Shown: piece after piece, positions 1 to 64,000 of the stretch
Layout: each line of letters begins with the position of its first letter
How positions within the stretch are numbered: position 1 is the first letter of the stretch
Sequence record: NC_101837.1
Reading direction: 5' to 3' (one strand)
Length of the DNA stretch: 64,000 nt
Origin: a phage
The notes under the pieces: model-generated
Databases searched by the model: none
The model's input: only the letters and a program-made list of their open reading frames with translations
What the model was told of the DNA's origin: nothing
Program-made: the position numbers and the translations under genes

Positions 1-945
1 GGTTTTTGCCGTCTCCAGTTCTGCAACAACTTCTGCCCCGCGAAGACGTATACCTTCTTTGACAAAGGCCTCCAGGCGATCCTGGAATCCACCGTCGTCA
101 TGGCCCTCTATGGTCCATTCACGCCCAGGGTTAATATTGCAATCCCCAATAGGAATTTCCACGCAGATTGCAGGATAATCGGTCAATGTCTCCAGGAACT
201 TAGAGCGGTAAGGTTGGTGACCCATCACAACACGGCTCTCATCAGAGCTGGTATAACCTTTCAGGATAGTCATTTTCCAACCATCTTTCTCGTAGCGATA
301 CTGCGCCTCAACCTTGTCACCTTCCAGCATCTTACTGGTCATAGGGTCGGTAACGGTAAACGGAAACTTTGCATAGCGTAGGCATGACGCAATAGCAGTG
401 CGATATTTCAGAACATGCTCTTTCTTAACATGGAACTGAACTTTTACCCCGTTGTGCTCTTCAGTCTTCCGCTCGCGGATCTTGGTAACGTTTGGGATAC
501 CCTGATCCAAGAACAATAGATATGTGCTTTCAACACCGTTGTGCACACTGATCACATCGAAAGTGTCCACCATGCTGAACGGGGCCTTTGAACCTACACC
601 TTTATTACCTACCAGGGCGTTGCTGTTGCGCTTGGTTGACTCCCCGAGGTTCATGAAAGTGTTGCGGACCATCTCTTCTGACATACCCAATCCAACGTCC
701 TGCACAAAGAAGTATGGTTCAAGGTCTGTAGGGGAGTGAATGATGATCGGTACATCACCCCGTCCAGACTCAACATGGGAGTCCACAGCATTGAAGATTG
801 GTTCACGGCAGCTTGCCAGCACCTTATCTTCGTAAATCCCTTTAATGATTAGCCCAAAAGTCTCTTTGTTCAGAGAAATTGAGCCCCTGGTGACCTCCAT
901 ATTTCCGGTTAGTACTGCTTTAGTTTCATTACTGTTTACAATCAT
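1..945 (-). CDS. rIIA: rIIA-like protein, N-terminal GHKL (histidine-kinase-like) ATPase domain; partial, gene continues beyond window start
   Basis: ATG 943-945 overlaps TGA of upstream gene (ATGA); open minus-strand frame to position 1; translation MIVNSNETKAVLTGN... has GHKL N-box (REPIFNAVDSH), G1 box (QDVGLGMS), G2 box (GNKGVGSKAPF); N-terminal pattern resembles T4 rIIA as recalled from memory. Confidence 0.55.
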   Translation of the reverse strand, partial: MIVNSNETKAVLTGNMEVTRGSISLNKETFGLIIKGIYEDKVLASCREPIFNAVDSHVESGRGDVPIIIHSPTDLEPYFFVQDVGLGMSEEMVRNTFMNLGESTKRNSNALVGNKGVGSKAPFSMVDTFDVISVHNGVESTYLLFLDQGIPNVTKIRERKTEEHNGVKVQFHVKKEHVLKYRTAIASCLRYAKFPFTVTDPMTSKMLEGDKVEAQYRYEKDGWKMTILKGYTSSDESRVVMGHQPYRSKFLETLTDYPAICVEIPIGDCNINPGREWTIEGHDDGGFQDRLEAFVKEGIRLRGAEVVAELETAKT

Positions 946-1442
946 TTATTGCGCTCCTTGTAGTAGATATGACTCCCGAATTGAGCTGTCCTCTGCATCT
1001 TTTTTGCCCATTTCGGTCGTACTTTGGTTGTATGGTAGTGTGTTGCTCCACCTGTTATGTCCATAGCCATGTATGCAACATGGTTGTTATTATAGACCTT
1101 TAGAAGCATCTTTGCAAGACTTTTAGCGTGATCCCATGAATCTTTTTCTGTCACCTTAAAAGTTTTGCCGTGGTTTGTCCACGAAAACTGGTTAGGTTGG
1201 TAGACAATCTTTCTTATAGTGTCTGGGTATTTGGGGTGAGATTTCCTGTTTAGTGTGGCAAACCCTGATGCCAGCATACCCATCGTGCCATCCCCTCTAG
1301 CCTCCCTGTAGATATTGCATGCCAGAATGTTTTCCTTAGTATCTGAGGGCTTGCAAGTATGATATACTTTTTGTTTTGGTGCTGCAACAACAGGCAGCGA
1401 TAAAAATGCGCTCAAAATAATAGCAAAGATCTTAATTTTCAC
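942..1442 (-). CDS. secreted cell-wall hydrolase, SleB/CwlJ-like domain; candidate endolysin
   Basis: 166 aa; GTG start preceded by TGGAG; N-terminal signal peptide MKIKIFAIILSAFLSLPVVA; motif NIYREARGD...ATLNRKSHPKYPDTIRKIVYQPNQFSW typical of SleB-type lytic hydrolases. Confidence 0.55.
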   Translation of the reverse strand: MKIKIFAIILSAFLSLPVVAAPKQKVYHTCKPSDTKENILACNIYREARGDGTMGMLASGFATLNRKSHPKYPDTIRKIVYQPNQFSWTNHGKTFKVTEKDSWDHAKSLAKMLLKVYNNNHVAYMAMDITGGATHYHTTKVRPKWAKKMQRTAQFGSHIYYKERNK

Positions 1443-1449
1443 AATAACT

Positions 1450-1479
1450 CCAAATAGAAAATCCCCGCCGAAGCGGGGG
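1450..1479 (-). terminator. rho-independent terminator (stem CCCCGC/GCGGGG, UUCG loop on the transcript, U-tract)
   Basis: hairpin 1463-1478 followed on minus strand by AUUUUCUAUUU; lies just after stop of 1491..1871. Confidence 0.5.
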
Positions 1480-1490
1480 TGTCTTAGAAA

Positions 1491-1871
1491 TTAATCGTAG
1501 TGTGCCAAAATCTCTCCATCGTTGCAAGTTCCCTCTACAAAGTTATGAAGATTCATGCACTCATCTTGATAGAAGAATTTACCGCTTTTCAGCCGTAGGC
1601 CAAACAACTCCGCATCTCCACGATGGCAAGCCTCTACAAGTTCATAGATTTCATACGGCAACTCTCCGTCGTCATGGAAGAACCCAGCCTTATCGTTGAC
1701 ATAGATGAAGAAATAATCACTACTGTCGCAAGCGTCCAATATTTTAAACCAGATTTCATCTACATCTTTTTCTCGGATATCGATCACGCAAGTGGAGCTG
1801 CATTCGTACTCCTTCTCCGGCTCCTCGGTCAATACCACCAGGTAGTTTCCCCGCTTACCTACTTTAGCCAT
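1491..1871 (-). CDS. hypothetical acidic protein
   Basis: ORF track 1491..1919; preferred start ATG 1869-1871 preceded by AAGGGGGG, which avoids a 38-nt overlap with the MoxR gene. Confidence 0.4.
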   Translation of the reverse strand: MAKVGKRGNYLVVLTEEPEKEYECSSTCVIDIREKDVDEIWFKILDACDSSDYFFIYVNDKAGFFHDDGELPYEIYELVEACHRGDAELFGLRLKSGKFFYQDECMNLHNFVEGTCNDGEILAHYD

Positions 1872-1881
1872 ACAACCCCCC

Positions 1882-3066
1882 TTAAGCTTTAGCCAAAATG
1901 GCGCTAAACTCTTCACCAAACTCTTTTACAATCTTCATCAGGTTTGGGTATGCTTTGATCAGCTGAGCAACAATCTTGTCACGCCCTTTACCGATAAGCA
2001 AGGCATTTCCTAAGGCATTAGGTTTCATCATCGCCATAAAGACTGAGAATACAAAATCTCGGTTCTCGTCCTTGAAGTTTTCCCAAAGGAAATCGAGGAA
2101 GTTTGCCACGCAGCTGACAAGATCTTCGTCTGAGATACTTGCATTTTCCATCATATTACGAATAGCGATACAACCTTCAGATCCAAGAATCCACAAAATG
2201 TCTGGCTGCTTAGGACCTACGTATTCTTTGCAGCCACCTGCCATAATCCTACCGATTTCCGGTAAATTGCGTTTCTTGGTGTGGTATGTCCAGATCTCTA
2301 CCGCTGCAGTGTGACCAATAGCACCTTGCAGAAGAACACGGGCCATAGCGTCAGAAATAATACCACTGTCAAAATCGTGCAAGATGTCAGATGCAGCAAC
2401 CCAAGATCGTGGTGTGGCAAAAGATGGACAATTAATCTCAGCCATAGCCTCATAATTATCAATAGCTGATGGAACTCTTTTCAGATACCCAATTACAGAG
2501 GAGTGAACCCCGTTGAGGAATGCGTAGTCCTCAATAAACACCTCTGCATTGCTTGTAACCTCTACAATGATAAAACGGTTAGCCAGAGGGGCTTCGAGCG
2601 CCGAAAGAACCGCACCATCTGTAGAACGGTTACCCGCAGCCACAAAAACAGAACCCTTAGGGAATGCATAGGTGCCGCACTTGTGGTCAAGCATAATTTG
2701 CATTGCAACCTTTTGCAGGTAGTTATCTGCATGAGTGAGCTCATCCAGAAAGATAATTCCGCTCCAGTCAGGATCCGCAGGCCAAAATTCTGGAATTGCA
2801 AACACTGTACGTGTAGTTCCATCCGCTTCTACAGGGATAGGTAGCCCAGATAAGTCGGCAGGATCTTTATCTGACAGTCGCACGTCAACAAGGTTGTCAT
2901 CTCGCTCACCGAACATATTATCAGCGATCTGCTTCATCACCTGGCTTTTACCCACACCCATTGGTCCCAAAATTAGGACAGATCGGCTATGACGTTGGGC
3001 AAACTGAATGATAGCTGGCAACTCACGGACAGTGATTTGACCACTTTCAAATACGTTTCTTGACAT
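1882..3066 (-). CDS. MoxR-like AAA+ ATPase (CobS/RavA-type)
   Basis: 394 aa; Walker A LILGPMGVGKS, Walker B IIFLDELTHA, sensor AAGNRS; start overlaps stop of upstream gene. Confidence 0.65.
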   Translation of the reverse strand: MSRNVFESGQITVRELPAIIQFAQRHSRSVLILGPMGVGKSQVMKQIADNMFGERDDNLVDVRLSDKDPADLSGLPIPVEADGTTRTVFAIPEFWPADPDWSGIIFLDELTHADNYLQKVAMQIMLDHKCGTYAFPKGSVFVAAGNRSTDGAVLSALEAPLANRFIIVEVTSNAEVFIEDYAFLNGVHSSVIGYLKRVPSAIDNYEAMAEINCPSFATPRSWVAASDILHDFDSGIISDAMARVLLQGAIGHTAAVEIWTYHTKKRNLPEIGRIMAGGCKEYVGPKQPDILWILGSEGCIAIRNMMENASISDEDLVSCVANFLDFLWENFKDENRDFVFSVFMAMMKPNALGNALLIGKGRDKIVAQLIKAYPNLMKIVKEFGEEFSAILAKA

Positions 3067-3371
3067 TAGTAAAAATCCTCTACTTGTGTGTAAGTGTTTT
3101 CAAAGTTTTCCAAAACAGATGTCACATCGGATCTGTCAATATCGTACACAACTTCCCAGTTGTATGCAACCCTTTCTGCTGTTGCTTCTTCAGGACTTAG
3201 CCGCCTGCTGGGGTGAAAGAATGCTGTAGTGCACCTTCTTAGTTGTCTTCCGGTTTTCCCATAACAATATCTGTGGATAACTTTGTCAAAATTTAACTCT
3301 TTTTCTGCACAAAGTTCGTGTTTCTGGTATAACATGTTTATTACTCTTTTAAGTGGCATCCTTGCCACCAC
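3066..3371 (-). CDS. hypothetical protein
   Basis: 101-aa ORF, tightly packed in minus-strand operon. Confidence 0.4.
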   Translation of the reverse strand: MVARMPLKRVINMLYQKHELCAEKELNFDKVIHRYCYGKTGRQLRRCTTAFFHPSRRLSPEEATAERVAYNWEVVYDIDRSDVTSVLENFENTYTQVEDFY

Positions 3372-3374
3372 CCG

Positions 3375-3755
3375 CTAGAATGCAGTCCGAATCCAGACAA
3401 GGTTCTTATCTGCCCAATCATAGAGGCAAGTCATTGCGCTATTAAATTGCTCGCACGGAGGATAATCTTCTTCCATCTGGCGCATAGCAGAGCCTTGGGG
3501 GTAAAGCTCCCGTGCTGCAAACCACGCATCGTAGTCATCCACGGTATCGAAGTAGTATACAACATCCTCCAACTCAGGATCGAACTTTGAATTATCAGGA
3601 TCCAGTTGTTCAGGGAACTTGGAGCGTAACTTGCCAGCCACAATACTTGCCAACTCGCTAACATGCTTATTGTCCCACTCTACTAGTTTCCCGTCTTCAG
3701 TGATGCGTCCTAACCACTGATCATGCAGGTCAACCGTTGTCTTCCACCGGGTCAT
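3375..3755 (-). CDS. hypothetical protein
   Basis: 126-aa ORF in operon, acidic. Confidence 0.4.
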   Translation of the reverse strand: MTRWKTTVDLHDQWLGRITEDGKLVEWDNKHVSELASIVAGKLRSKFPEQLDPDNSKFDPELEDVVYYFDTVDDYDAWFAARELYPQGSAMRQMEEDYPPCEQFNSAMTCLYDWADKNLVWIRTAF

Positions 3756-3757
3756 TA

Positions 3758-4015
3758 TCAGTCCACCTCTTCTTCTCGTTGTAGTTCAAGATACCCGTAG
3801 GTCTGGATATCTTCAAAAGTGTGGAACTCCCCATCTGCCGCTAAGGCACGAACAACTTGGCACAAAACCTTATGAGGAACTTCATCCAGACCCAGATTCA
3901 GTGCAGGGAACACCTTATCTAAGTCAACAAAATAAACGAACTGTAGCTCACCAGCTTCAAAAGGTGTATCTTCAATAAACATCTTCTCGGCATTAGTCAA
4001 GATCTGAACTTTCAT
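3758..4015 (-). CDS. hypothetical protein
   Basis: 85-aa ORF in operon. Confidence 0.4.
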   Translation of the reverse strand: MKVQILTNAEKMFIEDTPFEAGELQFVYFVDLDKVFPALNLGLDEVPHKVLCQVVRALAADGEFHTFEDIQTYGYLELQREEEVD

Positions 4016-4392
4016 TATTCTACCTCCTCTTCTTTTTCTTCGACATTAGTTTCAGAGCTACCCCACTCTGGAGTTTCAACCTCGATAGTAAACTCACGCA
4101 CTACACGGTAATTGCCCATGAAGCGCTCCACTTCGTCAAGGTTTATGGGGAGGCCATTGGCAACCAGGTCTGCAGCACCCTCTTCTACCAGGTAGTCCAG
4201 ATTGGCTTCCAAAGCTTCAGGCTCAAACCCTGTCAATGCAATCAGATAACCTTTCCCTTCATCAGGGAGGACAATACAGCCCAACTGATTTTCTTTAAAA
4301 AGACAGTGACCATCATTATTGATTGGGTGTTCATTGCAGTAAATAGCTGCACGATAAGTAACTTTAGACATCGGTAAGGCCTCCTTAGGCAA
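4015..4392 (-). CDS. hypothetical protein
   Basis: 125-aa ORF, start overlaps upstream stop. Confidence 0.4.
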   Translation of the reverse strand: MPKEALPMSKVTYRAAIYCNEHPINNDGHCLFKENQLGCIVLPDEGKGYLIALTGFEPEALEANLDYLVEEGAADLVANGLPINLDEVERFMGNYRVVREFTIEVETPEWGSSETNVEEKEEEVE

Positions 4393-4663
4393 TTGTCATT
4401 TTACATTCTTGAAATTTTAACACAAGACGGTGATTGTGTCTAGTGTCTAAAAAGATTTTTTCAACCATCAGGCACACGGTATAACCGTCCATCTTGTTAA
4501 CAACAAAATCTCCAGGGTGAGGGAGGATGTCTCCAGGGTTGGGGAAACATAGTCCACTCAGAAAGGCATCGTCAGTGGTGGACTTAATAGATTTCCACAC
4601 ACTGTCTGCCTGAACATGTTCACCGACGTAATATACATTACCACATGCCTTCATCATAGTCAA
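4385..4663 (-). CDS. hypothetical protein
   Basis: 92-aa ORF, overlapping neighbours by a few nt. Confidence 0.4.
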   Translation of the reverse strand: MTMMKACGNVYYVGEHVQADSVWKSIKSTTDDAFLSGLCFPNPGDILPHPGDFVVNKMDGYTVCLMVEKIFLDTRHNHRLVLKFQECKMTIA

Positions 4664-5559
4664 ATCCCCGCATAAATTAAACTTGTATCAGTATACTTCT
4701 TTAATGGGTAAATATCCTGTCCATAGATGCAGTCATTAAACACCTCATCTACCCAAAGGCTACACTTATATCCCATCATTTCTAAAACACCCATCTCTTC
4801 TTCGGTAAACTTATCACCGCTCTTGCAAGATGTCAATACCTCATTCTGTACTCTTGCTACCTCGAAGCGGTTATTGGCAATATCGCTATTGGCGATCAAA
4901 TACTCACCTAAAGGGTGTGCGGCATTAAAGATGCACAGTGGGCGGTTGACGTAATAGTCTCCAGGTGTATAAAAATTATTGAGGTCTTTCACTAGAACAT
5001 TCTTATCAGTCACTTCATTTATAACATCATGCATATCGCACATCTTTATATGTTTGAGGATTCCATCCCCCATCACAAAATAAAAACTTGCTGAGGCACT
5101 TTCGGCATAGATCTTACTAGATCCGTTGTAGTTGTATTTTACTCGGATGCTAACGGGGGTTTTTCCTGTCGCGTTAGCCATCATCCAAAGAAATGGCAGC
5201 TCATACTTCTCCTCTGAGGAAACAAAAGGTGAGGTAGCCAGAGATCGAAAACCTCCAGAGAAGTTGAAAGTTACAGAACCGCTCCGGCGGTATGATACCG
5301 CGTATTCTACTTTTATATCGACGTACCCGTTGGAATAGGTGTGTCCTTCATTATCTAAATATGTCCACTTATCAGACCCAGATACCAATCTACGCTCAAT
5401 AACCTTCATCACTACAGGAATTAGTGGGTTGGTACAAACCGCTTTTGAAGTAGCTTTATCATCTAAAGCCTCGTAAATTGCAGAAAGGATGTCCCCAGCT
5501 GAAAGATTGGTTGTTATGTCCTGTTTCCACCGCGTACTAAAACTGTTAAGATTTGCCAT
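4660..5559 (-). CDS. hypothetical protein (first gene of minus-strand early operon)
   Basis: 299-aa ORF; AGGAG upstream of ATG; immediately downstream of a sigma70-like promoter. Confidence 0.45.
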   Translation of the reverse strand: MANLNSFSTRWKQDITTNLSAGDILSAIYEALDDKATSKAVCTNPLIPVVMKVIERRLVSGSDKWTYLDNEGHTYSNGYVDIKVEYAVSYRRSGSVTFNFSGGFRSLATSPFVSSEEKYELPFLWMMANATGKTPVSIRVKYNYNGSSKIYAESASASFYFVMGDGILKHIKMCDMHDVINEVTDKNVLVKDLNNFYTPGDYYVNRPLCIFNAAHPLGEYLIANSDIANNRFEVARVQNEVLTSCKSGDKFTEEEMGVLEMMGYKCSLWVDEVFNDCIYGQDIYPLKKYTDTSLIYAGI

Positions 5560-5599
5560 AAGTAAGTGCTCCTATGTTAGTTTTCTTTCGAATGGGTGC

Positions 5600-5628
5600 A
5601 CTATATTGTGGAGTTAGAGTAAAGTCAA
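5600..5628 (-). promoter_or_regulatory. sigma70-like promoter (TTGACT-17-TATAGT) for minus-strand operon
   Basis: -35 at 5623-5628 and -10 at 5600-5605 read on minus strand, 17-bp spacer. Confidence 0.45.
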
Positions 5629-5641
5629 CACGTTTTTGATG

Positions 5642-5670
5642 TTGACATCTGTTGAGACAATTGATACGAT
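5642..5670 (+). promoter_or_regulatory. sigma70-like promoter (TTGACA-17-TACGAT), divergent from the minus-strand promoter
   Basis: -35 5642-5647, -10 5665-5670; the two -35 hexamers form an inverted repeat GTCAACA-N9-TGTTGAC (5624-5646). Confidence 0.4.
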
Positions 5671-5701
5671 TTCTTCACTTACAGAGCACGAGAGACGACT
5701 C

Positions 5702-6679
5702 ATGAATCTTGAAAAATATTATACACCAGAAGAGTTAGAGCGCTTGCTCAAAAAATATAGACGCAAACAGAATAACGCACGGAAACGAGATATAGAGTTC
5801 GACCTGTCATGGGAAGAATACCTCCTATTTGGTAAAAAACTTTTAGGGGAGGGGGTATGCGACTACACCCTTATACCTTTCGACATGCACACAGATGAAA
5901 ACGGACTGGGAAATCCTTTCTACCCATCTCTGGAGCGGATAGATGATGAAGGTCCTTACGCAATTGATAATTGTTGTGTGGTAGGGTTGAGGTGCAATGC
6001 TCTGAAAGACTGTCTGGTAGATAAAAAGACTGCAATCCTGATTAAAGACAAAACTGATCGAAAAATTGTCCAGCAGATGATGCTCCACCTGAGCGAAGAG
6101 CGTATGGAGAAATTGAAAGGTGATTATACTTTTGAAGATTTCATCTTGCAATACGGGACAGAAGAAGATAAACTAGCACTATTTGACGAAGAGGAGGAAG
6201 ATATGTCACCAATGCAGGACTTTAAAAATTTCATGGCTGATCGTGCAGCCAACAAACACATTTCAGACATCGTAAACGAGACTGTGGCAGAAGAAATTGA
6301 AGAACAGAACTCTGAAGAGGAAAAAGATCCTCAGGAGGTCGAAGAGGAGATTGCAGAAGAAGTTCCTGCACTGCCTGATGATGTTGAGATTGCTAAGGCT
6401 TACACTTTCTATTGTCAAACGTTCTACGATGCAGGTATGAAAGTTGATCTGTCGTTCAGCCAATTTAAGAGTTCGTATATTCGCAAATGCTGTGCTTTAA
6501 CTGGTGAACGTCTCGGAGCTGGACTTAAACCCCTGTTGGTGACCGACTGGAATAAAGGTTTCACTAAAGGAAACTTTATGGTAGTATCTCCAATTATGGA
6601 GAAAGCTATGACAGATCTTATGAAGACCACCCGCATGACAATGACCGAGTTGGCAGGTATTTTCAAACACGTTAAATAA
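5702..6679 (+). CDS. hypothetical protein with two repeated HNH_3-like modules and an acidic linker
   Basis: ORF track 5636..6679 begins at a TTG inside the promoter; first ATG after the promoter is 5702; repeated segments CDYTLIPFD...SLERIDDEGPYAIDNCCVVGLRCNALK and CALTGERL...LLVTDWNKGFTKGN; Glu/Asp-rich linker. Confidence 0.4.
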   Translation: MNLEKYYTPEELERLLKKYRRKQNNARKRDIEFDLSWEEYLLFGKKLLGEGVCDYTLIPFDMHTDENGLGNPFYPSLERIDDEGPYAIDNCCVVGLRCNALKDCLVDKKTAILIKDKTDRKIVQQMMLHLSEERMEKLKGDYTFEDFILQYGTEEDKLALFDEEEEDMSPMQDFKNFMADRAANKHISDIVNETVAEEIEEQNSEEEKDPQEVEEEIAEEVPALPDDVEIAKAYTFYCQTFYDAGMKVDLSFSQFKSSYIRKCCALTGERLGAGLKPLLVTDWNKGFTKGNFMVVSPIMEKAMTDLMKTTRMTMTELAGIFKHVK

Positions 6680-6712
6680 TGACAGGGGCCAATGGCCCCT
6701 TCTGGAGTTTTA

Positions 6713-8173
6713 ATGGATAGCAGAAGTTCAGAAATCATTGCCTCACAGAAAGATGATGCCCTGAGAATGTTGCAGGCTGCACGTATGTATCTCCTTGAAA
6801 AGCTGCCGTTTTATGGCACACTGCTGTCAGGGTTGCAGTTCGTAGAAAACCACACATGGTGCTCCACCATGGCAACCGACCATAAACGCATTTATTACAG
6901 CCCTGAGTTCATTATGGGATTGGCTGATGAACGCAAGGCTATTCTTAAGGCTTCTCTAACTGACGAGCAGTTTGAGATGGCTGAAGTTTTCTATTCCCCA
7001 AAATCTGTGAAAGAGGTGGCCTTCCTTCTGTCACATGAGGTGGGGCATATTATCTGTGATCACCTGGTCCGTGGTAAAAGCTTTGAGCCGGAACTGTTCA
7101 ATATTGCTTGTGATCACGTTATCAACACAGGTCTTGTGGTTGACTTTAGCAAGCCTCCTTGTGTTTTCTTCCCGAAGGGGAAAAGCACTACGTTCGTGAA
7201 AGGCAAGCCTTTTGGCTTCTTAGCTAACTGCTACTGCGACATGAAGTTTCATGGATGGATTGCTGAGAACGTCTATGCAGTTCTTGATAAGCAAAGAGAT
7301 CAGAATAACGGTAAAAGTAAGAGCGGTAAAGGTGAGAACTCTCAAGGAGATAAGCGACAAACCGATGATCACATGAGTGGGAACGGTGGCACCAGTGATG
7401 ATCTTGGAAAGGCTATGGGGTATGATCAGCCACAACCTGTAATCAGCCAATCTGATAAAGATCAGGCCATGCAGGACTCTGGTGACATGCTTGAGGCAGC
7501 AATGCAAGCTTCCGGAGGTCGTTGCCCTGAGGCGGTTCGTGAGTTTGTCAAGAATAGAGGTAAGCCTGTAATCAATTATATAGACATCATCAAGCAGCGT
7601 ATGTTGTCTAAAAGAAAGGCCGAACTGACCTACAGAAAACCTGGTCGCCGATCTGGGTCTTTGACCAGCACAATGCGAAAAGTCGGAGCTATAAACAAGA
7701 ACCAGCACGTTATTGTTCCTGGTCGTAATCCGGAAAACACTATAGATATTGTGGTGGCTTTAGACGTTTCTGGCTCGATCTCTCAAAGAACTTTAAAGAA
7801 AATGTTCAATGAAATCACCGGATTGTGCAATCTGTATAAAGAATTTAAGGTTACAATGTTCTGTTGGTCAACTGAGGTTGGAGAGGTTAAAGTATACACT
7901 CGCGGCAACATAGACGAAATGATCAACTATGAGGTCCACTCAACATGGGGAACAACAGCTGCTTGCGTGTTCGAGTATCTGGATGCCAACATACCAAATG
8001 CAAAAGATGTCATCGTCCTGACCGACCTATACTTTGAGCATAACTTTGAACAAAAGGCTGTTGACAACAAGTGGAAAAAGTACGATACTTTATGGGTTCT
8101 AACCGAAGGGTATAATAAAAATTATATCCCTAGCTTTGGTAAAACTGTGGAATTAATCGAGTACGCTAAGTAA
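6713..8173 (+). CDS. von Willebrand factor A domain protein with N-terminal HExxH metallopeptidase-like domain (DUF2201/CobT-like; usual MoxR partner)
   Basis: HEVGH motif; MIDAS motif ALDVSGSIS in C-terminal half; ATG 6713 preceded by TGGAG; upstream ATG 6692 sits in loop of hairpin 6685-6699. Confidence 0.6.
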   Translation: MDSRSSEIIASQKDDALRMLQAARMYLLEKLPFYGTLLSGLQFVENHTWCSTMATDHKRIYYSPEFIMGLADERKAILKASLTDEQFEMAEVFYSPKSVKEVAFLLSHEVGHIICDHLVRGKSFEPELFNIACDHVINTGLVVDFSKPPCVFFPKGKSTTFVKGKPFGFLANCYCDMKFHGWIAENVYAVLDKQRDQNNGKSKSGKGENSQGDKRQTDDHMSGNGGTSDDLGKAMGYDQPQPVISQSDKDQAMQDSGDMLEAAMQASGGRCPEAVREFVKNRGKPVINYIDIIKQRMLSKRKAELTYRKPGRRSGSLTSTMRKVGAINKNQHVIVPGRNPENTIDIVVALDVSGSISQRTLKKMFNEITGLCNLYKEFKVTMFCWSTEVGEVKVYTRGNIDEMINYEVHSTWGTTAACVFEYLDANIPNAKDVIVLTDLYFEHNFEQKAVDNKWKKYDTLWVLTEGYNKNYIPSFGKTVELIEYAK

Positions 8174-8188
8174 GAGAGGATGTTATTT

Positions 8189-8446
8189 ATGGCAACAGAG
8201 GTAGTAATTAAAGCTGAACGCCCAGTTAAAAAAGCTATCAACACGTTCCCTGTGGGAACCATTGTGAGCATGATCACAGAGTCAGGTCGTGTATCTACGC
8301 TGCTGATTGTGAAATCTGCATGTTCTTCTTGTGTGTGGGCTTACGATCTGGACGAGAAAGAACTAAAATATTTTGTTGGGGAGCTGAAAGCAACCGAGCT
8401 CGATGCTCGTATCGAAGTATTTGGTGAAACTATGGAGGAAGAGTAA
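8189..8446 (+). CDS. hypothetical protein
   Basis: ORF track 8180..8446; ATG 8189 has GAGAGGA 8 nt upstream. Confidence 0.4.
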   Translation: MATEVVIKAERPVKKAINTFPVGTIVSMITESGRVSTLLIVKSACSSCVWAYDLDEKELKYFVGELKATELDARIEVFGETMEEE

Positions 8447-8709
8447 TGACCACGAAAATCACTATCGCAGAACCGAAAGCTAACACTCAACCTATCGAAA
8501 AGTTTAAGTGCGGCGAGGTGGTAACATTCACACCAGATAATGAAGATGCTAAGATTTTCGCAATGGTCACAGCTGAGTGGATGTGTGACAATACCACACA
8601 AGTACTACGTTTCGATACCTACCTCACAGATGAGATCCGAAACGATAAGATCGTGACAGGTGTGGACACTGAAATTATTTTCTACAAGAGCTTTTTAGAG
8701 GGTTTCTGA
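8446..8709 (+). CDS. hypothetical protein
   Basis: 87-aa ORF, start overlaps upstream stop. Confidence 0.4.
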   Translation: MTTKITIAEPKANTQPIEKFKCGEVVTFTPDNEDAKIFAMVTAEWMCDNTTQVLRFDTYLTDEIRNDKIVTGVDTEIIFYKSFLEGF

Positions 8710-8710
8710 T

Positions 8711-8944
8711 ATGGCAAAAATTCGTAAATTATCCAGCAATCAGGTTGTGAAAGACTTTGAATCTGGAGAGATTCTGTATGTTCGTGATGCAGATGACGAA
8801 GGTGAAGATCTTGTTATGTTGGTGGGGCACGCTGAGGACGGATGCATCCAAGCTGTTTTTCTTGAAACAGCTATGGTGCACTGGATAGAGCTGGACCTGA
8901 AAGCACGAAAACCTAAAGCAGAAATCCTGATTTACGAAGATTAA
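8711..8944 (+). CDS. hypothetical protein
   Basis: 77-aa ORF in compact plus-strand cluster. Confidence 0.4.
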   Translation: MAKIRKLSSNQVVKDFESGEILYVRDADDEGEDLVMLVGHAEDGCIQAVFLETAMVHWIELDLKARKPKAEILIYED

Positions 8945-8960
8945 CAAAAAGGAGAGAGCC

Positions 8961-9410
8961 GTGTTGAGCAAACGTGAATGCGACAGCATTAGCCTGAATT
9001 CTTATAAGAAACAATGGTTTGGGGTAGAAGTTTGCCGACTGCGGCTAGGCTCCTACCTGAACTTCGTTTATTATGAGAGCGACAGCCGTATCGTTTCTTA
9101 TGAAGTGTTCTACACTAAGAACACCTTCGAACTACGCCGTAAAGTGGATGGCGGGAGAACTACCACCCAGAATAATTGGGAAACTATCCTCCCTACAGAT
9201 GTTATAGGAAGTCCCCTGAATGTATCTGAAGATGAAAATCTTATGGTTCATGCTATGATGGGACTTGACAGCTTAGAGCTGGCGATCTATGATATGTCCA
9301 TCGAAGCAGTTAAGCTGGACTACATCGAAAACACTTTAGAGGAAGGTATCAAGAGGTTTCTCAGTGAGAAATTAAAAGACTACTTTCATAAGGAGCTATA
9401 CCTATTATGA
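8961..9410 (+). CDS. hypothetical protein
   Basis: 149-aa ORF, GTG start preceded by AAAGGAGAGAG. Confidence 0.4.
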   Translation: MLSKRECDSISLNSYKKQWFGVEVCRLRLGSYLNFVYYESDSRIVSYEVFYTKNTFELRRKVDGGRTTTQNNWETILPTDVIGSPLNVSEDENLMVHAMMGLDSLELAIYDMSIEAVKLDYIENTLEEGIKRFLSEKLKDYFHKELYLL

Positions 9411-9652
9411 AGACCCGTAAAGAACGTAACAAAATTTTACCTGGAGCTCTCGAACACCTGATGAAGTGCAGATCTATTTGGCACTCTGCCAAGGAAGGGC
9501 AGAAGGTGGTTGTGGTTAGTGACAATACCAACCCGTTTGGAGATTATACCACCATGATGGCCCCATATGTCCGTGATGGCGTTGTAGAAGTGGTCCCTTA
9601 CAACGGTCTGCATGAACGGCACTTTGAAAGCACTTTGTTAGTGGAGCTATAG
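9407..9652 (+). CDS. hypothetical protein
   Basis: 81-aa ORF overlapping upstream stop by 4 nt. Confidence 0.4.
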   Translation: MKTRKERNKILPGALEHLMKCRSIWHSAKEGQKVVVVSDNTNPFGDYTTMMAPYVRDGVVEVVPYNGLHERHFESTLLVEL

Positions 9653-9654
9653 TC

Positions 9655-10221
9655 ATGGCGGTCAATGTGGCTTACAACACAGGAAAGCTTGACAGAGACA
9701 TTGGGTGTCTTGTCCTTTCAGATACAGAAGAGTATTGGGGTTATGGGTTGCTGTCAGACCCACACCCGAGCAACCTTGTATCAACAGTGCTATACCGCTA
9801 CGACCCTGTGCCAACGGTACACGACAAAGACATTCACGACCTTCGGATCAAGTGTCTGGAAGATCTGCTGAACAATGGTTGCAACGATCTGCGGGTAGCC
9901 AAAGAGAAGCTTACAAACATTCACAAAGAGGAAGTGATGAGCACTCTCAGTAAGAGATCAGTGCACAAAAAGATGATGCTGAACTTTGCAATGGGTATCT
10001 ACATGGACGGGTATAAGGGAGGTGATCCGATTCTCAAGCTTCGCTGCCCAACACTGTGGGAAAGAGTGGTTGACAGTAAGGACGGTACTGCCCTGCTTGA
10101 GCTACACACTGCAGGTTGGATTTGGCGGTATGTAGACGGATACCCTCTGTGGGCATGTGGACCTGGGGAATTTGTTGACAGACCTAGCGCGGTGGTGGAC
10201 TTACTATTGCAGTTTGAATAA
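9655..10221 (+). CDS. hypothetical protein
   Basis: 188-aa ORF. Confidence 0.4.
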   Translation: MAVNVAYNTGKLDRDIGCLVLSDTEEYWGYGLLSDPHPSNLVSTVLYRYDPVPTVHDKDIHDLRIKCLEDLLNNGCNDLRVAKEKLTNIHKEEVMSTLSKRSVHKKMMLNFAMGIYMDGYKGGDPILKLRCPTLWERVVDSKDGTALLELHTAGWIWRYVDGYPLWACGPGEFVDRPSAVVDLLLQFE

Positions 10222-10276
10222 AAGTGAGATATAAGGTGTTCATGCACCTACCAACAATACAACAAGAGAGACTGAG

Positions 10277-10552
10277 ATGACGAAAGAAGAAGCTGACGTA
10301 TTAGACTTTGCACTGGAGGCTACGCAAGAGGCTCTGGTGTTAGCTTGGAAAATGAACCAGCGTGCTGCAGAATGCAACCGCCGAATCAATGAGATTCTTG
10401 GCATGTCTATGTATGATTTCACTATGCATGCCGGAGAGATTCCTGAATTAACTGCTGAGATGAATGATCTTGACGATAAAATTAATATTATTCTGAAGAC
10501 AGCAGAAACAACTCACCAAACCGCCCGTAAATTTATCAACGAGAAGGTGTGA
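10277..10552 (+). CDS. hypothetical protein
   Basis: 91-aa ORF. Confidence 0.4.
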   Translation: MTKEEADVLDFALEATQEALVLAWKMNQRAAECNRRINEILGMSMYDFTMHAGEIPELTAEMNDLDDKINIILKTAETTHQTARKFINEKV

Positions 10553-11028
10553 ATATGGACTATAGCTACTGCGGGGAAGAGGTCCCTTTTAACTACAGCA
10601 ATCTTACCACAAGCAATCCATATGAGACTCACCACGGCACGCACATCATTGCCATTGACTTTGATGGAACGTTTAATGCGAGCCCTTTCATCTTCTCCCG
10701 CCTGATCAGGGACCTGAAGAAGGAGGGGTGGACAGTATACCTTGTGACTTTCCGATTCATTACTCAAGACAATGTGGACATTGAGTATTGGCGCAAGGAG
10801 CTCGATGTTGGTGTGTTTTATACTGGCGGTGTTCAGAAGGCAGCCTACCTGGCGCAGTTTGATATCTACCCAGATATCTGGGTTGATGATTCTCCGGCAT
10901 GTATTCCGGCTAAAAATCAGTTAGAGTTTGCAATGAAGGAGATTGAGTACAAGTCTGAGGCTAAGCGGAACGGATGGCCCTTTATTATTGAAGATTACCC
11001 AGATCCTGAACCGGAGAAAGAGCCATGA
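10549..11028 (+). CDS. HAD-superfamily phosphatase-like protein
   Basis: motif I IIAIDFDGT, motif II VYLVT, motif IV IWVDDSP. Confidence 0.5.
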   Translation: MNMDYSYCGEEVPFNYSNLTTSNPYETHHGTHIIAIDFDGTFNASPFIFSRLIRDLKKEGWTVYLVTFRFITQDNVDIEYWRKELDVGVFYTGGVQKAAYLAQFDIYPDIWVDDSPACIPAKNQLEFAMKEIEYKSEAKRNGWPFIIEDYPDPEPEKEP

Positions 11029-11195
11029 GGCGAAGATATCATTACCTGATGTGGAAGTTATATCATGGTGCTGCTAAAGCTTACCGCACCGTGTTTGGTA
11101 ATGACAATCACTGCATTATGTTACACCTTACCGCCATTGAACATCACAATGAGTGGATTCGTGCAATCGTAATAGGTGACAAAGATTTTAAGTAA
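11025..11195 (+). CDS. small hypothetical protein (56 aa)
   Basis: not in ORF track (under 60 aa); ATG overlaps upstream TGA (ATGA); open frame MRRRYHYLMWKLYHG... to TAA 11193-11195. Confidence 0.3.
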   Translation: MRRRYHYLMWKLYHGAAKAYRTVFGNDNHCIMLHLTAIEHHNEWIRAIVIGDKDFK

Positions 11196-11225
11196 AGTAT
11201 TGCTTTCTAGATGGAGACTGATTAA

Positions 11226-11606
11226 ATGTGCAAGTGTAAATCCTATAATTGGAAAGTGAAAGGTGCCAAGCATCAAAATGTTATCGTTGATGTGCCTAAA
11301 AAGCTCCGTGACGGCAAAAAACGTGTGTGCCTTGATAAGTGCATGGCTAAGCCTATCATGAGTCTATGGGCGGCAGGATTGAAAACTATAAACTGCTGCT
11401 GTGGCCATAACAAAGATGTTCCAAGTATCATTATCCCAGAAGATGCAGACCCTAAAGCTTATGCCAAAATACTGACCCGCTACCCCAGCACCTTCCTGAT
11501 CGGAAAATGGTGTCACGATGAACTTCAATGGTGGGTAGCATACGGTAGTATAGGTACTGCTTTTGGCTTTCCAGCTCTGTCAGAGCGCTACGTCAAAGTG
11601 TCATAA
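11226..11606 (+). CDS. hypothetical Cys-rich protein
   Basis: 126-aa ORF; GGAG upstream; multiple Cys including CCCGH. Confidence 0.4.
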   Translation: MCKCKSYNWKVKGAKHQNVIVDVPKKLRDGKKRVCLDKCMAKPIMSLWAAGLKTINCCCGHNKDVPSIIIPEDADPKAYAKILTRYPSTFLIGKWCHDELQWWVAYGSIGTAFGFPALSERYVKVS

Positions 11607-11711
11607 TCGATTTTAAGGCCTCAAAAGAGGCCTGTGCCTTCAATAACTCCACCCTCTCTTGTGATTACACCCACCTTTCAAAAAACTTCCCCAAAACGCT
11701 TAAAAATGTTG

Positions 11712-11741
11712 TTGACAGCACACACCCCAGTTTGCTATTCT
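11712..11741 (+). promoter_or_regulatory. sigma70-like promoter (TTGACA-18-TATTCT)
   Basis: consensus -35 at 11712-11717, -10 at 11736-11741, upstream of gene at 11776. Confidence 0.35.
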
Positions 11742-11775
11742 CATTATCACAGATACAGAACGGAGTAACAAAAAA

Positions 11776-12105
11776 ATGGCACATGTGAATATTAAACTAC
11801 ATTATCATGGTAGAAAACCAAAATATCCAATGCATAAAGTATTTTGGGGATTGCATATCCAAGAAAAAGAAGGTATTGGTTACTGGTTTTGTGACCACGA
11901 TAGACAATGGCATACCCATGAAGAAGTGTGCACTATGATGGAGCAGGGTATTAAATTTAATTTCTCAAACTATGATCATGGTGTTAATTGCATTCGAAAA
12001 TTGAAACGATTTCTTAGAAAGAATCCTGAACTTAAAGGGCTTACATTCTTTATGTCTCATAACTACATGGGGTATAGCGCTACTGTAACTGCAAGGATTA
12101 AGTAA
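11776..12105 (+). CDS. hypothetical protein
   Basis: 109-aa ORF. Confidence 0.4.
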   Translation: MAHVNIKLHYHGRKPKYPMHKVFWGLHIQEKEGIGYWFCDHDRQWHTHEEVCTMMEQGIKFNFSNYDHGVNCIRKLKRFLRKNPELKGLTFFMSHNYMGYSATVTARIK

Positions 12106-12106
12106 T

Positions 12107-12325
12107 ATGAGCAAAGTAAAATTTGTTAAATTTAAAAATCCTAATGGAATAACAGCCCTTATGATGGGTGTACACTTTACACCGGGCAAAGAGTATGAGG
12201 CAGATGTATACAATGGGATAGATGGTAAAGTTGGGATAGGTGTGTGGACAAACCGTGGAGAAAGATACTTTATCAAGGATATAGATGCTCACTGGGGTAT
12301 TTGGGAAGTTGTTGGAGATCTGTGA
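12107..12325 (+). CDS. hypothetical protein
   Basis: 72-aa ORF. Confidence 0.35.
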   Translation: MSKVKFVKFKNPNGITALMMGVHFTPGKEYEADVYNGIDGKVGIGVWTNRGERYFIKDIDAHWGIWEVVGDL

Positions 12326-12394
12326 TAATGAAATGAAATACTGTTTCTTCGGCAATATGTAATATAGATTGGTTAAATATGGAGACTGATAGAG

Positions 12395-12595
12395 ATGGCT
12401 GATTTTTGTAAAGACTGTTCTGAAGAGTTGTTTGGTCGTGACTGCGGAGATCTGAAAGGATTGATCACTGAGGATCAGTGGAAGGAAGGCTATGCAGCAC
12501 CTGTTATTTGTGAAGGTTGTGGCTATACCTATGTTGACCATAAAGGTAAGCGCGTCAAGCCGTCTGAAGATGGGTCGTGTTGGGAATATTACTAA
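12395..12595 (+). CDS. small zinc-ribbon-like protein (two CxxC pairs)
   Basis: 66 aa, CKDC...CEGC; GGAG upstream. Confidence 0.4.
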   Translation: MADFCKDCSEELFGRDCGDLKGLITEDQWKEGYAAPVICEGCGYTYVDHKGKRVKPSEDGSCWEYY

Positions 12596-12602
12596 TTATA
12601 AA

Positions 12603-12633
12603 AAGAAAGGGGCCGTCTGGCCCCTTTTTATTT
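12603..12633. terminator. bidirectional rho-independent terminator between convergent transcription units
   Basis: stem GGGGCC/GGCCCC 12609-12624 flanked by A-tract on one side and TTTTTATTT on the other. Confidence 0.55.
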
Positions 12634-12641
12634 GCCTCCTG

Positions 12642-15600
12642 TTAACTAGGGAAGTTTGTATAAGCTTCGAGATGGTATTGCTGGTTACCAGGTAGCATAA
12701 CACCTATGCTTGCAACACCTAATGTTCTACCACCAGGGTTCCACTGAAACTTAAATCCAATCCAACCCGAGCTTCTGGCTGCATCAATGTTGTCACTGTA
12801 CCCAAAAGTGGCTAGACCATCAACACCTGCTCCGAAAAGCAGTTGTATCTGGTTCCTTGGTAGGCCAATAATTTCAGGTATGTAAGCACCAAAAAATGTA
12901 GGGTTGGTGGTTGTGGTCGGATTGTTCATGACCGGACCGGTAAAGACCCTCATATTGGACGTTCCTGCAGGTCTAGGGTAAGCCCCGTCAAGAGGATTTC
13001 CTTCCCAAATAAACCACTGAGGTGCCATCTGTCTGACAGTAAACGATGTTGAAGACGTTTTGCGGCCTGCATCATCTCTAACTACAAACTTTATGGTGAC
13101 ATTCCCAGTAGCTTTAAATGTTACCAGCCCTGTGGTGGCATCCACTGTTGCAATGTTGGTATTACTACTTTCCCAAGTCTTTCTAATCCCGGATACGTTG
13201 GAAGGGGTGATAGAAGGTTCCTGCATCTGCAGTTTACCGCCCACAATCCCTATGCCGTTGCCCGGATTATACAGCACACCGACCTCGTCTATAATGTTCC
13301 CTGCTTTGAGACTATACTTCCTTGAGAAGTTGTAAGTTCCGTTATAAGTGTGTGTCCCTGAGAATGTGACATCTGCCTTCCCGTAAGAGATGCAAACCAA
13401 CGCATACTTCCTGTCAGGCAACGTTTCTCCAGTCTCTGGGTGAGTTTTACCTACCTGGAACACACTCGGGTCAGTAGAGTCGTGACTATCACTAACGGAG
13501 CTTGGACCGCCCATCAACTGTGACAAACAATTCCTTACCCATGTCCAGTTATTATCGCTGGAGAAGTCCACAGTCAAATCAAACACAACCCACTCATTTG
13601 GCTTCCACACAGGTGTTGCAATGGACTTGCCTACACCGCCTCCTTGGAGTGTTGCCGACTGTTCGGTGATCAGTGCCGCATAGGCCAGAGTTCCTAAACT
13701 CAGAGTCTGGCTTGCTGTCCTCACTACCTTAGAATCAGCATCTGTGAAGTTGTTGATGATTTGGAATGTGCCATAAGTGTTTTTACAGGTAATTCTGGCG
13801 TTCAGCGTGTCAATCTTCCTCACATCTGCCATAGCAGTGTTAGACACAGAGAAGTCAGAAGCTTTAGCTGAGTTTGCCGCAACAGCAGGATCAACGTTAA
13901 GAGTTGCGTTGAACTGACAGGCAGGGGTAACCAGCAGCTTGTTATCACCTATTTGCTTCCATGAAATACTTTGGACAGGTAGATTCCATTTAATACCTGA
14001 GAAAACTTTAGCAACCCTTGGCCCCAGAGCTCCAGTTCTGTTGTCTTTACAGCACATAGACATGGTGATTGTTGACGGAGTAGCCTGTCCGAACAATTGC
14101 TGTGCTTTTGCAGAGGACATGGTGTAGAAATTGTCCTTAACAAACTCATCAGCGGCTAAAGATCCGTCAGCCCTCCACCATTGAACCTGATACCCTGTTT
14201 TGTCCCAACCACCGACCTGCTTCAGGTCTTCCCAGGAGATTTCTAGATCCCCAGTGGTAGGGTTGATTGCAGCAGCTCCTGGTGTTCCAGAGGACCATAA
14301 TGGGATATCGAACCACGCTGGTTTAGCAGACTGCACTGCACTAGGACCTATTGCAGCAGCAAGTTGCTGGCCCATCAATACACGAGCATCTTTCACCAGA
14401 CCCCACTCGATCATGGACCCGGAGTAACCTTCTTTCTTGTAGGCTGAGGATCCGTTCAAATGGATGAGTCGGCTTGTGCCAAAGTTATATGCTCCACCAC
14501 CGTTGTCGTCTGCAAAATTGTATATAACCCTATCTCTGATATCTTTCCATGCTCTACCGCCAATCTCGTAGTCATGGTCATAACATCTTTGCAATGTTGT
14601 CCAGCAAATGATCGCCATCCTTCTGCCGTCACTAAAGCCAAAGGCCTGATCGTTAAGCTCTCTCCACAAGTAGCAGTTAGTGGTCCACATAGCTCTGTGA
14701 ATGTTGAACCAATTTATAGACCTGGCTGCATTGTTGTAGGCGGTGCCTTCTAGCGTAGGCCACACTGCATTAACCAGCATGTCCTCTGTCCCTGCGTCTA
14801 TCAGGAATCCTCTCACTTTCTTACCCATTCCTACCCTATCCTTGGCAATCCATGAGCCGAACAATTTCAGTTTAGGACCGATTACGGCATCCTCTGGATG
14901 CTCAAGAGAGACATACTTCAAGTATACTGTAGGATCACCGTAGGTGCCATCACAAACAGCTTTGTGCATGTTTTCACCAAGGTCCAGACGGATACCTGTG
15001 AGAGTTTTGGTATCATCTGTGAACTTATCTGTCAAATCAAACTCGTACCACCACCACCCGGCTCCAAGTAAAACTTTCTTACAGCGCTTAGAGTCTGTGT
15101 CGGAGATTCTTTTATCTCCCGCATATGGTGAGTCTGCAAACTGGTAGTGCAGAGCAACTTCAAAAGGATGTGTGGATGTTCCGTTTTCTGCAAGAACTTG
15201 CTTTCCGATCAGATCGCATTTAATAATCATCACGACACGTCTGTACCCATTGGCAACTGGAACGTCGAACGGATACCTTGCACCATCCATATTCGCATGC
15301 AAAGCTGCGAAATTTATGTATGGGTCAACAGCGTTACCTAAAGTTTCAGGCCCTGGGATCATCTTGTACTTCTTGACCTGTCCCATGATATAGTCGCTGC
15401 CGTAGGTTGCAGCCTCGAAGCAAGAACCGCTGTCAGGCAGTTCAGCAGGCCCCCAAAAGTATGCCCCGTAACAATTATAGAACCACTTGTTAGGGTCATA
15501 GTTATTCTTGAAGGTCTGAACCTCGTTTGCCTGTTTTGTCAAGAAAACCTGAGTATCTGTAAAGATTGCAGGATTTACCCTTGCCTGACGCGGAGGGTAA

Positions 15601-18269
15601 CCTGTAGTTTGGTTAAACCACAGATTGCAAGAGTAATCCCTCATATAGTCATAATCAGAGTATTTGTTTACATCTTCGTTCCAACACATGTTCAGGTTGG
15701 TACCGCCCATGCATACAATATATTCTGCGACATACTTATCACTTCTGGTAGGAATACCTATGAACCATCTGTTAACAGGCTCATCCCAAGCTGTGCGCTC
15801 ATCTTTAACGCAGATAGCAATCCAGTCATGTGTTCCTGTTTTCTTGCACACATCTCGCTTCATACCATAGTAGAACTCTTTAGTATTCGGCTCAGGTGCA
15901 TTTATCAGGTAACTCCATGCCTGATTTGCATAAGTCCCATTGGTGCGCGGATCATGATCAAAGGCATACATGATGATCCTTTCCCCACCAAGATGTTCGC
16001 CAAGAGTAACTTTGACATTCACATCGCCGTAACCGTTGCGAACAACATCCATATTGTCAATAGAGATGCCTCTAGGAGTGTAGGCAATTTTCAGTGAGTT
16101 ATTCTCATTAGCGCCACCAAGAGTGACCCCTATGTTGTTTGTTGTCCCGTCGGCATATCTTACTGTGGCTTCCCAGCGTATTCCGAAATATCCTGCATCA
16201 TGACTAACAATTTTCAGTGTACGAGCACCAGAGTTAGGTTTTCCAGGATCAGGCCAAGGATCTGGATGTTCATGGACAGTCAACGATGTTCCGTTTTGCT
16301 CGTTGACCTGCAACATTTTACCGCCTCTGCCGTTAGGGTTGAACTCCCACAAGGCTTGTGTTTTCACAACATTGTCATACGTAGTACGTCTCTGATCGTA
16401 GATCTCTTGAGTCACATCGTAGGTTACAGACCCGGCATCCATTCTACAGAGTCGTACCATATACGATGTATCGCCTTCTACAGCAGGTTGAGCTGCGTTA
16501 AGCCCGAAGTATACAGTATCGTTGACATGGAACTGTTTGTTTCTACCGACAGTATGCCACTTGCCGTTGGACGGATACGCAGGAACTATGGTGTTCCAGT
16601 TCAAAGTTCTTGTCGTATGGGTTCTGCCTGTGCCATGCTTGTCATGATAGGTTATTTTTACAGAGTACAGGCCACGTCTGTTAACATTTCTGTTATACTG
16701 GGTAACAACAACTTCGTTGGCCCCACCGTGGTTCCAGTTGGTGGAGAATTGGTAATTTGCATCTGTAACAACCGTACCTGCAGCATTTACCAACTCAATC
16801 TTGTCAATAATGAACGTAGCCCCCTCTGGCTGAGGCTTCAATTTCATCTTGACCGTGTCACCAATGTAGATATTGCTAACACTACTAACACCATTAACGT
16901 CGAAAATATCATCAACGCCCCAACTGTCTACTGGGACATTTTTATACCAATTCTCAGGAACCTCTGTGAACCCCTGACTATTAAGTCTGCCGCCAAACAG
17001 GTTATTAGAGCCTGCAAAACTTCCCCTTGGGATGCCTGACCACCAAAGTTTGCCATTAACAACAGTAAAGGTCCCTAAGAAACCTTCTCTGTGGATACCC
17101 TGGAAATAAACACTTTCTGTCCAGCTTACTGGCATCCGTTGCTCGACGTATTTAGCCGTAGCCAGAGCCTGATAGTGAATAAAATTAGCCCTAGGACTGT
17201 TGTTTGCAGATTGTGCACCAATATCATTGCACAGATTGCGAGAGAAGCCACGATACTGTTTGGTGCCATTATTGAAGAAAATGCCACTTGTGCCGTATCC
17301 ACGAGCCATTATCACCTCATGGGTGTAGGTGATATTTAAGGAACGCCATGTGTCATCTCCCCAGACGTCTTGCCCGTAGAATACGTTAACAAGCTGTTGG
17401 TCATCAGGTTTGTGCATCCTTTCTGTGGCTATAATTGCACCATTAGGTCCACACATGAACCCTTTCCATGTCTCGCCCACCGGGATGCCTTTAAACTGGT
17501 CAAGAGTCACATGCTCGGCTGGATAAACTAGTGTGTTTTTGCTGTTATTTCTTAAGAAATCGTAACCTGCAATCCAGAATCCGTTAGGACCACCAAAAAT
17601 AACCGAGTTGTCATGAACTTCACAATTAATTCTTGGATTTTTCCAAGGACCTGTCTCTGGACTTTCAGATGTTTCACCGATCTTAACTGGAGTAGCGTGT
17701 TGACTTTTGTCAACATGAAGAGAGCCGTAAGTATTATTGCCAGAGCCGTACAGGTGAAGCATACCATCAGCCTCTGGTGCAGCAATTACCCACACTGTAT
17801 TGTTTACGCCACCCATTACTTCAACAAGTCTCTCAGGATGGGTGTCCAAATGCAACCCTGTTACGATCTGTTCCGGCAAAGGTGTCCACTCTCTGACACA
17901 AACATCGTTTCCACCTGCTGCCTCCGATCCGATAAGACCAGCTGTGCAACCAATATAGAAAAATTTATTATCGAATGTGCGGATTACAAATGCACGGTCA
18001 GCTCTCCAAACATGGTCTACGTTCCAAGCTGCCTCATTAGGATAGTTTATTGTATCAAGATCTCCAGTCCGACACTCTCCGAACCTATTATAGCCAGTAA
18101 TATTAAGCTGACCATCATCAAAAAGTATAGCTAAGCTATTTACATAGGATACTGTGTTGCTTGTACCATCACTGTTGTCTATTGGGTATGACAGAACAGC
18201 AAGTTCCTTAATTCCACCCCTCTTATCGAGGAAATGACGACCAAGTTTTAGCAAAGGGATTGGAAGCAT
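12642..18269 (-). CDS. giant tail fibre/tailspike-like structural protein (1875 aa)
   Basis: single uninterrupted ORF at distal end of tail-fibre block; Gly/Asn/Trp/Thr-rich composition typical of beta-rich fibre proteins; no catalytic motif confirmed. Confidence 0.45.
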   Translation of the reverse strand: MLPIPLLKLGRHFLDKRGGIKELAVLSYPIDNSDGTSNTVSYVNSLAILFDDGQLNITGYNRFGECRTGDLDTINYPNEAAWNVDHVWRADRAFVIRTFDNKFFYIGCTAGLIGSEAAGGNDVCVREWTPLPEQIVTGLHLDTHPERLVEVMGGVNNTVWVIAAPEADGMLHLYGSGNNTYGSLHVDKSQHATPVKIGETSESPETGPWKNPRINCEVHDNSVIFGGPNGFWIAGYDFLRNNSKNTLVYPAEHVTLDQFKGIPVGETWKGFMCGPNGAIIATERMHKPDDQQLVNVFYGQDVWGDDTWRSLNITYTHEVIMARGYGTSGIFFNNGTKQYRGFSRNLCNDIGAQSANNSPRANFIHYQALATAKYVEQRMPVSWTESVYFQGIHREGFLGTFTVVNGKLWWSGIPRGSFAGSNNLFGGRLNSQGFTEVPENWYKNVPVDSWGVDDIFDVNGVSSVSNIYIGDTVKMKLKPQPEGATFIIDKIELVNAAGTVVTDANYQFSTNWNHGGANEVVVTQYNRNVNRRGLYSVKITYHDKHGTGRTHTTRTLNWNTIVPAYPSNGKWHTVGRNKQFHVNDTVYFGLNAAQPAVEGDTSYMVRLCRMDAGSVTYDVTQEIYDQRRTTYDNVVKTQALWEFNPNGRGGKMLQVNEQNGTSLTVHEHPDPWPDPGKPNSGARTLKIVSHDAGYFGIRWEATVRYADGTTNNIGVTLGGANENNSLKIAYTPRGISIDNMDVVRNGYGDVNVKVTLGEHLGGERIIMYAFDHDPRTNGTYANQAWSYLINAPEPNTKEFYYGMKRDVCKKTGTHDWIAICVKDERTAWDEPVNRWFIGIPTRSDKYVAEYIVCMGGTNLNMCWNEDVNKYSDYDYMRDYSCNLWFNQTTGYPPRQARVNPAIFTDTQVFLTKQANEVQTFKNNYDPNKWFYNCYGAYFWGPAELPDSGSCFEAATYGSDYIMGQVKKYKMIPGPETLGNAVDPYINFAALHANMDGARYPFDVPVANGYRRVVMIIKCDLIGKQVLAENGTSTHPFEVALHYQFADSPYAGDKRISDTDSKRCKKVLLGAGWWWYEFDLTDKFTDDTKTLTGIRLDLGENMHKAVCDGTYGDPTVYLKYVSLEHPEDAVIGPKLKLFGSWIAKDRVGMGKKVRGFLIDAGTEDMLVNAVWPTLEGTAYNNAARSINWFNIHRAMWTTNCYLWRELNDQAFGFSDGRRMAIICWTTLQRCYDHDYEIGGRAWKDIRDRVIYNFADDNGGGAYNFGTSRLIHLNGSSAYKKEGYSGSMIEWGLVKDARVLMGQQLAAAIGPSAVQSAKPAWFDIPLWSSGTPGAAAINPTTGDLEISWEDLKQVGGWDKTGYQVQWWRADGSLAADEFVKDNFYTMSSAKAQQLFGQATPSTITMSMCCKDNRTGALGPRVAKVFSGIKWNLPVQSISWKQIGDNKLLVTPACQFNATLNVDPAVAANSAKASDFSVSNTAMADVRKIDTLNARITCKNTYGTFQIINNFTDADSKVVRTASQTLSLGTLAYAALITEQSATLQGGGVGKSIATPVWKPNEWVVFDLTVDFSSDNNWTWVRNCLSQLMGGPSSVSDSHDSTDPSVFQVGKTHPETGETLPDRKYALVCISYGKADVTFSGTHTYNGTYNFSRKYSLKAGNIIDEVGVLYNPGNGIGIVGGKLQMQEPSITPSNVSGIRKTWESSNTNIATVDATTGLVTFKATGNVTIKFVVRDDAGRKTSSTSFTVRQMAPQWFIWEGNPLDGAYPRPAGTSNMRVFTGPVMNNPTTTTNPTFFGAYIPEIIGLPRNQIQLLFGAGVDGLATFGYSDNIDAARSSGWIGFKFQWNPGGRTLGVASIGVMLPGNQQYHLEAYTNFPS

Positions 18270-18317
18270 TGTGTTCTCCAGATAAGAAAACCGCCCCGTC
18301 AGGAGCGGTTAGATATA

Positions 18318-20063
18318 TTAACGTTGTGCAATTACTACGTCTACAATATCACCAACACCACAATACGTTAATTGCAGCAAGGTAACACTGTTAGCCTTGT
18401 TGTTAATAACAGGTGTTGCCGACAGGATAGCATACTTATCGTGCAAAGTCACGTTGTGACCTACAGCATCCTGAATGACATAGATAACTGCAGTGAATGG
18501 ATAAGGTTTATCTTCCGCTGATGTCCCAGGCCACTGTCCTATTGTAAAATCCCCTTTCGCGTGGACAACATACATGCTGGCCTGCCCGTTAGGTGTCCAT
18601 GTCCCACTGGACGCGTCAACCTCCTCTAAGTCAAAATCTACCTTTCCTGCGTGGAAAGTAGGGGCAGTAATGGTTTTACCCGCCTCAATTTCTTGAGAGG
18701 TGGTTATCTTACCACTGGAGTTAATGCCATTACAGACAAAGTTGACATTAGAGAAGTCTGGCAGCCACCCGGTCACTGTGCCGGATATTTCAAGGTTGTG
18801 AAGGTGGGTGGTGCCAGTCCCTGCGGCGTTTAAACTAACATCTCCATTTACCTGCAAGTTTCTGGTAATGTTGCAGTTTTCAGAGTTTGCAGTTGTTGCA
18901 GTTAAAGTGGTGGTGGTTAGCTCGGTAATTGTACCTTTATTGGCTGTAAGCCCTTCTCCTTCAAAAGTTGCACGCTCATTGACTCTTAGAGTATTCAGAG
19001 CTATATTTTGGATAGAGGCTGTACCTCGAATAACTACAGACCCGCCAACCTCCAAATCGCCATTTATCAATGCATCACCCGTGCTTTCAATATAGCTAGG
19101 GTAGATCATGGTGCCATCGACAGAGTATGTTATCCCTGTAACGGTACCTGTCACCTCAAGGTTCTTAACCCTGGTGGTCCCATCGACCTGCAATGTCGGT
19201 TCGGTTGCTGCCTTCATGGCATTACCACGAATGTACACGTAGTCAAAAAAGTTATTACCCAGACCATCAAAATGCACATCGTTATTATTAGCCACTGGTT
19301 TCCCAGAAGTTATAGTGTCAGCTATAACCCTGTGGGTGGACACTTCATGAGGTTGCAGCTCTGTACTTCTCCAGTCTGCATGCTTAGGATCGCTCCACGC
19401 AAAAGTAAGTGTAGAAGTATTTGCCGTGAGGATTAGATTCCTAAAGCGTGCAGTAGAATCTGCCCCATTAACAGGTCCATGTAAGGTAAGGGTGCCACCA
19501 ACTATAGTGTTAGCGAGTTCTGTAAGACCTTTTACCACCAAAGACCCTACAGTAACTTTCATCCCCTCCATGGCTTTAAATATGCTATCAACATAGTCAA
19601 CAACAAACTCTGTGTTTGCTATGGACTCTGACTTATCGTCCATTGGAGGTGTAGGTACTCGTGGGTCACCTTCGAACCTCGGGCTGTTAAGTTTTGCGTA
19701 GTATTTTGCCATTACTGCAGAGTCGGTATATAATCTCCAGTTTGGAGATTGTGAAGGATCTGCTGGCATTCTAACCGGGTTAGATTTTGATGCTGCGGGA
19801 GCGTACCACCACTGAGGGCCTGTGTCCCCTTTAAACTCGTACAGCTGGTTAAAAACTGTTGTGGATGCACCATACGCCCAAGGGATCGGTGGCGTTTTAA
19901 AATAAAGGTTGTCAAGCATGGCTTTTCGTACCGTAGGGATGGTGGTCCCATCCTCTACGACAACTTCATCCACAGCGTTACCGTTGACAACCAAGTGCAA
20001 ACGTTCAGAATCAACAATTACTTGATCTACCGCCTGCTCAAAGCTTGTCATGTCTTGCGCCAT
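18318..20063 (-). CDS. tail fibre protein (581 aa)
   Basis: in fibre gene block; Thr/Gly/Asn-rich repeats. Confidence 0.45.
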   Translation of the reverse strand: MAQDMTSFEQAVDQVIVDSERLHLVVNGNAVDEVVVEDGTTIPTVRKAMLDNLYFKTPPIPWAYGASTTVFNQLYEFKGDTGPQWWYAPAASKSNPVRMPADPSQSPNWRLYTDSAVMAKYYAKLNSPRFEGDPRVPTPPMDDKSESIANTEFVVDYVDSIFKAMEGMKVTVGSLVVKGLTELANTIVGGTLTLHGPVNGADSTARFRNLILTANTSTLTFAWSDPKHADWRSTELQPHEVSTHRVIADTITSGKPVANNNDVHFDGLGNNFFDYVYIRGNAMKAATEPTLQVDGTTRVKNLEVTGTVTGITYSVDGTMIYPSYIESTGDALINGDLEVGGSVVIRGTASIQNIALNTLRVNERATFEGEGLTANKGTITELTTTTLTATTANSENCNITRNLQVNGDVSLNAAGTGTTHLHNLEISGTVTGWLPDFSNVNFVCNGINSSGKITTSQEIEAGKTITAPTFHAGKVDFDLEEVDASSGTWTPNGQASMYVVHAKGDFTIGQWPGTSAEDKPYPFTAVIYVIQDAVGHNVTLHDKYAILSATPVINNKANSVTLLQLTYCGVGDIVDVVIAQR

Positions 20064-20072
20064 GATTTCTCC

Positions 20073-20339
20073 TTAAGCTTTTTGCTCTTCGTTTTTAACG
20101 TGGTCAGGGTGCTGGCAACCCCACCGGAGCGAGATGAATTTGCTAATAAGCTGGGGGCAAGCTACTGAAGGCGCGTATATCCACGCATACCATTCAGGAA
20201 GCGTATCATTATACCCCATATGAATAAACACCCCAGTCATCACCGCCATGCCTATGTTCGACCATAGCTTAGTTTGGGACACTTTCGTAGGGTCATCAGA
20301 TGCCGCAACCAGTCCCCATAAAAACTGAGTTAGTTTCAT
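20073..20339 (-). CDS. small protein with hydrophobic segments (possible membrane protein)
   Basis: 88-aa ORF between fibre genes. Confidence 0.3.
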   Translation of the reverse strand: MKLTQFLWGLVAASDDPTKVSQTKLWSNIGMAVMTGVFIHMGYNDTLPEWYAWIYAPSVACPQLISKFISLRWGCQHPDHVKNEEQKA

Positions 20340-20350
20340 TTACCCTCTTT

Positions 20351-21397
20351 TTAAGCATAAGATATAGTGATCCATTGACCATTTACAAGTTTTTGGATAG
20401 CACCTGTCCAGTAATCACCTTGATAAGGGTGTTTATAAGCGTAGTTACCAGAGCACATCACATGTCCAGGGTAGACTCTTGACTCTCTGTAGGTGGTTTT
20501 GAAACGGTTTGCTATCCTTACATCATCAACCCCTCTGCTGGGCATAGGGATAGTAAGGTTACCACTACTGTCTGCGCCGTTACCATTTACCCTGCGGACC
20601 ACGTTTCTTCCACCAACTGTTGCATATTGACCCCTGACTGTTTCATCGTTACAATCAACTCTTCCACCTATTTGAGCGCTTCCGCAGGATTGTTGTCCGT
20701 TAACAGTGGCTCTTGGTATCGTGACCGCATTGGCATTTGCAGAGGAACTTTTTGCATCGTTGCATTCAAGATTTCCTTGGATGGCCAGTCTTGCACGGTT
20801 GGCAGTTATAGCATTGAGCTTCATAGCCGAAAACACAGGCTGCCCACCAGAAGGTTGAAATCTCCAACGGAACCCGTCTATTTGGTGAGAAGGATCATCA
20901 AGGTCTGTGCCGTCAGCACCACCGATGTTGTCCATAATCCAGAAATCCATCGTCGTCTTGTCTGGAGTTATGGTGGTATATATTGCCGCATTGTCTGTTG
21001 ACGCAGATGCAAACTCGATTCTTTGAAGACCTAAAGTTTGAGTCTGAGTCATTATGTCTCCAGACTTGTCAACATACAGATCGTCCATTTCTTCAGGCGA
21101 GTATACATTGAGAACTTGACGTGCAGCAGCTTTGTCTGGAACGTCTGCTAGATTATTAGTGACCCTTAAGAATCTATTATCCCATCCCGGGACAACATCT
21201 TCTGTTAAATGCTTTAACCACGCAGAAAGCATGTGAAGTTCAAAGTTAACAACTTCACATGCCACTCTTTGTGTCATATCCCAACCTTTCAATCTCTCTT
21301 CTTTTTTTGGTTGAGACTTATTCAACTCTCCCGTATTTTCAAGCACAACATCCTGATTGGCCCAAATATCAAGAGGGATAACTGGTTTAGTCATCAC
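20351..21397 (-). CDS. tail fibre protein, paralogue B
   Basis: 348 aa; N- and C-termini closely similar to 22409..23449 (PLDIWANQD.../...LVNGQWITISYA). Confidence 0.5.
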   Translation of the reverse strand: MMTKPVIPLDIWANQDVVLENTGELNKSQPKKEERLKGWDMTQRVACEVVNFELHMLSAWLKHLTEDVVPGWDNRFLRVTNNLADVPDKAAARQVLNVYSPEEMDDLYVDKSGDIMTQTQTLGLQRIEFASASTDNAAIYTTITPDKTTMDFWIMDNIGGADGTDLDDPSHQIDGFRWRFQPSGGQPVFSAMKLNAITANRARLAIQGNLECNDAKSSSANANAVTIPRATVNGQQSCGSAQIGGRVDCNDETVRGQYATVGGRNVVRRVNGNGADSSGNLTIPMPSRGVDDVRIANRFKTTYRESRVYPGHVMCSGNYAYKHPYQGDYWTGAIQKLVNGQWITISYA

Positions 21398-21483
21398 GTT
21401 CTCCTGAGAAAATTCCTTAGGACTATTTTAACACTTTAGGGAACAAAATGCAAGAACGGAGTCCTTTCCGTTCTGACCTTTGT

Positions 21484-21798
21484 TTACCTTTTACTATGCT
21501 CTACGAGCATGTGCAAAATCTTTTGTACATCAGCTCGGATACCGGAGACATCTGTCCTGACATCCTGCTTAAGGTCGTTAATATCGGCCTCTAGCTTACT
21601 TAACCGGGTCTCGATAACGGAATCAAGTTTATCTTTTGTAACCATACTGTTTTTCACTAAGATGAGGTCTTTCTCCAGTTCATCCAACCTCTTGGAAATG
21701 CCTTTCCATTTGGTGTGCCACTGGTTGAAAGCCCATACACAGATCGGGACAACGGTACCCATGCAGATACCGTACAATGCCGCCAAATCCAACTCCAC
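21484..21798 (-). CDS. small membrane-anchored coiled-coil protein
   Basis: 104 aa; N-terminal hydrophobic segment then heptad-like charged region. Confidence 0.3.
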   Translation of the reverse strand: MELDLAALYGICMGTVVPICVWAFNQWHTKWKGISKRLDELEKDLILVKNSMVTKDKLDSVIETRLSKLEADINDLKQDVRTDVSGIRADVQKILHMLVEHSKR

Positions 21799-21809
21799 AA
21801 CACCTCCTC

Positions 21810-22394
21810 TTAGAGGGTAGGTCGCTCCGGGAAGAAAATGTCAGGGGCTTTAGATGTATCTATTTCAAGAAGTTTTACCCTGTACATTTTCAAATCTCTG
21901 ATGTTACGTTTCTGGTCATCAGTAAGATCATATTCAAGGTCAATCATGTCTTGATAGGCACCAATTCTAGCAGTAGCCCAAGCAAGTTCTGTCTCTATGA
22001 CACCCTCTGCCTGTTGAACAAAGAATTCATTGTCTGTGACAAATTCATCACCAACTAAACGCAAAGCGTCGTGGTGAAGCATAATGTTTTCTGGTACCTC
22101 TTCTTTTTTGGCGATAACCACACGAAGACCTGGAGCAGGCCATAAGGCATCAGGTTCTTCTGTAGATGTCTTAAGAATTCCCTTCTCGTCAACAAGTAGG
22201 AAGATACACCCCGGATTTTCTTGTCGTAATGTTCGTGACTGCACATACCAATCGCCATCATCATTACGTAAAAAATACCCAGTGTATGCTGTGTAATCCT
22301 CAACCTCTTGAGGGGTCAGCTCCTTGGTTTCCTTGTTGGTGCGGTATTCGCCAGATCCCGGTTGGTAAAGTTTAAACTCTTGAAGTATTTTCAT
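21810..22394 (-). CDS. tail fibre assembly protein (lambda Tfa-like)
   Basis: 194 aa; C-terminal ...QDMIDLEYDL...YRVKLLEIDTSKAPDIFFP matches the lambda Tfa C-terminal signature (...YRVLLNRVDTSTAPDIEWP) as recalled. Confidence 0.65.
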   Translation of the reverse strand: MKILQEFKLYQPGSGEYRTNKETKELTPQEVEDYTAYTGYFLRNDDGDWYVQSRTLRQENPGCIFLLVDEKGILKTSTEEPDALWPAPGLRVVIAKKEEVPENIMLHHDALRLVGDEFVTDNEFFVQQAEGVIETELAWATARIGAYQDMIDLEYDLTDDQKRNIRDLKMYRVKLLEIDTSKAPDIFFPERPTL

Positions 22395-22408
22395 GCTAGT
22401 CCTCCGAT

Positions 22409-23449
22409 CTATGCATAATTAACAGTGATCCATTGACCATTTACAAGTTTTTGTAAAGGTCCTGCCCAGTAGGTTGAACCACGCATCTCTTTTTTGTCAC
22501 CGAAATGCCAGCCTGTGACAACGTAGCCGTTGCGGATTGGAGATTCAGAAACTCCGTCCACAAGTCTTGCACCGATTCTGATGTCTTGCACACCTGTCTG
22601 CGGGATAGTGATCGTTACATCACCGTTACCGTTAGCCGTCACTCCGTTCACAGAGCGAACCACATTTCTGTTACCTACAACACAGTGCTGGCTTCTTACA
22701 ACCATACTGTCACAACTTGCACCACCATTAACATATACTGACCCAGCCGTCAACTGACTGGCCACATTACAGTTGGTGAATGTTGCGGTATTGCTGATAG
22801 TAAGGTTATTGCACCTCATGTTATCGACAACTTCAACATTGCCTACCACTTTCAACAGCGCACGGTTAGCCGTGATCGCGTTAAGGTACATCAAAGTGAA
22901 CTCCGGATTAATATCCGGCTGAGTTGGCTGGAATCTCCAACGAAACGCATCTATTGTAGATGTGCCACCATCATCAAACGCCCCAGTATTATCACTTAAC
23001 CCAAAGTCGAGAGTTGTCTTATCTGGGCCAATAGTTGTCTCTATCCAAGCCTTATCTGTCTCGGCAGCTTTAAAGTTGATACGTTGCAAACCCAATGGGC
23101 CTGTCATTGTATCACCTGTAACTTTTACATACCTGGCGTCTGCCTCTTCCTTAGTAATAATCCCAAGGTTTCTACGGGCAACAGGAATGTTCAAAAGATC
23201 ACTCAAGTTATTATCACGTACCAGATAACGGCCTTCTTGAGCGGGGATCTGCTCGTCAGCAATGTATTTTGCCCAAGTTCCGAGCATATTGAAAATATAG
23301 TTAAGTTCTTCACATGAGGGCTTTTGACCAAGATCCCAACCTTTTCTCCACAAATCATCAATCGGGCGTAGCCTGTTCTGTCTGTGGGTGTTAGGCAGAA
23401 CCTGATCCTCCTCTGCCCAAATCTCTAATGGAAAACTAGGTTTTGACAT
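22409..23449 (-). CDS. tail fibre protein, paralogue A
   Basis: 346 aa; conserved termini shared with 20351..21397; followed by the Tfa-like gene. Confidence 0.5.
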   Translation of the reverse strand: MSKPSFPLEIWAEEDQVLPNTHRQNRLRPIDDLWRKGWDLGQKPSCEELNYIFNMLGTWAKYIADEQIPAQEGRYLVRDNNLSDLLNIPVARRNLGIITKEEADARYVKVTGDTMTGPLGLQRINFKAAETDKAWIETTIGPDKTTLDFGLSDNTGAFDDGGTSTIDAFRWRFQPTQPDINPEFTLMYLNAITANRALLKVVGNVEVVDNMRCNNLTISNTATFTNCNVASQLTAGSVYVNGGASCDSMVVRSQHCVVGNRNVVRSVNGVTANGNGDVTITIPQTGVQDIRIGARLVDGVSESPIRNGYVVTGWHFGDKKEMRGSTYWAGPLQKLVNGQWITVNYA

Positions 23450-23461
23450 TTTATCTCCTGA

Positions 23462-25534
23462 TTATGAGAAGTCTGGCGGGACAACATCTTCTACATACCC
23501 TTTCAGAGCAACCTGCCCCATATGAAGCACGGTAGAATCTCTAGCGGTAACAGTGATGCTGTCAGACATTACTTGCGGATATGCCCATACATACTGTTTT
23601 ACCTCAGGGTATCTATACTCTATAGTTGCCATGTTTCCGCAAATACATCTCCATAAAAATTCTTGGTAATTCCTAGTTGGGTCGTAGCCATATACCGGAG
23701 CAAGCTCTTTACTAGGAACGAACCCTGCAAGGTATTGTATTTCAGACGGTTGCCAACCTAACTTAACGATAGGTATGTTTACAGACTCTTTTGCCTTTTC
23801 AATACCTCCCTGCATCACCCAATCGTAGCACTCAGTGCAGAAGAAATCAAGAGCACCTGCTTCCTTTTTATATTGGTCAGCAAGGTTCAGCTTTTGCGTA
23901 AGCTCGGTTTCCATAATGGTTGGGAAAAACAGCAAAGCTGTCATCTGAGCTGATGCAGCGTGTGCCTTTACTGCCTTTGAAATAGCCGCAATACGAGCGC
24001 CAAGCTTACCACGACAAAATGCTACATACTTGTCGTAAACACCGCCAGTTTTAGGATCGTCAATAGTCCCAATATCTAATGCATACTCACCTGTCTCATC
24101 ATAAAACGCCTGCTTTGTAGGGTAATCATAAATACAAGGTCTACGAGTATCGGTATTGTACCACCACCACGGTTCACCAACCTGCATAATCACTGGCAGG
24201 TTGTTTCTCATAGCGGCTGATGCAAAATTCTTAAATACTGCAGTAAGGAAATTCATACCCTCTTCAATGGTTGGAGACAGGAGGTAGCTACAAGGTGTAT
24301 ACCCTGTTTTAGCGTAGTTATCGTTCCAGTCTCTTTGGGTCCATTCCAACGGGCAGGCATCGCTGAAAAGCTCAAAACTTACAGATTGCATAACGTCGAA
24401 GTTATGTCGTTTGGCATTGTACATAAAATCATCATGCCATTTATAAGCTGCAGCGTTTAGCGCTCCTGTTCTGTTTATAGACCATTGAGTTCCTGACCAT
24501 GTGTAGTCATAATAATGACTCATACCAACATAATGGTTTATGGTTCCGGTATAGCCCAGACGCTTGATATTGTTCAACACCCTTAAAGGAGACACGTTCC
24601 ACATATCGTCATATGCTGTGCAGATCCCAACGTCGTGTTCTTTCACCTGAATATTGTTAAGTTGCATCATTTTCCAGCCTGTGTCTGGCTGAAGCAGATC
24701 TAGGCGCAACTCACACTCTACATTTTCCGTTCTTGGATCTGTGCTATTACTTACCCAGTCTTTAGGCATAAGTGGTATTAAAATCCTTCTCACCTGCCGA
24801 GGATCAACACCCATCATGTTGTTGTTCTGGTCCATCCCGACGCAGTCCTCAAAATCAATATGAATTTCTGCAACATTTTTATCCTCTGAGATGCTGACAG
24901 CATATTGAGCTAAAGGAACATAGATGATTGTGCCATCAACAAGGTCTACAGTCATAATCATCTTTTCAGGAGTGGAGAAGTTGCTGGCGTTGGTTATTGA
25001 CATTCTGAACCAAAGCTTGGTGTTTCTCATCTCATAGTGATCATCAAACCCAATACCGAAATGGTCATACTTGTCAACTGTTTCCCAAATGCACCCAGCC
25101 ATACCTCCATATGTTCTTGACACTAAACGGTTAATACAACAGTTGTTATCTGCAACAATACAGGTACTTTCAGTCTGCTGAGTGGTTGTAACCCAATATC
25201 TTGGGTGAAACATTCTCTCCTCAACAGTATCCCAAGATATCCTGTCAAGATTCTCATCTGAAACTATTGTACATTTCGCCCTTTGTGTTCCAATCATCAC
25301 TCCTTGAGATTTTGATGAAAACTCCATAAAGAAGCTTCTTGGCAACCTGTTGGGTAATTTGTCAACAATTTCCACTGGGATCTCAATACTGGTTGCCCCA
25401 ACTGGGATAGTTACATCGCCCTCAACATGATCATAATCTCTACCAGGAACGGCAGTATCCTGAACTGTGCGGTAATGAAACTGTGCAGCCATTGTAGAGT
25501 AATCACGGTAAGGTTTAAAAACAGCTGTTGCCAT
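23462..25534 (-). CDS. tail fibre/baseplate-associated protein (690 aa)
   Basis: sits in the P2 gpH position after the J- and I-like genes. Confidence 0.4.
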   Translation of the reverse strand: MATAVFKPYRDYSTMAAQFHYRTVQDTAVPGRDYDHVEGDVTIPVGATSIEIPVEIVDKLPNRLPRSFFMEFSSKSQGVMIGTQRAKCTIVSDENLDRISWDTVEERMFHPRYWVTTTQQTESTCIVADNNCCINRLVSRTYGGMAGCIWETVDKYDHFGIGFDDHYEMRNTKLWFRMSITNASNFSTPEKMIMTVDLVDGTIIYVPLAQYAVSISEDKNVAEIHIDFEDCVGMDQNNNMMGVDPRQVRRILIPLMPKDWVSNSTDPRTENVECELRLDLLQPDTGWKMMQLNNIQVKEHDVGICTAYDDMWNVSPLRVLNNIKRLGYTGTINHYVGMSHYYDYTWSGTQWSINRTGALNAAAYKWHDDFMYNAKRHNFDVMQSVSFELFSDACPLEWTQRDWNDNYAKTGYTPCSYLLSPTIEEGMNFLTAVFKNFASAAMRNNLPVIMQVGEPWWWYNTDTRRPCIYDYPTKQAFYDETGEYALDIGTIDDPKTGGVYDKYVAFCRGKLGARIAAISKAVKAHAASAQMTALLFFPTIMETELTQKLNLADQYKKEAGALDFFCTECYDWVMQGGIEKAKESVNIPIVKLGWQPSEIQYLAGFVPSKELAPVYGYDPTRNYQEFLWRCICGNMATIEYRYPEVKQYVWAYPQVMSDSITVTARDSTVLHMGQVALKGYVEDVVPPDFS

Positions 25535-26220
25535 TAACCCTCCTGTCTAGTTGCGTTTACTGTAATACTTTCACAATAAATGGTTGTGGTGTCCCAATCA
25601 GGTCTTACGTCAGGAACATATAGCAAAGTAGCCAGCCCACCAACTCCGAATTGGTTTTCTTCCCACACTGATCCGAAGCCCAGAGCTGTAGAGTCCCCTT
25701 CAAAACCAAAAGCTTGCCCTTGCGATTCCGTAAGACGCAAATGACAAGGCAATGGTAGCATATCTAAGATCTGATCGATAGACTGCAATATGTCAAAGCA
25801 AGTTTTTCTAATATTTATGTCAAACCTGAAGTTGTCTCCTTTCCACGTATCGAAATTGTCTCTTCCGAACAATTGTCGCAAGGTGGAGATGACATCTTCG
25901 CGAGTCCCGCCCCTTGATGCTGCGGCCTGCTGAATAATTAGTGTGGCACGAAAATCAGCATCTGAAAGTCCATTCCTAAGAATACCAAGTTGATTACCAA
26001 CTTCGTCAAGGTATCTTCCGCTGGCATTGTTAAGCAATCTTCCTTCAGCCAAACCTACCAGCATCTTATCAACATCCTCCAACCTTTTAAGGTATACGGT
26101 TAAGAATGTGACTAAATTAACCTTCTCAGCCAGAAAATCTCCAGGTAGGTAGTCAAGACCTCCCTGAACAAAATCTGGCAGAGTGTGGATGTGGTTAACA
26201 TCCGACTTAATCTCTGCCAT
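25534..26220 (-). CDS. baseplate protein (P2 gpI-like position)
   Basis: 228 aa, immediately after the baseplate J-like gene. Confidence 0.35.
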   Translation of the reverse strand: MAEIKSDVNHIHTLPDFVQGGLDYLPGDFLAEKVNLVTFLTVYLKRLEDVDKMLVGLAEGRLLNNASGRYLDEVGNQLGILRNGLSDADFRATLIIQQAAASRGGTREDVISTLRQLFGRDNFDTWKGDNFRFDINIRKTCFDILQSIDQILDMLPLPCHLRLTESQGQAFGFEGDSTALGFGSVWEENQFGVGGLATLLYVPDVRPDWDTTTIYCESITVNATRQEG

Positions 26221-26231
26221 ATCTCGCCGCC

Positions 26232-27722
26232 TTAAATAGTTTGTTGGAAAGTTATATTACTTTCGTCGAGGTCAAACACCTCGGTCATGTTCGCAACAAT
26301 ATCGTTTGTAGTGTAAGCTTCATCAGAAGCCTCTACTGGTTTAACTTGAATTACCAGTCTATTAAATCTACCTATTGACACAGCAGCAGATGCAGCACCT
26401 ACCAATTGGATATTATACAACGTATCTGCAACATCCAGTCCGTTAACAACCTGCAAAAGAGCCTCTACAATGGCATCTTTTTCGGTTGTAGAAAGCGCAG
26501 CACCGGAGTAGGTAATTCTTACATCTAGGCGGTAGGTATTTGCCTTGGAGTAATAAATTCTTTCAGTTTGACCGTCAGATGTAGTGACATCGTAGAAAAT
26601 ATTACCATAAGTCCTGTTCGTACAAGCTATAGTTTGGTAAAGTGCCTGGCAAATGTCCTCCGTTGCACCACCAAACACAACCACTTGGAACTTGTAAGGA
26701 GGTATACCTTTAGCATCAGTTTTATCGGTGTTGTTGGAGAACACTCTCACTTTCTCAACACCTTTCACCTCGCTTACAGCGCTAAGGATTGCAGGACGGG
26801 TAGCCTTAGATGTTAACTGTTTTGTGCTGGAAGCTCTTAAGCGATACTCTGAGTCTTTCTCAACATCCCTGCCCTCATTGAATCTTTCTCTGTTGGTAAG
26901 CTTGATAAATCCACTAGGAGTAGGTGACATTGTTGTCACGGTTTCTGCCTCTCTTGACAGCTCACCAGCCTCGTTAGCGATAACATCCAGTGTGATAGTT
27001 CTTTCCCCTACAATCGGGGATACTCTGAAATCTACCCTGCTGTTAAGTCCAACTTGATCAAGATTCGAATTGTACCCTATCCACAACGTTCCTGTCAACA
27101 TATCGATCTGAATCAAATCGTCGTTCAACAGGGTTGTATTATCGACAATGAATTGCTTAATCTCTCCGTAAAAGCTTGGCAAATCAGAAGAGTCCAGAGA
27201 CTTATCTGTTAAAACCAGGCTTTTTGTTTTGATACTTCCATCTGTCTGGTTGGTAATTTGGAAGTTGTATTTCCCAATCCTTAGGTCTGGAGCATTTATT
27301 CTGTGAGCAATAAGATTCCCTGCTACTTGCACATCGTTGCTAAGAACAAAGTTGCCACTGTCTAGCGTATAAGTTTTGGAATCATAAATCATATTGTACG
27401 GCACAGTTGTGTTGATTGTCAACTGGCAGGTACCTGATGATTTAGAACGGCCTCTTCGGTAAATACCCTGTCTTCCAAGAAGCTCATCCAGGTAAATACC
27501 TTCTGCCCCATACAGCGTCTGTGATGCGTATACAGATGCTGCCATAAGAATAAGTTGATACTCTCGCTCGTTGAAAATAGTGGTCAGCTTATCTGCAACG
27601 GAGTTACTTTGTACGTTGAAGTTTTCGCCAAAAGCACGGATCAGGCTTTGCTTAGTTTCAACGATTAGGTCATTTAGGGTTGGTATAACGAAACCAGCCT
27701 CTGTCAATCCATACTTAGCCAC
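26232..27722 (-). CDS. baseplate J-like protein
   Basis: 496 aa; N-terminal region (...GAEGIYLDELLGRQGIYRRGR...) resembles the Baseplate_J family. Confidence 0.5.
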   Translation of the reverse strand: MAKYGLTEAGFVIPTLNDLIVETKQSLIRAFGENFNVQSNSVADKLTTIFNEREYQLILMAASVYASQTLYGAEGIYLDELLGRQGIYRRGRSKSSGTCQLTINTTVPYNMIYDSKTYTLDSGNFVLSNDVQVAGNLIAHRINAPDLRIGKYNFQITNQTDGSIKTKSLVLTDKSLDSSDLPSFYGEIKQFIVDNTTLLNDDLIQIDMLTGTLWIGYNSNLDQVGLNSRVDFRVSPIVGERTITLDVIANEAGELSREAETVTTMSPTPSGFIKLTNRERFNEGRDVEKDSEYRLRASSTKQLTSKATRPAILSAVSEVKGVEKVRVFSNNTDKTDAKGIPPYKFQVVVFGGATEDICQALYQTIACTNRTYGNIFYDVTTSDGQTERIYYSKANTYRLDVRITYSGAALSTTEKDAIVEALLQVVNGLDVADTLYNIQLVGAASAAVSIGRFNRLVIQVKPVEASDEAYTTNDIVANMTEVFDLDESNITFQQTI

Positions 27723-27789
27723 GTCACTCCTCCGGTATGAAAATCTCTACAAGGTATTTTACCAAATTTTGTAACAATAGTCAATCTGA

Positions 27790-27819
27790 GCATAAAAATA
27801 AACCCCGCCGAAGCGGGGC
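27790..27819 (-). terminator. rho-independent terminator (same CCCCGC/GCGGGG UUCG hairpin as at 1463)
   Basis: hairpin 27803-27818, minus-strand U-tract UUUAUUUUUAU, just after stop of 27828..31427. Confidence 0.5.
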
Positions 27820-27827
27820 TTTAAAGG

Positions 27828-30800
27828 TTAGTCGTGAGACTCGTTCCAAGGTCCCTGGAAGCTAGAGTTTGAACGACTTACTATCACAGTAGGACAGGAG
27901 ATTGTGACACCTGTCACGCTCGACGTTGACCACGGTGTGTAAATCTCGATAACAATGTCTATAGTTTGTTCACCCAGACCTGTTATCCCTACCGCACACA
28001 TGCCGTTGTTGTCGTTAAAATACTTCTTGCCAGCAAGGATCTGATGACCAGCTATCCATGCATTCAGTTGGGAGCTGGCAAGAGTACCATTCAGTTTAAA
28101 GAAGAATGTTACGTTCTTACCCTGACCTGAAACGTTATCTACGTATCTCCACCTCCAACGGCAAACCCTTTGCTGGGAGTTATATACTGGAGCACAATCT
28201 CCGTAAGTCCTGTGTGCAACAATCGCACCTTCGAACTGGTTAGCACGGATAACAGAAGCTTCTACACGACCACGGAAGGTACCTCCGGTTGCATCTATGG
28301 TGCCTCTAAAGCTACCATTATTGGCATAAACATCACCACGGAAGGTACCACTGGTGGCGTTAACTGCCCCTGTGAAGTTACCAGAACTGGCGTTGATGTT
28401 GCCTTTCACCCACACATCCATAAATTGGGCGTGCCCGTTCTTGTTAATGTACCAACCGTATTTATGGTACCCGTTGCCATCGTAGTTGTTTGACGAAATT
28501 TCTTGTGCGATCTTGGCAGAGGAGATCGTGCCATTCTCTATAAAAGCGTCTTTCAAGAACGCTTGGTTGTTCTTGATTGCGAAAGCAAGGGTTGCTGTTC
28601 CATTTCCAGGGTTGTATACCGCAAAATTGTTTGCACTAACCATGAAGTAGGATTGAACTTGTCCTCCAGACCCCTCCATGCCCAGCTGGATACCTGCAAC
28701 ATACTTATTCCCTGCAGAGTCTACCTGAATCTTAGCTCCCCACTGAGCATCTATTTTACCCTCAAGTGTTGTTACAGCTTTAGAGGTATTAGATACTGTA
28801 GCCCTGAGCTCATCAATATTACCCATTTCGTCAACAATTTCTTGTTTTGCAGAGGTAAGTTCTTGACGGATCGCTGTGGCTGTATTATTAACAAGATCAA
28901 CTGTTGTACTATTAGTTTCTTGAATAGATGCTTGCAGATTGGCAACCTCTTTCTGCACATCATCTTCCAGCTTGGTGATCTTCCCTGTAGCTGCCACCAG
29001 ATCCTGCTTAATAGCTTCCGTTGTCTTATTTAGCAGATCGGTTGTTGCCTTGTTGGTTTCTTGAATAGAGGAGTTAAGTTTGCTCTCAGTGTTCTTCAAC
29101 TCTTCCCGCAGAGTACCTTGAGTTGCAGTTATTTGCTCACTCAATGCTTGAGTTTTACGATTAACAAGATCAACGGTTGATCTATTTGTTGTCTCGATTA
29201 GTGACCCAAGCCTACCAGACTCTGCTGCAAGTTTATCGTCAAAGGATTGCTGAGCTGCTACCAGCTTACTGTTAAGGGCAGAAATTTCTCCATTAACCCC
29301 TGTAAATTTTTCTGTCGTCTCTCTGACAACACCCTCTATTGTATCCCCAAGCTCTTCAAAAATGCTAGTAACACGGTCATTGACTGCACCAACATTTTTA
29401 TCCATTTCCTTGACTGCATTATCGAGATTGGCGGTAAGCTCTTTATAAGTCTCTGTCTTTTTGAACTCAGCATCAATCTGTGGCATAAGATCTTCTATAG
29501 ATGTGTAACAGTGGGCTGCACACTCCACAAAAGCAGATGAACCAAAAGCATTTGTTGTCCTGATATACCAATAATAAATCTTATCGTTCTGCAGACCTTC
29601 AGATGTCCAAGTTGAACCAACACCCATACGAGTGGCTTTTGAAGTAACGGTTGCATCACTGGTATCTGGCAATCTTGTCATCCCAGATGTCCAAAAGTCA
29701 TATTGGGTGCTTACACTGGCCAAGTCTCTGCTGTGCGGGATCAGGGTAATAGCAAAGTATCCCTGTTTAACTTCTACAGAAACCGGAGCCTCAGGTGCCT
29801 GAATGTTAAACTCACAGTATGCTTCTGGAGATACACCACCTTTATAAGATGTTGCAACAACAGTGGCTGTGTAGGAACCTTTAGTCAGACCTTCAACACG
29901 GACAAACTGCTCAACTGTCTGCGCTGTCCAGACAATCTCTCCGTTTTTCCTGACCTGCACAATGTTTTGAGCATAAGTCCCAACGTTGTCCCAAGCCAAA
30001 ACACCGTGAGTTACTTCTCCAGCTTGGAGAACGGAATATCTGAAGTTTTGCGGTTGAGCTACACCAGATGGAGATATCGGAATATCTACATCGCCAGAAT
30101 CCGGAAGTTGCCCTGTGGCATCATTCCACTCTTTAGCATCTTGACGAAGTTTTACCTTGACACCCCCCTTTTTGGTAAACTCCCATTCAAGAACTCTCAT
30201 TTCTTGGCCCACTATACCAATACTTGGGAGGTCCATTGTAACGTAACGACCAGGTTTAAATTTGAAACCTCGCATATTGCAGGTGACTTCAATAATCCTG
30301 CCAGCTCTGGCACGTCTTAGGAAGATTGCAGAAACACGCTGAGCTTGATAAGGGCTGGTAACAAAGCGATAATCTATATCGATTATCTTTCTTTCTCCAT
30401 CCTTCTCTACCCACTCTGGGACAAACACTGATGGAAAATCTGTTTCAGAATACCCTTTGGTCGGACTAGTGAATCTGCCAGTTATTGTGTTGGATCTTTT
30501 GTCAAATGAGGCTTCCGGATAGATCTTGACCTCACCACAGACACAATCCTCACTCAGTGTCATTGTTGCCGGGCCATAGTATGCACCAACCAACAAACCA
30601 TACTTACCAGCTACATAACTAAGATCTGCACCGCAAGCTTTCAGCATTTCTGCCATAATACTTGCTGGGGCCTCATCCATGTCAAACTCACCGTTAATGG
30701 TGTAACGGCGCTCACTGGTTCCGTCTGCGTTTTTTACCGCCTCGTCGCATATGTTGGCAGCCTCCTTGAAGGACTCCCAGTTGATGGTTTCGTCAGGACA

Positions 30801-31427
30801 TTTAAGGTACGTTCTTAAATAGTCTAGGATCACCAAGGCAGCGTTATTGGTATACACCTCTTTACTGATACGAGGATCATAGCATTTTTTACCAACCTTG
30901 ACGAGTGTAACGTTTGGCAACCCAAAAGGAAACTTGTCAGGGTCAAACCTGAAGCTGGCACGTAGCCAACTGATCCCTCTACCTATCATGTCAGGTGACC
31001 ATGATGGGCAGTGTGTGCCCATGAAAGGATCAGATGTTTTTCTGTCGTTATGTAGCTCCCACGATACCAAATCCCCATACGAGGAAATAGGATTACCGTC
31101 GATAAGTATATCTTCTACACCTTCCAGAGGGTGATTGGCAAGAACAATAGCACAGTGGAGAGTTCTGTCTCTATCCTGCTCCAAAAACGCAAGCAATCCG
31201 GATGTGCGTGTCTTCCCATACACTACAGAGCAAGGTGCAGCAGAAGATCTGAGAAGCTTTTGTCTATCTTGCTGACTTCTGTAAGATTTGTTGCCCTCAA
31301 AAATCTTATCCAGAGTTCTGGTGGTAACAGTGTTCAGGCTGTCAGCCAGAGCTGCCTTGGATGCGTTCCAGTCATAACTTGAAGATCTTGCAGAAGCAAC
31401 GATGTTATCAATCATTGCAATTGGCAT
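27828..31427 (-). CDS. large tail/host-specificity-like protein (1199 aa) with central coiled-coil repeats
   Basis: N-terminal ~400 aa globular, long heptad-like Thr/Asn/Leu-rich segment, C-terminal Gly/Asn-rich region. Confidence 0.4.
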   Translation of the reverse strand: MPIAMIDNIVASARSSSYDWNASKAALADSLNTVTTRTLDKIFEGNKSYRSQQDRQKLLRSSAAPCSVVYGKTRTSGLLAFLEQDRDRTLHCAIVLANHPLEGVEDILIDGNPISSYGDLVSWELHNDRKTSDPFMGTHCPSWSPDMIGRGISWLRASFRFDPDKFPFGLPNVTLVKVGKKCYDPRISKEVYTNNAALVILDYLRTYLKCPDETINWESFKEAANICDEAVKNADGTSERRYTINGEFDMDEAPASIMAEMLKACGADLSYVAGKYGLLVGAYYGPATMTLSEDCVCGEVKIYPEASFDKRSNTITGRFTSPTKGYSETDFPSVFVPEWVEKDGERKIIDIDYRFVTSPYQAQRVSAIFLRRARAGRIIEVTCNMRGFKFKPGRYVTMDLPSIGIVGQEMRVLEWEFTKKGGVKVKLRQDAKEWNDATGQLPDSGDVDIPISPSGVAQPQNFRYSVLQAGEVTHGVLAWDNVGTYAQNIVQVRKNGEIVWTAQTVEQFVRVEGLTKGSYTATVVATSYKGGVSPEAYCEFNIQAPEAPVSVEVKQGYFAITLIPHSRDLASVSTQYDFWTSGMTRLPDTSDATVTSKATRMGVGSTWTSEGLQNDKIYYWYIRTTNAFGSSAFVECAAHCYTSIEDLMPQIDAEFKKTETYKELTANLDNAVKEMDKNVGAVNDRVTSIFEELGDTIEGVVRETTEKFTGVNGEISALNSKLVAAQQSFDDKLAAESGRLGSLIETTNRSTVDLVNRKTQALSEQITATQGTLREELKNTESKLNSSIQETNKATTDLLNKTTEAIKQDLVAATGKITKLEDDVQKEVANLQASIQETNSTTVDLVNNTATAIRQELTSAKQEIVDEMGNIDELRATVSNTSKAVTTLEGKIDAQWGAKIQVDSAGNKYVAGIQLGMEGSGGQVQSYFMVSANNFAVYNPGNGTATLAFAIKNNQAFLKDAFIENGTISSAKIAQEISSNNYDGNGYHKYGWYINKNGHAQFMDVWVKGNINASSGNFTGAVNATSGTFRGDVYANNGSFRGTIDATGGTFRGRVEASVIRANQFEGAIVAHRTYGDCAPVYNSQQRVCRWRWRYVDNVSGQGKNVTFFFKLNGTLASSQLNAWIAGHQILAGKKYFNDNNGMCAVGITGLGEQTIDIVIEIYTPWSTSSVTGVTISCPTVIVSRSNSSFQGPWNESHD

Positions 31428-31864
31428 TAATACCTCCAGACATCAACAACGATAGAATCTTTCATGTCGAACATAAAGACCCCTTTATCACCTTTCGCCC
31501 AAATCTGGTTGTTCCAGAACACACCAGCGGTGAGCCCGTTCAGACCTTCGAAAATGACAATATCTCCACGCTGAACCTGTTTAGGAGTATCCAGCCGAGT
31601 CAGAAAGAGATCAAAAATAGTAGGCAGGTGTGTGGTTTTGAAACGAAGCATGCACCATCTTTTGCTTTCCAACTCTGTTTTATACGTTCCTTCGAAGTTA
31701 GAAAGAAAATCTGTTCCGTATTGGGCATCAACACACTTAGCTGCAAAGGTGCAACAATCGTGGAATCCCCATTCAAAAGGTATGGTGGCCTCTTCGTCAA
31801 ATACTTTCCACAATCTTTCTTGCCAGTCCACTAGACGAGGATGTGTGCTCATTAAACCTCCCAA
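31427..31864 (-). CDS. tail/baseplate assembly protein
   Basis: 145-aa ORF translationally coupled to the 1199-aa gene. Confidence 0.3.
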   Translation of the reverse strand: MGGLMSTHPRLVDWQERLWKVFDEEATIPFEWGFHDCCTFAAKCVDAQYGTDFLSNFEGTYKTELESKRWCMLRFKTTHLPTIFDLFLTRLDTPKQVQRGDIVIFEGLNGLTAGVFWNNQIWAKGDKGVFMFDMKDSIVVDVWRY

Positions 31865-32418
31865 ATGATCGGGCGGCTCGCCACCTGATCCACATATTTA
31901 AAAAATCTGTCATTATCGTTTCTTGAGCTGTGGCTTTCCTCCGTGTACCGATAAGGAAAACCTCTTAACCAACTGTTGAAGATGGAAGAGATGGATATGG
32001 ACAAAGCACTATTCTCCCCTGTCTGAATAGCCATATCTGTTATAAGGCCGTCAAACAAGCCATTAGTTGTGACAGGCAGACCATTCTCCATAGCGGTAAT
32101 GTACAACGTGGCACGACAACCGGAATACTCCGTCTTCAGAAGATCACCCACATACTTAGGATCAAACCCGTTCAATGTCGCTACCACAGATCCGAAGTTG
32201 GTGGCATCTTTCTCAGACACAGCAGTTAACGTTGCTGATCCACCTATCCCTATAAAATGTTGCCCCTCAATTACTACAACACCAGTGCCTGAGCACACCC
32301 TGACAGTTCCTGTCGGTAGCTCCAGCTTTGCAGCAATTAAGATCTCAACACCATCAAGCTCCAGCTTTTCAAGAAATAAATTATCTAATGGCGCTCTGAT
32401 CATCTTAGAAATCCTCAA
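31852..32418 (-). CDS. tail/baseplate protein
   Basis: 188-aa ORF in structural operon. Confidence 0.3.
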   Translation of the reverse strand: MRISKMIRAPLDNLFLEKLELDGVEILIAAKLELPTGTVRVCSGTGVVVIEGQHFIGIGGSATLTAVSEKDATNFGSVVATLNGFDPKYVGDLLKTEYSGCRATLYITAMENGLPVTTNGLFDGLITDMAIQTGENSALSISISSIFNSWLRGFPYRYTEESHSSRNDNDRFFKYVDQVASRPIIWEV

Positions 32419-32995
32419 AGAGGTTGATAACTATATTATCACCTTTTTGCATAGCATCGACTTTTTGCTTAATTTTATGAATATCTCTGATATGAAACCT
32501 ACCCTTCGGGGATTGAGTTATTATCTTCATAGTGTCCCCTGCGGCAATAGGTTTTCTAAGTCTTGGAGATATGCTTATAACAGCAGCCCCAACACCATCG
32601 CTGCGCACTGGAGCTGTTACCACTTTCAACTCATCATTGACAGATATTTTATCGCCAGCTCTAGCTATGTCTCTGTTTGGCTCCCACCCAACCGTCTTCA
32701 AAAAATCGTCGTTACCAGTAGGCCCCAGGGCGATTGGCTCATTAGCTGTTACTGAGTGACCGTAAGTTTTAATAAGAAAGATGTTTCCATCTTTATACAC
32801 CTGATCAACAAAGCTCTTAAGCTCTAACAACTGTGACTCGCTGATATTGGAAACCGTCAAAGTGCCTTTCCAATTAGGTGTGGCATAGGTTACTTTTTGC
32901 GTTTTACCTGTAAACGGACTTTTAAACGTAACAATATCTGCCAGCAGCTCCAATCTAATATCTGGAAGGTATCTAGGCCTTTCCCATAAAAACAT
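32405..32995 (-). CDS. tail/baseplate protein
   Basis: 196-aa ORF in structural operon. Confidence 0.3.
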   Translation of the reverse strand: MFLWERPRYLPDIRLELLADIVTFKSPFTGKTQKVTYATPNWKGTLTVSNISESQLLELKSFVDQVYKDGNIFLIKTYGHSVTANEPIALGPTGNDDFLKTVGWEPNRDIARAGDKISVNDELKVVTAPVRSDGVGAAVISISPRLRKPIAAGDTMKIITQSPKGRFHIRDIHKIKQKVDAMQKGDNIVINLFEDF

Positions 32996-33054
32996 TGTGC
33001 CTCCGGGTTAAACAATCATGATAGTTATTTTACCAGATTTTGAGTTAATACGCA

Positions 33055-33087
33055 ATACAAACAAAAAGCCCCCGCCGAAGCGAGGGC
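33055..33087 (-). terminator. rho-independent terminator (variant of the same UUCG hairpin)
   Basis: hairpin 33068-33087 with one G-U pair on the transcript, followed by UUUUUGUUUGU. Confidence 0.45.
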
Positions 33088-33094
33088 AAAACAG

Positions 33095-36000
33095 TTACTT
33101 CAATTTCTCTTGCAACCCAGTAACAACCTCTGTCAATTTTTTAACCTGCTCCTCAAGGGCGGTTATTTTATCATCCTGTTCCCTGCAAACCTGGACAAGC
33201 AAGCCTGTTACAGCTGCGTAATCCACGCTGTAGAATCTTTCCTCTGTTATCAAAGGAGTTCCATCTTGATCAGGGTTTGGGATTTCCTTTCTTTGCACGA
33301 AAGAGCTAACCGCTTCCGGCAGAGCTTCAAGCACTTCTTGTGCTATAACACCTGCATAAGGCATACCGTTCTCTTTAAGAGTGTAAGTATAACCCTTCAT
33401 CTTCCGGATAGCTTCTAACGCATCAGGAATAACAGCTATGTTATCTTTCAGGTCTCTGTCAGAACTCTGATTGACAGATGTGCAATTCACAGCGCCGTTT
33501 ACAGAAAGATATCTTGATTTATCCGGCAAGGTACCGCAATGCCATACCCAATTTGATTGAGACTCGTCAAGAACCTTAAACTCTAACACGTTTGGACGAT
33601 CTCCTGTGCTGCCGTTACCCCAATAATACATATGGGCGGCATTAGCAGGCATGTTGCCACCGTTATTAGTAACATGGCTTCCAGAAATATACACCTTTAA
33701 CTCTGGGGTTGGTATTTCCCCTTCTGGGGTTGTTCCTCCATACCTGAAGCTAACACCATTACCACCTGTTTGGGTCCACGGGCCCCAAGTGAAGACCTGT
33801 TTCACCATATTCCCATAACGTGTGAATCTATCGCCATGGTAGGTAATATACTCTTGAACACACCCATTACCGTTATTGGCGTTATTTTGCAACACAATAA
33901 GTGTTCCGGCCTCATTTACGGGATAATGACGATCATATGTTGCATCATTATTTGCAGGCTGATGGTAAATACCTTCCCACAATCCGTGATAGGTGTTAAG
34001 GTCTGAAGAACCAAGACCTTGACCCCTGTGTTGCATGGCCTTATTCCAGGGATGGTGATTACCACCTTCTATAGACCTGGTGTATAAGTTACTTTGTCTG
34101 CCAGCAATCTGGAAAGCGTAGTTTCCCGAGAATCCTACAGATAACCCGCCTACAACCATGGTATCTTGTGGGCCGTTAACATTACCAGCTATTATTTTTG
34201 ACGGGTTGTTAGGCCCAAACTGGTTGTTCCAGTCTGCACCCGTGTGGCATACAAAACCGCCCGGAGCTGAGAAAGTGCCATCTTTGTTGAAGTTGTAGAA
34301 TCTATGAGCTGTGCCTACAACATCACGAACAATAACTTGAGCAGCTTCTGGAGTAGATCTGAACTCTGCCTGACCTTGGAGACCAGCACCATTACCGCAT
34401 TTAGAGGTAAACGTACCGTTAGTCAGATCACCTGTCCCATCTGATGCACACTGGAATCCTGCATTAGAGAATAACGCCTTTCTAGGACTGCCGTAGCACA
34501 AATAGTCAAGACCGTCTGCCCATAGCTCGACTTTTGGCATATTCATTTTGCTCATCACAGCATAGCGTTCAGCAGTGCCTATATAGTGCCACTGTGTGCC
34601 GCCACCAGTGTAGAACCCTGAAGTACCTTTGAAGTCAACAATAGGTCTGGTATTGGTGTTATTATCTCCAAGAATAGCAAGATTCAAATCTGCTGACTGA
34701 AGAGGTGCAACGAACTTAACCCCATCCTGATTGTCTGTTACAGCCCCAACCTGGTAATCTTGCTCTCTGGTAAACACTTCGACAACATTTCTACTTGCGT
34801 ATATGCTGACAGGGAAAGCACGAGCCTCCACATAGAAAGCAACATACTCTTGTTTACCCCTTGTTGGAGCAATCATCCCAAGAAGTGCTTTTTCATTCTG
34901 GTAGAAATTTACTACCCCGTAGAAAGAGTCTCCCCTGTCCGTCCAGCCGCCAGTTCTATAGTGACACTGCAGGGTGGCACAGTTCATAGGGTCATTTCCA
35001 GATGAAGACCTGGTGACTATAGTAATATCTGTACCTGTCGAAGGGGCGTAATACGGATCTGTTCTAACGATGATTGGGTAGTATTTCCCATCTTCCATCC
35101 CTGCGGTTCTTGGCAGTGTTAAGAAGTCTTTTACACCTGCTGCTATAGGAACTTTGAACAGATTCTGAGCATCTGCTAAAGTTGTAGCCCCAGTACCACC
35201 TGCGGCTTGAGGTAAAGGTTCCCACTTGGCCTTCCGGTTGTTATAAACACCCCATTCCAGAGTGCCGTTACCGGATTCGTCCATTCCTCCATCCCAGACC
35301 ACCATCTTGGCGGCTTTCTTGGACCCCCAAAAGCCTCTTTCTGCTCCTGAACTACGGATCCATTCTCCAAGTCCCCAGTTTGTCAGCTGACCAGTAAGAT
35401 CCCCAACCTGCATATATTTAGGGCAGTCTAATACGCCGTCTTCGCGGAAACCTAAATATCTGTGAGTTTCAGATCCTTTTGCACCTTTGTGCAGGTGGAT
35501 TGTCAACCAAGCCTTATTGTCGTTTCTTACCTCAGAATAGATCCTATATCCATGCTCAAGGACACCGTCAGCGCTGTATTTGTCCCCGTTAACAATACCC
35601 GAGGCTGACTTAACATCAGCAGAACTTTGAGACAGGTAAATGTGCCCGAAGGTAGGGGTATTTCTAGGCCCAAGACCGATGTGCGCTCTAAAGGTATCAT
35701 CGTTACGAGGTCTGACCATCGGCTGCCATGCAGTCCACTGGTTTGTGTTGGCCTGATAGGTTCTCAAATACCAAACATCTACGTTAGAGAATGGGTAGTA
35801 TTCCTGACGACAACCTGTACCGCCGTTAGCATTGTTCTGCCAAACAATCAAGTGACCAGCACCAGAACCTGCAGGGTAACCATTTGCCTCAGTTGCATAA
35901 GCAGTCATCGGCTGGTAGTATACACCATCCTGATTACCAGTCAAGTTATTGATATTGAAATTTGGCTCAAGGGCTGCACGTTGCTTATAGAAAGCCCCGA

Positions 36001-36907
36001 TATTGATACGGACTCCAGCGGCATCTCTGGCCCCTGTACCGCCTTGCTCTATAGCAAGAGGTTGCCACGAGGCTGTTTGTTGGTTCCACATACCCCAACG
36101 GCCTGTTGCGTCAAGCTGCAAGTACCCTGCCGTGTTTAAATCATCTCCAGCACGGATAACTGTTCTTGTTGGGTTGTTTGCCTCCAGGCGTTTAAATTCA
36201 TCACGAAGTGCTATTCTTTTTGTTGTTGCTACACCGTTGGTTACTGCGATGGTATACATGGCTCCGGATGTAGCGCCACGGAAAATACCATCAACAGTTG
36301 TAGTATCACGACGAGATACCACACCGTTCAGAAATTTTTCACCAGCTGCTACAGAAGGGTAGTTGGTGGTTCTTCCCTCTTCAATAACTGCAGGACCCAC
36401 AAAGTTATCAAGGTGAATAACATCACCTACAGTGTGCACCGTACCAAAATCTACACGCTGTGCAAGTGCTTTAGCATCGTTAGCTGTCTGAACAGTAACA
36501 TCCATTACATCCTGGACAGACTGCCCTTCGGCTGTCATGATCATAGATGCGCCAATGGTAGATTCCAGCTCCTCCCTTAGGGACGGGTCAGTATATACCA
36601 TCCATGCAGCGTCAGTAATCCCACCATCTGAGTACGGTGAAGATAGTGCAGGAACAGTGTGTGGAAATTCGCCTTTCCAACGCAGGTAGAGATCTTCCTC
36701 TTCGAAATAGGCAAAATCCATTGGGCCGTTTAACTTACCACCTTCCTTAAAGGAGATTACATGAGAAACAGTCCCATCCACATGGACAACATCGCCAATT
36801 TTTACACGACGGGTCAGGTCTGGTTGTTGAACAACCAGGTAATCATCCTCTGTCACTGCGGTAGTGGCAGGAAGAGATTCAATTCTGACAACTTTAATAT
36901 CAGCCAT
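33095..36907 (-). CDS. tail fibre with C-terminal self-cleaving intramolecular chaperone (peptidase S74-like) domain
   Basis: 1270 aa; C-terminal SDRDLKDNIAVIP...GVIAQEVLEALPEAV matches the S74 chaperone motif; N-terminal ~100 aa similar to 39542..40210. Confidence 0.6.
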   Translation of the reverse strand: MADIKVVRIESLPATTAVTEDDYLVVQQPDLTRRVKIGDVVHVDGTVSHVISFKEGGKLNGPMDFAYFEEEDLYLRWKGEFPHTVPALSSPYSDGGITDAAWMVYTDPSLREELESTIGASMIMTAEGQSVQDVMDVTVQTANDAKALAQRVDFGTVHTVGDVIHLDNFVGPAVIEEGRTTNYPSVAAGEKFLNGVVSRRDTTTVDGIFRGATSGAMYTIAVTNGVATTKRIALRDEFKRLEANNPTRTVIRAGDDLNTAGYLQLDATGRWGMWNQQTASWQPLAIEQGGTGARDAAGVRINIGAFYKQRAALEPNFNINNLTGNQDGVYYQPMTAYATEANGYPAGSGAGHLIVWQNNANGGTGCRQEYYPFSNVDVWYLRTYQANTNQWTAWQPMVRPRNDDTFRAHIGLGPRNTPTFGHIYLSQSSADVKSASGIVNGDKYSADGVLEHGYRIYSEVRNDNKAWLTIHLHKGAKGSETHRYLGFREDGVLDCPKYMQVGDLTGQLTNWGLGEWIRSSGAERGFWGSKKAAKMVVWDGGMDESGNGTLEWGVYNNRKAKWEPLPQAAGGTGATTLADAQNLFKVPIAAGVKDFLTLPRTAGMEDGKYYPIIVRTDPYYAPSTGTDITIVTRSSSGNDPMNCATLQCHYRTGGWTDRGDSFYGVVNFYQNEKALLGMIAPTRGKQEYVAFYVEARAFPVSIYASRNVVEVFTREQDYQVGAVTDNQDGVKFVAPLQSADLNLAILGDNNTNTRPIVDFKGTSGFYTGGGTQWHYIGTAERYAVMSKMNMPKVELWADGLDYLCYGSPRKALFSNAGFQCASDGTGDLTNGTFTSKCGNGAGLQGQAEFRSTPEAAQVIVRDVVGTAHRFYNFNKDGTFSAPGGFVCHTGADWNNQFGPNNPSKIIAGNVNGPQDTMVVGGLSVGFSGNYAFQIAGRQSNLYTRSIEGGNHHPWNKAMQHRGQGLGSSDLNTYHGLWEGIYHQPANNDATYDRHYPVNEAGTLIVLQNNANNGNGCVQEYITYHGDRFTRYGNMVKQVFTWGPWTQTGGNGVSFRYGGTTPEGEIPTPELKVYISGSHVTNNGGNMPANAAHMYYWGNGSTGDRPNVLEFKVLDESQSNWVWHCGTLPDKSRYLSVNGAVNCTSVNQSSDRDLKDNIAVIPDALEAIRKMKGYTYTLKENGMPYAGVIAQEVLEALPEAVSSFVQRKEIPNPDQDGTPLITEERFYSVDYAAVTGLLVQVCREQDDKITALEEQVKKLTEVVTGLQEKLK

Positions 36908-36942
36908 TCTTTCTCCTGAAAGGGGGCAAACAGCCCCCTATG

Positions 36943-39540
36943 TTAAAGGTACAATCCACGGTATTGAGCATAAAGGCCCAGACCGCGAAGGATTTCGCCA
37001 GAGTGATAGCCCACCGGATCAGAAACTGCCCAGCAGCCGTTTAAAACATTATCCCCATTGATGAAGTGGTGCTTTTGCAGTAGCTTCATACAGGCTTCTA
37101 CAACAATGTCTATTTGAGGTATTGTCTCTGAATACCCGCACAGACCTAGCCAGCAGCAACCTGCAAGCCATTCACCTACCACCCACATCCTGTCCCCTCT
37201 GTCTTGATAAGAATATCCCCCAGAGGTGTTAAAGTCTGTAGGCAGATTTCCTGAATGAGATGACTGGAATCTGTTGAGGAACCATGCCCATTTCTGGCAG
37301 AACAGGAATAATCTTTCATCAACAGGTTCTTTATGTTTCTTGAGCTCATAGATTGTGCGGCACGCAGCAACAAAAGATCTTGACTGGAGCTTAGAGTTAT
37401 CTACCATCTCCCACCAACCAGTCAGCCCTTCATTACCTCTCTGCCATACATAACGCGAGGCAACTGGACCCTCTGTCTTAAATGTATTATTATACCAGAC
37501 TTGAGCGTCATACAGAAAGCCTATTGTATTTGACAATCTATGGCGATCTATGTTTTCTGCACCCATGCAGTATACTGCTGGGTATTGCATGCCAGGGTAG
37601 GGCCAATTTGGCTTTTCCTCTAAGAGATAGTTTTCCTTATCTATCACCTTTCCGGCAGGGAACACACCTGGTGTGTGCCTGTATGCACCTTGCTTGTAGT
37701 TTCTGACATAGCAATCACCAACCTTAGCGGTTGATTCTGTCTTGCTTGCCATCCATACGCTAAACCATATTAGATAAGCATCCCTATCTGCAATATAGAA
37801 CTGCGGCAGCGTGTTTACGCAGTACAGATCAAACAAGCCATTACCTATCTGCCTGTCGCTTAGGCTGAAATCTACAGAGGTGAGCCCCTTAGGATTAGCA
37901 AAGAAAGGTTTAATCTCTTCTTCTGTGTGATGAGGTTGTGTCGGATCTAGTTTGAAATCTCCTAGAGTAAGAGTTTCTGTTATCCATTGTCCATTAGTGG
38001 CATATAGATCAGCATACCATAACCACCTATCTTTGTCAAGAAATTTGACCCTTACCATCTCATCATCTGATCGATAAGTTACTGAGTTTAAAGAAATCTC
38101 TCTCCCAAAATTGAAAGTTACTTTACCTCTTGCTATATTACAACGGGTGAAGTTGTCAGAGTGGTTGTAAATGTCGGTATCATACTGCATACTAACACTA
38201 GCGCCACCGCTTACGACAATGTTTTCCTCTTTAGGTAAGAGATACGGATTACCGTCTTTACCAACTACCTCTACGAAATCAGTGACCTTGGCAACTATTT
38301 CTGTTACCTCTGCCCCTCCAAAAGGAACCCCTATCCTGTACTGTTTTTTGTTATTGTTGCCATCATTAAGGATGAAATGTGGCTGGAACAGAACCCCTTC
38401 TCCTCCGAAATTCATAACAATTTCAGCATCTCTGCCTATTTTGTATGTAGTCCCTTTTTGAATTATTTCGCAAGGCTGGCGTGCGTTCATTCTAAAATTG
38501 ATATACCCGTCACTGTCCCTGCTCATGGCAGGAACTGTTCCTGCAACAAGGCAAGTACCATCTGTAAACGGTGCCTTAATCAACGTGGTCTTCCTAAACA
38601 GTTTGTCGTAGGCGTTTATATCACTGAAATTAAGCAATTTGTTGTAAGACTGTTTAAACGCGGTGTAATACTTTTCCTCACCTGTCAAGGTGTAGAGTTG
38701 ATAACAAGCGTCACACCACATTTCTTCCCCGTCCAACTCTGGGGCCTGATTATCTGCAACCACGTTTATAGGATTTACAATTACAGGGGATCCTGCAGGT
38801 ATCACCGATCCGCCCTGCTCTTGAGGTAATCTTACACAATAGGTCACCTTGTGGCTGCCTGTAACACCCTTATCTTGTAATTGGATTGTGCCGAACTCTA
38901 CAGACGTATGACCACTGTCGGCTATGCTACCGTTAGCCCAATAGCGGTTACCATCCCATGCTATGTACCACTCAACCCACCAACTTAATCCGGATGTTGT
39001 CCAATCTGGGTTAGCATCTGTGCCACCGTAAACATCAGAGTCTACAGTGTTTCTTCCTAACACACCGTTATACGCTTGGAATGCCTTGTCAAGGTATTCT
39101 CCCCATGTCGGAGATCCAGCTGGGATTTTTCCTCTACCGTTGGTAAAAGACACCACCACATCTTTAAACCCACCATGTGATGGAACCCCATCTGTGGATA
39201 GGGGGTAGTGGGACAATCTTTGCATTTTACTTTCTACTGCATATGCACCCAGAAGATGGCTATTGTAAGCTTCCCAAGCATCTTTTGCCCTACCCAGATA
39301 GAAATCGCTTTTCGATGCCCTGTATGCTTCAATGTATCCCAGAATCAACACAGCTTGGGACTCATGCATTGCCCAATCATTATTTATCTTATCACCTGCC
39401 CACCCTGCAGCTATAAGACCATCAGGGTTTACTAGCTTATTTTGTGTAGGGGTGTTGGTAATACCTGTGTTGTTATCGAGGCACTTCCTGTGCCCCTCAA
39501 TCATCTGAAATACGTTATCAATGTTATGTTGAATACGCAT
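36943..39540 (-). CDS. large tailspike-like protein (865 aa), possible carbohydrate-active domain
   Basis: Trp/Tyr/Gly-rich ORF directly downstream of an anchor-domain gene; enzymatic role is conjecture. Confidence 0.35.
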   Translation of the reverse strand: MRIQHNIDNVFQMIEGHRKCLDNNTGITNTPTQNKLVNPDGLIAAGWAGDKINNDWAMHESQAVLILGYIEAYRASKSDFYLGRAKDAWEAYNSHLLGAYAVESKMQRLSHYPLSTDGVPSHGGFKDVVVSFTNGRGKIPAGSPTWGEYLDKAFQAYNGVLGRNTVDSDVYGGTDANPDWTTSGLSWWVEWYIAWDGNRYWANGSIADSGHTSVEFGTIQLQDKGVTGSHKVTYCVRLPQEQGGSVIPAGSPVIVNPINVVADNQAPELDGEEMWCDACYQLYTLTGEEKYYTAFKQSYNKLLNFSDINAYDKLFRKTTLIKAPFTDGTCLVAGTVPAMSRDSDGYINFRMNARQPCEIIQKGTTYKIGRDAEIVMNFGGEGVLFQPHFILNDGNNNKKQYRIGVPFGGAEVTEIVAKVTDFVEVVGKDGNPYLLPKEENIVVSGGASVSMQYDTDIYNHSDNFTRCNIARGKVTFNFGREISLNSVTYRSDDEMVRVKFLDKDRWLWYADLYATNGQWITETLTLGDFKLDPTQPHHTEEEIKPFFANPKGLTSVDFSLSDRQIGNGLFDLYCVNTLPQFYIADRDAYLIWFSVWMASKTESTAKVGDCYVRNYKQGAYRHTPGVFPAGKVIDKENYLLEEKPNWPYPGMQYPAVYCMGAENIDRHRLSNTIGFLYDAQVWYNNTFKTEGPVASRYVWQRGNEGLTGWWEMVDNSKLQSRSFVAACRTIYELKKHKEPVDERLFLFCQKWAWFLNRFQSSHSGNLPTDFNTSGGYSYQDRGDRMWVVGEWLAGCCWLGLCGYSETIPQIDIVVEACMKLLQKHHFINGDNVLNGCWAVSDPVGYHSGEILRGLGLYAQYRGLYL

Positions 39541-39541
39541 C

Positions 39542-40210
39542 TTAGATAGCTCCTGCGATAATCAGTGCCCCGTACCAAGTTAACCCGTTGTCGTAGGTTT
39601 CCAACTTGAAAATATCTGTTGCACCAGCTGTAAATGTTAGGATAGGATCTCTTCCGTAGGACCATTTAACATTACCAGGCCAATATACTTTGTTGCCGCC
39701 AGAGGTCTGAGTAATGCATACGGTTATAGTTCTCGCCACTCCTTCAAGACCTTCTGTTTGATTTTCAAAAGAGATTGTGGTATTTGAAGTTAGTCGAACC
39801 TTAAAGGTATCCGCAACTTCAAGATCCATATCAAGCTGACCACCGATAGATCCGTAATCAACTATTCTGCCAGAAGAAGTTGCAGCAAGCTCACCAAAAA
39901 CAGACCAGGCATTTGCAGACACACCCCCAGCACCCTCTACAGTAGAGTCTGGGAGGATTATTTTAGGATAATCCCCGTTCCACGTGTAGTAGCGCTTAGT
40001 TTCTGGGTCATAAGCAAAGTCCTTCTTGCTCTTAAGATAACCACCCTCTGTGAAATAGACTATCTTAGTAATGCTAAGATCGTTGACAACATCGTCAATC
40101 TTAGCCTTTCTTGTCCCATCAGTCTGGTTGACAACCAAGAAGTCATCACTCAAGACTGTTTCTGCATCTTCAAGATCTGGAATTGGTATTGTAGGATAAG
40201 CTACAGCCAT
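39542..40210 (-). CDS. fibre/spike N-terminal anchor-domain protein
   Basis: 222 aa; N-terminus (...DDFLVVNQTDGTRKAKIDDVV...KDFAY...) paralogous to N-terminus of 33095..36907. Confidence 0.4.
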   Translation of the reverse strand: MAVAYPTIPIPDLEDAETVLSDDFLVVNQTDGTRKAKIDDVVNDLSITKIVYFTEGGYLKSKKDFAYDPETKRYYTWNGDYPKIILPDSTVEGAGGVSANAWSVFGELAATSSGRIVDYGSIGGQLDMDLEVADTFKVRLTSNTTISFENQTEGLEGVARTITVCITQTSGGNKVYWPGNVKWSYGRDPILTFTAGATDIFKLETYDNGLTWYGALIIAGAI

Positions 40211-40219
40211 GATTTCTCC

Positions 40220-40936
40220 TTAGTTAACATCAATAGCACGACCAGACTGGTTGGCAATAGCCTCATCATTGGAGGTAGCAATAACACCAGAGTATTCGCG
40301 CTCATCTGGAGCAAGCGTCCAGGTATTGCGGTTAATGGTTTGTTCTGCCTCAGTCATCAGCAGATCTTTATCCTGAGTCAACAGAGAGCCTACAGGGATC
40401 GGGTTTTCCATCTCAGGGCCAGCATACTGGTTCCACCATGTGGCATCTCCTGTTCTAGGCAATCTGAAGTTGATCAGATAGTACAGTTTATTAGCCCACT
40501 TAATCCAACCCTCATCATCACAGAGAGAGGTTGTCCCAGAATCAGGCTGTGGGTAGGTGAACTGATCAAGACCTACGAAAGCCAGCCTTACAATCTCGTT
40601 CTCTTTGGTAACAACCTCGAAGAACGCTTGGTATGTTCTCGATCTTCGGTCCATGGTAGACTGGAAGTTTATGATGTTTAGCACATCCGGCTCTTGTCTT
40701 GCCACTTCCATGATCTTGTTATCAAGAACAGTCTTCATGACCTTCTTGCTGAGAAAGTCCATATAAGGGAAGCCAAACAGCTCGTCAAAGTACCAGCTCC
40801 CCTTCCACGTATTAAACCTCATCCACAAGCGCTGGCGCAGACTTACCTGGTTTGAATCTATCAACTCAAGACCTTTGTCTATCGCCAAATCGCCTGTCTG
40901 CGGGTCCATCAATATATCACTATAAAGCGTAGCCAT
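40220..40936 (-). CDS. baseplate wedge protein (gp25/W-like)
   Basis: 238 aa; N-terminal segment weakly resembles the gp25/W family; position next to the spike gene. Confidence 0.4.
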   Translation of the reverse strand: MATLYSDILMDPQTGDLAIDKGLELIDSNQVSLRQRLWMRFNTWKGSWYFDELFGFPYMDFLSKKVMKTVLDNKIMEVARQEPDVLNIINFQSTMDRRSRTYQAFFEVVTKENEIVRLAFVGLDQFTYPQPDSGTTSLCDDEGWIKWANKLYYLINFRLPRTGDATWWNQYAGPEMENPIPVGSLLTQDKDLLMTEAEQTINRNTWTLAPDEREYSGVIATSNDEAIANQSGRAIDVN

Positions 40937-40948
40937 GAAAGCCCTCTA

Positions 40949-41626
40949 TTAGTGCGGTCCACTTGTCTCGCCATCAGGGCAAGAGTGGGTATGACCTTTA
41001 TATTCTGCATAGAATGAATCCAAATCCACACCTGCAGCAGTTATAATTCTACCAGATGGGTCTATTGTAGCACCATTCATTCTGATATTCCCATCCACAG
41101 CAGCTCGCAAATTGGCAGCCCCGTTAGTGAAAGAAAACTCCCCGCTGCTGTCGCACCGTAATGTCCCACCAGGTGTTTGAAGCTCAAAATCGCCAGAAGG
41201 TGTCAGTTTAAAATAAACTCTATCGTTCCATAACTCTACGTTATCAGGATCGATCTGTAAGGCGTTTGAGTCTGAATGAACAGAGGTGATTGCCCACCCT
41301 GGAAACAGGCCGTGAGTTTGTTGATCGTCGTTATTGTTTTCATTTCTCTCTGAAAACTGCAATCCTACAACATCTCCAGCCTTAATAGGGAGTGTTAACC
41401 TTGCCTTTCCGCTGTTTGCAGACATCACCTGAATTGGAACGTCATAGATAAGAGGGTATCTCTCCACATCTCCGTCATCAAACGTAGTTTCAGCTATTGG
41501 CTGCACGGCTGCAGAAGGTATACTGTAGTCTACACTGACAACTCTGGCCCTGATACTGGTGTGGTAGTCCCTCATTATTTTTTCTATAAAAGATCTTACA
41601 GCAGCATCTTTCCTATTTATTGCCAT
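40949..41626 (-). CDS. baseplate central spike protein (gpV-like)
   Basis: 225 aa; C-terminal His/Cys-rich tip (...YKGHTHSCPDGETSGPH) resembles metal-binding spike apex. Confidence 0.45.
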   Translation of the reverse strand: MAINRKDAAVRSFIEKIMRDYHTSIRARVVSVDYSIPSAAVQPIAETTFDDGDVERYPLIYDVPIQVMSANSGKARLTLPIKAGDVVGLQFSERNENNNDDQQTHGLFPGWAITSVHSDSNALQIDPDNVELWNDRVYFKLTPSGDFELQTPGGTLRCDSSGEFSFTNGAANLRAAVDGNIRMNGATIDPSGRIITAAGVDLDSFYAEYKGHTHSCPDGETSGPH

Positions 41627-42630
41627 TATACCTCCTCAGTTTTGTCAACAACTCCACCCACTGTTTCCCCAAGGCCAAGCTCTGTAGTGTAATCACCACC
41701 TTCTATGGTGCCCTTATGATGCACCGTGATCACCTTATAGAAGCCTGTATATTGCTTGCTTTTAAGATAAATAGTGGACTCTGGGAGGATAGCTCCGTTA
41801 AGGCATGTGGTTACAGTAAGGCCAACATCCTCTCTCGGGTTTTTCTTTTTCTTTTTAGATGTCGAACCACCTTTGGCAGCAGCTTTAGCTTTTCGTTTTT
41901 TAGCAGGTTCTGGGTTTTTAGGGGTAGGAGATCCGTGCATCCCAGACTCTGCACTTATTTCAAACACAGAGTCTTTGAACCTTTTTCCAACCTTGGTCCA
42001 ATACAAAGCCCCATCCTGAACGCTAAATGTTGAGTTGGTCAGCCTTGCAAACCTGCGGAGGTTCTCTGCAGTGTTTCCAGAGAAAGCCATAGAGTATTGC
42101 AAAGTCTGGTTTCCAAAACCAACAACCCTACCTTTTGGCAAGTTCATATCCTTCAGTAGGTCATTAAGCACAGAGTTCAGAGGTGTACCTTTCTGATAAG
42201 ATCTTGTGCTTTGGCACTTAATGATGTTCTCAGTGCCATCCCCAAAGATGAACTTAGTTTTTCTGGTCGGACCTTCCCACCTGTCTTCAACAAACTCCAC
42301 AGTTCCGGAGAATATCAACTGGTTCTCATTATCATAGCCAGCTTCAAACATAACTGCAAGGGCATCAGCCTGATGCATATCCAGATAGTTAACTGTATCG
42401 TCAGACAGGTTGTAAACTGTCACATAACCTTTGTTTGGCTCTTTGGTATTGTCCTTTTGTATGTCAAACTCTATATTGGCAGCACCAGTGTCTGAGCTAA
42501 CTTCATAAACTCCGGAATCACTCTCCCCTTTCTTTTCAACAGATTTTGGGATATTGGTTTTTGATTTACCGCCATGTTCTACAGGACGACCAAACAATAA
42601 TCGCCATGTTCTACGTCTGTACTCTGCCAT
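41626..42630 (-). CDS. baseplate/tail protein with Lys-rich linker
   Basis: 334-aa ORF; KKRKAKAAAKGGSTSKKKKK segment. Confidence 0.3.
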   Translation of the reverse strand: MAEYRRRTWRLLFGRPVEHGGKSKTNIPKSVEKKGESDSGVYEVSSDTGAANIEFDIQKDNTKEPNKGYVTVYNLSDDTVNYLDMHQADALAVMFEAGYDNENQLIFSGTVEFVEDRWEGPTRKTKFIFGDGTENIIKCQSTRSYQKGTPLNSVLNDLLKDMNLPKGRVVGFGNQTLQYSMAFSGNTAENLRRFARLTNSTFSVQDGALYWTKVGKRFKDSVFEISAESGMHGSPTPKNPEPAKKRKAKAAAKGGSTSKKKKKNPREDVGLTVTTCLNGAILPESTIYLKSKQYTGFYKVITVHHKGTIEGGDYTTELGLGETVGGVVDKTEEV

Positions 42631-43010
42631 TATTCTAACCCTTGCTGTTCCTTGTAAAGATCAACCGGGGTGCCGTATACAAGTTGTAGCTCAGATCTCG
42701 CCCCAAGGTTATATCTTCCAACCCTGCCCCAATATTGATCGTCTTTAAACGACAGCGCCATCAATCTACCTTTCGGTAAATCGTCTCTGTAATGCAATCC
42801 GTCTAAAATATCTTGACAAGCTGTTACTTTTCTGGTTACTAAAGGGCTGTCACCTACCGGACCAAGAGATAACCACCAGGACTCATCCCTCTCATTCCAT
42901 TGCATACGCATTTCATACGTCTCATTGTCTAAAACAACACGCATGGTTTGATCAGGAAAGCCGTCAATGTCCCACACAAAGGTGATTATGCACCAATCTT
43001 TAAGTTCCAT
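42630..43010 (-). CDS. tail/baseplate protein
   Basis: 126-aa ORF translationally coupled. Confidence 0.3.
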   Translation of the reverse strand: MELKDWCIITFVWDIDGFPDQTMRVVLDNETYEMRMQWNERDESWWLSLGPVGDSPLVTRKVTACQDILDGLHYRDDLPKGRLMALSFKDDQYWGRVGRYNLGARSELQLVYGTPVDLYKEQQGLE

Positions 43011-43022
43011 TACACGCTCCCC

Positions 43023-43934
43023 TTATTTTCCGTTAACTTTGTTGTAGTTTCCCTGCTCAGATGGGACTATGGTAGAAGGTCTTCCATATTCCTGATAATA
43101 CCAATCCGCAGCAGATTGAGTAACACCGTTTTCATCCGTCCACATCATAGATTTGTAGGGCTGCCACTCTTCTGCGGCATTTGTGGATGCAGTGTCTGCA
43201 AATGCCCCTGTGTCCCTCTTGTTACCTACGTTACTGCCATTCTTACAGTCGTTGACAGCACCTTTTTGCTGGGTCTTGCCTACTTTCTTAGGGTTGCTGT
43301 ATACAGTTGCATTAACAACCTTGTTCAAGTAGAATGTGCGGAACTCTGTAAGTTCTACATCAAACACCATCGCAGCACCTTCACCAACAGACTTGTTGGC
43401 AGAAAGGCTGGTTATGATGTAGTTCTCAAGGAGTCTCTCCTCGGTAACCAAAGAAACCAACTGGCGCTTATTAATGATCTCAGTCAAAGCCTCCAGTGCA
43501 GCGCCTGGTCGCATAGACGCTGCAGGGTTTTTAGAGTCAGTATTCCTGTCAATGTAGTTTTGCTCATAGATTATATGTGGTGATGTATTTACCCTACCAG
43601 TAAAAGAAAATACACCATCTTTAATTACAGCGTGGTCTGACAGGGTAGATTTATCTTCCACCGCAAACCCAGTCTTATCAACAGAATGTTTGAAAGAGTA
43701 ATTCTCAACCTGATCGAAGATGATGGCAAGATCGTTAGTAAAGTTTTTACCCTTCATCTCCGTATTGCGACCACCATAGTTAAGACCGCTGACAAACATA
43801 GTGTACTTTACATCGCTTTCAGTTTGCTGTTCTGCCTTTTCAGCCTTTGGAGATTTAACCTCTTGAGGCTTGTACAGGTCTTTTTCATCAACTATATTGC
43901 TTGGCATAACCTCTCCAGGACACTCCGATACCAT
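43023..43934 (-). CDS. tail protein
   Basis: 303-aa ORF directly downstream of the tape measure gene. Confidence 0.3.
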   Translation of the reverse strand: MVSECPGEVMPSNIVDEKDLYKPQEVKSPKAEKAEQQTESDVKYTMFVSGLNYGGRNTEMKGKNFTNDLAIIFDQVENYSFKHSVDKTGFAVEDKSTLSDHAVIKDGVFSFTGRVNTSPHIIYEQNYIDRNTDSKNPAASMRPGAALEALTEIINKRQLVSLVTEERLLENYIITSLSANKSVGEGAAMVFDVELTEFRTFYLNKVVNATVYSNPKKVGKTQQKGAVNDCKNGSNVGNKRDTGAFADTASTNAAEEWQPYKSMMWTDENGVTQSAADWYYQEYGRPSTIVPSEQGNYNKVNGK

Positions 43935-43970
43935 CTAGATATTGTATCATAAAATAGCCGTTTTTACAAC

Positions 43971-44000
43971 ACCGATAAAATAAAGGGGGCCGGAGCCCCC
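43971..44000 (-). terminator. rho-independent terminator after tape measure gene
   Basis: stem GGGGGC/GCCCCC 43985-44000, minus-strand U-tract UUUAUUUUAUC. Confidence 0.4.
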
Positions 44001-44011
44001 TGCACAGTTTA

Positions 44012-46348
44012 TTACCAAAGGTCGGTAGACATGAAGTTGATATCTTTATTGTTCTCCCACTCAAGTTTTGCATCAAATATTTTGTTAAACTCACCCTCAT
44101 CTATTGAAATCGTGATTTTCCCATCACTGATCTCTAAAGGTAGCATTTCCATAGTTCTTAATTGAGAGGCAAAACCAGGGCCACCTGGCAACGGAAGAGT
44201 CCCGCCCGGTAAGGTGTCCAAAGGATTAACAAATCCGTTACCTCCCGATATGATATCTTTGCGAATCATATCGCTGATAGTATCCAGCTGCTGATTTCTT
44301 TCACTTAGTGGGTTGTAACGGTCATTAAATAATTCCCCGGCGCTTAGTATTGTACCGATAATGCCCAGCTTACCGAGCAGACCAACTTTGCCACCAGGTG
44401 TCTTGAGGCCACCCCCACCTTTTCCTGCCGGAGCTCCACCACCAGATCCTTCTGTAGTAGCGGCACCTGCTACTCCAGCTGCACCCCTTAGAGAGCTAAG
44501 GAATTTAAAGGTTTTTACAAGCATAGATGCCATGACAAAACCTTTTGTTAGGGCGTTGACGACCAGCATGATGGCAGCAGCAAACCCTGCCCATTTAGCA
44601 TAGCTAAAGGTGTCATGAAGCTCTTCAGAATATTCCTTCGTCTTAGCTGTTATGAACCCCCATTTAATCCCCCATTCAAGGAAAAACATGCGGATCTTGA
44701 CTATAGTGTTGTTCAGTTCACCAACTACCCAGTTAAGGCCTCTCACAAACCCGCTAACAAAATCACCAGAGGCATCCCACACAAATTGCAGAGTCTCACC
44801 AGTGCGGATTAGTGTATAATAGAACTCTGTTAGTTCGTCAGACCAACGGGTGAACAGTTTCTGACGAGTCAGTTCGATAAAGGTTTTCAGTCTGTTTTCT
44901 GCCAGCACGTTAGACTTCTGCATTCTTTCATAACCAGCTGCAGATGCCTCGTTCATGTACTTAGCCACATACTTCATGATCTTGGCTGTTTTAACCTCAC
45001 CTTTCTTCATCATGTCCATGAACTGATCCATGGAGAGTTCAGAAAGACCAAAAGCCTCTTTGGTGGCCTTAATAAAAGGTTCGTATGCACCAGGCAATGC
45101 TTCAGCAAGTTGTTGCTTCAGTTCTTCGGACATTACCTGTCCTTTCCCGAGCATCTGTTGGATTGCCATAATACCGCGCTGGTATTTTACCTCATCGGCA
45201 CCATAAGCAGCAGCATACTGGGAGTATGCAGAAAACAGCTCATGCACTTCCTGATTTGTCATCTGGTTTTTGGCGTTTACCGACATCTGGGCGTAACCTT
45301 GAAGACCAGATTTGAGATCAAAACCAAGACGCATAGCCTCTTGCTGGACAAACGCAACCTCACTGTTGGCTTTGTTTGGATCTCCAGTGACAGCAGTAAG
45401 AGCAGCACTTGCCCCCTCCATCATGTGACCGGATCTGTTAACCGCAGCAAATCCAGAAAAAGCTGTATACGCAGCTGTTGCATTAATAACAGATCTACGT
45501 AAGTCTCTCATGGCATCGCCTAGTGTAAGCGTTTGGCTGGTGGCGCTTTTAAACCCAGACTGCAGCGCTGACAGGTGGGCGTTAAAGGTTGACTTCTTCA
45601 TCTCCCCGCGAGCAAACCTGGACTCTAACTCTGAGTATCCTGGCAAGCTTCCACGGAATCCGGCCCCATACTTGGCAGAAAGTCTTATCGCGGAGTTGTA
45701 GAGGTGGGTTCTCCTTGCCTCACGATCCGACATAAGCCTATTATCCATACCAGCTTTACTGTCTCTTCTTAGCTGTCTATGATAACGATTCATAGCGGCT
45801 GTCTGAGCTTTCACAAGGTTAGGGTCGGAAGCCACACCACCCATATTAGGGTTACCTGGGATATATTTGAAAGATTTGGCATTAGCCAAAACTCTTGCCT
45901 TAGGTGCCTTATAACCGCCGTAAGACACTGGTGCAGATTTGGCAGCCTTTTTGGCCTCTTTAGCTTGCTGCTGGTAGAACTTACGCATCCTAGCCATTTC
46001 TGGATTTTTAGCGGTAAGATTACCTACAGCTTGTTTACGTCTCGCATTCTCCCTACGTTCTATTGCAGCCCTTACTGCAGCCTCTTTCTTGGCCTGTGCT
46101 ACGCTCTCTCTGTGCAGTTTAGCATTTGCCTGAGATTGCTGTCTGGCAACCCGCTGCATTGTCTGCTGGGTTTTAACAGCTACCGCCTGCCATCTACTCA
46201 TGGGGTTGGCTGAGTTAAAATCCTCGCCCAGTTTCCTGAACTCCCTCCCAATACTGCGAATTTTCTCTACAGCTTTTTTGTAGGAGGAGTTCTCTATCTC
46301 AAAGCCAATCTTGTTGACTGTTGTGGCAACTATTTTGTTTGTAGCCAT
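44012..46348 (-). CDS. tail tape measure protein
   Basis: 778 aa, largely helical Ala/Lys/Gln-rich with Gly-rich C-terminal segment; preceded by chaperone pair. Confidence 0.6.
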   Translation of the reverse strand: MATNKIVATTVNKIGFEIENSSYKKAVEKIRSIGREFRKLGEDFNSANPMSRWQAVAVKTQQTMQRVARQQSQANAKLHRESVAQAKKEAAVRAAIERRENARRKQAVGNLTAKNPEMARMRKFYQQQAKEAKKAAKSAPVSYGGYKAPKARVLANAKSFKYIPGNPNMGGVASDPNLVKAQTAAMNRYHRQLRRDSKAGMDNRLMSDREARRTHLYNSAIRLSAKYGAGFRGSLPGYSELESRFARGEMKKSTFNAHLSALQSGFKSATSQTLTLGDAMRDLRRSVINATAAYTAFSGFAAVNRSGHMMEGASAALTAVTGDPNKANSEVAFVQQEAMRLGFDLKSGLQGYAQMSVNAKNQMTNQEVHELFSAYSQYAAAYGADEVKYQRGIMAIQQMLGKGQVMSEELKQQLAEALPGAYEPFIKATKEAFGLSELSMDQFMDMMKKGEVKTAKIMKYVAKYMNEASAAGYERMQKSNVLAENRLKTFIELTRQKLFTRWSDELTEFYYTLIRTGETLQFVWDASGDFVSGFVRGLNWVVGELNNTIVKIRMFFLEWGIKWGFITAKTKEYSEELHDTFSYAKWAGFAAAIMLVVNALTKGFVMASMLVKTFKFLSSLRGAAGVAGAATTEGSGGGAPAGKGGGGLKTPGGKVGLLGKLGIIGTILSAGELFNDRYNPLSERNQQLDTISDMIRKDIISGGNGFVNPLDTLPGGTLPLPGGPGFASQLRTMEMLPLEISDGKITISIDEGEFNKIFDAKLEWENNKDINFMSTDLW

Positions 46349-46402
46349 GGTTTCCTCATAATAAAAAGGGCCAGATCCCAGAAAAGGAATCCGGCCCTTA
46401 GA

Positions 46403-46768
46403 TTATCCTCTCCTGCGCTTAGCTTTCGCAGCAGCTGCGGCAGCCTTCTGCTCCCGCTCCATTTCCCTGTTTTGGACGGTATCTAGGAATTCTTCGATAT
46501 CAAGATACTCACAGAGCTTCAGGAAATACGCCATATCTGCAAGATTTAGCGATTCAAAATTTTCCCCTTTGAAATTCTTGAGCACCCTACACCAAAGAAA
46601 GTCGAACCAGTTGAGTGAACTGTTCTTGGCTGCCCACTCACTGGCCCTCACAACAACCTTGCTTATTCCTGCTCTTCCGGAGTCTGATCCAGGTTGTTCA
46701 CCTGCTGAATCATACCCATCTGCTGTAACATCTCCAGAAGGCTTCCTAAACCGTCTTGTGTGAAAAAA
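46403..46768 (-). CDS. tail assembly chaperone, -1 frameshift extension (GT-like product)
   Basis: slippery heptamer UUUUUUC (plus 46762-46768) within 46663..47136; -1 frame open from there through ORF 46403..46651. Confidence 0.45.
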   Translation of the reverse strand, partial: FFHTRRFRKPSGDVTADGYDSAGEQPGSDSGRAGISKVVVRASEWAAKNSSLNWFDFLWCRVLKNFKGENFESLNLADMAYFLKLCEYLDIEEFLDTVQNREMEREQKAAAAAAKAKRRRG

Positions 46769-47136
46769 CAGCCGTAGTTAACCTCCAGAACCTTACCTGC
46801 CAGCTTAATCATCTCCAGCAGATGCCCTGCAAACACAACATCTGGGTTAAGCTTATCCACACCATCTACGGTAATATCTTCGAACAAGATTTTAAATAAC
46901 TCTTCAATAGAGCTATCATCAAGTTCTTGGAACAGGTAAGCCAGAGCAGTAGGAAGGACCTCTGCCATATTCTGACCACCAGAGATAATAGATCCACCGA
47001 TAGCACCTAGCGGGACAGCCACAATCTTACCGATTTTAGGCATGTTTTTCATTGCTTTCATCGGTCCCCAGTGGGTGATCACAAAGTTGTGCCCTGCTAA
47101 ATCAATCTCTGTTGTAGGTCTAAAGTTTATAGCCAT
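46663..47136 (-). CDS. tail assembly chaperone (G-like)
   Basis: 157-aa acidic ORF between tube and tape measure genes. Confidence 0.45.
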   Translation of the reverse strand: MAINFRPTTEIDLAGHNFVITHWGPMKAMKNMPKIGKIVAVPLGAIGGSIISGGQNMAEVLPTALAYLFQELDDSSIEELFKILFEDITVDGVDKLNPDVVFAGHLLEMIKLAGKVLEVNYGCFFTQDGLGSLLEMLQQMGMIQQVNNLDQTPEEQE

Positions 47137-47240
47137 TTTATAGCATCCTTATTAGTCATGTTGTGCACCATATTTGTGTATTTTACCATGATTATGGTGC
47201 ATTGTCAATTTAACCTTTCAAGCAATTCAAGAACGTGTGT

Positions 47241-47280
47241 CAAAACCATAAAAGCAAAAAGCCTCACCCGAAGGTGAGGC
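47241..47280 (-). terminator. rho-independent terminator after tail tube gene
   Basis: stem GCCUCACC/GGUGAGGC with UUCG loop 47261-47280, U-tract UUUUUGCUUUU. Confidence 0.55.
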
Positions 47281-47298
47281 TTATGCTAAAGTGTGCCC

Positions 47299-47772
47299 TT
47301 AGATAATACCTGCAAGACCTGCGAGGCCAGTAAGAGCACCAGTGATGTTATCACGGTTGAGCCATGCATCCAGAATACCGATATCCCAGTCCAGCTGACC
47401 TACTTCGGTTCCGTAAGTCAGGTCAGGCTGTTTCTGGATCCAACCAATTGTGGAAATACCAGGACCCTGGCTACCTTCCAGCAGAACTGGGAAGAATACC
47501 AGACCAGTAATCGATGCCTGTTTCTGCCAGTCAGAAAGGTAAGCGTTCCATACAGAAGTGTTCTGCAAAGATACAGTCATAACACCAGATTGGTTACGAG
47601 ACAGGGCCGCAGACATTTCGCCATCCACACCAACGTGAGGGTAGATGTTGTCTTCGTTTCTTGAAACAACGATCTTGGTGTCAGCAGCGAAGCCAGTGAC
47701 ACGCTGCTGCATCAGGTACAGTTTGACCTTTTTAGGGTCATACGCATAAGGAGTTAAAATTTGAGTTTCCAT
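47299..47772 (-). CDS. tail tube protein
   Basis: 157 aa, between sheath-size gene and chaperones, followed by strong terminator. Confidence 0.45.
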   Translation of the reverse strand: METQILTPYAYDPKKVKLYLMQQRVTGFAADTKIVVSRNEDNIYPHVGVDGEMSAALSRNQSGVMTVSLQNTSVWNAYLSDWQKQASITGLVFFPVLLEGSQGPGISTIGWIQKQPDLTYGTEVGQLDWDIGILDAWLNRDNITGALTGLAGLAGII

Positions 47773-47782
47773 CTAGTCTTCC

Positions 47783-49159
47783 TTATTCAGTCATTGCAAC
47801 AGCATTGGTGGATTTAGAACCAACTTTGTCCAGAAGGACGTTGATCCGGATACGAACGAAGTGCAGGGCGTTGTTATACACCAGTTCTACTTTCACACCT
47901 TCCAGAACACGAGCAGCCAACTGATTGGTTGGGATTTCTGCACGTTTAGGAACTGTGATGATCGGGTCGTAGAATACATTATTGTCTTCGTCAAAACCTG
48001 TCAGGATCGCACCATTCTTAATGCCAGTATTGATCGGGTTGTTCATCAGAACAGACTTGATAACCGGAAGATCATCATCAGACATCTTCATGCTTAAACC
48101 CATGTTGGAGCGACGATGCATGTACCCAAACATAGATTCTTCAGATCTGAACTTGATCCAGTGTGCAAAACGAATAGCGTCTGCATACTGACCTGAAGCA
48201 CACTTACCTTCCCAGAAAGCGCCAACACCGTTAATCATTCTGTAGAAGTTAACGTGGTTTTCCCAAATAGCCATACGCTGAGTTAAAGTCAGAGACGGTG
48301 CAATCACACCTGGCATCTGTTTTAAGTGCAAGCTGTCGCCGTAAGACGGATCGTTGGATGCCATAGCACCTATGATACCACCCTCCGGGAAGTCCTTATC
48401 TGCACGAGGATCGTACATGCCGACACTGTCATATTGTGCAGCTTTCAGTTTGGTGGCGATGTTATTATCTTTACCAGTCACATCTTCTGCAGTAGAGTAG
48501 ACATGCAGCTTGTAGTTAGCCTGAGCCCACTTAGCACATGCTTCAATGTCGGTGTGGTCTTCATGGCACAGGAAGTACCAATTGTCACGCTCAGCATTGA
48601 TCTTATCAACTACTGTAGAAGGTTTTTCAGCATTGGCGATATTTTTGATTGTATAGTTACCAGTATGGTAACCAACAGTACAGTCACCAGTGATGGTGAT
48701 AACACCATCAGCAGCCTCTACAGTGATATCGTCCAAGTTATCATCTGCTTCGATTTTAGTCTTCATTGACTCTGCAATCTGAGTTGCAGCTGTTCCACCA
48801 GAGATAGGGACTATCAAAGAGGTATTGTAGCTACCTTTTGCAATAGTCATTACGACATCGGTATCAGCTGCGGCAGCAATACCTTTAAAATCTACAGTGG
48901 TCTTTTCTTTGGCCTGTCTGCCGATCATAACGTATTGTGGAGGGAATACACCACCAAAAGCTTTTGCTGCAAACTCATACGCTGCAGAGCCTTGTGCGAA
49001 ACCATCTTCCACCATCTGATCCAGCTCTGCATATACGCGAGCTCGCTCAGTAAAGTTGTTGTGGATAGCGATGAACAGGGGAGTTTCGAAACCTACAGTG
49101 TCAATAGGCTGGGTTCCGAGGTTAACTGTAACATCTACCACTTTATCTAAATATGGCAT
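47783..49159 (-). CDS. tail sheath protein
   Basis: 458 aa, directly upstream of tube gene; AAGAGGAAACA before ATG; gene order sheath-tube-chaperone-tape measure. Confidence 0.45.
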   Translation of the reverse strand: MPYLDKVVDVTVNLGTQPIDTVGFETPLFIAIHNNFTERARVYAELDQMVEDGFAQGSAAYEFAAKAFGGVFPPQYVMIGRQAKEKTTVDFKGIAAAADTDVVMTIAKGSYNTSLIVPISGGTAATQIAESMKTKIEADDNLDDITVEAADGVITITGDCTVGYHTGNYTIKNIANAEKPSTVVDKINAERDNWYFLCHEDHTDIEACAKWAQANYKLHVYSTAEDVTGKDNNIATKLKAAQYDSVGMYDPRADKDFPEGGIIGAMASNDPSYGDSLHLKQMPGVIAPSLTLTQRMAIWENHVNFYRMINGVGAFWEGKCASGQYADAIRFAHWIKFRSEESMFGYMHRRSNMGLSMKMSDDDLPVIKSVLMNNPINTGIKNGAILTGFDEDNNVFYDPIITVPKRAEIPTNQLAARVLEGVKVELVYNNALHFVRIRINVLLDKVGSKSTNAVAMTE

Positions 49160-49231
49160 TTGTTTCCTCTTAATATCTGTGCACGGATATCAAACACGCA
49201 GTGTAATCATTACACTACACAATTATAACGA

Positions 49232-49783
49232 TTACTGACCACTGTCTGTAACCGCTTTACCAGAATTGGGTGAAGGGAAGTGTGTGGTTATTTCAGCCTT
49301 AATTCCCTGAAGATCCTCAAAAGCCCCAATGTCTGTTTCAACAAACCTTACGTTAAATGTCAGCATCACAGTGGCTCTATTTTCATACGTCTGCTTATTC
49401 AACGGCACTCTTTGAGGTGAGATTGTTGAATTGTTAGAGTAGGCAAAGCACGATCCCAGAGGGAAATACTTGTCATAAAACATTGGAAGGTTTATTGCTT
49501 GCAATACTCTGCTAAGTGCAGCATATGCCCTGCCACGATAAGCTGTTAACAGATAAGTAACAGTGTAGCTGTGGGTGACGTAAGCATTACCCTCCGCATC
49601 TTGAAACTCATTATCTTCCCAAGTGGTGGGATTGATCGCCAAGGTTTGTAAAAGCACAAACTCACCTTCCGGCTTCGGTATGGTAGAGCTTTCTGCCAGA
49701 ACTACAGTTCTTCCTGTGGCAACCTTGACAAGCTTAGCAATGGTTGTTTCAAGATCAGAAAAAACTTTTTCGAAAGCTTCCAT
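49232..49783 (-). CDS. neck/tail completion protein
   Basis: 183-aa ORF between head and tail modules. Confidence 0.3.
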   Translation of the reverse strand: MEAFEKVFSDLETTIAKLVKVATGRTVVLAESSTIPKPEGEFVLLQTLAINPTTWEDNEFQDAEGNAYVTHSYTVTYLLTAYRGRAYAALSRVLQAINLPMFYDKYFPLGSCFAYSNNSTISPQRVPLNKQTYENRATVMLTFNVRFVETDIGAFEDLQGIKAEITTHFPSPNSGKAVTDSGQ

Positions 49784-50208
49784 CAGTCTTCTCCTTCAGG
49801 CTCTTCTACCACAAAAAATCTATATCTCCCACCACCAGAGGTAACATATGCATCGCATTTTAAAACGGTAAACCATTTCAAGTCACCACGGATGTCAGGC
49901 AGCTGAATTTGATCAGCCATTGCATATGTTCCTTCATCTGGACTATACAACTTGGTTGAGGAGTAGACTGTAAAAGCCTCGTACTGTCTGTCACCTTCTG
50001 GATTTATTTGAGAGGAGTAATCTTTAGCTGCCCTTCCTGTCAACGGCTGCACAACACACTCTAAGACATCAAACTCTTCATACTCAAGTTCTAACCCCTC
50101 GTTAGCAAAAGGACCACCAACTGTTTTGTTATACACTCTGTGGCGACCTTTGAATGTTTTACGGGGTATTAGCCTGTTCTTTCCTATCAGCTTATAACCT
50201 GCTGCCAC
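49783..50208 (-). CDS. neck/head-tail joining protein
   Basis: 141-aa ORF. Confidence 0.3.
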   Translation of the reverse strand: MAAGYKLIGKNRLIPRKTFKGRHRVYNKTVGGPFANEGLELEYEEFDVLECVVQPLTGRAAKDYSSQINPEGDRQYEAFTVYSSTKLYSPDEGTYAMADQIQLPDIRGDLKWFTVLKCDAYVTSGGGRYRFFVVEEPEGED

Positions 50209-50217
50209 TCAACCCCC

Positions 50218-50694
50218 TTATTTTTGCTGTCCAATTTTAAAGGTTGCAGATTCCAGCAGCACATCGTAATGCCGCATAGCCTCGTTGAAGCCCTTCTCTT
50301 GTGCCCACTGCTCACTAACAGTAGGGTTACTAAACTGACCAGCCTCAATAACAAACTGGATAGCTTTGGCCCCTGTGTCCCCCATCTGCTTAAGAATAGC
50401 CTCTGCACTTGATCCTCTAGCCATAGCTCTCAACAATTTTTCTGTCAAGGTCTGTAGTTGAGTGCTGTGAAATGCAAAAGCTGTCTCCATGAAATTGCGA
50501 ACAGGCAGCCCGTTCCAACCGAAGTTGTGAATGGCTGCCAATGTTGCCATATTTAAGCCTGACGGGTGAGGTTCGTCATAAAAGCCGTAGGTTATTGTTT
50601 TACTTTCAAGTCTCACAAGTTCTTTGTAGAAGCGATCTAAACGCTTTAGGTTGAACCTTGTTTGACATTTAACCTTTAGCATTATATCCCTCAC
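50218..50694 (-). CDS. neck/head completion protein
   Basis: 158-aa ORF. Confidence 0.3.
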   Translation of the reverse strand: MRDIMLKVKCQTRFNLKRLDRFYKELVRLESKTITYGFYDEPHPSGLNMATLAAIHNFGWNGLPVRNFMETAFAFHSTQLQTLTEKLLRAMARGSSAEAILKQMGDTGAKAIQFVIEAGQFSNPTVSEQWAQEKGFNEAMRHYDVLLESATFKIGQQK

Positions 50695-50735
50695 TAATGT
50701 ATTTTACCACAAAGATACATCAAAAGCAACAATTT

Positions 50736-51413
50736 TTAAAAACTGCGTTTGCGTCTTGGGTGGCGAGGAGGTTGGTTATTTAGACCGCTGATAGGTGTAA
50801 TCCCCTGGACATCGAACGGTCCGTTGCTGTTTTCATTAAATTTAACCCGAATTCCTTCGTCTACACGAACACCACCAATGATAATCATTCTGCTGTAAGC
50901 ATCTAGCTCAGAATCTACATAGTCTGGGTGTGCCAGCAGCCAATCAAGGAAATCCTTCCATTGGGCGTAGGAAGATCCACCACGAATCTCTATGGTCTCA
51001 TCACCTATTTTTTCCAGACGGGAAGTTATACTTGCATTACCGCTGGACACTTCCTGCATCATCAGCCACCGCACAAGCTGCACAAGCACATTGTACTTAA
51101 GTAGAGGTAGCTTATCAGGATCTGCCGGATAATTTAGTTTCAACTTCTCCATGTCAAGGAATGTTTTAATTACCTCATCAGGGAGGGTTTCCTCATCAAC
51201 ATTGCCAAGCAACAACCTCATAATATTAATAAGAGGTTGGTCTGGATCAGGTTCCGGAGGTACAGGATCTTCTTTTGGTGGTTCTTCTGGGGTATCGACT
51301 ACACCATCATGGTTAGGCGGTGACGGGATAATCTCTTCATCTTCATACCATGCCATTTGAAAATACCTCGTAAAAATAAAGCCCCATTCCTGATTTGGAA
51401 GGGGCCTTAACAA
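50736..51413 (-). CDS. structural protein with Pro/Glu-rich N-terminal linker
   Basis: 225-aa ORF. Confidence 0.3.
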   Translation of the reverse strand: MLRPLPNQEWGFIFTRYFQMAWYEDEEIIPSPPNHDGVVDTPEEPPKEDPVPPEPDPDQPLINIMRLLLGNVDEETLPDEVIKTFLDMEKLKLNYPADPDKLPLLKYNVLVQLVRWLMMQEVSSGNASITSRLEKIGDETIEIRGGSSYAQWKDFLDWLLAHPDYVDSELDAYSRMIIIGGVRVDEGIRVKFNENSNGPFDVQGITPISGLNNQPPRHPRRKRSF

Positions 51414-51415
51414 AA

Positions 51416-52261
51416 TTATGCCAGTGCAGCCTCAAAATCTTTCATCATATTTTGGAAAGTTTTTGCCTTACTTAAGATAACACCGTGCTCTTTGGCGAAG
51501 GTTTGGAGTGCATCTTTTGAACCACTTTTGTCATCTTCGTTGTTAAGAGCTGCGGCCTGCTGCAGTATGGCATCAACATCACTGCGAGAAGATCTTGATT
51601 CTTGTGCCTGTTCAGGATCCTGCTCAGTGCCTCCCGGTGCAGCCGGATCTGGGGATTCTTCACCGCCACCACCTGGTTCAGTAGGACCTACAGGTGGCTC
51701 CGGCTCTGGTTCAGGCAGTGGAGCTACCGTAGAAACCAGCCCAAGATTTACAACCTGAGAACGTTTCTTAGGCCACTCGATGGTGAAAGTTTGGGTATCT
51801 TCTTCATAAACAATGTTGCATTGCTCATCGTTTATGGTCACTTTTTTAGGCATACCTTCAGGGTCCCACAGATGGCCCTCTGCCACGGAAACTTTGAAAG
51901 CAGCATCTACCTCTTTAAACACTGACGGAGTGAGTGTAATATTGACATCCCCGCTTTGCAGTGTTAAAGTGCTTTCATCAAGGTTCTCTGTGAAGAACAG
52001 AAGAATAACACCCATACGGATAGTTGAAATACCAGTATCAATTGGCAGGCCTGTGTGTTTTGCAATCTTCTCGAAGAAGTCTACAATCGTTCTGCATGGA
52101 TAGTGAACACTGCCAATAACGAACTCTGTTGGTGGCAGCAGGGCTGATAAACCAACATTGATTTCTGGATTATATTGTGCTAAAAATTGATAAAAACTTA
52201 ACTGATTGTTGAAAACTCTTAATAGAGGATCATACTCAACTGGATATACGGCTCTCTTCAC
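51416..52261 (-). CDS. structural protein with Pro/Gly-rich linker
   Basis: 281 aa; PEPEPEPPVGPTEPGGGGEESPDPAAPGG segment. Confidence 0.3.
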   Translation of the reverse strand: MKRAVYPVEYDPLLRVFNNQLSFYQFLAQYNPEINVGLSALLPPTEFVIGSVHYPCRTIVDFFEKIAKHTGLPIDTGISTIRMGVILLFFTENLDESTLTLQSGDVNITLTPSVFKEVDAAFKVSVAEGHLWDPEGMPKKVTINDEQCNIVYEEDTQTFTIEWPKKRSQVVNLGLVSTVAPLPEPEPEPPVGPTEPGGGGEESPDPAAPGGTEQDPEQAQESRSSRSDVDAILQQAAALNNEDDKSGSKDALQTFAKEHGVILSKAKTFQNMMKDFEAALA

Positions 52262-52280
52262 GGGACACTCCTGTTAAACC

Positions 52281-52317
52281 CTAATAAATAAAAAGGGGAG
52301 GGGAGAACCCCCTCCCC
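52281..52317 (-). terminator. strong rho-independent terminator after putative capsid gene
   Basis: 9-bp GC stem GGGGAGGGG/CCCCUCCCC 52295-52317 then UUUUUAUUUAUU. Confidence 0.55.
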
Positions 52318-52341
52318 ATATGGGATGAATCACCTTAGTGA

Positions 52342-53349
52342 TTATTCACCTTTCAGAGTTGCTTTAACAACCAGCTCTGGACGGGTGTTAACTGCCAGCA
52401 TGGAAGTTTCAGATTCAATCTTCTCTTCACGCAGGTATGCAGAGTGTTTATACCACATGTACAGTTCCTGTGCTGGAGTGTTTGCTTCGTTAACATCGTC
52501 TGCCGGAGCAAAGTGCAGCTGGAACATCTGATCAATACCCATCGGCAGAATGCGAGCTTCTTTCTTAGGAATATTGCCAGAGATATCTTCGATAAAGGTG
52601 ATACCTTTATGCTCAAACACACGGTATACGCTGTCTTGACCGCCAGCACCCAGACGGCGACGCAGAGGTTCCTGAGCAGAGCCGTAATAGGTGTATGCCA
52701 GTTCTACCAGCGGGTGATGAGTAACAGCACTGAAGAACTCCGGTGAGCACAGAGCTACAATGCGATAGCCAGCTGCGTTATCACCAGCTTGCAGTGCGAT
52801 GTGCAGACGAGCTTCTTCCAGAACCTCCATAGGATCCTGATCTGCTTTTGCAGGGTCGATCTCAACAGACTTCTGAGACACACCCCACAGAGTGTAGTAA
52901 TCATACTGACAGGTGGTGTCACCAGGTGCATAGGATTTACCCAGAATAGCCTGGAACAGCGCTTTCTCACGCAGTGCTTCATGAGAAACACGGATACGGC
53001 GAACAACGCGGGTTACTACGTCCTGAACAGTTTTCGGAGCATCAGGAGTGAAGTAACGACGGAAGTTCTGAACATCTGCGGCAGTGATGCCTTTGTCCAG
53101 AGGGAAGAACGGGATGTTCAGGTTTTTAACCTGAGCACGTTCACTACCAACGTAGTTACGCTCACCACCACGACGGCGTGCCGGAATGTCGGTTACAACT
53201 TCATCAACACGCTCAATCTGAGCAATTGTTGAGGTGCCGAGACGGGTTTCGAACAGATCCATACCAGTAATCAGGCGGAATTGACGTGGAACAAGGTCCA
53301 GAGTAGCACCTAAATCAACAATGCCAAATTCATCTTTACGAGTAATCAT
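52342..53349 (-). CDS. major capsid protein (putative)
   Basis: 335 aa; after scaffold-like gene, followed by strongest terminator in window. Confidence 0.45.
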   Translation of the reverse strand: MITRKDEFGIVDLGATLDLVPRQFRLITGMDLFETRLGTSTIAQIERVDEVVTDIPARRRGGERNYVGSERAQVKNLNIPFFPLDKGITAADVQNFRRYFTPDAPKTVQDVVTRVVRRIRVSHEALREKALFQAILGKSYAPGDTTCQYDYYTLWGVSQKSVEIDPAKADQDPMEVLEEARLHIALQAGDNAAGYRIVALCSPEFFSAVTHHPLVELAYTYYGSAQEPLRRRLGAGGQDSVYRVFEHKGITFIEDISGNIPKKEARILPMGIDQMFQLHFAPADDVNEANTPAQELYMWYKHSAYLREEKIESETSMLAVNTRPELVVKATLKGE

Positions 53350-53397
53350 TTATTTCTCCAAAGTAAAACTTAAATATTTTCCCGAACAATTTAGGAC

Positions 53398-53787
53398 TTA
53401 CTCTTCACCAAGAGTCTGGACGTGAACTTTGTTACCCAGAGCTTCCAGCTTTTCAAGAACAGCCTGCTTAGCTGCTTCACCGTTAGACCCCAGCAGCTTA
53501 TCTTTTGCAAAGGTAACACCGTGAACTGCAACAACCAGTTTATATTTCTGACCTGTTTGCAGAGGCTCAGCAAGATGAACTTTTCCTGCATCTTTTACCA
53601 AAGCTCGGTCTACAAGAACACCATAAACGTCTGAGCCATCATCGTTAGCGATAGTGCCAGTTTTTGTTACAACAGTACCCGCATGGTGGTGCTCTGTCAG
53701 TGTAATTTCCATCTCTTTAAAATTGTAGCCAGCATCGCTAGAATCAACTTTGCCGAGCACGATATCAGAATATTGAGCGGTAATCAT
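53398..53787 (-). CDS. head-associated protein (possible decoration)
   Basis: 129-aa ORF between scaffold-like and capsid genes. Confidence 0.3.
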   Translation of the reverse strand: MITAQYSDIVLGKVDSSDAGYNFKEMEITLTEHHHAGTVVTKTGTIANDDGSDVYGVLVDRALVKDAGKVHLAEPLQTGQKYKLVVAVHGVTFAKDKLLGSNGEAAKQAVLEKLEALGNKVHVQTLGEE

Positions 53788-53807
53788 TTATTTCCCCCGT
53801 TAATGTC

Positions 53808-54785
53808 TTATTTGTTAGATTCTGCACGTGCACGAGCAAGTGCTTTTGCAACGTTTTCAGCAAGAATTTCTTCTGCGGATTTCGCAATATCATCCACAAC
53901 AGGTTCGCCATCATTACCATGTTCAGTGGTGGCAAACTCTTCTTTAGTTTTATGCACCTCTGCTTCCAGCTCTTCAATTTTTGCTTGAGCTTTCTCCAGC
54001 ATAGCTACGATAGGTTCGTTAGCTTTTTCCAGCATGAAGTTAACCAGGGTTGCGTGATCTTCTTCACCAACAAAGCTTAAAGCTTGAGCCTTAGTCAGCA
54101 TTTTAGCTTTTTCAACTTCAACCTGGGCCTTGATGATTTCTTCAGCTTTACTCTGGGTTGCTTTCAGCTCTTCTACTTGCTTCAGCAGATCCAGATACTC
54201 TTTAGTTTTGGTTACGTCCACCGGATTCTCCTCGGTATTTGCGGATTTTGCAACATCATCCACCTCGGTAGTTTTATCCACCTCAGCAGGTTCCTGTACC
54301 GCCTTGATCAGGTTCCCTTCTTTATCGAAGAGATCAGCGGTTACTTGTTCAAAAATCTGTTGTGTTTTTAACAGGCTGTATTGATCTACCACACTAAGCT
54401 GCTTGCCTTCTTTTGCAGCTTTATGAATGGTCACGTTATCACAACGCTCTTCCAGCCATGCAATACAAGACTCTGCGTCAGCTTGCGCCCATTCCCAATC
54501 AGGATGCTCTTTAGCCCAAGCCTCCTCTTCAATCTCAAAACCAAGCATGTGTGCAAGTGCTTTAGCATCATCATACCACATATCGAAGAAACGACGCAGG
54601 TATTCTTCAAAACTAAGCTCCACAGTAACTTGGCGAAGTGCCTTAACAATGTCGTCTGTTAACTGCTCAGGCTTAAGATCACTCTTCATTAAAAGAGATA
54701 CAGGTCTGTTGTTAGCGCTATAGCCTTGCGCCTTATGGCACAGGGCAATCCCCTTCTCTTTAATAGTAATCGTTTTTTCAGACAT
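53808..54785 (-). CDS. scaffolding-like protein
   Basis: 325 aa, acidic with long Glu/Lys/Ala-rich helical stretch. Confidence 0.4.
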   Translation of the reverse strand: MSEKTITIKEKGIALCHKAQGYSANNRPVSLLMKSDLKPEQLTDDIVKALRQVTVELSFEEYLRRFFDMWYDDAKALAHMLGFEIEEEAWAKEHPDWEWAQADAESCIAWLEERCDNVTIHKAAKEGKQLSVVDQYSLLKTQQIFEQVTADLFDKEGNLIKAVQEPAEVDKTTEVDDVAKSANTEENPVDVTKTKEYLDLLKQVEELKATQSKAEEIIKAQVEVEKAKMLTKAQALSFVGEEDHATLVNFMLEKANEPIVAMLEKAQAKIEELEAEVHKTKEEFATTEHGNDGEPVVDDIAKSAEEILAENVAKALARARAESNK

Positions 54786-55216
54786 TATTCATTGCCCTCT
54801 TCTACAACACTGATCCCGAAGTTTACGTTGGTAATTTCACCAGTTTCTTCATCAACATTACCTGTTGCCTGAATGCTTAGGCCACCAACAATGCCAGCCT
54901 TCTTAGCTTCCCATAGTTCAGGATTATTGTATTTAACTTTAGCAACCCAAGAGCCAGCCTTGATGACCTGCTCAGTGCCAATTACTACAACATCAAACTC
55001 TTCTTGAATCCACGTCTTTTCAATAGTGAAAGCATCTGTAGAGGTCAAGTGAAAAAGGTTTTCAGAAACTAGGCCTGCGGCGTATGCTGCGTCCCAGTTA
55101 TCTTTAGCCTTTTTGATGGTGTCTTTACTCATCCACTCACCGTGAGCATCTTTAGTGTCAGGCTCGTAGATGATTTCGTAGGAAATCATTTCTTCCTGTG
55201 GCATCTTATTCCCCAT
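54785..55216 (-). CDS. head morphogenesis protein (possible prohead protease)
   Basis: ORF track 54785..55360 overlaps portal 3-prime end by ~89 nt; first ATG after portal stop is 55216. Confidence 0.3.
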   Translation of the reverse strand: MGNKMPQEEMISYEIIYEPDTKDAHGEWMSKDTIKKAKDNWDAAYAAGLVSENLFHLTSTDAFTIEKTWIQEEFDVVVIGTEQVIKAGSWVAKVKYNNPELWEAKKAGIVGGLSIQATGNVDEETGEITNVNFGISVVEEGNE

Positions 55217-55271
55217 GTGGATTATTTTATCACGCCAAAGGAGGTTTTGCAACCCCCTGTGTTGATAATTT

Positions 55272-56828
55272 TTAATTTTCCATGTTGGATATGGAATTAT
55301 CTCTGGTTGATGACATCTTAGAAGTGCCGTTACCAGTGGATCCTGCAGCCATTCCATCACCAGCCCTACTGATGTCCTGGCCCAAGAGCTTCATCAGCTC
55401 TTCCTGATCCATGTCCTCGTCAAATCTTTCATCAAACCCGCCTACTTCAAGAATCTTATTAATTACTGCAGGAGTTTTTGGCAAGTAACCTACAGCACCG
55501 ATCCTCTGGACAAATTTGGAGAAGCTCTCCATGTCCACCTCTTCAATCAGACCAGGTTTCAGTTTAGGCATATCATCATCTTCAAGGATGATACCATTCA
55601 ATGCCAGAAGCTGTGGAATAAGATCCTTATTGAAGGCTTCAGTGATAATATCTATATCACGCTGAACAAAATGACCATGGATAGACTGTTTTGACTCAGA
55701 CAGAGAGAAGGATCCAACGTTATCGTTACCGAGGTTAATAAAGCCAGCACCGAAACGGTCAAGAATCGCCTTCTTACGGGCATCAATCAAATCTTTAGTC
55801 GAATACTGCTTACCCATACCATCAACCCCCTTCAGGGTCATGGAGTAAAGCTCTTTACCAGACTTATCTCTATCAGACGGAAGTATAAAGAAACTTTGCT
55901 CACCACTATGGGCGTTTGCTGCGTCAAGCATAAGGTCTGCAACCATTCTCCCTTCCATTGAATTCGGGTCAATGCTGGCCTTGTTCAAAATATTGGAAGG
56001 AATTTTCAGCTCAAGCACGCCACCAAGGTCTTTGGAACAGCCAACAACCTCAAGGTTTTCAATCAGAACTTTCTCACGGAAAGATCTGTAGCAACCTATC
56101 ATCGGTGACACACCTGCAGGGTTAGATTCTGTTCCTGACAGGGTCATGAGCATAAGCTTTTTAGCAGGGATGAAAATTTCAGGCTCATTAAAGCCTTTTG
56201 AAGGCATTGCAGCAAGAGGTCCAGCCCAGCGTGCATTCTGAGTGTTTAGAAATGCATTAGGTGACTGATAAATACCTGTCAGTGTTCTACTATTCTTGTC
56301 AAAAACAAACGGCTCTGATCTGGACAGGCTGGCCTGAGGTCGGAATGCAATTTTATCAATAAGAAGCATCCCGGCATATTTACCTTCTTTCTCTCTGCGG
56401 TATACTTTCTCAAACAGTGAAAAACCATACTCGTTAAAGGTAGCTGCGCTTCTTGCAATATCTCGAAGAGTTTGTTGGTTTGCCAAATTACGCAAAGAAT
56501 ACTCTATAAGCTCGGCAGCTTTCTTAGAGTCTTCACTTTTAACATTATAAAGGATCTTAAAATCATTGAATGCTTTCGTGATGAAAACATATTTTGTATC
56601 TAAGGCAGTAGCAACTGTGGAATCACATTTCATAGTCTCCACTGTGGCAATCAGCTGAGGCCAACGCAATTCCTCAACCATCATAGATTGCGATTCTGCC
56701 ATAATTTGGGAAAGTGCGCCAGAACCGATCTCACTCATACGAACATTATGAGTTGGTGCGCCTGCGTTCCCAGATTTATTCACAGTTTTGGCTGTGGCGT
56801 TGTGTTTCCTGCGGTTCTTTTTGGACAC
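55272..56828 (-). CDS. portal protein (putative)
   Basis: 518 aa, immediately downstream of terminase large subunit; GAGGGG before ATG. Confidence 0.5.
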   Translation of the reverse strand: MSKKNRRKHNATAKTVNKSGNAGAPTHNVRMSEIGSGALSQIMAESQSMMVEELRWPQLIATVETMKCDSTVATALDTKYVFITKAFNDFKILYNVKSEDSKKAAELIEYSLRNLANQQTLRDIARSAATFNEYGFSLFEKVYRREKEGKYAGMLLIDKIAFRPQASLSRSEPFVFDKNSRTLTGIYQSPNAFLNTQNARWAGPLAAMPSKGFNEPEIFIPAKKLMLMTLSGTESNPAGVSPMIGCYRSFREKVLIENLEVVGCSKDLGGVLELKIPSNILNKASIDPNSMEGRMVADLMLDAANAHSGEQSFFILPSDRDKSGKELYSMTLKGVDGMGKQYSTKDLIDARKKAILDRFGAGFINLGNDNVGSFSLSESKQSIHGHFVQRDIDIITEAFNKDLIPQLLALNGIILEDDDMPKLKPGLIEEVDMESFSKFVQRIGAVGYLPKTPAVINKILEVGGFDERFDEDMDQEELMKLLGQDISRAGDGMAAGSTGNGTSKMSSTRDNSISNMEN

Positions 56829-56840
56829 AAGCTTTACCCC

Positions 56841-56878
56841 TCAAAACAGTATAACAAAATAGCCCTCGTCAGAGGGCT
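56841..56878 (-). terminator. terminator-like hairpin between terminase and portal genes
   Basis: stem AGCCCUC/GAGGGCU 56861-56878 then AUUUUGUUAUACUGUUUUG. Confidence 0.35.
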
Positions 56879-56928
56879 AGTATCTCCAATTACTTTATTG
56901 TACCACATCTAATTAAGATTGGCAACAC

Positions 56929-58476
56929 TTAGATAAAACGCTTGAACATAGAAGGTGATGAGATTGATGGAATCACACAAGGAAGTGCTACCTCCTCTTT
57001 CTCCAGGAAATTAATCGCAGAAGCTACGCAGTCGGCCCAGTCGTCTTTTCTGTTAAATGTTGATCTTTCCCCGTTGAATTTTTCAAGTTCAGTCAGAAAT
57101 GCTTCCAGAGTATCAGGATGGAAACTGGATTTTACAATCCTCACCATTCCTTGTTGGGCAAGATTGGCAAAAGGTGAGAACCTTGTCAGTTTAGACTTGT
57201 TGGAAGGCATTGGGTCTTCTTCAACCCTGAACCCTTCGGCAAGCAAGGATCTGGAGGAGGTTAAGAACTCACTCTTACCTGCCTGCCCTGGGTCCACAGA
57301 GAAGACGATTATGCAATCATCACCATCGAACTGCGCCTGTTTCCTGATGATCACATCTCGTTCACCAGCCTTTTTACAGAACTTGCCTTCCAGACCTGTG
57401 GAATATCTCCCGTCATCCACGTTCTCAGGACAATAATCGCCGGACAGGTAATAAAAGCCGTCGCTATCTTTACTTACCTTAATACTGGCAGTAAAGTCAG
57501 GAAATTTATTACCGGAAGTTCTCTCGGTTCCTGCCTTATCCCATGCCCTGCAAGATACTGATCCAAGAGGTACTCTATCGGCATCACGAAGGAAAGATCT
57601 TTGAAAATAGTTTGCACCCTCAGGCTTTGCAAACCAGTTACCATGGAGAAGCTGAGCTTTTTCCAGCTCTGGTAGACCTTCGAGGAAAGCAAGGTATTCT
57701 GGGTTGTCTCTCAAACAGACAGGATTATCGAATATTGTTGCGCCTATGAACGAGAATGACAACGGTCTTGGCTTGATCTCTACACCAAGTCCGTTAACCG
57801 TGGTGTATTTCTCTATCAACTCTTCTTTAGAATCTCCCCAGATAAATTCACCGTCGCGTCGGATAAAATATCTTTTCTTACCGCATTTCTCCGGATCTGG
57901 ATACCCTTCATCGTCCAACCACCATCTAACCAGTTTGGCAAGCATGTGTTCTGAATCGGGGTTACAGCTGATAACCATTCTTGATGGATACTTTGACTGA
58001 GATCGCAGACGAGACATCAGGTAGTCTATCTGCTCCCATTCGAACTGCGTGCCCTCATCGAAGCAAACCATGGTGTACTCAAGCCCCTGATGGTTAAGCT
58101 TATCTTGTACATACTCCATATGGCAGTATTTTACAACAGCTCCCTTTTTGCTTCTATCCCACTTACCAGTGTTCGGATCAAACCGTGGAAAAATGAACTT
58201 ATGATCCTTCTCTCTGAACTTTGGCTTAATGTTTTCAGGCAGATCACTATAAATAGCTACTGCTTTAGGCCATAGTCCACCCTCACCTTCCAACTGTGGG
58301 GTTGTTCTTCGGAACATAACCACAGAGCTGTGGGGGTCATCAATAATTTTAAGTGGCATCAACTGCAAGAGGAACGACTTGCCAGACCCTGCTGCACCGC
58401 CGATTACCAAGATATCTGCATCGTTTTCGAGGATCATCTTCTGCTTTTCAGAACACGGTCCGTAAATCTTAGACAT
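56929..58476 (-). CDS. terminase large subunit
   Basis: 515 aa; Walker A VIGGAAGSGKS near N-terminus; acidic nuclease-like C-terminal half; AAGGAGAGAGG before ATG. Confidence 0.7.
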   Translation of the reverse strand: MSKIYGPCSEKQKMILENDADILVIGGAAGSGKSFLLQLMPLKIIDDPHSSVVMFRRTTPQLEGEGGLWPKAVAIYSDLPENIKPKFREKDHKFIFPRFDPNTGKWDRSKKGAVVKYCHMEYVQDKLNHQGLEYTMVCFDEGTQFEWEQIDYLMSRLRSQSKYPSRMVISCNPDSEHMLAKLVRWWLDDEGYPDPEKCGKKRYFIRRDGEFIWGDSKEELIEKYTTVNGLGVEIKPRPLSFSFIGATIFDNPVCLRDNPEYLAFLEGLPELEKAQLLHGNWFAKPEGANYFQRSFLRDADRVPLGSVSCRAWDKAGTERTSGNKFPDFTASIKVSKDSDGFYYLSGDYCPENVDDGRYSTGLEGKFCKKAGERDVIIRKQAQFDGDDCIIVFSVDPGQAGKSEFLTSSRSLLAEGFRVEEDPMPSNKSKLTRFSPFANLAQQGMVRIVKSSFHPDTLEAFLTELEKFNGERSTFNRKDDWADCVASAINFLEKEEVALPCVIPSISSPSMFKRFI

Positions 58477-58763
58477 TAACCTCTCTCCTTTGGAAACAGT
58501 GTTCTAATATAGTCTTGCAAAATGATCAATTTAGCTCTATCATTGCTACAAGACAGATTATTATCCCTCATAATGCCAGAATTCACTGCATCTGGCGCAC
58601 CTTTCTTCAAAGGCATAGCTTTAGCAGGTGGTTTCATGGCACCTTCCGGGGGTTTAACAATCAACCTTCCTACATCCGGAGGGTCAATCTTGTATTCTCT
58701 CTCAACGCTGGTTGCACACCCACATAATAACAAGCACGCAATAAACAGTGTGGCAACTCTCAT
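58476..58763 (-). CDS. o-spanin (Rz1-like outer-membrane lipoprotein)
   Basis: 95 aa; lipoprotein signal with LLLCGC lipobox, Pro-rich body; overlaps i-spanin 3-prime end. Confidence 0.5.
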   Translation of the reverse strand: MRVATLFIACLLLCGCATSVEREYKIDPPDVGRLIVKPPEGAMKPPAKAMPLKKGAPDAVNSGIMRDNNLSCSNDRAKLIILQDYIRTLFPKERG

Positions 58764-59158
58764 CGATCCTCCTGATTGATACTCTCATTATAAATATCTA
58801 TAAGCTGATCAGGAAGTGTTGACTTCTTACCTTCAGGTGATTGGAGGTAGATAATCTGCTTTTCTCTACCTGCCCTCTCAGCTATATTTAATTTATCCTG
58901 TAGATCAGAAAGGGATTTTTCAAGGTTTTTAACCTCCTCTGCGTGGCCCATTTTAATTTTGTCGGCCTGCTTTTGTTGCTGATCAAGGATCCGTTCCCAC
59001 TTCAACTCTGTTGCTAACACACCTTCTTGGTAGGCTTCATTAAGCTTAGAGTTAAACCAATACACGGCCCCAAGATAAGCTGTACCTATAGCCGCTGCAA
59101 AAACTAAACCTTTTATGATCCCTCTATACCTACTCAGCCATGTTAAACCTGAAATCAT
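58760..59158 (-). CDS. i-spanin (Rz-like)
   Basis: 132 aa; N-terminal transmembrane segment then coiled-coil region. Confidence 0.5.
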   Translation of the reverse strand: MISGLTWLSRYRGIIKGLVFAAAIGTAYLGAVYWFNSKLNEAYQEGVLATELKWERILDQQQKQADKIKMGHAEEVKNLEKSLSDLQDKLNIAERAGREKQIIYLQSPEGKKSTLPDQLIDIYNESINQEDR

Positions 59159-59263
59159 TTTAAGGCTCCAGAAACGAAAAAACCCCGCAGCTATACAGCT
59201 AACGGGGCGGGTTAAAATTGAGTAACCTAAATAGATTGAAACTAACTAAAAGGAGACTAATAC

Positions 59264-59533
59264 TTATCGAGGCACTCGGTGGATGATTCTAACAGTAACT
59301 GCGTTTTCATTCATCAAGTATGCATCTACATCTCTGTAAATATAAAACTTCTGCTCACTATCAACAACACAAGCTACCGCCCCTTCAGAGTTGTCTTCAA
59401 AAAAGACCACCACTGCATCGCAGCTGAGTTCATGATATGACTCTCGAAGATTTACAGCCAGAGGATTGAAATCGTCACGAAAATCTACGGTATGGGTTGG
59501 ATTTACACGCTCTACAATTTTAAGTGTATACAT
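59264..59533 (-). CDS. hypothetical protein
   Basis: 89-aa ORF followed by hairpin/U-tract at ~59170-59210. Confidence 0.35.
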   Translation of the reverse strand: MYTLKIVERVNPTHTVDFRDDFNPLAVNLRESYHELSCDAVVVFFEDNSEGAVACVVDSEQKFYIYRDVDAYLMNENAVTVRIIHRVPR

Positions 59534-59579
59534 TTTAAAGGTTCCTTTTGTCTATATATGTTTAAAGTATAACTGAAAG

Positions 59580-59656
59580 TGGTCTCCACGGAGTGATTCG
59601 AACACTCGACCTCCTGATCCCAAATCAGGCGCTCTACCAAGCTGAGCTACGCGGAG
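59580..59656 (-). tRNA. tRNA-Pro (anticodon UGG), CCA encoded
   Basis: by-eye cloverleaf: acceptor CUCCGCG/CGUGGAG (C1-G72), D-stem GCUC/GAGC, anticodon loop UUUGGGA, T-arm GAGUG-UUCGAAU-CACUC. Confidence 0.75.
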
Positions 59657-59667
59657 TATTTACTATT

Positions 59668-59742
59668 TGGTGGCCCTGGGTGGAATTGAACCACCGTCTG
59701 GCGATTATGAGTCGCTTGCTTGAACCTTCCAGCTACAGGGCC
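59668..59742 (-). tRNA. tRNA-Met or Ile2 (anticodon CAU), CCA encoded
   Basis: acceptor GGCCCUG/CAGGGCC, anticodon loop CUCAUAA, T-arm GGUGG-UUCAAUU-CCACC; D-stem has one mismatch. Confidence 0.65.
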
Positions 59743-59743
59743 T

Positions 59744-59819
59744 TGGTGCTGATGGCAGGACTTGAACCTACAACCTATTGATTACAAATCAATTGCACTA
59801 CCGATTGTGCTACATCAGC
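59744..59819 (-). tRNA. tRNA-Thr (anticodon UGU), CCA encoded
   Basis: acceptor GCUGAUG/CAUCAGC, D-stem GCAC/GUGC, anticodon stem AUUGA/UCAAU, loop UUUGUAA, T-loop UUCAAGU. Confidence 0.8.
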
Positions 59820-59824
59820 AAAAA

Positions 59825-59923
59825 GGTGCTAGGCGATGGAATCGAACCACCTATGTATTCAACGACTACCTCGTCTATTTTCAGGATTAAAAATCCTCGC
59901 CCTTGCCAAAGGGCTTACCTAGC
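59825..59923 (-). tRNA. atypical tRNA-like gene (possible anticodon UUU; ~30-nt extra arm)
   Basis: canonical T-arm GGUGG-UUCGAUU-CCAUC and 7-bp acceptor GCUAGGU/GCCUAGC, D-arm GCCC-UUUGGCAA-GGGC, anticodon region AGGAUUUUUAAUCCU, but ~97 nt long. Confidence 0.4.
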
Positions 59924-60021
59924 TCAGTATGTTGACCATGTTGCTAGTCGGCGATGACGACTGTAACATTTGATAATCCGGTTCTGCTTCCGGCTTTCGC
60001 TTAATTACAAGGTCAACAATG

Positions 60022-60112
60022 TGGCGGAGAGTAATGGAATCGAACCATCATCGAGTCATCCTCAACGGGACGGTTTTCAAGACCGCTTGAGCACCATTGC
60101 TCCCTACCCTCC
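60022..60112 (-). tRNA. tRNA-Ser (anticodon UGA), type II, CCA encoded
   Basis: acceptor GGAGGGU/ACUCUCC, anticodon arm GCGGU-CUUGAAA-ACCGU, extra arm UUGAG-GAUGA-CUCGA, T-loop UUCGAUU; D-arm spacing non-canonical in my parse. Confidence 0.55.
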
Positions 60113-60226
60113 TTTATAAATTATACTGATAATGACACTGATTTTCGAGCAGTTAGTGACTAGTATAAACGACGATAAATATCAATGCCATTATCTGTAT
60201 TATTTATGCATCTAAAAATATAAATT

Positions 60227-60313
60227 TGGTGGGGAGTGGTGGAGTCGAACCACCCGAGTCGCAATGACAATAGATTTACAGTCTACACCGCTACCTCTAC
60301 GGGATAACTCCCC
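60227..60313 (-). tRNA. tRNA-Tyr (anticodon GUA), type II, CCA encoded
   Basis: acceptor GGGGAGU/ACUCCCC, anticodon arm GUAGA-CUGUAAA-UCUAU, T-arm GGUGG-UUCGACU-CCACC; D-arm spacing non-canonical. Confidence 0.6.
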
Positions 60314-60317
60314 AATT

Positions 60318-60392
60318 TGGCACCCCGTACTGGACTCGAACCAGTGTCAACGGCTTAGAAGGCCGCTGCTTTATCCACTAAGCTAACAGGGC
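60318..60392 (-). tRNA. tRNA-Arg (anticodon UCU), CCA encoded
   Basis: acceptor GCCCUGU/ACGGGGU, D-arm GCUU-AGUGGAUA-AAGC, anticodon arm GCGGC-CUUCUAA-GCCGU, T-arm ACUGG-UUCGAGU-CCAGU. Confidence 0.7.
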
Positions 60393-60492
60393 ACTGGGTG
60401 GCTTTCTTTTACACCTTAGCCGCCAGAAAAGGTGGGAGACCATGTTTACAATATTACACTGTTAAGCAAAGTTTGTCAAGAAAATATTTTAG

Positions 60493-60828
60493 CTATTTGC
60501 TAACAGGCTGTATTTCTGTAGTAAATGGCATAAAAGGTGCTGGTTTTTCAGCCTCTTCCACTACCACCTCTTCCTCTTCACCAAACATCTCATCATATTC
60601 TTCCTGCATTCGGTCTGCCTTATCAAGAACATACTCTGCAATGCTTTGACGAATATTTTGTTTGGTTTTCGGGTCCAACATCAGCTCTCTTAAAACTTTG
60701 TGAGCTTCTGGAACCATCGCTATAAAAGATTCCTTCATATCAAGGATGTTCTTCTCTAGCTGAATGGCGTTGGACTCCTCTTTCAGAGGTCTGCCTCTAC
60801 GGCGACGCTTTTTAGTTGTATCCGCCAT
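60493..60828 (-). CDS. AT-hook-containing DNA-binding protein
   Basis: ORF track 60493..60948; ATG 60826-60828 (MADTTKKRRRRGRPLK...) preceded by GGAGGAAAC and by a consensus promoter; upstream open frame starts at TTG inside that promoter. Confidence 0.45.
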   Translation of the reverse strand: MADTTKKRRRRGRPLKEESNAIQLEKNILDMKESFIAMVPEAHKVLRELMLDPKTKQNIRQSIAEYVLDKADRMQEEYDEMFGEEEEVVVEEAEKPAPFMPFTTEIQPVSK

Positions 60829-60856
60829 GTTTCCTCCATTATCACGTGATAGGTGG

Positions 60857-60885
60857 ATTTTATCATAGCAAATACTGATTGTCAA
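60857..60885 (-). promoter_or_regulatory. sigma70-like promoter (TTGACA-17-TAAAAT)
   Basis: -35 at 60880-60885 and -10 at 60857-62 read on minus strand, 17-bp spacer, ~25 nt upstream of ATG 60828. Confidence 0.5.
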
Positions 60886-61174
60886 GTTCGCCGCAGGGTG
60901 GTATTCCCTGCGACTTGTCCAGCGTCCTGGACCAGCAAGACCCAACAAGTGGGTTACCAGAGGCCTATTACCCGCGCTTCGGCTCGACCTTGTTACAGGT
61001 TGGCTGGGGTCACATCGTCATGTGCTGGCTGCCCCTACCATTTTAAGTGTGGTGCACTATCAAGCCCTCTAAGGGGAACTCAGCCTTCTCCGAACCCTGT
61101 TTCAAAGCATCCAGAGATAAAGCCATCAAATTCATCTTTAAATTGGATATTCATCATGATACACGAAAACAACC

Positions 61175-61417
61175 TCATTGTAAAGCACAAATAAATAAAA
61201 CATACTTAATTTGTTTGTTATCAGGCTCAGGGTAGAAGTAGAAGATCTTGCTATCACCGATCTGAACACCACCATCCCAACAACATAGCCCATAACCTGT
61301 ATTCATACAAGCTAAGTCGTTGGCAAAATCTATTGCATCATCCAGTGCACGAAATTCACCTTCATCTTCTAAATAATCCTCATTCATGGAACGAAAAACG
61401 AGCTTAACCTTAAACAT
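61175..61417 (-). CDS. hypothetical protein
   Basis: 80-aa ORF. Confidence 0.35.
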   Translation of the reverse strand: MFKVKLVFRSMNEDYLEDEGEFRALDDAIDFANDLACMNTGYGLCCWDGGVQIGDSKIFYFYPEPDNKQIKYVLFICALQ

Positions 61418-61493
61418 AGCATTACCTGTAGACCTCGTAAGTTAAAATTGCATCACATCATATTGCAGATCTTATCAGGTAACACTATTTTTG

Positions 61494-61703
61494 TCAACAG
61501 ATTCCGGCCTTATCCTTCCTGTCTGCGTATTCTTTAATCGCAACCTCATCTGCATTAGTGACCAGGTCTTCAAAGTAACTCTCAAGCTCCTCGTCAATGT
61601 CAGGAGACCAGCCCTTTTTCCTGTCAGTGTGAATCGCAGACTTGTTAAACTTAGTACAGTTCTTTGCTACCGGATTGTTCATTAAGCACCCCTCAGCGTT
61701 CAT
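61494..61703 (-). CDS. hypothetical protein
   Basis: 69-aa ORF overlapping upstream gene by 11 nt. Confidence 0.3.
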   Translation of the reverse strand: MNAEGCLMNNPVAKNCTKFNKSAIHTDRKKGWSPDIDEELESYFEDLVTNADEVAIKEYADRKDKAGIC

Positions 61704-62271
61704 AGTAAATCTTATTTAACATTACCTCATCCTTTGCAGAAAGGATATCTAGATATGCATCACCGAATCTACCTGCAACAACCTCTGCATGATACATCAC
61801 TTCGTTAATATCGTCAAGAGTGATAACTGGATGACCGTATCTCTCTGAGTATTGTCTCAGAGTGCGATGTAGGGAGTCATCATCATAGGCAGACTTTTTA
61901 ATATCGCAAACACGACGAATAGCCTTGATGTCGAAAAACCCTGTACGATACCAACCAAGAAAAAGGTTTCGTGCAGTGTCAACATCTACATCAATACCAT
62001 TAAGAACCTTATCTACAAGATAGCTGTCATCCTTTGGACCAGCTTCCTTAGTGCGAATGTAGTTGCCATCTTTTCCAGGTGACATCTCCTTCTCATCACC
62101 AACCTGCATGCCATCATTTGGCGGTGTTAGCCACTTATCCGGATGCTTACGATCACGAGCGTTAGAATGATTACGCTGGAAACCGGGCTTCCACTTGAAA
62201 GTTTTCTCCATCTGTTCTTCATTCTGATAACGTTTTGCAATCTTTTCACGGTCATCTTTGCGTGAACCCAT
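61693..62271 (-). CDS. hypothetical protein
   Basis: 192-aa ORF; GAGGAGG 5 nt before ATG. Confidence 0.45.
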   Translation of the reverse strand: MGSRKDDREKIAKRYQNEEQMEKTFKWKPGFQRNHSNARDRKHPDKWLTPPNDGMQVGDEKEMSPGKDGNYIRTKEAGPKDDSYLVDKVLNGIDVDVDTARNLFLGWYRTGFFDIKAIRRVCDIKKSAYDDDSLHRTLRQYSERYGHPVITLDDINEVMYHAEVVAGRFGDAYLDILSAKDEVMLNKIYYER

Positions 62272-62640
62272 AGCTGCCTCCTCTTCAAGTTATAGAAAAA
62301 CTCACTGTATCGCTTTGTAACGAGCTTTTCTATCAAACTGGTGCGATTGCATTACCTGGTATAGTTTATATAGCTGTGGAGCGATTTAGGGGCCTTCTTG
62401 TCAGTTTCCACACATAAACTTCATCCAAGCTCGCGCGGGAGACTCTCAACCGACTCCTTACGGCGCTGGCAAGCTTTCGTCGGTGGTCCACATCAGTGCT
62501 CGGCCTTTGGCCTGCGCTATCGCTTCGCTCCCACACATGTTAACAGACCTGCATGTATGAACTTCTGTTATTGTGTGCACCAAGGAGGCCCGGCATCTCG
62601 CCCCTCGTAGGCGAGTGCCAATGAAGGGCCGACACTGCCC

Positions 62641-62775
62641 ATAGTAAGTAATAAATTTAAAACATGGTACTTAGGATCTAGTATATTCTACATAAGTTAA
62701 GTATATGTACTTAGTACCATAAGTACTAGATCTTTTATTTTTTATTATTTAGTTATTTTAGTTATATTCTTTATG
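62641..62775. other. AT-rich region with nested inverted repeats (candidate DNA-unwinding element)
   Basis: inverted repeats TAGTAC-N5-GTACTA (62712-62728), GTACTTAGTAC; long A/T runs 62731-62770. Confidence 0.35.
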
Positions 62776-62856
62776 TGTCCGTATCACGGACAGTTAGTGT
62801 CCGTATTACGGGCAGATGTGTCCGCGTGACGGACAGTAGTGTCCGTATCACGGACA
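62776..62856. repeat. four tandem 17-bp palindromes TGTCCGTnnnACGGACA at 21-22 bp spacing (iteron/operator array)
   Basis: copies at 62776, 62798, 62819, 62840; copies 1 and 4 identical, 2 and 3 one mismatch each; degenerate half-site at 62865-62880. Confidence 0.6.
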
Positions 62857-62931
62857 GTTAATAGTATCCGTTCCATGACGAACATAAAACATACGAATCC
62901 TTATAGTACAGATATTTAAGTTTTTACTGGT

Positions 62932-63282
62932 CTAACCAGTTGTTGACATCCGAATAACTTCTTCTGGTGGCAAAACTTTGGAAAATGTGCATCTTTTACC
63001 TCTCCCTTGTGTGGATGTTTCAACCACTCCTGCACATTCTAAAGTTTTAACGCACGCTGCTGCTTTTGTTTTCTTTATCCCAACATCTGCTGCAATTTTC
63101 CTTGTGCTTGGTGTGAAGCGTGAATTTCCTCCAAGCTTATACCAGTTGTGCAGGTAGCAGTATACGATCTTGTCATACAAGTCAAGAACAACAACCTCTC
63201 CAGTTGTGTCATTCAAAACTTTTGACATAGATAGTATTTCAAGGGGGACTTTAAGATATAGCAGCTTATCCCCATCTTTCAT
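62932..63282 (-). CDS. putative DNA-binding protein (winged-helix/HTH-like)
   Basis: 116 aa; segment STRKIAADVGIKKTKAAACVKTLECAGVVE resembles HTH recognition region; gene directly precedes the palindrome array. Confidence 0.35.
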   Translation of the reverse strand: MKDGDKLLYLKVPLEILSMSKVLNDTTGEVVVLDLYDKIVYCYLHNWYKLGGNSRFTPSTRKIAADVGIKKTKAAACVKTLECAGVVETSTQGRGKRCTFSKVLPPEEVIRMSTTG

Positions 63283-63329
63283 ATCTCCTGATTCTCCTTG
63301 TGTGGCAATTTTCTTTAAAATAGCAGGGA

Positions 63330-63884
63330 TTACTCCCTGCTGTCAATATCAAAACTCATTGCAATACGGTATGCCTCTTCTAATGGTAAGAGTCTTCCCC
63401 ACACATCCCAACCGACATCAAGCTGCCTGCCAAACAACTGTTGTGTGGTTCCGTGAGCATGACCGAACAGTTGGACTGATCCGTGAGGCTTTCTGTTCCA
63501 CTTTGCAAACTGGTAATGGCTCATACAGATCAAATTCTTGTTGTGGCGAAGCTCGTAATAATCTACAACCTCATGACCGAACTCTTTCACAATTCTGACA
63601 GTCGTCCTTGTGTCATGGTTGCCACGAACAAGAATAATATGTCCGTTCAACATATTTAGAATATCTGGAAGTAAGTTGTTGATATTCTTATCATTAGTGC
63701 ACGCAATATCTCCCAAGTGGAACACAGTGTCTGCAGGTGACACAACAGAGTTCCACTCGGCGATGATTCCCGCATTCATACTGTCAAGATTGTGATCATA
63801 CTGAGATCTGTGTTTTTGACATGAATCAAACTCCATGACCCGCTGGTGGAGAAAGTGTGTGTCGCTTGTTACAAAGTATTTCAT
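63330..63884 (-). CDS. metallophosphoesterase (calcineurin-like phosphatase)
   Basis: motifs SDTHF, HLGDIA, VRGNHD, GHAHG; ATG 63884 preceded by GAGGAA; ORF track start 63989 is a TTG in an upstream open frame; stop codon lies in loop of hairpin 63323-63340. Confidence 0.55.
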   Translation of the reverse strand: MKYFVTSDTHFLHQRVMEFDSCQKHRSQYDHNLDSMNAGIIAEWNSVVSPADTVFHLGDIACTNDKNINNLLPDILNMLNGHIILVRGNHDTRTTVRIVKEFGHEVVDYYELRHNKNLICMSHYQFAKWNRKPHGSVQLFGHAHGTTQQLFGRQLDVGWDVWGRLLPLEEAYRIAMSFDIDSRE

Positions 63885-64000
63885 ACATTCCTCATTTAAG
63901 TTTAATGCAGTTTTTAAGCTGGCGTTCCATACGATCCACAACCTTGTCTGGAACATCATGAATGCTTTTATTACCGTGGCGGTTTTCAACCACGATCACG

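What the first reader, a model, noticed from the sequence alone, without database searches (positions are those of the whole stretch)
46403..47136. Probable programmed -1 ribosomal frameshift in the tail assembly chaperone
Slippery heptamer U UUU UUC occurs in frame near the 3-prime end of the 157-aa chaperone gene (codons ...TGT TTT TTC...; plus coordinates 46762-46768). The -1 frame is open from that site through the downstream 82-aa ORF, giving a ~245-aa fusion in the conserved position between tube and tape measure genes (the lambda G/GT arrangement).
Basis: partly seen in the sequence, partly recalled or inferred. Interest (0 to 1): 0.45.

Follow-up and report, generated by a model that had tools for sequence, protein, structure and literature searches.

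The report
Tail chaperone frameshift in rV5-like phage
The tail assembly chaperone gene of this rV5-like E. coli phage almost certainly makes a second, longer protein when ribosomes slip back one base at a conserved U UUU UUC site; this is the ordinary, well-known phage trick, but public records of this phage group do not annotate it.

Summary
T TTT TTC lies in frame at 46762-46768 (- strand; codons 123-125) of a 157-aa tail assembly chaperone gene (46663-47136). The -1 frame is open from 46777 to its stop at 46403, giving a 244-aa fusion. The gene sits between the sheath/tube genes and the tape measure gene of an rV5-like Vequintavirus.

Comparative evidence is strong. About 20 distinct relatives, down to 24% chaperone identity, carry an efficient in-frame heptamer at the homologous site: T TTT TTC in most, C CCT TTT in one, G GGA AAG in one. 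In all of them the C-terminal domain lies in the -1 frame, although the linker has ten different lengths. No conserved start codon precedes that domain. Synonymous variation is suppressed at the site. The FelixO1-like phage Moogle already has an annotated joined CDS at the same site.

No downstream RNA structure is conserved. A GGAGG 13 nt upstream is a possible stimulator.

Nothing here is experimental. Transcriptional slippage on the T6 run and separate initiation at GTG 46651 are minor rivals.

Verdict: a real, ordinary lambda G/GT-type -1 frameshift, and a new, unannotated member of a known kind. Low interest apart from correcting annotations.

The parts
46663..47136 (-). Tail assembly chaperone, short form (TAC-N, frame 0, 157 aa including the 32-aa zero-frame tail after the slip site)
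46762..46768 (-). Slippery heptamer T TTT TTC (U UUU UUC), codons 123-125 (C F F)
   Evidence: It is conserved in phase in all related loci examined. U_UU.U_UU.C falls in the efficient E. coli class H_HH.U_UU.Y (PMC4066793).
46403..46762 (-). -1 frame segment of the predicted long form (119 codons plus stop). Base 46762 is read twice. The predicted product is join(complement 46762..47136, complement 46403..46762) = 244 aa.
   Evidence: The -1 peptide has a conserved RRFRKPSG stretch, a Gly/Ser/Asp/Pro-rich linker and a conserved C-terminal domain (phrog_10409, E=8.5e-51, function unknown).
46403..46651 (-). The 82-aa ORF as usually annotated (GTG start); here read as the C-terminal part of the long form
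   Evidence: The start codon is not conserved at this position in relatives. Database homologues are called with arbitrary lengths of 43-102 aa.
46782..46786 (-). GGAGG, a Shine-Dalgarno-like sequence 13 nt 5' of the heptamer; a possible upstream stimulator (inferred)
   Evidence: GGAGG or GAGGT lies 12-14 nt upstream in 11 of 18 lineages, and GGAGG lies at exactly 13 nt in Moogle. It is absent in the Certrevirus-type lineages, KpnK54, KLEP7 and Barba16S.
47180..47208 (-). Sigma-70-like promoter upstream of the chaperone gene (TTGACA-17-TAAAAT, 11 of 12 matches)
   Evidence: The same site is annotated as promoter P51 in the rV5 RefSeq record.
46366..46399 (-). Terminator-like hairpin (14 bp) plus T-run, directly after the -1 frame stop and before the tape measure gene
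   Evidence: It is annotated as a rho-independent terminator in rV5 and Murica. It recurs with different stem sequences in related genera.

Best explanation
This is a programmed -1 ribosomal frameshift of the lambda G/GT type in the tail assembly chaperone gene of an rV5-like myovirus. Most ribosomes translate frame 0 to the stop at 46663-46665 and make the 157-aa short chaperone. A minority slip back one base, with tRNA-Phe on UUU in the P site and tRNA-Phe on UUC in the A site of U UUU UUC (46768-46762); both tRNAs re-pair with UUU. These ribosomes continue in the -1 frame to 46403. The result is a 244-aa long form with three parts: the complete folded chaperone core (residues 1-125), a flexible Gly/Ser/Asp/Pro-rich linker, and a roughly 80-aa helical C-terminal domain. 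By analogy with lambda gpG/gpGT, the two forms, made at a fixed ratio from one mRNA, coat the tape measure protein and recruit the tube protein during tail assembly, and neither ends up in the virion. The anatomy of the site and its conservation are shown here. The slippage itself, its efficiency, the role of the upstream GGAGG and the assembly function are inferred.
For: (1) The heptamer is in the correct phase and the -1 frame is open for 119 codons. (2) The gene is a TAC by sequence and fold and lies between the tube and tape measure genes. (3) All 31 related loci (about 20 distinct sequences, 24-99% TAC identity) have an efficient in-frame heptamer at the homologous ...NYG(C/P/S)FF... site. 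They come from Vequintavirus, Seunavirus, Avunavirus, Certrevirus, Klebsiella phages, Stephanstirmvirinae, Aeromonas and Pseudaeromonas phages, Barbavirus, IMG/VR contigs, a gut-metagenome clade and FelixO1-like Moogle. KLEP7 has C CCT TTT and Barba16S has G GGA AAG, the lambda heptamer. (4) The codon before Phe-Phe always ends in T, whichever residue it encodes (TGT Cys, CCT Pro, AGT or TCT Ser). Codon 124 is always TTT and codon 125 always TTC, although TGT/TGC and TTT/TTC are used about equally in this phage. (5) The distance from the heptamer to the conserved C-domain motif takes ten different values (105-171 nt), all multiples of 3, so every indel kept the -1 phase. (6) No start codon is conserved at the N-edge of the C-domain. 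Several relatives (KpnK54, PBES02, F5M2A, IMGVR25) have no start codon until well inside the domain, and muut has only internal TTG codons. Database homologues are called at arbitrary lengths of 43-102 aa. (7) The -1 peptide just after the slip site (RRFRKPSG or ERFR) is conserved upstream of any start codon. (8) Synonymous codon identity peaks at 0.84 and 0.78 over codons 121-132, against a gene mean of 0.48. [quoted passage not shown] It has the same T TTT TTC and a GGAGG 13 nt upstream. (10) A conserved -1 PRF with a GTTTTT motif has been proposed for the related Vandenendeviridae and Andersonviridae (PMC12846349). (11) U_UU.U_UU.C, C_CC.U_UU.U and G_GG.A_AA.G all belong to the efficient E. 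coli heptamer classes (PMC4066793).
Against: No experimental evidence exists for this phage group. The rV5 genome/proteome paper does not mention a frameshift or a chaperone, and none of the 18 rV5-group GenBank records inspected has a joined CDS. No conserved or unusually stable downstream RNA structure was found; MFE z-scores were between -1.0 and +1.6 in 18 of 19 lineages, with PhAER-4 at -2.6, and there was no Rfam match. In this particular phage the 82-aa ORF does have a GTG with a weak AAGG 5 nt upstream, so some independent initiation cannot be excluded. A T6 run could in principle also give the same protein by transcriptional slippage. The model of the C-terminal part has low confidence (pLDDT 51), so its fold and binding partner are not established.
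Confidence: 0.85

Rival explanations
1. Transcriptional slippage. RNA polymerase adds one extra U on the T6 run, and standard translation of the U7 mRNA yields exactly the same 244-aa protein.
For: The site is a homopolymer run, and the protein product would be identical (inference). UUUUUUU and AAAAAAA runs are avoided in E. coli genes, possibly because of slippage (PMC4066793). [quoted passage not shown]
Against: By my own knowledge of the literature, six T is shorter than the runs of about 8-9 or more that give efficient slippage by bacterial RNA polymerase; this was not tested here. Two lineages replace the run with non-homopolymeric canonical ribosomal heptamers, G GGA AAG in Barba16S and C CCT TTT in KLEP7. 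The run is never lengthened to T7 although TTT and TTC are used equally. The X XXY YYZ phase and the upstream third-position T are conserved through Cys, Pro and Ser codons. The unit has a host sigma-70-type promoter.
Confidence: 0.07
2. There are two independent genes. The 82-aa ORF is translated on its own from GTG 46651 and no fusion is made; the heptamer and the open -1 frame are incidental.
For: A GTG with AAGG 5 nt upstream is present. Gene callers and annotators treat it as a separate ORF, and the Murica record even marks an RBS.
Against: The start codon is not conserved, and in several relatives more than a third of the conserved domain lies upstream of the first possible start. Called homologues have arbitrary lengths. 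The -1 phase is preserved over ten linker lengths. The -1 peptide is conserved upstream of the GTG. Synonymous change is suppressed at the heptamer.
Confidence: 0.05
3. Sequencing or assembly error in a homopolymer. The true gene would be one continuous ORF.
For: Homopolymer runs are error-prone in some sequencing chemistries (general knowledge).
Against: All 117 rV5-like GenBank records keep both the full 157-aa frame-0 product and the -1 peptide as separate frames. All three IMG/VR contigs have exactly T6. Distant relatives have the same two-frame layout. No fused protein exists among 5.8 billion database proteins, where the best coverage of the fusion is 62%.
Confidence: 0.01

Closest known systems
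Phage lambda gpG/gpGT (Levin et al. 1993; Xu, Hendrix & Duda 2004, 2013, 2014; as summarised in PMC5009743)
   Same: A chaperone gene lies between the tail shaft gene and the tape measure gene. A -1 slip on a canonical heptamer in the 3' part of the gene extends the protein with a second domain encoded in the -1 frame. No downstream structure is needed. One relative here (Barba16S) even uses lambda's G GGA AAG.
   Different: The host phage is a contractile-tailed myovirus of about 137 kb. The heptamer is U UUU UUC. The slip lies 32 codons before the frame-0 stop, so there is a 103-nt dual-coding overlap. There is no detectable sequence similarity to gpG or gpT. The unit has its own promoter and is bracketed by terminators.
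[quoted passage not shown]
   Same: The chaperone is homologous (24% identity, E=1e-6). The same T TTT TTC lies at the homologous ...NFGSFF site, with the same GGAGG 13 nt upstream and the same -1 extension. It is annotated as a joined CDS.
   Different: Moogle's chaperone is shorter (133 aa) and its C-terminal domain shows no significant similarity to the one here (best BLASTP E=0.015, over the slip-site residues only). It belongs to a different subfamily (Ounavirinae), and no terminator comparison was made.
Pakpunavirus/Vandenendeviridae and Andersonviridae TAC-N/TAC-NC with a conserved GTTTTT motif (PMC12846349, 2025)
   Same: The same kind of comparative argument is made: the -1 frame is open in all alleles, a poly-T motif is conserved, and the downstream ORF is routinely mis-annotated as hypothetical. 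The window's site CTGTTTTTTC contains GTTTTT. That paper describes these clades as related to Vequintavirinae.
   Different: That paper's frameshift analysis covers Vandenendeviridae and Andersonviridae; the passages on the frameshift that I read do not extend it to Vequintavirinae or Stephanstirmvirinae. In phAPEC8/muut-type phages the base before the run is C, not G.
E. coli dnaX -1 frameshift
   Same: An SD-like sequence at about 10-14 nt 5' of the heptamer acts as an upstream stimulator; here GGAGG lies at 13 nt.
   Different: dnaX uses A AAA AAG and also needs a strong downstream hairpin, which is absent here. The SD-like element is missing in several relatives. The stimulation is untested here, and the dnaX details come from my own knowledge.

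Membership tests
Lambda G/GT-type tail assembly chaperone with programmed -1 frameshift | Two overlapping ORFs lie immediately upstream of the tape measure gene and downstream of the major tail/tube gene | tested here: met
   Order on the - strand is sheath, tube, TAC, 82-aa ORF, TMP; the same order is seen in relatives.
Lambda G/GT-type tail assembly chaperone with programmed -1 frameshift | The upstream ORF is a tail assembly chaperone by sequence or fold | tested here: met
Lambda G/GT-type tail assembly chaperone with programmed -1 frameshift | A canonical X XXY YYZ heptamer lies in the zero frame inside the overlap, and the second ORF is in the -1 frame | tested here: met
   T TTT TTC lies at 46768-46762, and the -1 frame is open from 46777 to 46403.
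Lambda G/GT-type tail assembly chaperone with programmed -1 frameshift | The heptamer and the frame relation are conserved in diverged relatives, and the downstream ORF lacks its own conserved initiation site | tested here: met
   synonymous-site suppression is shown.
Lambda G/GT-type tail assembly chaperone with programmed -1 frameshift | The fusion protein is made at a low fixed ratio and is required for tail assembly; both forms are absent from virions | not testable with these tools
   This needs mass spectrometry or immunoblotting and genetics. The rV5 proteome paper does not mention the chaperone.
SD-stimulated -1 frameshift (dnaX/IS type) | An SD-like sequence lies 6-17 nt upstream of the heptamer (the range used in PMC4066793) | tested here: met
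   GGAGG lies 13 nt upstream. An SD-like element is present in 11 of 18 lineages and in Moogle. It is not universal, and its function is untested.
Structure-stimulated -1 frameshift (hairpin or pseudoknot 5-9 nt downstream) | A conserved stable structure lies downstream of the heptamer | tested here: not met
   MFE z-scores of the 90 nt downstream are between -1.0 and +1.6 in 18 of 19 lineages (PhAER-4 -2.6), with no shared helix. There is no Rfam hit. Pseudoknots were not searched explicitly.
Programmed transcriptional slippage | A long homopolymeric A or T run (about 8-9 or more for bacterial RNA polymerase; own knowledge), independent of reading phase | tested here: not met
   The run is T6 and is never longer in any relative. 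It is replaced by GGGAAAG and CCCTTTT in two lineages.

The most novel reading that the evidence does not exclude
The frameshift signal is a bipartite element retained since before the FelixO1-like, rV5-like and phAPEC8-like myoviruses split. It consists of U UUU UUC plus an internal Shine-Dalgarno-like GGAGG at a fixed 13-nt distance, and it works without any downstream structure. The chaperone unit, with its own promoter and a conserved terminator before the tape measure gene, would set both the short:long ratio (by translation) and the chaperone:tape-measure ratio (by transcription).
Probability: 0.3. Interest if true: 0.35.

Novelty: new member of a known kind. Interest (0 to 1): 0.22.

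Why it matters
The main value is for annotation. More than a hundred deposited rV5-like genomes, and several hundred related Vequintavirinae and Stephanstirmvirinae genomes, list the chaperone plus a 'hypothetical protein', an overlapping CTG-initiated ORF, or an empty gap. The evidence points to one gene with two products. These phages are widely used in therapy and biocontrol work against E. coli O157 and other Enterobacteriaceae, so a correct structural gene map is useful. The site also adds a well-conserved natural example of U UUU UUC with an upstream SD-like element and no downstream structure, which could serve as a test case for frameshift stimulators in E. coli. It does not change the understanding of tail assembly.

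Tried and rejected
- Downstream stimulatory structure: I folded the 90 nt after the heptamer in 19 lineages. There was no shared helix, and z-scores were near zero in 18 of them (PhAER-4 -2.6). An Rfam scan of 46300-47300 gave only a sub-threshold GcvB match, treated as noise.
- In-frame fused homologue: the 244-aa fusion searched against 5.8 billion proteins returned only chaperones of 149-159 aa. The -1 peptide returned three short ORFs. An exhaustive HMMER search returned short ORFs of 43-102 aa plus spurious hits to long repeat proteins; the one inspected (P0083) is a repeat protein unrelated to the chaperone.
- Solved-structure sequence search of the fusion: no meaningful hit.
- AF2 model of the -1 part: only 4 sequences were available, pLDDT was 51, and it predicts a disordered linker plus four helices. 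This is too poor for fold search.
- Literature search for this frameshift in rV5 or Vequintavirinae: nothing specific was found. The Vladimirov et al. 2022 paper on T4-like chaperones is not held.
- The other long -1 extensions in the window (36191 and 36332, + strand) lie in an ORF antisense to a 1270-aa gene and were dismissed.

Full report
**What the window is.** The 1-kb region 46300-47300 is 100% identical to Escherichia phages isim and nomine. It is 99.7% identical to phage rV5. 117 GenBank phage records match it over most of its length. The window therefore comes from an rV5-like Vequintavirus, a myovirus of about 137 kb. The genes here run on the - strand in this order:
- tail sheath, 47783-49159 (phrog_205)
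- tube-like virion protein, 47299-47772 (PF11681 / phrog_280)
- a 157-aa ORF, 46663-47136
- an 82-aa ORF, 46403-46651
- tape measure protein, 44012-46348 (PF20155, phrog_5255)

**Checking the observation.** The 157-aa ORF is a tail assembly chaperone (PF21822 Phage_TAC_15, E=3.3e-23; phrog_3840, E=6.5e-69).
- On the - strand the sequence reads GGC TGT TTT TTC ACA (G C F F T, codons 122-126). T TTT TTC at + coordinates 46762-46768 is therefore in the X XXY YYZ phase.
- The -1 frame has a TAA four codons before the heptamer. It is then open for 124 codons to the TAA at 46403-46405.
- A slip after TTC gives 125 + 119 = 244 residues.
- TTTTTTC is under-represented in the window, with 7 copies against 17.6 expected. 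This copy is the only one in frame in an ORF of at least 100 aa.
- Among 63 in-frame XXXYYYZ heptamers, only this one in a real gene is followed by a long -1 extension beyond the stop. The two others lie in an ORF antisense to a 1270-aa gene.

**Comparative test.** I collected the locus from GenBank phages spanning 28-55% chaperone identity:
- PVP-SE1, 4MG, a Klebsiella phage, 18-1-2, A7_1, PBES02, F5M2A and POP18
- KLEP7, phAPEC8, muut, phi1_175008, Aeromonas PhAER-4 and Rheinheimera Barba16S

I added 13 IMG/VR contigs, a clade at 74% identity on 116-141-kb contigs, one of them labelled as a human-gut metagenome, and FelixO1-like Moogle at 24% identity. Every one has an in-frame heptamer at the homologous ...NYG(C/P/S)FF... 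site, and every one has the -1 frame open from just upstream of that heptamer to the end of the downstream ORF.

- **Heptamer identity.** It is T TTT TTC in all but two lineages. KLEP7 has C CCT TTT and Barba16S has G GGA AAG, the heptamer of lambda G/GT. All three belong to the classes measured as efficient in E. coli, H_HH.U_UU.Y and V_VV.A_AA.R (PMC4066793).
- **Codon choice.** The residue before Phe-Phe changes between Cys, Pro and Ser. Its codon still always ends in T (TGT, CCT, AGT, TCT). Codons 124 and 125 are always TTT and TTC. The phage uses TGT/TGC and TTT/TTC about equally.
- **Synonymous sites.** In a codon alignment of 26 distinct chaperone genes (306 pairs below 85% nucleotide identity), synonymous codon identity is 0.84 and 0.78 for codons 121-126 and 127-132. 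The gene mean is 0.48 and the range elsewhere is 0.27-0.67.

**Is the downstream ORF expressed on its own?** In this phage a GTG at 46651 is preceded by a weak AAGG, which is why it is called as an 82-aa gene. Four lines of evidence argue against independent expression as the main route.
- In the alignment of -1 peptides, no start codon is conserved at the N-edge of the conserved C-terminal domain (ISKVV.RA..YA.KNSSL.W.D.L...). In KpnK54, PBES02, F5M2A and IMGVR25 the first ATG, GTG or TTG lies well inside the domain, and muut has only internal TTG codons.
- An exhaustive HMMER search of 1.8 billion representatives found the domain only as short ORFs of arbitrary length (43, 44, 51, 59, 60, 61, 74, 81, 84 and 102 aa). 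The 102-aa one begins MFFQERFR..., that is, right at the slip site.
- The -1 peptide immediately after the slip (RRFRKPSG, ERFRD, TRFRK) is conserved although it lies upstream of any start codon.
- The distance from the heptamer to the conserved SL.W(F/Y)D motif takes ten different values (105, 114, 144, 147, 150, 156, 159, 162, 168 and 171 nt), and all are multiples of three. Every linker indel has therefore kept the C-domain in the -1 phase of the chaperone, which free-standing genes have no reason to do.

No protein in a 5.8-billion-sequence database covers more than 62% of the fusion, so no relative has the two parts in one frame. All 117 rV5-like records keep both frames, and all three IMG/VR contigs have exactly T6. 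This rules out a homopolymer sequencing error.

**Structure.**
- An AF2 model of the short form (39-sequence alignment, mean pLDDT 68) has a confident core over residues 1-122 and low confidence from residue 123 onwards. The slip site therefore sits at the end of the folded chaperone core, and both isoforms contain the whole core.
- The -1 part modelled poorly (pLDDT 51, four sequences). It is predicted as a disordered linker of about 32 residues followed by four helices. I did not use this model further.

Upstream, GGAGG (46786-46782, within CTG GAG GTT = Leu-Glu-Val) lies 13 nt from the heptamer.
- GGAGG or GAGGT at 12-14 nt is present in 11 of 18 lineages.
- GGAGG at exactly 13 nt is present in Moogle, with different flanking codons.
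- It is missing in the Certrevirus-type lineages, the Klebsiella phage, KLEP7 and Barba16S.
- GGAGG occurs about once per kb in the coding strand here.

This fits an SD-like upstream stimulator of the dnaX/IS kind, but the motif is confounded with conserved amino acids. I rate it as possible, not shown.

**Mechanism and rivals.** The best explanation is tandem -1 slippage of the two tRNA-Phe on U UUU UUC. It would produce a minor 244-aa long form alongside the major 157-aa short form. By analogy with lambda gpG/gpGT (PMC5009743), the two forms would then act in tape-measure and tube assembly.

Transcriptional slippage on T6 would give the same protein. I consider it unlikely for four reasons:
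- the run is short;
- it is never lengthened in any relative;
- it is replaced by non-homopolymeric canonical heptamers in two lineages;
- it is phase-constrained.

Only cDNA sequencing can exclude it. Independent initiation at GTG 46651 may add a little free C-domain in this phage, but it cannot explain the conservation pattern.

**Comparison with what is known.** This is the classical chaperone frameshift (Xu et al. 2004). The homologous site is already annotated as a joined CDS in FelixO1-like Moogle (PMC4319497). A 2025 paper proposes a conserved -1 PRF with a GTTTTT motif in Vandenendeviridae and Andersonviridae, which it describes as related to Vequintavirinae (PMC12846349).

For the rV5 group I found no report. 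The rV5 genome/proteome paper does not mention it. The rV5 RefSeq record annotates a 122-aa overlapping ORF that starts at CTG at the slip site. The other records list a 'hypothetical protein' of 43-88 aa or leave a gap. None of the 18 rV5-group records inspected has a joined CDS.

**Verdict.** It is a new, unannotated member of a very well known kind. It is useful for correcting annotation but would not surprise a specialist.

Noticed in passing
window 46366-46399 (-), 47180-47208 (-), 47259-47282 (-): The chaperone gene forms its own small transcription unit. A terminator-like hairpin follows the tube gene, then comes a near-consensus sigma-70 promoter, and a 14-bp hairpin plus T-run lies directly after the -1 frame stop and before the tape measure gene. 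That last hairpin recurs with different stem sequences in Seunavirus, Avunavirus, Certrevirus, A7_1 and Aeromonas PhAER-4, but not in phAPEC8/muut. It may set the chaperone:tape-measure ratio.
   Followed up: partly
L001 3530-3898 (rV5 RefSeq NC_011041, gp050): The reference rV5 annotation gives gp050 as a 122-aa ORF overlapping the chaperone and starting at a CTG codon immediately before the slippery heptamer. This amounts to the -1 segment of the frameshift product annotated as a separate gene.
   Followed up: yes
GenBank MG065635, MG065646, MG065647, MG065652-MG065655, MG065658, MG065666, MG065676, MG065677 (hits): About 18-23 unannotated records named 'Campylobacter phage' with host Campylobacter jejuni are 99-100% identical to E. 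coli rV5-like phages over this locus. Another (MG065650) matches phAPEC8-like phages. The host labels look doubtful.
   Followed up: no
L029, L030 (ENA and Logan metagenome contigs of 116-141 kb): A clade with about 74% chaperone identity to rV5 (P0005-P0045) occurs on near-genome-length contigs; L029 is labelled as a human-gut metagenome. It has no counterpart in the GenBank phage collection, where there are no hits between 60% and 95% identity. It has GGA TCT TTT TTC (Ser instead of Cys) and keeps the heptamer.
   Followed up: partly
window 46669-46761 (-), codons 126-156 of the chaperone: The frame-0 tail after the slip site is conserved at the protein level in relatives (…DG(F/L)(G/A).L..LL…) while the -1 frame over the same bases is also conserved (RRFR.PSG). 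This makes a genuine dual-coding stretch of about 100 nt. The tail is predicted as low-confidence or disordered, and its role is unknown.
   Followed up: partly
window 36003-36362 (+): A 119-aa TTG-initiated ORF has two in-frame XXXYYYZ heptamers and long -1 extensions, but it lies antisense to the 1270-aa gene 33095-36907 (-). It is judged spurious.
   Followed up: yes

Follow-up and report, generated by a model that had tools for sequence, protein, structure and literature searches.

A conserved RNA hairpin in the tail sheath leader of rV5-like phages is most likely an ordinary mRNA element and not a late-gene operator

Based on the analysis reported here, we suggest that the perfect 17-bp palindrome in front of the tail sheath gene of an rV5-like phage is most likely an ordinary kind of mRNA element and not a late-gene operator. 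In the model that we favor, tentatively and at somewhat less than an even chance, a hairpin built around the palindrome forms in an untranslated stretch between two genes of a polycistronic late mRNA and acts post-transcriptionally, on the stability, processing or translation of the sheath-tube mRNA. From the predicted fold and its conservation, we infer both that this RNA structure is present in the infected cell and that it works through one of these three steps.

The late transcription unit

The window, i.e. the whole stretch of 64,000 nucleotides of phage DNA that was analysed (NC_101837.1), is by its sequence a Vequintavirus, that is, an rV5-like myophage of E. coli. Positions 47700-49900 are 100% identical to several Escherichia Vequintavirus phages (inoa, naswa, WalterGehring and others), and the late and structural genes are on the minus strand. 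The features of the late unit relevant to the sheath leader are the following.

50701..50709, minus strand: extended -10 late-type promoter TGGTAAAAT, found by motif scan and corresponding to 'P056' of rV5 (Table S4, PMC3606486)
49232..49783, minus strand: neck/tail terminator protein gene, 183 aa (PF23961 Phage_tail_terminator_9, E 6e-21), directly upstream of the leader
49234-49232, minus strand: stop codon TAA of the neck/tail terminator gene
49165..49171, minus strand: Shine-Dalgarno sequence (SD) AAGAGGA of the sheath gene, from reading the sequence
49159-49157, minus strand: sheath ATG
47783..49159, minus strand: tail sheath gene, 458 aa (phrog_205 tail sheath, E 4.5e-118; Pfam DUF3383)
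47299-47772, minus strand: tube gene, downstream of the sheath gene
47259..47282, minus strand: strong intrinsic terminator after the tube gene, found by scan and corresponding to 't052' of rV5 (Table S4, PMC3606486)

Farther upstream of the neck/tail terminator gene are the genes for a head-completion protein and a Neck1-type protein, and the promoter at 50709-50701 is the nearest late-type promoter upstream of the sheath leader. A homologous promoter, TGGTATAAT, is present at the same place in the sister clade described below (L062), and the operon layout is common to the window and this clade. Given the promoter at 50709-50701 and the next terminator at 47282-47259, one transcript probably carries three neck genes of low copy number together with the sheath and tube genes, which makes the palindrome intercistronic. 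Thus, the TGGTAAAAT promoter probably drives a neck-sheath-tube transcript that contains the hairpin. Judged by our estimate of virion copy numbers, sheath and tube are needed in perhaps tens of times higher amounts than the neck protein.

For rV5, eight 'late' TggTAaAAtA motifs and 20 terminators have been published (PMC3606486, Table S4). The late-module promoters and terminators of the window agree with this table, in which the leader of the sheath gene (gene 53) has no entry. The remaining gaps in the late module contain a GC-rich terminator, an extended -10 promoter TGGTAAAAT(A), or both. rV5-like phages have neither a phage RNA polymerase nor T4-type late factors (PMC3606486). In the transcriptome literature on the Vequintavirinae, we found no 5'-end or RNA-seq data for any Vequintavirus, and the one candidate paper concerned a Kagunavirus.

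The comparison with related genomes also brought up two matters of annotation. Seventeen GenBank records (MG0656xx; A147, C2, D#, C7 and others) name Campylobacter jejuni as the host, yet their identity to E. coli Vequintavirus in this region is 99-100%, which casts doubt on the host label or the purity of the samples. The annotation of phage inoa splits the large terminase into two parts with a 'recombinase endonuclease' ORF between them (L058 23110-25540), which looks like an intron or a homing-endonuclease insertion; the equivalent in the window is a single uninterrupted ORF of 515 aa at 56929-58476.

The palindrome and the predicted fold of the leader

The palindrome AGTGTAAT-C-ATTACACT is within the 72-nt gap from the neck/tail terminator gene to the sheath gene. 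On the plus strand, 49200-49216 reads AGTGTAATCATTACACT, with perfect 8-bp arms and a single central base; on the sense (minus) strand, the gap reads TAA-TCGTTATAATTGTGTAGTGTAATGATTACACTGCGTGTTTGATATCCGTGCACAGATATTAAGAGGAAACAA-ATG. In minus-strand order, the TAA stop is followed by TTATAATTG (49228-49220), the palindrome (49216-49200), the SD AAGAGGA and the sheath ATG, and the Murica annotation has a ribosome_binding_site in the equivalent leader. The original prediction, which had placed the palindrome in the sheath leader between a -10-like element and the ribosome-binding site (RBS) and after the preceding stop codon, is therefore correct in every position.

By its size alone, the palindrome is statistically unremarkable. 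Among perfect palindromes with 8-bp arms, the window has five whose spacer is 1 nt (Markov shuffles: 1.35 +/- 0.9), three of these five falling in coding sequence, and nine whose spacer is 0-3 nt (4.7 expected), and the whole genome of phage inoa has 39 with spacers of 0-5. The sequence itself is unique: no second copy within 2 mismatches was found in the window or in the complete 138.7-kb inoa genome, and pattern searches with up to 4 mismatches together with half-site counts in the window and the whole genome returned this copy alone. The half-site AGTGTAAT occurs 7 times in the inoa genome with 6.6 expected. With one copy per 138.7-kb genome, the palindrome is not a repeated late-gene operator, and the recurrence at other late genes that had been envisaged was not found.

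Folding of the sense-strand RNA places the palindrome in the middle of three hairpins.

49227..49256, minus strand: hairpin A, AGCGGUUAC / GUAAUCGUU, with an inner GAC/GUC helix; in the minimum-free-energy fold of both clades, with a probability of 0.98
49222..49227, minus strand: TATAAT, a hexamer resembling a -10 element, in the unpaired linker that separates hairpin A from hairpin B, from reading the sequence
49198..49218, minus strand: hairpin B, GUAGUGUAA-UGA-UUACACUGC, 9 bp with a 3-nt loop, from folding; the palindrome is its core
49200..49216, minus strand: the core perfect 17-bp palindrome, AGTGTAATGATTACACT on the sense strand, from direct reading and repeat search
49169..49194, minus strand: hairpin C, UUUGAUAUC-CGUGCACA-GAUAUUAAG, from folding

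Hairpins A, B and C fold nearly all of the 72-nt gap and leave mainly the SD single-stranded. Hairpin A holds the final codons and the stop codon (49234-49232) of the neck/tail terminator gene, and the 3' arm of hairpin C covers the first 3 nt of the SD. Hairpin B has a predicted free energy of -8.4 kcal/mol in the window and -8.1 kcal/mol in the sister clade (z -4.0 and -5.2, respectively), and hairpin C of -5.1 kcal/mol (z -4.3) and -5.8 kcal/mol, respectively. In a 321-nt context, the pair probability is 0.85 for hairpin B and 0.77 for hairpin C. In a 102-nt context, the A-B-C minimum-energy architecture is identical in both clades. Thus, the sense-strand fold is thermodynamically significant in two clades (z -4.0 to -5.2). 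Rfam covariance models, applied to 48900-49500 around the palindrome, gave two chance-level matches (E 2.7 and 4.7), neither of which overlaps the leader, and a known RNA family was rejected on this basis. The hexamer GTGCAC, which is present in the loop of hairpin C and in the late promoter after the tube-gene terminator, was considered as a recurring special motif and rejected with 36 occurrences genome-wide versus 25 expected.

Conservation and pairing changes

Within Vequintavirus, the 72-nt leader is identical in 115 of the 116 GenBank genomes. In the lone variant, phiWec191, TATAAT is changed to TATAGT at 49223, outside the hairpin. When nine diverse relatives are set against the window, variation is seen at 1 of 72 leader sites and at 61 of 600 sites in the flanking coding sequence (Fisher P = 0.006). 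Because 50 of these 61 sites are third codon positions, of which 50 of 200 vary, the whole leader is under stronger constraint than the neighbouring synonymous sites.

The pairing changes come from a sister clade whose sheath is 70% identical, represented by six contigs from IMG/VR and metagenome scans (L014-L017, L021, L022). The set also includes L062, L074 and L082, with contigs from IMG/VR 3300045988 and two metagenome contigs of 86 and 137 kb; the phage contigs of the clade are roughly 117-141 kb. Megablast against the GenBank phage collection gave no match to this clade, which is probably an undescribed sister genus or species group, and between the tube gene and the next late promoter it has additional ORFs (L062 4855-7206).

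The sister-clade leader is TCGTTCTCCATGTAGCGTAATGATTATGCTACTTGTTAATATCCTGTGCACAAGATATTGAAGAGGAAACAA and its hairpin B GUAGCGUAAUGAUUAUGCUAC. Four stem positions differ from the window and 9/9 pairs are kept: from window to sister clade, U-A is changed to C-G (a compensatory change), G-C to G.U and U.G to U-A. The G.U wobble pairs are possible only in the sense-strand RNA, and as duplex DNA the sister-clade dyad is imperfect (G/T mismatch). Hairpin C is kept through changes of G.U to A-U and of U-A to U.G. By contrast, TATAAT is replaced by TCTCCA with a 2-nt deletion. Because the sister clade is without TATAAT and has nevertheless kept the hairpin, the hairpin is conserved independently of the putative promoter. 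The two clades do not differ in the loop and upper stem, GUAAUGAUUA; the covariation is in the lower stem.

This covariation is a single independent contrast of two haplotypes, and each of the four substitutions is a transition. Four substitutions placed at random would leave every pair intact with a probability of 0.008-0.017 if unrestricted and of 0.16 if only transitions are allowed, and a shuffle control of pair counts with three rows is uninformative, the observed value being reached in 168 of 500 shuffles. Protein-seeded scans of IMG/VR and metagenomes and a DNA-pattern scan for further haplotypes returned the same two plus unrelated chance matches. The original suggestion of an RNA stability hairpin is supported with respect to the RNA hairpin, for which the pairs kept in the sister clade and the predicted fold (z about -4) argue; that the hairpin affects stability is the part that we can only propose.

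In the proposed mechanism, the late mRNA would start at the TGGTAAAAT promoter ~1.5 kb upstream and would include the three neck genes, sheath and tube up to the strong terminator. The A-B-C structure would protect the gap, which is not translated, against endonucleases. A cut in the A-B linker, or initiation at TATAAT, would leave the stem-loop at or near the 5' end of the sheath-tube segment. This segment would then outlast the neck-gene segment and could be heavily translated. A role of hairpin B in insulating the RBS was rejected: in silico, SD accessibility is 0.37 in the wild type versus 0.33 +/- 0.06 with a scrambled hairpin, and deletion of the hairpin likewise leaves it without change, so that an RBS-insulating role is without computational support.

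The suggestion that the palindrome is an operator for late-gene timing fared less well. As a DNA element, it would be the site of a dimeric regulator that overlaps the start of an internal TATAAT promoter and times the transcription of the sheath gene, which we consider improbable. TATAAT at 49227-49222 is a perfect -10 hexamer and possibly a weak internal promoter, the hexamer is kept in 115/116 genomes with the variant TATAGT retaining the key A and T, and by our reading the dyad starts ~6 nt downstream and spans roughly +1 to +17, the classic position of an operator. However, the hexamer has no TG extension (it is preceded by CGT), its best -35 element matches by our reading at most 3/6 at a spacing of 16-18 nt, and the site was absent from the output of the promoter scan. 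A scan for TGnTAnAAT found 50709-50701 and 47188-47180 and no site in the sheath leader, all recognised late promoters are of the TGGTAAAAT type, and neither the rV5 analysis (PMC3606486) nor the Murica annotation marks a promoter there; CGTTATAATT has, by our reading, 6/10 positions in common with the rV5-type late promoter TggTAaAAtA. With a site that is unique in the genome, half-sites at chance frequency, no adjoining TGGTAAAAT promoter and a hairpin that outlives TATAAT in a sister clade with an imperfect DNA dyad, the evidence argues against late-gene timing by this palindrome. It is equally hard to see the palindrome as a leaky intrinsic terminator or an attenuator between the neck and tail genes, the latter having been part of the original prediction, and we regard both as very doubtful. 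A permissive terminator scan picks 49221-49195 with 12 pairs including G.U and the tail TTTGATATCC, and the sister clade, too, has a U-rich tail, UUGUUAAU, after the stem. As in the Rho-independent terminators of rV5-like phages, a stem-loop is followed by a U-containing stretch on the sense strand. Unlike in these terminators, the stem is AU-rich and about half as stable, there are only 3 consecutive U, and the hairpin is upstream and not downstream of highly expressed genes. Only 3 of the 9-12 pairs are G-C, and the free energy is -8.4 to -9.9 kcal/mol, whereas the 20 predicted rV5 terminators have -11.5 to -24.7 kcal/mol and long T runs and do not include this site (PMC3606486). The tail, UUUGAUAU after the 12-pair stem and GUGUUUGA after the 9-pair stem, just passes the permissive scan and overlaps the arm of hairpin C, i.e. 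the U-rich tail doubles as the 5' arm of that hairpin, and termination at this place would cut the supply of the two proteins of which the most copies are required. For an attenuator, there is an alternative helix, GUAAUCGUUA:UAAUGAUUAC, that overlaps the upstream stop codon. In the fold ensemble, the probability of this helix, 49235-49226 : 49212-49203, is 0.007 for the window and close to 0 for the sister clade, and attenuation through it was rejected.

Two inverted repeats were noted in passing. On the plus strand, a 10-nt inverted repeat, GTAATCATTA / TAACGATTAC, at 49203-49212 and 49226-49235 joins the region of the upstream stop codon with the palindrome's top; it is the source of the alternative helix above, whose predicted occupancy is negligible. 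The other, TGCACCATA / TATGGTGCA, is a perfect 9-bp repeat at 47164-47172 and 47193-47201 that straddles the -10 element (47188-47180, minus strand) of the strong late promoter after the tube-gene terminator, which has TTGACA, a 17-nt spacer and a TG-extended TAAAAT. Because only the downstream arm of the 47164-47201 repeat would be transcribed from that promoter, the repeat is a dyad at the level of DNA and, as a candidate operator, preferable to the palindrome in the sheath leader.

Two further alternatives differ from the favored model in what the hairpin does. The hairpin could be a translational operator to which a phage protein, e.g. free sheath or tail-terminator protein, binds and tunes sheath translation to assembly, and this we find decidedly unlikely. 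Hairpin B ends ~38 nt before the sheath ATG, and an invariant top GUAAUGAUUA over a covarying lower stem would suit a loop recognised by a protein; in other genera, the fixed RGCAC/GUGCU and GGUCAAUAA with variable loops described below suggest sequence-specific recognition there. The translational operator of T4 gene 43 is a hairpin ~40 nt ahead of the start codon (PMC3014915), and in both cases related phages have kept the top of the hairpin. The T4 operator, however, overlaps the RBS and binds the product of its own gene, a polymerase, while the gene in the window is structural. Moreover, no candidate RNA-binding protein was identified, a single copy implies that there is no regulon, the invariance of the loop comes from two haplotypes only, and there is no match to an Rfam family. 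The palindrome could also have no specific function and have arisen by chance in a leader that is constrained as a whole by spacing, SD context or low divergence, which is unlikely, if less strikingly so. Similar palindromes are common in the window and genome-wide, transitions alone would keep all pairs with the probability given above, Mydovirus has no hairpin at this place, and the in silico mutants leave SD accessibility unchanged. Against this stand the low variation of the leader relative to third codon positions, one true compensatory double change, the three-hairpin fold common to both clades and the observation that the linker beside the hairpin diverged freely, indel included, while the stem kept pairing.

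Other leaders and known systems

Among the other Vequintavirinae genera, Seunavirus, Henunavirus and Certrevirus have a longer structured sheath leader, as do some unnamed IMG/VR clades (L002, L003, L005-L009, L027-L029, L040-L057). The leaders measure 100-130 nt and show strong conservation. They begin with a 13-15-bp G.U-rich hairpin, followed by a covarying GC hairpin, often with C(UUCG)G and with a U tail in one lineage only, a variable linker with no conserved -10 and a hairpin RGCAC-loop-GUGCU, which by our count is centred 40-50 nt before the sheath ATG; they end with an invariant GGUCAAUAA and then the SD. The stem RGCAC/GUGCU and GGUCAAUAA are conserved while the loops vary, and RNAalifold supports the three main hairpins, i.e. 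the G.U-rich, the GC and the RGCAC-loop-GUGCU hairpin. In phage 4MG, the latter is 49 nt before the ATG, by our count the same distance as the hairpin in the window, from which it differs in sequence. The leaders also contain an invariant GUGCUGGUCAAUAA. There are hints in the sequences that they may have two alternative helices: UCAAUAAC could pair without a mismatch with GUUAUUGA, a part of the first hairpin's 5' arm, and L048 has a U-to-C change in this arm and an A-to-G change in both possible partners.

The layout with a hairpin 40-50 nt before the ATG and a AAGAGGAAAC SD is common to the window and these genera. An nhmmer profile of the other-genera leader alignment gave no match at 49160-49260, the best match elsewhere having E = 0.13, and homology of the window leader to the Seunavirus, Henunavirus and Certrevirus leaders was rejected on this basis. 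Because the profile misses the window leader, the parallel across genera is positional only and we claim no homology. In Mydovirus, the gap before the sheath gene is 32 nt and has no hairpin; thus, such a structure is dispensable in the subfamily. A more far-reaching proposal, to which we give little credence, would make the palindrome the middle module of a lineage-specific three-hairpin element that acts as a protein-bound translational operator and couples sheath and tube synthesis to the state of tail assembly, a case of autogenous control of a structural gene, with the longer leaders of Seunavirus, Henunavirus and Certrevirus as variants.

The favored model, with a post-transcriptional role for hairpin B in the late mRNA, has parallels in known systems. 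The 5' hairpin of E. coli ompA and the leader stem-loop of phage T7 gene 10 are stabilising stem-loops in 5' untranslated regions. As in these two cases, a short stem-loop is upstream of a strong SD and a very highly expressed gene, and decay that depends on the 5' end would be blocked in the same manner if the transcript starts or is cut just 5' of the hairpin. Unlike in ompA and T7 gene 10, the hairpin in the window lies inside a polycistronic transcript, except in the case that TATAAT is active or the RNA is processed, and it has no sequence similarity to either of them. Segmental mRNA stability is known from papBA and malEFG/REP of E. coli and from stable T4 intercistronic hairpins. Similar to papBA and malEFG/REP, a structured intercistronic gap is found in an operon from which very unequal amounts of product are required, and relatives of the window have GC hairpins of the C(UUCG)G type without U tails in the same gap. 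In contrast to malEFG/REP, the hairpin in the window is AU-rich and single-copy and has a UGA loop instead of a GC tetraloop.

Because the hairpin is single-copy and not tied to late promoters, the view of late-gene timing in these phages is unchanged. If the favored model is true, the hairpin would offer a compact, transferable element with which expression could be tuned in engineered phages. For the phages themselves, a hairpin that sets the stability or translation of the sheath-tube mRNA would help to explain how unequal amounts of protein are made from one late transcript.

Follow-up and report, generated by a model that had tools for sequence, protein, structure and literature searches.

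A displaced and divergent AT-hook protein is the probable small terminase subunit of an rV5-like phage

TerL and the spanin pair upstream of it

Which gene encodes the small terminase subunit (TerS) of an rV5-like phage when a lysis gene pair stands directly before the gene for the large subunit (TerL)? We addressed this question in a 64-kb stretch of DNA (hereafter the window) from a Vequintavirus genome of ~137 kb, matching PMBT16 at 99.4%. Positions 56929-59158 of the window belong to the late module of this rV5-like myovirus, at its packaging end, and comprise or adjoin the following features:

55272..56828, minus strand: portal protein, directly downstream of TerL (PF06074 Portal_Mu, 2.5e-11; phrog_113, 1.9e-88)
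56929..58476, minus strand: TerL, T4-type, 515 aa (PF03237, PF17289, phrog_979)
58476..58763, minus strand: o-spanin, outer-membrane lipoprotein subunit, 95 aa (phrog_1267 'Rz-like spanin', 1.8e-22)
58760..59158, minus strand: i-spanin, inner-membrane subunit, 132 aa (phrog_4297 'Rz-like spanin', 1.1e-47)

TerL matched Terminase_6N (PF03237, 6e-20), Terminase_6C (PF17289, 5e-6) and phrog_979 (3e-208), and its ATPase, with the Walker A motif GGAAGSGKS, its RNaseH-like nuclease and the portal gene directly downstream identify it as T4-type. The head morphogenesis module begins with the portal gene. The window gene is uninterrupted and its product is 100% identical to the exons of rV5 TerL, a gene carrying introns and HNH, and 34% identical to ICP1 TerL; the TerL of Nernie contains an intein. 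Compared with the window protein, the N-terminus of phrog_979 is longer by ~146 positions, and Nernie TerL reaches 694 aa. A TerS fused to the N-terminus of the relatives' TerL was considered and rejected, the extra segment being a mini-intein inside Walker A, where CVSAETE...VTGN stands between GGAAG and SGKS.

Directly upstream of TerL, and translationally coupled to it, is a two-component spanin pair. The o-spanin possesses a signal peptide (MRVATLFIACLLLCGC), a lipobox (LCGC, Cys16), a second cysteine (Cys72) and 9.5% proline, while the i-spanin has a single N-terminal transmembrane (TM) segment (hydropathy maximum at about residues 14-32) followed by a charged, helical periplasmic region. 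A TM segment with a helical domain on one side, and a lipobox with a small Pro-rich mature part on the other, are the attributes of i- and o-spanins, respectively, and the same two genes are annotated as such in isim and in the more distant PaulScherrer and Nernie. Lipobox, proline content, TM segment, the two PHROG matches and the isim annotation all bear out the spanin calls that had been made from the sequence only, and the coordinates then given proved exact. The pair had further been described as overlapping, which is correct, but the overlap between the i-spanin gene and the o-spanin gene that follows it extends over merely 4 nt (ATGA). The o-spanin stop codon in turn overlaps the TerL start (TAATG), with the Shine-Dalgarno sequence (SD) AAGGAGAG.

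As in lambda Rz/Rz1 and T4 PseT.3/PseT.2, a type II inner-membrane coiled-coil protein is thus paired with a small Pro-rich lipoprotein, and the two genes are adjacent and slightly overlapping. Unlike the lambda and T4 spanins, the window pair lies outside any lysis cassette and is fused into the TerL operon; also, whereas Rz1 of lambda is embedded within Rz, the window genes share only the four nucleotides of their overlap. The pair is linked to terL without linkage to a holin or endolysin gene, and the lysin gene of the relative isim is on the opposite strand, about 5 kb beyond the right-hand boundary of the window. Linkage between spanins and TerL is ordinary, and these spanins had already been annotated. 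Since they fill the slot directly upstream of TerL, there is no adjacent TerS gene.

Searches for a small terminase subunit

TerS families were not matched by the 10 ORFs at 55.2-63.3 kb (Pfam, E<=0.1; PHROGs, E<=0.01) or, in PHROGs, by 30 further window ORFs, and NCBIfam likewise returned none. Across the ORF scan, which was confined to the 64 kb of the window, direct TerS matches in Pfam, PHROGs and NCBIfam were absent among about 50 ORFs, as was any TerS annotation from the examined stretches of PMBT16, isim and Alma. These results agree with the sequence-only reading, according to which no recognisable TerS stands beside TerL and spanins occupy its slot; homology searches produced no clear TerS homologue there. 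The lack of an annotated TerS is no peculiarity of the window. Related phages are known to share this annotation gap: a TerS was sought and not found in Certrevirus P7_Pc (PMC9769974), V22 (PMC7289586) and ICP1, that of the last being described as still unidentified (PMC11417361). Felix O1 is cited in the V22 study as another TerS-less case (PMC7289586).

This gap could be taken at face value, with TerL starting packaging alone, or aided by a host factor or by some unrelated phage protein, as suggested for Felix O1, P100, V22 and phi29-like systems. Such an alternative mechanism was proposed for V22 (PMC7289586) and would suit both the same gap in P7_Pc (PMC9769974) and the failure of any standard TerS family to match anywhere in the window. 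However, ICP1, whose TerL is related, has a defined pac region and headful packaging, which normally needs a recognition subunit (PMC11417361), and a TerS-like candidate is now visible; we therefore consider a TerS-less phage very unlikely. For the Vequintavirinae themselves, the literature on packaging mode is inconsistent, Vequintavirus being described as 'circularly permuted' and direct terminal repeats (DTR) of 514 bp and 342 bp being given for Mydovirus KPP-1 and for BME3, respectively.

Among individual window ORFs, one of 192 aa was rejected as TerS on finding no PDB match, and one of 89 aa on finding neither TerS nor PDB similarity. A 116-aa winged-helix (wHTH) protein at 62932-63282 was examined as a potential recognition subunit, which would bind four 21-bp palindromic repeats (62775-62860) in the 660-bp non-coding region adjoining its gene, a region that would in that case serve as the pac site. 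It is a clear wHTH DNA binder (PF13730 HTH_36, 2e-5; DUF6945, 4e-6; PDB 4RO3, 3e-6) next to tandem palindromic repeats, and it shows a weak relationship to the ICP1 gp4 family (phrog_9088); the gp4 gene lies a short way downstream of the pac-containing gp1/gp2 intergenic region of ICP1. Against such a role, its best annotated relatives are replication initiators and wHTH proteins of the DnaD/RepA-like kind (phrog_12838, 5e-80; phrog_8102, 428 and 270; RepA matches in PDB), and the protein resembles RepA, CodY and DUF6945 rather than TerS, with neither TerS similarity nor an oligomerisation hairpin. Further, iterons beside an AT-rich tract resemble an origin or operator, and the gene is not next to TerL in the related contigs examined. 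A role of this protein in packaging is accordingly extremely improbable.

The AT-hook protein at 60493-60828

The sole window ORF with any TerS signal (from hhalign, fold, synteny and ICP1 expression timing) encodes a 111-aa AT-hook protein, which is present as the sequence-only reading had described it (MADTTKKRRRRGRPLK...) and which that reading had named as one TerS candidate. It had also left TerS to be either elsewhere or highly divergent, and both descriptions apply to this one gene. The candidate is located ~2 kb upstream of TerL, and the features around it are as follows:

59177..59211, minus strand: imperfect GC-rich hairpin followed by T6, terminator-like (from reading the sequence; annotated as a terminator in Alma)
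59264..59533, minus strand: 89-aa acidic ORF, function not assigned (phrog_8729)
59580..60392, minus strand: seven tRNA genes, namely Pro, Met, Thr, one with an odd anticodon loop, Ser, Tyr and Arg (ARAGORN)
60493..60828, minus strand: candidate TerS, 111-aa AT-hook protein (phrog_3330, 2e-46)
60857..60885, minus strand: sigma70-like promoter match, TTGACA-17-TAAAAT with TG, 11/12 (consensus match only)

The tRNAs, the 89-aa ORF, the terminator-like hairpin and the spanins thus separate the candidate gene from TerL. The same tRNA array is annotated in isim and Alma. In Nernie, an ORF of equal length (270 nt) follows just after the tRNA array, its likeness to the 89-aa ORF being one of length and position. 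A search near the candidate gene for repeats that might mark a pac site yielded only repeats derived from the tRNAs and, at 62.8 kb, the 21-bp array.

The candidate ORF has a good SD, and 29 nt upstream of its start is the best sigma70-like match of the 56.5-64 kb region, which, judged by its consensus, would drive both the candidate gene and the tRNA array. The hairpin, which precedes the i-spanin start by about 20 nt and was missed by a simple scan, divides the unit of tRNAs and 89-aa ORF from the spanin-TerL operon. This arrangement is also compatible with a different role, in which the AT-hook protein serves as a small regulator that binds DNA or as a nucleoid-associated factor (e.g. in late transcription or genome organisation) and TerS lies outside the window or is too divergent. 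A near-consensus promoter of its own, shared with the tRNAs, would suit an earlier-expressed regulator, and the terminator-like hairpin cuts the candidate off from the spanin-TerL operon; moreover, AT-hook motifs typically belong to DNA-binding proteins with architectural and regulatory roles.

The candidate begins with a disordered basic arm, KKRRRRGRP (residues 1-15), continues with two helices (residues 16-51 and 57-82) and an acidic linker, and carries the conserved C-terminal motif PFTT[ED]I. The AT-hook core RGRP is present with K/R-rich flanks, and GRP is invariant in 25 diverse family members; the Pfam scan did not report AT_hook. A helix-turn-helix (HTH) domain is absent, its place at the N-terminus being taken by the disordered arm. 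A classical HTH is not universal among TerS proteins, T4 gp16 and HK97 being examples, so that its absence lowers the case for TerS membership but does not exclude it.

At the thresholds used, the candidate itself matched none of the TerS models of Pfam, PHROGs and NCBIfam, which is a further point in favour of a regulator. Profile-to-profile comparison, the only level at which sequence similarity to PaP3 TerS is visible, revealed a relationship between the candidate family and the PaP3 TerS family (PF20901), with an hhalign probability of 86.9-88.3% (E 3-4e-6) over 42 columns aligning candidate residues 31-72 with PaP3 residues 66-107. Reversed and column-shuffled controls gave a probability of <=0.7% and E >=0.085, and sub-alignments restricted to Vequintavirinae or to distant members recovered the same PaP3 segment at 52-86%. 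This match with its clean negative controls argues against a regulator, in whose favour it counts that a single helical hairpin accounts for all of the TerS similarity. We take PaP3 residues 66-107 to be the ring-forming core of that protein, and its N-terminal ~65 residues to be an HTH DNA-binding domain. The family profile also retrieved one protein (P0047; E 4e-4 in 1.84e9 proteins) with extra N-terminal sequence and matches to phrog_2538 'terminase small subunit' (5e-9) and to the TerS of PDB 7JOQ (1.4e-3); the 1.3-kb contig encoding it is uninformative as to context.

Family profiles placed the TerS proteins of NV1 and PaP3 at ranks 2 and 3 of 177,635 PDB sequences (HMMER), at a non-significant E of about 0.4. 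An AF2 model of the candidate shows a two-helix hairpin (pLDDT about 90), for which the top 9 Foldseek matches in PDB were all NV1 or PaP3 TerS structures (prob 0.77-0.99), for most with an rmsd of 1.7-2.2 A over 54 columns, and with E values of 0.18-1.0 that are non-significant alone. That the top fold matches are all TerS structures again speaks against a regulator. Named fold matches in BFVD include several TerS entries and also DUF5681 proteins. The matched element is a simple helical hairpin of 42 residues, a fold easily matched by chance, and fold support for a TerS hairpin is weak because of this simplicity; also, the hhalign and Foldseek results are not independent, since the Foldseek score also uses sequence.

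Relatives, proposed mechanism and significance

The candidate belongs to phrog_3330, which is also matched by ICP1 gp135 (1.6e-35) and by a 96-aa ORF of Nernie (8.6e-34). Members from ICP1, Stephanstirmvirinae (e.g. Nernie), Vequintavirinae and metagenomes share the RGRP arm, two helices, acidic linker and short hydrophobic C-terminal motif, and in each case the gene precedes, on the same strand, that of a related TerL, with gaps ranging from 0 nt to 3.4 kb. For example, there is no spacer (0 nt) between the end of the family gene and the TerL start in two metagenomic contigs (L013 and L015), where the last codons of that gene contain the TerL SD (GGAGG). In another (L018) it is 350 nt upstream, in two more (L016 and L017) 2 kb upstream, and in L023 the order is AT-hook gene, i-spanin, o-spanin, TerL. 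TerLs of these contigs are 44-58% identical to that of the window. Every examined contig long enough to show the neighbourhood carries the family together with the TerL/Portal_Mu module. Synteny alone is no proof of function, as spanins are likewise syntenic with TerL.

In ICP1, early genes and a divergent gene pair lie between gp135 and terL. Expression classes place gp135 among the Late genes, as are holin and terL, and gp131-134, beside terL, among the Early genes (Table S1, PMC7567579). These neighbours were rejected as TerS given their Early class, gp131 moreover being a TerL fragment (phrog_979, 2.4e-5). BLASTP of ICP1 loci against the window returned structural genes only.

These data bear on the proposal of a regulator, which can also draw on the naming of the gene as 'putative regulatory protein' in one GenBank record (JLBYU08); in the other related phage records examined phrog_3330 genes are 'hypothetical', and in none are they called TerS. 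With translational coupling to TerL in L013 and L015, co-occurrence with the TerL/Portal_Mu module in all informative contigs examined and a Late homologue in ICP1 standing against it, in addition to the profile and fold matches above, we judge a regulatory role to be unlikely.

Two further groups resemble the candidate. The DUF5681 proteins (PF18932) of Felix O1-like phages and those of phrog_3900 in Pakpunavirus are small and built alike: a basic G-x-P-x-GRP motif at the N-terminus, then a helical stretch and an acidic linker, and at the C-terminus a short hydrophobic motif. They are encoded upstream of a tRNA array preceding a related TerL. Their likeness is one of architecture and position only; membership of the same family was rejected, as hhalign gave <1% against both the window family and PaP3 TerS.

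The closest known system is the TerS of PaP3 and NV1 (Bruynoghevirus; PF20901; PDB 6W7T and 7JOQ), which shares the hairpin with the candidate (Foldseek rmsd about 1.8 A) and, in PaP3, a flexible acidic C-terminal part. The PaP3 locus, ordered tRNAs, terS, endolysin, terL, offers a precedent: tRNAs accompany terS there as well, on its upstream side, and a lysis gene stands between terS and terL. The two differ in that the candidate has 111 aa and PaP3 TerS 152, the ~65-residue N-terminal part of the latter being replaced by the 15-residue RGRP arm, and in that the partner TerL is a T4-type Terminase_6N protein in the window, whereas the PaP3 record likens PaP3 TerL to that of phage P22. As modelled, the candidate would therefore differ from known TerS proteins in possessing an AT-hook-like RGRP arm instead of an HTH domain.

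On the strength of sequence profiles, gene order and the modelled fold, we propose that terS of this phage is probably the displaced and divergent gene at 60493-60828, with the spanin pair directly before TerL. In the ancestral layout terS would have abutted TerL, as it still does in related metagenomic phages, and in the window lineage the spanin pair, the 89-aa ORF and the 7-tRNA array may have been inserted between the two, moving terS about 2 kb upstream. By analogy with TerS of the PaP3/NV1 type, the two long helices would form the hairpin that builds a ring oligomer, and N-terminal RGRP arms, one per subunit, would replace the HTH domains. In the region where packaging starts, these arms might bind AT-rich phage DNA through its minor groove. 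TerL could then be recruited, or activated, for its first cut and for headful packaging by the conserved C-terminal PFTT[ED]I peptide, which the flexible acidic linker would present to it.

If this assignment holds, then, since phrog_3330 includes ICP1 gp135 and the phi92/phAPEC8-like 96-aa ORF, these would be the 'missing' TerS of those phages, and gp135 could be the TerS of ICP1. We favour, on balance, the broader proposal that phrog_3330 is the missing TerS of the rV5/phi92/ICP1 group and a minimal type of TerS, consisting of a hairpin ring with AT-hook arms and recruiting TerL via a C-terminal peptide. The assignment of 60493-60828 as TerS appears to be new, our literature search having found no TerS assignment in Vequintavirinae and no function for ICP1 gp135. 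If true, it would correct the annotation of >200 deposited genomes and provide a natural genome start point for the group, and the ICP1-PLE field would gain the TerS that it reports lacking. The candidate also makes three matters testable: recognition of self DNA by these therapeutic-type phages, redirection of the ICP1 motor by the PLE satellite, and whether an AT-hook arm can stand in for an HTH domain in a terminase ring.

Gene order around the large terminase gene

Over the 8 kb around TerL and the spanins, the window matches Escherichia phage PMBT16 at 99.4% identity; for many rV5-like phages (Vequintavirus; genomes of about 137 kb) the figure is 98-99%. About 18-24 unannotated "Campylobacter phage" records (MG0656xx; host C. 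jejuni) are also 98.6-99.3% identical to rV5-like coliphages here; their host labels are probably wrong or the product of contamination. Between about 64 kb and about 12.6 kb the genes are on the minus strand, and their order reading down from 63.3 kb is as follows.

62932-63282, minus: winged-helix protein, 116 aa
62272-62931: non-coding stretch, 660 bp
between this stretch and the AT-hook ORF, minus: ORFs of 192, 69 and 80 aa
60493-60828, minus: AT-hook ORF
59580-60392, minus: seven tRNAs
59264-59533, minus: ORF of 89 aa
58760-59158, minus: i-spanin ('Rz-like spanin' PHROG, 1e-47)
58476-58763, minus: o-spanin ('Rz-like spanin' PHROG, 2e-22)
56929-58476, minus: TerL (Terminase_6N, Terminase_6C; phrog_979, 3e-208)
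55272-56828, minus: portal, directly after TerL, followed by prohead protease and scaffold

One tRNA (59825-59923, minus; 99 nt) was left undetermined in identity by ARAGORN, with a 4-base 'anticodon' (atcc), and is labelled tRNA-Lys or tRNA-OTHER in other records; it may be intron-containing or degenerate. Elsewhere in the window, a 347-aa ORF (5636-6679, plus) matches an HNH endonuclease family (1e-110) and, more weakly, 'decoy of host sigma70 / Srd anti-sigma' families.

The sequence-only reading placed a spanin pair, rather than a recognisable TerS, directly before TerL, and both parts of this claim were upheld. In addition to the PHROG matches, sequence inspection identified an LCGC lipobox and Pro-rich mature part in the o-spanin, and one N-terminal, TM-like hydrophobic segment in the otherwise charged and helical i-spanin; a curated isim record gives the two genes the same labels. 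The spanin genes overlap at ATGA, and the o-spanin stop codon and TerL start codon overlap at TAATG, with a good SD in front; spanins and TerL thus form one translationally coupled unit. Spanins also precede TerL in the phi92/phAPEC8-like phages PaulScherrer and Nernie. An endolysin PHROG match (phrog_938, 1.7e-27) lies distant from the spanins, in a 166-aa ORF (942-1442, minus). Of about 50 window ORFs that were scanned, none matched a TerS family, and no TerS was annotated in the examined stretches of three related records.

TerL itself is uninterrupted in the window and lies in 2-3 pieces in several relatives; rV5 terL has introns and an HNH gene (PMC3606486). The phapecoctavirus-type TerL of Nernie (9350-11434 of its locus) holds a mini-intein within the Walker A loop (GGAAG|CVSAETEY...HIFVTGN|SGKS), owing to which phrog_979 is about 146 positions longer at its N-terminus.

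The failure to find TerS in related phages, like the spanin annotation, is already in the literature and GenBank: none could be found in the Vequintavirinae member P7_Pc (PMC9769974) or in Alteromonas phage V22, whose terminase grouped alongside Vequintavirinae and Ounavirinae clades and for which Felix O1 and P100 were cited as further cases (PMC7289586). Assignment of the AT-hook ORF as TerS is absent from both. In a sample of roughly 60 of the 225 records with the gene, it is labelled 'hypothetical protein', once 'putative regulatory protein' and once 'RNA ligase', never TerS, and the literature searched assigned it no function. Reports of genome ends in the subfamily conflict, with 'circularly permuted' given for rV5 and bov10K2, and direct terminal repeats of 514 bp for Mydovirus KPP-1 and 342 bp for BME3.

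Similarity of the AT-hook family to small terminases

TerS had been proposed to lie elsewhere, with the AT-hook ORF as one candidate, or to be highly divergent. Both proposals gained support: the AT-hook protein has no direct match to a TerS model, and its similarity to PaP3 TerS is visible profile to profile. The family (phrog_3330) matched an alignment of PaP3 TerS homologues (PF20901) at 86.9-88.3% probability (E 3-4e-6), pairing PaP3 residues 66-107 with window protein residues 31-72, whereas reversed or column-shuffled controls gave at most 0.7% (E at least 0.085). The same PaP3 segment was recovered at 52% by Vequintavirinae sequences only and at 86% by distant members only (82% without the two most TerS-like sequences); an intermediate subgroup on its own reached only 3%. 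NV1 TerS ranked second of 177,635 PDB sequences by family profile, although its E of 0.41 was not significant. Among 1.84 billion representative proteins the profile had only 23 matches, including a 207-aa protein (E 4e-4) with extra N-terminal sequence, HTH-like by eye, which matches phrog_2538 'terminase small subunit' (5e-9), NV1 TerS (1.4e-3) and PaP3 TerS (0.026). Several phrog_3330 members have weak secondary matches to TerS PHROGs.

An AlphaFold2 model from a 30-sequence alignment predicted two long helices (16-51 and 57-82, pLDDT about 90) between disordered N- and C-terminal parts. All of the top nine Foldseek matches in the PDB were NV1 and PaP3 TerS chains (prob 0.77-0.99), most of them superposing over 54 columns at an rmsd of 1.7-2.2 A. 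Because the hairpin is a simple one, E-values no better than 0.18-1.0 were to be expected. BFVD matches were weak, the named ones being enriched for TerS and DUF5681 proteins.

Family membership extends to Vibrio phage ICP1, whose TerL is 34% identical to that of the window. ICP1 gp135 (124 aa; E 7e-5 by pairwise BLASTP) is built like the window protein, with an arm (KRGRGRP in gp135), helical middle, acidic linker and short tail. The window protein, gp135 and a Nernie 96-aa ORF match phrog_3330 at 2e-46, 1.6e-35 and 8.6e-34, respectively. Within Vequintavirinae, the GRPLKEESNAIQL-KN segment and a C-terminal PF[TS]T[ED]I motif, separated by the variable acidic linker, are invariant or nearly so; across 25 diverse members, G-R-P is the sole invariant element.

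Alternative roles and the 62.3-62.9 kb repeat region

Several observations count against a TerS role. The protein has neither a direct match to a TerS model nor an HTH domain, and its similarity to TerS covers only some 42 residues in a fold that is simple. The best sigma70-like promoter in a scan of 56.5-64 kb, a near-consensus one, is the gene's own, and the tRNAs, then a terminator-like hairpin, separate the gene from the spanin-TerL unit. Because the portal gene, too, has a promoter-like site of this kind in front of it, promoter type is no guide to timing. The protein might instead be a regulatory or architectural DNA-binding protein, an option we hold to be rather unlikely, or these phages might have no TerS at all, which seems improbable. 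Set against these are the PaP3 profile match, the TerS fold matches and the relatives in which the gene abuts TerL, and we favour a divergent, displaced TerS as the likely explanation of the AT-hook ORF.

A further candidate is the 116-aa winged-helix protein, with the adjoining palindromic repeats as pac. Directly downstream of its gene, the 660-bp region holds four tandem 21-22-bp units (62775-62860), each with the palindrome GTCCGT-ATC-ACGGAC, preceded by an AT-rich tract of short T-rich repeats (62733-62765). The protein is weakly related to the ICP1 gp4 family (phrog_9088), which adjoins the pac-containing intergenic region of ICP1, and for this reason the 62.8-kb region could be relevant to packaging. 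The best PHROGs of the winged-helix protein, however, are 'replication initiation protein' and the array looks like an origin or operator; this is the least probable of the alternatives and a very improbable one.

Position of the family gene and terminase evolution

Metagenomic contigs with distant family members show where the gene lies in relatives. In a 110-kb contig (L013) the family gene stops 0 nt before the TerL start, and its last codons (...NFGG*) make the TerL SD (GGAGG); L015 has the same junction. Upstream distances to TerL are 350 nt in L018 and 2 kb in L016 and L017; 14 tRNAs follow the gene in L021, and L023 has the order AT-hook gene, i-spanin (TM segment), o-spanin (lipobox VVGC), TerL. 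These TerLs are 44-58% identical to that of the window, and Portal_Mu and phiTE-type head genes then follow, as in the window.

In ICP1, gp135 lies 3.4 kb upstream of terL and adjoins the holin. An RNA-seq study classed it as Late together with terL and the holin-antiholin cluster (gp136-139), and classed gp131-134, which immediately precede terL, as Early (PMC7567579 Table S1). ICP1 gp131 (5945-6337 of its locus) matches phrog_979 positions 219-300 (E 2.4e-5) and is probably part of a terL gene, as a fragment or an exon, that tcgB, a homing endonuclease gene, interrupts; this TerL-family ORF, the nearest one upstream of terL, is nonetheless Early in the RNA-seq table.

Small GRP-motif proteins of Felix O1-like phages (DUF5681) and Pakpunavirus occupy a position comparable to that of the AT-hook gene. 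They have no significant profile similarity to phrog_3330 or PaP3 TerS, and the TerS claim is therefore limited to phrog_3330. In L023 (2494-4480) the gene immediately upstream of the AT-hook gene encodes a DUF2828/DUF7788 protein (about 470 aa), and in Felix O1-like 3HA14 (2283-4143 of its locus) a 471-aa ORF lies directly downstream of the DUF5681 gene; the two may represent a further neighbour common to both gene families.

The AT-hook ORF probably encodes a minimal TerS-like protein, in which an AT-hook arm would replace the HTH domain and which would be expected to form a ring and to bind DNA and TerL. Given the gene orders, TerL identity and head genes of the relatives, the simplest history would begin with terS-terL, pass through terS-spanins-terL and arrive at terS-tRNAs-ORF-spanins-terL in Vequintavirus. 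In PaP3, the structural reference, the order is tRNAs-terS-endolysin-terL, which is a precedent for a lysis gene lying between terS and terL.
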